This document shows positions 1 through 12,066 of a stretch of 12,066 nt of DNA, in pieces (within the stretch, counting starts at the first letter, position 1; every line of letters starts with the position of its first letter). Below the pieces are notes generated by a model. It made no database searches and had not been told where the DNA came from. It was given only the letters and a program-made list of their open reading frames with translations. The stretch is from Vitrella brassicaformis CCMP3155 (taxonomy: Eukaryota; Protista; Chromerida). Made by a program: the position numbers and the translations under genes. The stretch is taken from the NCBI GenBank assembly GCA_001179505.1, contig CDMY01000901.1:1-12066 (forward strand), given 5' to 3'.

Positions 1-261
1 TTCAACGCCGGGAGAGAGGGAAAGGTTGGTAGGTAGGCCTTACTTCTCTGAGCGTTGGTTGGAGGGAGTGCGGTGTGAAATGCGAGGGGGGGAATCCTGG
101 TTGGTGGACGTGGTTGGTGCGGGGTTGGTTGGTGGGCAGGTAGATGGACAGACAACATCCGGCCTCACGTTCACACGGGTGAGAAGCCTTATTTATATGA
201 GCTATCCATGTTTTATATAATATGCCGTCTGCAAGTCGACGCGTGCGTGTGCAGAAATGCA

Positions 262-492
262 CCTGCAGTTGGTTCGTATGTGCAATGAATATGTTTATGC
301 TGCGCATGCCTGTAGTTGGCGGGTGTGTGTAATGAATGGTTTTGTCCGCACGCTTGCACTTGTATTGGCTGGTGTGTGCGATGAATGCATTTCTTCGCCT
401 GTACACGCTGGTAGTTGGCGGGTATGTACAATGAATGTCCCTGTGCGCACGCCTGCGCAAGCCTATAGTTGGTTGGCGTGTGCAGTGAAAAA
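262..492. repeat. Degenerate minisatellite, about 5 units of 44-55 bp
   Basis: A recurring core resembling ctg(c/t)agttgg..gt(a/g)tgt(g/a)caatgaat starts at about 262, 309, 353, 408 and 462; units vary in length and sequence. Confidence 0.75.
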
Positions 493-685
493 CCCCCCTC
501 AGATTTCGGAAGAACTACAGTGAAGCGCTGAATCTTCGAAGAAATATCCGCAATGCACATCCAGGCATCCAAGAAAAATAGCGATGGCCAAGGCTGAGAG
601 ACAGACTTAAGGTCAAACTGAAGACTTCGATATAGGCGCTGCCCAATACACACAAGAAAGAAGCGACGAAAGCATAAGCCCGAAG

Positions 686-990
686 CAGCCAAACTTCCAG
701 GGTGGTAAGCCCACAATTTTTTGGTACAGAGGGACGAATGAAAGGGGGAGCACGATACAGCTTACAGCTGCATTTTCCTTCTTGAGATCTAGAGGTGTAG
801 CGATAGGATTTGGCAAGGCACAAAGTCAGCCAAAGATCGAAGGGTATAATCCCAGAACCCAGGCATAGCGGCGCAGGTCCGAAGGCAATGGCACAGCGGC
901 CTAAGTTCGAAGACTGCAAGCCCAGAACCCAATGGTACAGAGGGATAAATGCTAGAGACTATAATATGCCTCTCCTGTCCTTCCGGGGAT
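686..990 (+). pseudogene. Possible decayed coding remnant with an internal repeat (unidentified)
   Basis: QPNFQGGKPTIFWYRGTNER (from 686) aligns with RPKFEDCKPRTQWYRGINAR (from about 897) and partly with QPKIEGYNPRTQ (from 827). tggtacagaggga is exact at 722-734 and 933-945. Stops and a frame change are present. Confidence 0.3.
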
Positions 991-1637
991 TTGGGGGAAG
1001 GGGAGTGGGGAAGGGGAGCGAGGGGTAAGGTGGAGAGGAGGGTAATGAACGAACGAGGTCCTGTGATGACCCTGTAGCCCTGTGGCGTAGCATCCATGGT
1101 CATATATATTCATGTATATATTGAAATATTCCTATATATGCCATATTCACCATCCATTGCTTGATATTCTAGTGCACACGTTGTCCTTACTCAGTGAAAC
1201 ACTTCCATAGGACTGCACCGGGACCATTTCTCGGATTTGTTGAGCCCGCAATTGTATGGGAAGCGAGAATTCGAGATGTCTGGAGGTCTAGTTACTATCG
1301 ATCGAAAGACGCTGCTGCTGCTCAGACGCAGATGGTCCTGTTAAAGGAGAACGAACGAACGAATGCAGATCCATTTTGCCATCAGTAAGAATTCGAAACG
1401 AGAGCGGGGGGATAATGTCGATGACCGTTCTAGTCAGCACGATGCTGCGCCTCAAGTCAGGGACCCCGGGGGAGCGATTCACGCGCAGAGCGAATGGCCT
1501 CACCGCCTCACACAATGTCCCAGGTCCACACGCGGGTCCCCGGTAATTTGTGACCGCTCCGGCTACCAGTGAGCTACAGCAGCAGCAGTTTCACGCAATG
1601 CCCTATGCAGCCCGACGGCCTGGTCCCATGTTAGCAA

Positions 1638-1681
1638 AACACGCAACATGCAACATGGAACATGCAACACGCAACATGCAA
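1638..1681. repeat. 7-bp tandem repeat (AACATGC/AACACGC) x6
   Basis: aacacgc aacatgc aacatgg aacatgc aacacgc aacatgc aa read directly. Confidence 0.9.
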
Positions 1682-2209
1682 GGGGCAGAAGCAGGCAGGC
1701 AGATCTGGAAAGGCGCTGCGGGAGACGGCAACATATAGGTGCCGCTTTGCGATCGACTTCGCTCCTGGATCAGTGGGCGCTCAACGTCGAGCTCTCTGAG
1801 TAGCCTCTGTGCGTCATGCATATGTCTGGCTGTCTTCTCGTACATGTGCAGCCGGTGTTGACAGTGATTTTTCTGACCGTCATAGGGTGGCACGTGCATG
1901 TCGAGTGGGTGGGTGGGATGGGTAGGCAGGCCGTGTGCATGCTTCTATGCATGTGCATGTTGCTAGTTTAGTGTGTGACATGGACAGGATCCCCTCCGGG
2001 GTTACAGACACGAGTCTCGTTAAACACAATAACCAATAACCAACCTCATATGACTCACCTAGCTCTTGGACGCCTGAAGAGACATCATGGCGAGGTTCTT
2101 GCGCTTTGTCCCTGCCAGTCTTCGGGTCTTGGCTCCTGCGGCTACAACAACAGCACAGAGCCTGCTAAGTGGCATCGGATGGCGAAGAAGCGACTATGCC
2201 ACGCCCTGA

Positions 2210-2839
2210 ATGTGTCAACCAACGGCGTTCGTCTCCATACCCCGCGACCAGCTCGCCAGGTGCATGAGGCGGGCCCCTAATGAGTCGGCGGGCGAAGAGG
2301 GGGAAAAAGAGAGAGTTCGACTGCAAGAATGGAGTCAGATGATGCACGAGAAGAAGGGAGAGAAGAGGAGAGATGAGCATACCTCTCAAGCTGTCAAAGA
2401 GCCTCGTGCGCCACGAGAGGGCGTCATCAAGAAGACTACCCAGGTGACGAACCCCAACGACTACACTCTTGGCCGTGCCAAGGGGACAGTGATCAGCAGC
2501 CTCAAGCGGAAGATATTTGTAGATGCCTTGAAAGAATCAAGTCGCCGTAAGTACAACGCCCTGAAGCAGCTGGATCCGACGCATGAGTTCGTGCAACGTA
2601 CCGATAAATTCATGGAGAACAAGTGTCGGACTGCGCAGTGCAGCAAGAATAGTGAAATCACTGACCGCACGAAGAAGGCTGCGATAGCTTTCACAAAAGC
2701 AAGGGCGACCGAAACGTCTGATCTAGAGTCTGCAATGTACGCATACACTGACAGAGAGGCATGATAGGAGAAACACAATCGCAAAAGCACGAGCGCACTC
2801 TACGGCATGAGTGATAGCAGCATGCGACAAACCAGACAC
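2210..2839 (+). pseudogene. Probable N-terminal segment of the interrupted SET-like gene (charged, K/R/E-rich)
   Basis: The 184-aa ORF 2210-2764 has protein-like composition. After a frame change near 2760 and a TGA at 2808, the frame VIAACDKPD joins TKKAHEDVQAV at 4594 once the CRE insert and one TSD are removed. The 5' boundary is unknown. Confidence 0.45.
2831..2839 (+). repeat. Left target-site duplication of the CRE-like insertion (accagacac)
   Basis: The identical 9-mer lies at 4585-4593, where CRE RT similarity ends. Confidence 0.7.
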
Positions 2840-4584
2840 GGTCTAACTGGCTGATCATACATCACCATATACACGACTGGCAGCTCAAACACAACCACAC
2901 ACACTATGCCGCCCAAACACAACTCACAACATCCACACTCCCACGACGCGTCCAAAACACACCGCTCACGGCCGCTCCTGGCATGCAAACGTGCGCGTCT
3001 GTGCCCCGCCCGCTGCGGTGTCTGGGCATCGGCCGTGCGATGCGTGCGGCAGGACACTTGAAAAGCATTCCATCGCATCAACGCCACCGACAAACACTGC
3101 CCCCAGTGATTCATGACACCCTCATGAAAAAACGCCGGATCTTCGGTAGAGCTGGCAGGTGATGGGACACGGCGCCGCGCCAGGCGGCGGAGTAAGGCAA
3201 GCATCTGTGCACCCCAGCAGCCGAACGTCTCCACCACCAAAGGCACGAACGTGTAGCCTTTCTGCCGACAGTTGTTGCCGTATTTGCGGTCCCTGTCGCG
3301 CTCTGCCCCCGCAGCCGCAGTGCCGCCCGGCTGCCGTGCGTGGCTGCGGTTGACTCGGGCGTGGTGAGGGGTGGAGCTCTCGGGCCGACAAAGATGGACC
3401 ACCGTGACATCGCACAGGCCGCCCTCGCTGTCGACAGTAAAGAAGAGGTCCATGCGCTGAATGTTGGGCTCGGCGTTGGACGGGACGATGTCGAGAGAGC
3501 GCAAGTGCACTTTCGTAGCAGCCGGAATGCCCACCTCCACAAAGATAGCGTTGAATACATCGAGCAGAGTGTTGTGCTTGAACATACGCTCCGCCGTCGC
3601 GCGGCTGTAGAGGAAAAAGTGGTCTTCGAGGGCGTCGATGGCCACGCCGCAAGGGCAAGAGGACGCCAGGTTGGCGAGGGGGAAGGTGAGGCCGAAGGTG
3701 AGAGCGGTCGCGAGGCGGTAGGCGTAGTTGTTCAGGCACTTGCGCTTGTCACCTCGGGTGTAGGCGGGGATAGCTGATAGCCAGCCCGACGACAGAGGCC
3801 CCAGGCAGGTGAGAAGGCGGCATCGGTCACGACTGCCAGCCGGAAAGGACTCGAACAGGGTGTTGAAATCCTTCTCTGCGAGGGCCTTCGAGAGCTTCTG
3901 CTGCAGTCGGGCTTGCGGGCGGATGATGAGCTGCTGGATGTGAGGGATGGCGACATAGGGGAGAGATGCAGAGAAGCCGGTGCGGGCGGATGCTGCCGGG
4001 ACGAGCCATTCCAGCTGGAGAAGAGAGGCTTCTGACTCGGGCATCCAGGGTTGCCCATGAAAATGGTCCCACACATCCCCCACAGTGACAGCTACCAATC
4101 CCAGATAAGCAGCCGGTGCGATGCGGGCAGACGACATCAGCCCGAAGTCCCCCAGCCGAATAGAGAGCTGCACCTGCCGGTCTGCCGGACTAGACAAGGC
4201 GCCCGTGCGGTGGATTCGGGTGAAGGCCGTGATCTTCGCAGCATCGTGTACACGGGCGGCTGCCAAGAGGGAAGACGAGGGGGCAAGAAGGCGACACCAG
4301 TAGATAAAGTGCGGAGACCCGCAATAGCGAAGCAGCGGGTTCGCCCCCTGCACCGCGTGGTCCCAATCGTCAACAGCAAAGGCCACCACGGCGTCGAGGA
4401 GGCGCTGGTGGCTGGCGACGACCTCGTTGATGGTGCGCTCGACGAAAGCCGGAGTGCCGATGGGGGCGGAGAGGAGGATAATCCTTCGGTGGACGCGCGC
4501 ACACCTCGACTAATGATGGCGGTCGGCAGGTCGACGGGTGAGCGCCAATGCGAGGACCAAGCATGGCACTTGTCGAGCCGCAGC
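2840..4584 (-). mobile_element. 5'-truncated CRE-like non-LTR retrotransposon (RT C-terminus plus restriction-like endonuclease), decayed
   Basis: Motifs in order: LRLDKCHAWS, (frameshift about 4482) ILLSAPIGTPAFVE, LSIRLGDFGL, SGWLSAIP, YRLATALTFGL, degenerate zinc knuckle CPCG..DHFFLY, KHN, RMDL..CDVTV (PD-D/ExK-like), RDRKY, PLVVETFGCWG, LSVALMRWNA. This matches the known CRE-clade RT-RLE layout. Flanked by a 9-bp TSD. Confidence 0.88.
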
Positions 4585-4593
4585 ACCAGACAC
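4585..4593 (+). repeat. Right target-site duplication of the CRE-like insertion (accagacac)
   Basis: Identical to 2831-2839. Confidence 0.7.
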
Positions 4594-4986
4594 AAAGAAG
4601 GCTCATGAAGACGTCCAGGCAGTCGCATCTGACAATGCCGGGGGTGCAAGGCAAGACTATCACCAGTACGTCGCTGTATGGAAGACTGCAACTAGCTTCC
4701 TAACGACGTCGGGGCATTCAAGCTCCTCAAAGAATACCCAGCATATTACGAACGGGCTGTCAAGGACCTCAGGGAGTAACACCTTCAGGTCATTGACTCG
4801 AACATCCCCAAGGCTGGCCGAGGCCTTATATCTCTTTTACCACTACGCGCATGTGACTCATTTCGAGGCATTAAAAGAGTTCTTCTGCCTGGCAACTTGA
4901 GCAGCTGGGTTATGCATGAGAAATGTCTTGAGTATCTGAAACGGGACCACAAGGAGCGATGGGGCCAGCCGACGACGTCGTACACG
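4594..4986 (+). pseudogene. Middle segment of the SET-like pseudogene, containing the SET N-terminal half
   Basis: TKKAHEDV...TATSF, a frameshift at about 4699, then PNDVGAFKLLKEYPAYYERAVKDLRE*(4777)HLQVIDSNIPKAGRGLISLLPLR...RWGQPTTSYT. SNIPKAGRGL matches the SET SxIPxAGxGL motif. This frame is absent from the supplied ORF track. Confidence 0.7.
4979..4986 (+). repeat. Left target-site duplication of the RTE-X-like LINE (cgtacacg)
   Basis: Identical to 6569-6576; removing the insert restores the reading frame. Confidence 0.9.
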
Positions 4987-6568
4987 GTTCGGTTCGGTAG
5001 TTAGTTAACGGACACCGAAGTCCTGGCCCCCGAGGGCAGATGCTGTGTCCAACCAAGCGTCTGTCAGATAGAGGAAACTAATGAAGGTGAGAGATGCAAA
5101 GAAAGCCATCGCTTGCGAGAAGCCACGGCCATCAAGAGAAACTGAGCCAACGCAGGTTGCACAGGGAGAGAGCGCGAAGTGAGCAATGACCATGCAAACA
5201 CCAAGGGATCACAATGGGTGAGATCCCACCAGAAAATAGACAACACCATCCGGTGCAGTCAAGCCATACATGCGAACAACACGAAAAACTTCCCTCCGCG
5301 GAAGACGATAGAGTGGGCAATAGAAAAGCACATGCAACTCATCCTCAACCGGCGGCACAAGCCATGGCATGGGCCAGCTGGCGGGAGAGCAAGTAGCAGC
5401 GCAGAATGGGCAGAAACACAATAGACGAGGCCGATCACTCAGCCGGCCATCAGTGACAGCACAAGTATAGGTGCCCATGCGAAATGAGAACAGCACACGC
5501 CGCTCAGCAGAGGGAAGAGAAAAATAGCATGGGAGAGTGGACAGGGGGTGATAAGACGATGAAGCCAATCCTGGCCTGATTCGAGGATAAAATCACGGAG
5601 GAAGGCAGGCACATATGCGGGCATAGAAACAAGGCAACTACGATCAAGGTAGCACTGCTGTGTATGAGAGGCAAAAACGCGACGAGCCACCGGGAATGTG
5701 TGAGGGAAGTGATGATTGAAAAATGCTGAGGCAGTGAAGAGGCATTGCCGTGCAAGTAAGAGGACACGACTGCGAGCAGTAGTCCTAGTGTACCCCGCCA
5801 TGGCAACAGACACAGAGGCAGTGGAGCAAGGGAGAGAGGTGAAGGAAGAGAAGGCGCATCACGCAAAATTGCATGGTTGATGTGAATGGACGTGTCCCAT
5901 TGTATAGCAAGTGTGTCAGAGTAGTACGCCTTTGTAAGGCCGACGTAAAGATCACGCAACACAGCGTCACCGATGGGACCCACATTTGAAATAAGAGTGC
6001 GATGACCAGCATAGCTAAGCAAGGCTGCAAAGCGAGTATACATGTTGTGATGCTGTCGGTACACGTACGTGTGATCTGGCTGCATATTCCTGAACTGGTT
6101 GGTCGATGTGTATGCTGCCTGGGCCTCCAAAAGGGCCTTTTGTGCCAAAGGCCTACAACGGCCATTCCACATACGACACAAAAACCCAAGCTGCCTGCGA
6201 CGCGTTTCGTACGTGACAGAGAAGCGGCCGGCCTCACTCAACAAAGCAACATTGCTGACACGAGACGACGCATGCATGGCACGGAGCAAGAAACGACGAT
6301 GCAGCTTGTGTAACTCCCGGCATGGCATGCCCGGCCAAAACTCGCAGCCATACAGATAGACAGACGACACAGTCGCATCATAGACAAGGAAGAGGGTAGA
6401 GGGGTCGAGACGAGGTAGGTGTTGGAGGTGATGAAGGGAGATGCGCAGTGCAGTCGGTCCCTTACCATTCATCACCTGCAAATGATACTCCCAACCTATC
6501 GTCTCATGGAACCACACACCTAAGTACCGAAATTGAGTGCTGCGAGGGAGAATAGTAGTGGGCGAGCG
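4987..6568 (-). mobile_element. 5'-truncated RTE-X-like LINE (RT thumb plus C-terminal CCHC), decayed
   Basis: FRYLG (6518-6532), VYDATVSSVYLYGCEFW, RRFLLRAM..SNVALLSEAGR, then after one or two frameshifts RRVLFSFRMG..DGR..PRLLCFCPFC..VEDELHVLFYCPLY (about 5310-5350). There is a short-repeat 3' tail at 4987-5008 and an 8-bp TSD. The clade is inferred from the EDExH..CPxY knuckle and the repeat tail. Confidence 0.85.
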
Positions 6569-6576
6569 CGTACACG
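6569..6576 (+). repeat. Right target-site duplication of the RTE-X-like LINE (cgtacacg)
   Basis: Identical to 4979-4986. Confidence 0.9.
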
Positions 6577-7131
6577 TTCTATGCGTTTGTGATGATCGAG
6601 GAGGGGACGGATTCAAGAGCTCAACATGGTGCGTTCCTATATACGAGCCCAGAGATCGAACCATTATGTCTAATCAACGTCGCTCCTCCAGGAGCAGTCG
6701 CCAGTGTGGCCATTGATACTACAGAACAACCGGGTGGTCACCGAAACGACGATATGTGGGTACCGGACGACAAACGTTTTGACGCCTTTCGGGAAGCTTT
6801 CTGTAAGGACGATCCTTTTCATTCGGAGGTCACGTTTATGGTGCCAAAGGACCATGCGGGTACGATAGCGCCAGGGACTGAGCTTTTGACGGATACGTAC
6901 AAGCTGGATAAACTCTGGAGCATGCAAATTGGTCCGAACTTTGAGTGATTGTAGTGGTTTTTACAGAACACTACTCTCGGAGGGCATAGTGAGTGAACGA
7001 ACATGGATGTGCTTTATGTCGGTGAACTTGTTACTTGACTCATCGTATAAGTATGATATTTCAATGGGAGGCCTTTATCTTCTTTAAGCCCATCAGACAT
7101 CCAGTGCATTGGCGCGTGGTGTGAGCTGGTA
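6577..7131 (+). pseudogene. C-terminal half of the divergent SET (PR-like) domain plus a stop-riddled downstream extension
   Basis: FYAFVMIEEG...EPLCLINVAPPG...GTIAPGTELLTDTYKLDKLW, open to TGA 6946. LINVA and IAPGTELLTDTY align with the SET (R)FINHS and IxPGEELxxDY motifs. Further in-frame stops lie at 6952, 6994, 7036, 7048 and 7054; the extension past 6948 is less certain. Confidence 0.7.
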
Positions 7132-7890
7132 TGTGAGTGGCGGCCGGCGGCACTGGGTGGTGCGCTCGGCTGTGCGGTGGATGGGGCTGGCATGCTTATC
7201 GCTGATTGACTGATTTGTCTATGTACGAATTCATGATGGACTGATGGACACATTTTGCCATTGCGCTATACGTTAACGTCTTGCGTTGATCAGGCTTCAT
7301 CCGATCTCCCTCCCCTACGCACGGCTCTCTCCCAGACAAGCATGTCCGTGTGTCATGAGTCGTCTCAATGCGTCGATCGTTCTCGACTGGTGGCGTCACC
7401 ACTTCACGCGAGGATTCTCAGACCTTGCAGCCATCCAATCGTGTGTGCACCTCTCTGTGCTGCCTCTCTTAAGAGCATGCACGTGTGTGTGCTCCTCCTC
7501 TCTCCCCTGTACCGGTGTGAGTGAGCGATCGCGTCTATGTCGGACAGCATTCCGCTGGTCGTCTCGTGGCGTCTCGTGCCGACGATTTCGATCACGACGC
7601 ACACCACCACCGTGTCCCTTGTTGTACTTGTTGTTCTTGCCCTTGTTATTGTCCTTGATGACACGCACCTTCTCCTTGCGCTCGACCTCATCGAGGTGGC
7701 TCTTGAGTAGCTCTGCGGCGCGCTTCATGCGGTGGCTGCTTGGGAAGAGGGTGATGCTGTACATCTTCTTGTCGTGCGTCAGCCGCTTGCAGTCCCAGTG
7801 GAGGTGGCCGTCGTTGAGGCAGTACTTGCAGTTGATGGATTCACCACCATCGGCCGCCCCTGCACCCTCGTCGACGTCCATTGGCGCAAC
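7002..7890. repeat. Copy A of an 889-bp direct duplication flanking the gap
   Basis: Offset 1189 from 8191-9079; 11 mismatches in 7002-7131 and none found in 7132-7890. Confidence 0.95.
7396..7890 (-). pseudogene. gag: Duplicate 3' part of gag (CCHC knuckle at 7789-7830), cut by the gap
   Basis: Identical to 8585-9079; may be an assembly duplicate rather than a second copy. Confidence 0.6.
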
Positions 7891-8190
7891 NNNNNNNNNN
7901 NNNNNNNNNNNNNNNNNNNNNNNNNNNNNNNNNNNNNNNNNNNNNNNNNNNNNNNNNNNNNNNNNNNNNNNNNNNNNNNNNNNNNNNNNNNNNNNNNNNN
8001 NNNNNNNNNNNNNNNNNNNNNNNNNNNNNNNNNNNNNNNNNNNNNNNNNNNNNNNNNNNNNNNNNNNNNNNNNNNNNNNNNNNNNNNNNNNNNNNNNNNN
8101 NNNNNNNNNNNNNNNNNNNNNNNNNNNNNNNNNNNNNNNNNNNNNNNNNNNNNNNNNNNNNNNNNNNNNNNNNNNNNNNNNNNNNNNNNN
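7891..8190. other. Assembly gap (300 N)
   Basis: Run of N. Confidence 1.
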
Positions 8191-9079
8191 AATGGATATG
8201 GTTTATGTCGGTGAACTTGTTGCTCGACTCATGGTACAAGTATGATATTTCAATAGGAGGCCTTTATCTTCTTAAAGCCCATCAGACATCCAGTGCATTG
8301 GCGCGTGGTGTGAGCTGATGTGTGAGTGGCGGCCGGCGGCACTGGGTGGTGCGCTCGGCTGTGCGGTGGATGGGGCTGGCATGCTTATCGCTGATTGACT
8401 GATTTGTCTATGTACGAATTCATGATGGACTGATGGACACATTTTGCCATTGCGCTATACGTTAACGTCTTGCGTTGATCAGGCTTCATCCGATCTCCCT
8501 CCCCTACGCACGGCTCTCTCCCAGACAAGCATGTCCGTGTGTCATGAGTCGTCTCAATGCGTCGATCGTTCTCGACTGGTGGCGTCACCACTTCACGCGA
8601 GGATTCTCAGACCTTGCAGCCATCCAATCGTGTGTGCACCTCTCTGTGCTGCCTCTCTTAAGAGCATGCACGTGTGTGTGCTCCTCCTCTCTCCCCTGTA
8701 CCGGTGTGAGTGAGCGATCGCGTCTATGTCGGACAGCATTCCGCTGGTCGTCTCGTGGCGTCTCGTGCCGACGATTTCGATCACGACGCACACCACCACC
8801 GTGTCCCTTGTTGTACTTGTTGTTCTTGCCCTTGTTATTGTCCTTGATGACACGCACCTTCTCCTTGCGCTCGACCTCATCGAGGTGGCTCTTGAGTAGC
8901 TCTGCGGCGCGCTTCATGCGGTGGCTGCTTGGGAAGAGGGTGATGCTGTACATCTTCTTGTCGTGCGTCAGCCGCTTGCAGTCCCAGTGGAGGTGGCCGT
9001 CGTTGAGGCAGTACTTGCAGTTGATGGATTCACCACCATCGGCCGCCCCTGCACCCTCGTCGACGTCCATTGGCGCAAC
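8191..9079. repeat. Copy B of the 889-bp direct duplication
   Basis: 8321-9079 is identical to 7132-7890; 8191-8320 differs from copy A at 11 of 130 positions. Confidence 0.95.
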
Positions 9080-9864
9080 AGCAGCACCGACGCCTATGCT
9101 CGCGTCTTGCCCTGGCGATGCCCCGATCATCGCCGCAGCTGTCTCGAGCTTGCGCACCCTCTCCATGGCATCGTCGAGGGTGACGTCGCTCTTGATGATT
9201 TTCTCGCTGATGGGCAGCTTGAAGGCCGTCGCACCACCTTGATGTAGGCGTGCTTGAGCGCTGTGGCCGTGAGCACCTCCTTCTGCGCATTGACCTTGCC
9301 GGCCAGGCGCTTGAACTCGCCGTTGTTGACCAGGGCCGACTTGGTGAGGTCCCAGATGAATGCGTCGAACTCATGTTGGGCTGAGAGCTCGGCGAAGACG
9401 GGGTTGGACTCCCTCTTAGCCTTGAGTCTCTTGAAGGCCAGCACACCGTCGAACTCGTCGTAGGTGTCCTTGACGCCTGCCTCGTATTGCTCGAGGATGT
9501 ACTTGGTGGAGCTGTCCTTGCAGGCGCAGACGAGCAATATGTGGAGCCGCTTGGCCGCTTGAATGGATGCCCTCAGCTTCTCCTGTTGCTTGTGAATTTG
9601 CTTGAGCTCCTCCTCCCTCTTCTCCTTGGTGTACTCGGCCGTGATGGGCTTGTCCTCGATCTCCTGCTCATGCGTCAGAAGCTCCTCGAGCTTCGTCTGC
9701 TGCACCGAGATAGGCACGTGCTTATCGAGCGCCGTGTCACGCAGAAGGGCAGATTCCTCGAACCCCAGCATGATGCGGAAGTACCGTACTCAATCAGGGT
9801 AGTCCTTCTCATCTCCGGAGAAGGGCGCTACGTCGCTGGTGCTGAGCTTGACGTAGTCGCTCAT
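8585..9864 (-). pseudogene. gag: Copia-type gag pseudogene, about 425 aa when repaired
   Basis: ATG at 9864: MSDYVKLSTSDVAPFSGDEKDYPD*VRYFRIMLG, with TGA at 9790-9792 where the W of the Copia FxGxxYxxW motif is expected. A helical body follows, then a 1-bp frameshift near 9237 (HAYIK to GATAFKLPISEKIIKSDVTLDDAMER), the CX2CX4HX4C knuckle CKYCLNDGHLHWDC at 8978-9019, and a basic tail. Codon usage is strongly GC3-biased. Confidence 0.82.
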
Positions 9865-10104
9865 GGTAATGGTAGATCTCGTGGTGGAGCTTGGTCAGGA
9901 GGCGAGGGGAGTCGGGCGGCGAGTGTGGGGGTCTGAGGGGTGAGCGAGGGAGGCTGAATGGATGACGGGGTGACGAAGATCTGGGCAGATCTTGGCTCAG
10001 CAGCGACACCCAGAACGTCTTGCTGCGCCCATGAGAGGAGATGAGTGTGGCTGTAGAGGATCGCTGTCGTTGCCCGTGAAGGCAACAGATGAGCCAGAGG
10101 GACG

Positions 10105-10350
10105 CTTCACGAGAAGGAGGCAGAGTTCGGAGTGCTCAGGGTTCTCGGCATGCATGCACATTACACGGGGAGGCTACCCCAACTCACACGCAGCCTCTGA
10201 CGAACAGCAAGCGCACAATCGATGACGTCCTTGCACTTACGGATGAGCACAAAGGAGTCAAAGAGCTAGTTCATAAGGTGGATGTTCAGAACCTGTTCCC
10301 CAATGAAACCAAAGGTGGATCTCACCGGCTCGAACTCGAGTGTTTGTCCT
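10105..10350 (+). pseudogene. Possible Penelope-like reverse transcriptase remnant
   Basis: LHEKEAEF (10105 frame), then after a frame change near 10198 TNSKRTIDDVLAL...QNLFP...LELE. This resembles the PLE pattern L..YEAEF ... RYIDDVLxL..IYP..LEL. It is short, and T replaces the Y of YxDD. Confidence 0.38.
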
Positions 10351-10629
10351 ACACCAGTGCCCGGCTGCTCGCTCGTGCATGTCCATGAGAGGGAGACTTT
10401 GGGTGCGTGCCTGTTGAATTCTTGGCTGTGCATGGTTTGCCTGCTCGCCTCGTCAGTCAAACAGCGTCAGTTCTCAGTGTAAAGATGCATACATGTAGGC
10501 TGTCTGCCCGTCCTAGACCTCTGTCGGCCCGTCGGCCGTGCTATGCGCGCTGTCTATTTTCGTGTATGTTGCGTGTATCTGTGGGTGAGACTCACGAGGC
10601 TGTATAGCTACCGAGATTTGAGTGAACAG

Positions 10630-12066
10630 CTGCCCCCCCTAAAATGTCCAGCCGGCTGGATGACCTTGAAGCTTCACAGATTGGCGAAATCAAGCCTGCT
10701 GCGATTGTGGTCCCCCCGCGTCGCAGCCTCTCGGAATCGCGTAAACTATCGGGCTTTCCCCCTTTCCCCTGCTGAGCTCGCAGGGCCTCCGGCCCTTTTT
10801 TCTCCTTAATATGACGGCTGCTCGGGCCACACCTGCCAGCATCATATCCAGCTCGAGCAGCTCTGCAGAATGAGTACAGAATCGACCCCAATCTCAGCCG
10901 ACTCAGCTCATCCGCCCCCGCCGTCTCAGGAGGGCGTCTCTGCAGTGCTGGGAGACGATGCCTCGCCCTTGCAGCCAGCCGCTGGTCCTGTGCGGTGTTG
11001 CCCATGCAACAAAGACCGGAACAGTACCACTGGATCGAGGTGCAAGAGGAAGGGGAAGAAGAGAAGGGCAAGAAGTGCACCAACTGCCATTCCTGTGACC
11101 TAGGCATACGTGAGAATCGAGAGCCCGAGGACAATACCTTCACCGCCGAGAAGTCGAACCTCCCCTCTACTCATCCTCGTGCCTTCCACTCGGATGAGTC
11201 TTCGCTACGAGGCGGATCCGCGGCGTATGTTCCTCCCAAGTGTGCCAGCTGCCACATCCGCCCGGCGTCCTCGAGCAAGGGCATCTGCTACGCCTGCCTC
11301 AGCAATGGTGCCGAGCCTCCCCACCGCCCGCCTCCCGGCATACCCCTCGCTCCCCCTGCTGGCCCTCCGACGTCTTCATTCGTCCAGGAGAGGATGCATG
11401 AGGCCTTCGGAGCCACCGATTTCAATCAACAGAGCAACCTCATGGACACCGACTGGCAGCGCTGGTACGCCCGCCTCGGCCCGCTGCGAGGGTGCCTTTG
11501 GGATCCGCCGGGTGCTTCGGGGAAGCGACTGGCCCGACTGCTTGCAACCGAGGGCCGTCGGTGGCGTGAGGAGCAGCTGCCGAGTGAGCGCGTCCTCATC
11601 TGCGCTTGCACGATTCTCTATCGGGCGCCAGATGTCACTGGCGAGGACATCGCCAAGACGGTGGAGCAGCGGATGGACCAATGGGAGAAGGGCGACTTCT
11701 AGCAGCTCGTACAGGAGGCTGAGCGCAACAACGCTCTCCTGGCCACCAGACCTGTCGGCAAGGACGACACCAACGGAGCCACTCTGCGCCAATTCCGTCG
11801 CCTGATCGACAAGGGCAAGGTCAGGCAGGCCGTTCGGCTCCTGACCGAGCGGGGAGGGGGAGGCGCGCTGGACCCCAACGACCTCGCTGAGGCCGACCCT
11901 ATGGGCCGCACCGTCCGGGAGGTCCTCGAGTCGAAGCACTCTACTCAGAGTGACCCTGACGCATCTTGCTTCCTCGACCGGCCCCTCCCTCTCCTCACCC
12001 AGGTCGAGATCACCGCCAACCACATCGAGCGAGCGGCACGGGCAACGAAGGGAGGCGCCGGCCCTG
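10630..12066 (+). mobile_element. 5' portion of a second CRE-like non-LTR retrotransposon, running off the window; 5' boundary approximate
   Basis: Contains the CRE pre-RT region listed in the next feature, preceded by a low-complexity leader. Confidence 0.75.
10870..12066 (+). pseudogene. CRE-like ORF N-terminus up to the start of the RT domain
   Basis: RCCPCN..RC (frameshift between about 11041 and 11076) KKCTNCHSC; CASC-x11-CYAC; LWDPPGASGKRLARLLATE..SERVL..IL..DI...VEQRMDQWEKGDF*(11700)QLV; GKVRQAVRLLTERGGGGALDP; VREVLESKH; ends at GGAGP. These blocks resemble the CRE-clade pre-RT region. Confidence 0.82.

Follow-up and report, generated by a model that had tools for sequence, protein, structure and literature searches.

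The question raised by this locus is whether a stretch of chromerid DNA conceals a gene of a well-known enzyme class. The window, i.e. the whole stretch of DNA that was analysed, is 12,066 nucleotides long and belongs to the Vitrella brassicaformis CCMP3155 assembly, which comprises 72,700,666 bases in 1064 scaffolds (PMC4501334). Positions 4780-6948 had been described in a first-pass annotation as a hidden gene which becomes readable when a LINE is excised at its target-site duplication (TSD), and whose product would be a divergent protein-lysine methyltransferase-like domain of the SET/PR type. It can be said with considerable confidence that the region is part of a dead member, split by the LINE, of an intronless V. 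brassicaformis gene family with multiple copies. The nature of the encoded domain is a separate matter and is treated with more caution below.

The excision concerns the following features:

4780-4986, plus strand: left piece of the conserved C-terminal domain of the family protein, ending in ...GQPTTSYT (69 open codons).
4979-4986, strand not applicable: left TSD copy, CGTACACG, placed by junction alignment.
4987-6568, minus strand: 5'-truncated fragment of an APE-type LINE, consisting of the C-terminal region behind the reverse transcriptase (RT) and the 3' end, recognised by RT homology and a shared 3' end.
6569-6576, strand not applicable: right TSD copy, CGTACACG, placed by junction alignment.
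6577-6948, plus strand: right piece of the conserved C-terminal domain, 123 codons and a TGA stop (open codons at 6577-6945).

The same 8 bp thus stand on both sides of the insert, and in junction alignments the 8-mer was found once in the uninterrupted site of five paralogous loci (C707, C381, C811, C778 and C795), with point differences in two of the five. These empty-site paralogues pick up the sequence exactly where the window restarts, at 6577; by blastn, C381, C707, C811 and C778 align to the window up to 4986 and again from 6569, with an overlap of 8-11 bp. Removal of the LINE places the 69 and 123 open codons in one frame, and the paralogous proteins read through the junction, from TSYT straight into FYAF (...TSYTFYAFEV...). 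Since five paralogous loci are uninterrupted there, the join is not a chance reading. The first-pass annotation was therefore right about the LINE, its TSD and the in-frame join, and the uninterrupted genomic copies which it had expected to join at the TSD exist at five loci, all of which do so.

The LINE insert is 1,582 bp long, and its 3' end, at 4987, terminates in GAACCGAACC without poly-A. The genome contains 39 matches to it, with a common end at 4987 and staggered starts, as is typical of 5' truncation. At C795, an 825-aa ORF with a full RVT_1 domain (E 2.1e-28) matches the insert peptide at 45% identity (E 7e-64) through its residues 539-792, a region just after that domain, and a longer copy of the LINE, at C436, matches the C-terminal end of RVT_1 itself (E 9.6e-7). 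Upstream of the RT ORF at C795 stands an Exo_endo_phos ORF (E 6.7e-5, 23.2 bits, slightly below the Pfam cut-off), and the same domain in C709 scores above the cut-off (E 1.5e-5, 25.4 bits). A PDB search with the LINE ORF returned no match. Because of the homology to an RVT_1 ORF and of the neighbouring Exo_endo_phos ORF, 4987-6568 is, as judged by homology, the post-RT tail of an APE-type non-LTR retrotransposon. The same insert was recovered at the same site in C298 and C992 (96-97% identity, with an internal deletion in C992), which indicates that the locus was duplicated after the LINE insertion.

The frame starting at 4780 is indeed open, but this position marks nothing other than a stop codon in front of it: TAA occupies 4777-4779, where the paralogues have CAA, and for this reason the frame described earlier begins at 4780. 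The ORF of the family begins at 2087, and its upstream part is arranged as follows:

2087-2680, plus strand: N-terminal part of the family ORF, starting MARFL..., with one in-frame TGA (85% identity to residues 1-199 of the C707 ORF; 5' boundary alignment).
2681-4590, minus strand: 5'-truncated retroelement fragment of another family than the LINE, with a 529-aa ORF (57 genomic matches; empty site in C707).
4591-4779, plus strand: central portion of the family ORF, carrying a 1-bp deletion and a TAA (alignment with four paralogues; frame change in tblastn).

The C707 copy has a 371-aa ORF from MARFL, the first 199 residues of which match window positions 2087-2683, and it is contiguous across the insertion site of the 2681-4590 element. 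This second insert is 1,910 bp long and is bounded by a 13-bp TSD with one mismatch (cacgaagaaggct at 2668-2680 and cacaaagaaggct at 4591-4603); many of its 57 genomic matches have one common end and staggered starts. Its 529-aa ORF (2800-4389, minus strand) found no match in Pfam, NCBIfam or PDB. By eye this ORF displays motifs like those of restriction-enzyme-like (REL) endonucleases, namely an R-x-D-L run, then C-D-V-T-V, then F-V-P-L-V-V-E-T-F-G-x-W, and in these putative motifs it resembles R2/NeSL-type LINEs.

With the 1-bp deletion, located between 4693 and 4694, the window copy is a multiply broken pseudogene (two inserts, one single-base deletion and two nonsense codons). The notion of a hidden single gene had to be given up, as the window contains one decayed copy of a family of at least 15 loci, with an ORF that runs from 2087 and was disabled several times. 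On present evidence the locus is a pseudogene with nested transposons, of an ordinary kind, and what had looked like a hidden gene is a single dead member of a repeat family. The C-terminal domain of this copy was split when a 5'-truncated APE-type LINE entered it by target-primed insertion, generating the 8-bp TSD. The second retroelement fragment, with its 13-bp TSD, was inserted earlier or later than the LINE, and together with the 1-bp deletion and the two nonsense codons it disables the copy further. Once the LINE was in place, the entire locus was duplicated.

A DNA search of the genome with the left exon gave 15 matches, and most of the loci carry stops or frameshifts. The unit is intronless and about 1.6 kb long, and the protein counted from 2087 would have about 450 aa, be charged in its N-terminal half and carry a conserved C-terminal domain of about 190 aa. 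The copies sit on small scaffolds rich in retroelements and repeats. Homology among them starts about 70-80 bp upstream of the ATG and stops about 155-175 bp past the stop codon, beyond which two flank types diverge; the downstream portion is one more feature of the window:

6949-7103, plus strand: 3' tail of the family unit, conserved as far as about 7103, where the copies cease to be homologous.

These borders bear on how the family has spread. It could be a mobile or retroposed single-ORF unit of mRNA size, copied by the LINE machinery, and not the product of segmental duplication of a host gene family. The homology begins only some 45-50 bp upstream of the 5' end of an assembled transcript (L015, which starts 25 nt upstream of the ATG), introns are absent, the 5' ends are ragged and the 3' end is common, and the mostly degenerate copies lie among LINE fragments, all of which would suit such an origin. 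On the other hand, there are just two or three distinct 3' flank types, kilobases of further flank are common to some copies, which points to segmental duplication, and about 1.4 kb of upstream homology is common to the window, C707 and C903; neither a poly-A or LINE-like tail at the unit end nor unit-level TSDs were identified. Retroposition of the unit is considered possible but doubtful.

Several further observations were made around these borders. An AACATGC/AACACGC short tandem array occurs at 1638-1681, in the upstream region common to the window, C707 and C795. Downstream, a direct duplication (7003-7890 and 8192-9080, spacing 1,189 bp, 97% identity in the first 300 nt) has a run of N between its two halves, at about 7890-8190. 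It comprises roughly the final 100 bp of the family 3' tail and a CCHC zinc-knuckle ORF, and reflects an assembly artefact or else a tandem duplication. The ORF in question (193 aa, 8585-9166, minus strand) gave a weak CCHC zinc-knuckle match (E 0.0065) and has a family of its own with 22 matches, some with open frames of 480-660 aa. A fixed pairing of the two families was considered and rejected, as CCHC matches sit on contigs without the SET-like family.

Is the family a coding one? A JGI transcript of 4.8 kb (L015, sample 3300017148) is 99.3-99.8% identical to C1037, which demonstrates transcription of that copy. The expressed copy has a 360-aa frame (P0001) from an internal Met, with the MARFL start out of frame, and a full MARFL-to-stop frame is absent from every copy examined. 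Between family copies dN/dS amounts to 0.15-0.6 with an excess of third-position changes, and the 192-codon domain contains not a single indel between copies which are about 73% identical; on these substitution patterns, purifying selection among the copies is evident. The low dN/dS, the lack of indels and the transcribed 360-aa frame together mean that the family sequence is, or recently was, protein-coding. That repeat DNA contains this open frame by mere chance, with no protein encoded, could be argued from the lack of homologues beyond the species and from the very low confidence of AF2 models, but the selection pattern, the indel-free domain and the intact frame of the transcript contradict this, and such an explanation is highly improbable.

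The transcribed locus has features of its own. C1037 (L011) contains two family copies in tandem; the 4.8-kb transcript begins as copy 1 and corresponds to copy 2 from nt 324 on, which suggests splicing between the tandem copies or assembly collapse. A satellite-like repeat of about 87 bp is present at the 3' end of this transcript and in L012/L020. About 300 bp downstream of the C795 copy there are three units of the telomere-type repeat TTTAGGG (L010 3217-3237, i.e. C795 at about 17216-17236). A subtelomeric location of the family was nevertheless rejected, as this three-unit run by the C795 copy is the only one, with none in the window or at other loci.

Outside the genome, a word search of 5.8 billion proteins recovered P0001 alone, i.e. 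the product of the same-species transcript, and a profile HMM search of 1.84 billion representative proteins recovered three short fragments, all of the same family. One of the three (P0003) comes from a degenerate stretch, about 300 bp long, of an ENA metagenome contig (L055; ERZ893784 contig k147_5313311, 3954-4356, GC 54%), and its identity to the Vitrella copies does not exceed 66%. The source of this contig is probably a related chromerid-like organism. The flanks of the fragment have diverged, and one stretch, discussed below as a putative NH loop, is nearly unchanged. Pattern scans of viral and JGI metagenome contigs revealed no relatives of the family. As far as these searches reach, the degenerate metagenome fragment is the only relative found beyond the DNA and transcripts of the Vitrella genome itself.

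The second part of the question concerns the identity of the C-terminal domain. SET domains possess an N-terminal GxG motif of the AdoMet pocket followed by a hydrophobic strand, an NH(S)xC loop, a C-terminal ELxF/YDY with the catalytic Tyr, and a beta-fold with a pseudoknot. The first-pass annotation had recognised such motifs in the joined frame and assigned it to the SET/PR type; in the searches described here each exon was used separately, together with natural uninterrupted paralogues (L010, L014 and P0001), in place of the joined peptide.

Direct recognition failed throughout. Neither exon, and none of four intact or longer paralogues, matched Pfam at E<=10, NCBIfam and PHROGs gave no match, and PDB searches by sequence and by profile gave none for the family. 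A six-frame scan of the whole genome with PF00856 (E<=10) produced 46 matches, of which zero fell in family copies; the corresponding scan with PF21549 (PRDM2_PR, E<=10) produced 0, but its controls were equally silent. Two AF2 runs reached pLDDT 36.3 and 39.3, models too poor to count for or against any fold, and with these models as queries Foldseek gave nothing at E<=0.001, while the matches listed contained no SET chain, a result which is meaningless at such model quality.

More sensitive comparisons gave a graded picture. A SET HMM built for this work (HMMER, --max) scored -0.4 to -1.6 bits (P 0.03-0.09 against shuffles), an ungapped block test gave P 0.03-0.1, with blocks that did not all land on the motifs named in the first reading, and global hhalign against SET showed no signal, its score being reached by 68 of 100 shuffles. 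Local hhalign behaved differently, and its best matches to three SET profiles sit on the hallmark motifs in colinear order. Against a seven-sequence SET8-like profile, TIPPGRELVTD was paired with DVDKGDELLVD (P 0.091, score reached by 10 of 120 shuffles); against a 14-sequence SET profile including giant-virus SETs the GxG region scored best (P 0.0086, reached by none of 150 column shuffles); and against the giant-virus SET-like subfamily alone P was 0.011 (2 of 150 shuffles). With a Vitrella SET domain the NH-loop pairing was chosen, at P 0.35. When the alignment to the 14-sequence profile was relaxed, all four hallmarks appeared in order, namely GxG, a Y-F strand, an (I/V)N-x-(A/S) loop and I-x-x-G-x-E-L-L-x-D. 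In a feature search of the ESM Atlas with P0001, SET clusters made up 25 of the 30 nearest, some with PRDM2_PR, at scores of 0.92-0.94, with a recognition value (2048) below the tool's threshold and fewer than 170 shared features; the 225-aa L010 paralogue gave no usable match there.

The motifs themselves are conserved to different degrees. The first is AGRG in the window, C778 and C1037, and ADRG in C795 and C707. The putative NH-loop region is the best conserved stretch of the whole family, the metagenome fragment included, and it reads L-I/V-N-V-A-P, with the Asn kept and the His and Cys of canonical NHxC absent in all copies. At the C-terminal end E-L-L/V-T-D-T-Y is invariant across the family and aligns with GEELLxDY over 11 columns (P 0.09 and 0.011), with the Tyr shifted by one position.

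The resemblance of motifs noted in the first-pass annotation is thus a weak hint, colinear and with hhalign P values of 0.09-0.009, and the SET/PR identity which it had deduced from them is unproven rather than refuted, with no Pfam, PDB or genome-scan match at E<=10 and with AF2 models too poor to judge the fold. The hints are discounted further because the Atlas values fall in the weak range of the tool, because the L010 paralogue gave no usable Atlas match, because the canonical His and Cys are missing and the final Tyr is offset, and because the motifs behind the scores are those from which the hypothesis arose. On balance, it is somewhat unlikely that a divergent domain, SET/PR-like and protein-lysine methyltransferase-like, with 45 aa inserted between NxA and ELxxD(x)Y, is encoded by the joined frame, and whatever that frame encoded, the gene is dead at the window locus. 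For the family as a whole, derivation of the C-terminal domain from a very divergent SET fold may be entertained tentatively. If it is so derived, a degenerate or PR-like binding module would be more likely than an active lysine methyltransferase, because the canonical NH(S)C histidine is absent. The fullest version appears unlikely; in it the domain would be a true but extremely divergent one of the SET/PR type, in which N-x-A replaces NH and about 45 conserved residues are inserted before the C-terminal motif. Its carrier would be a multicopy and possibly retroposed unit in a free-living relative of apicomplexans, perhaps with a link to the small SET-like proteins of giant viruses.

Notwithstanding this, the family is a clean case of an orphan family under purifying selection which current profile and structure-prediction tools cannot place. 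A SET origin, if proved, would make the domain a PR-like variant of SET outside animals, amplified to many copies in a chromerid, and would bear on the recruitment of chromatin-modifier folds by selfish or lineage-specific families near the origin of apicomplexans.

Comparison with known systems can be made at four levels. The insert behaves like other APE-type LINE insertions in its short TSD, common 3' end, 5' ends staggered across copies and homology to an RVT_1 ORF adjoining an Exo_endo_phos ORF, and it differs from them in having a short GAACC repeat as its 3' end instead of a poly-A tail. To SET (PF00856) and PR (PF21549) domains the Vitrella domain bears a colinear resemblance at the level of motifs, with S-x-I-P-x-A-G-R-G close to its start, a Y-x-F-Y strand that follows a helix, the (I/V)-N-x-A loop and, towards the end, I-x-P-G-x-E-L-L-x-D-x-Y, and its length of some 190 aa would fit once room is made for an insert; in contrast to them it has no significant profile match, lacks the H and C of NHxC, has its final Tyr offset by one and contains, after the loop, about 45 extra residues before the C-terminal motif begins. 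In giant viruses (Nucleocytoviricota), small SET-like proteins (L056, L057, L060, L061 and L070) are recognised in tblastn with the SET8-like profile (E 1e-5 to 2e-8), which the Vitrella family is not, but they are its nearest named neighbours in the language-model search and have a similar degenerate NH loop (VNS[YH]INI) and GEELLIDYG end. Finally, in its many paralogues, mostly pseudogenes on small repeat-rich scaffolds, the family resembles the lineage-specific orphan families of alveolates.
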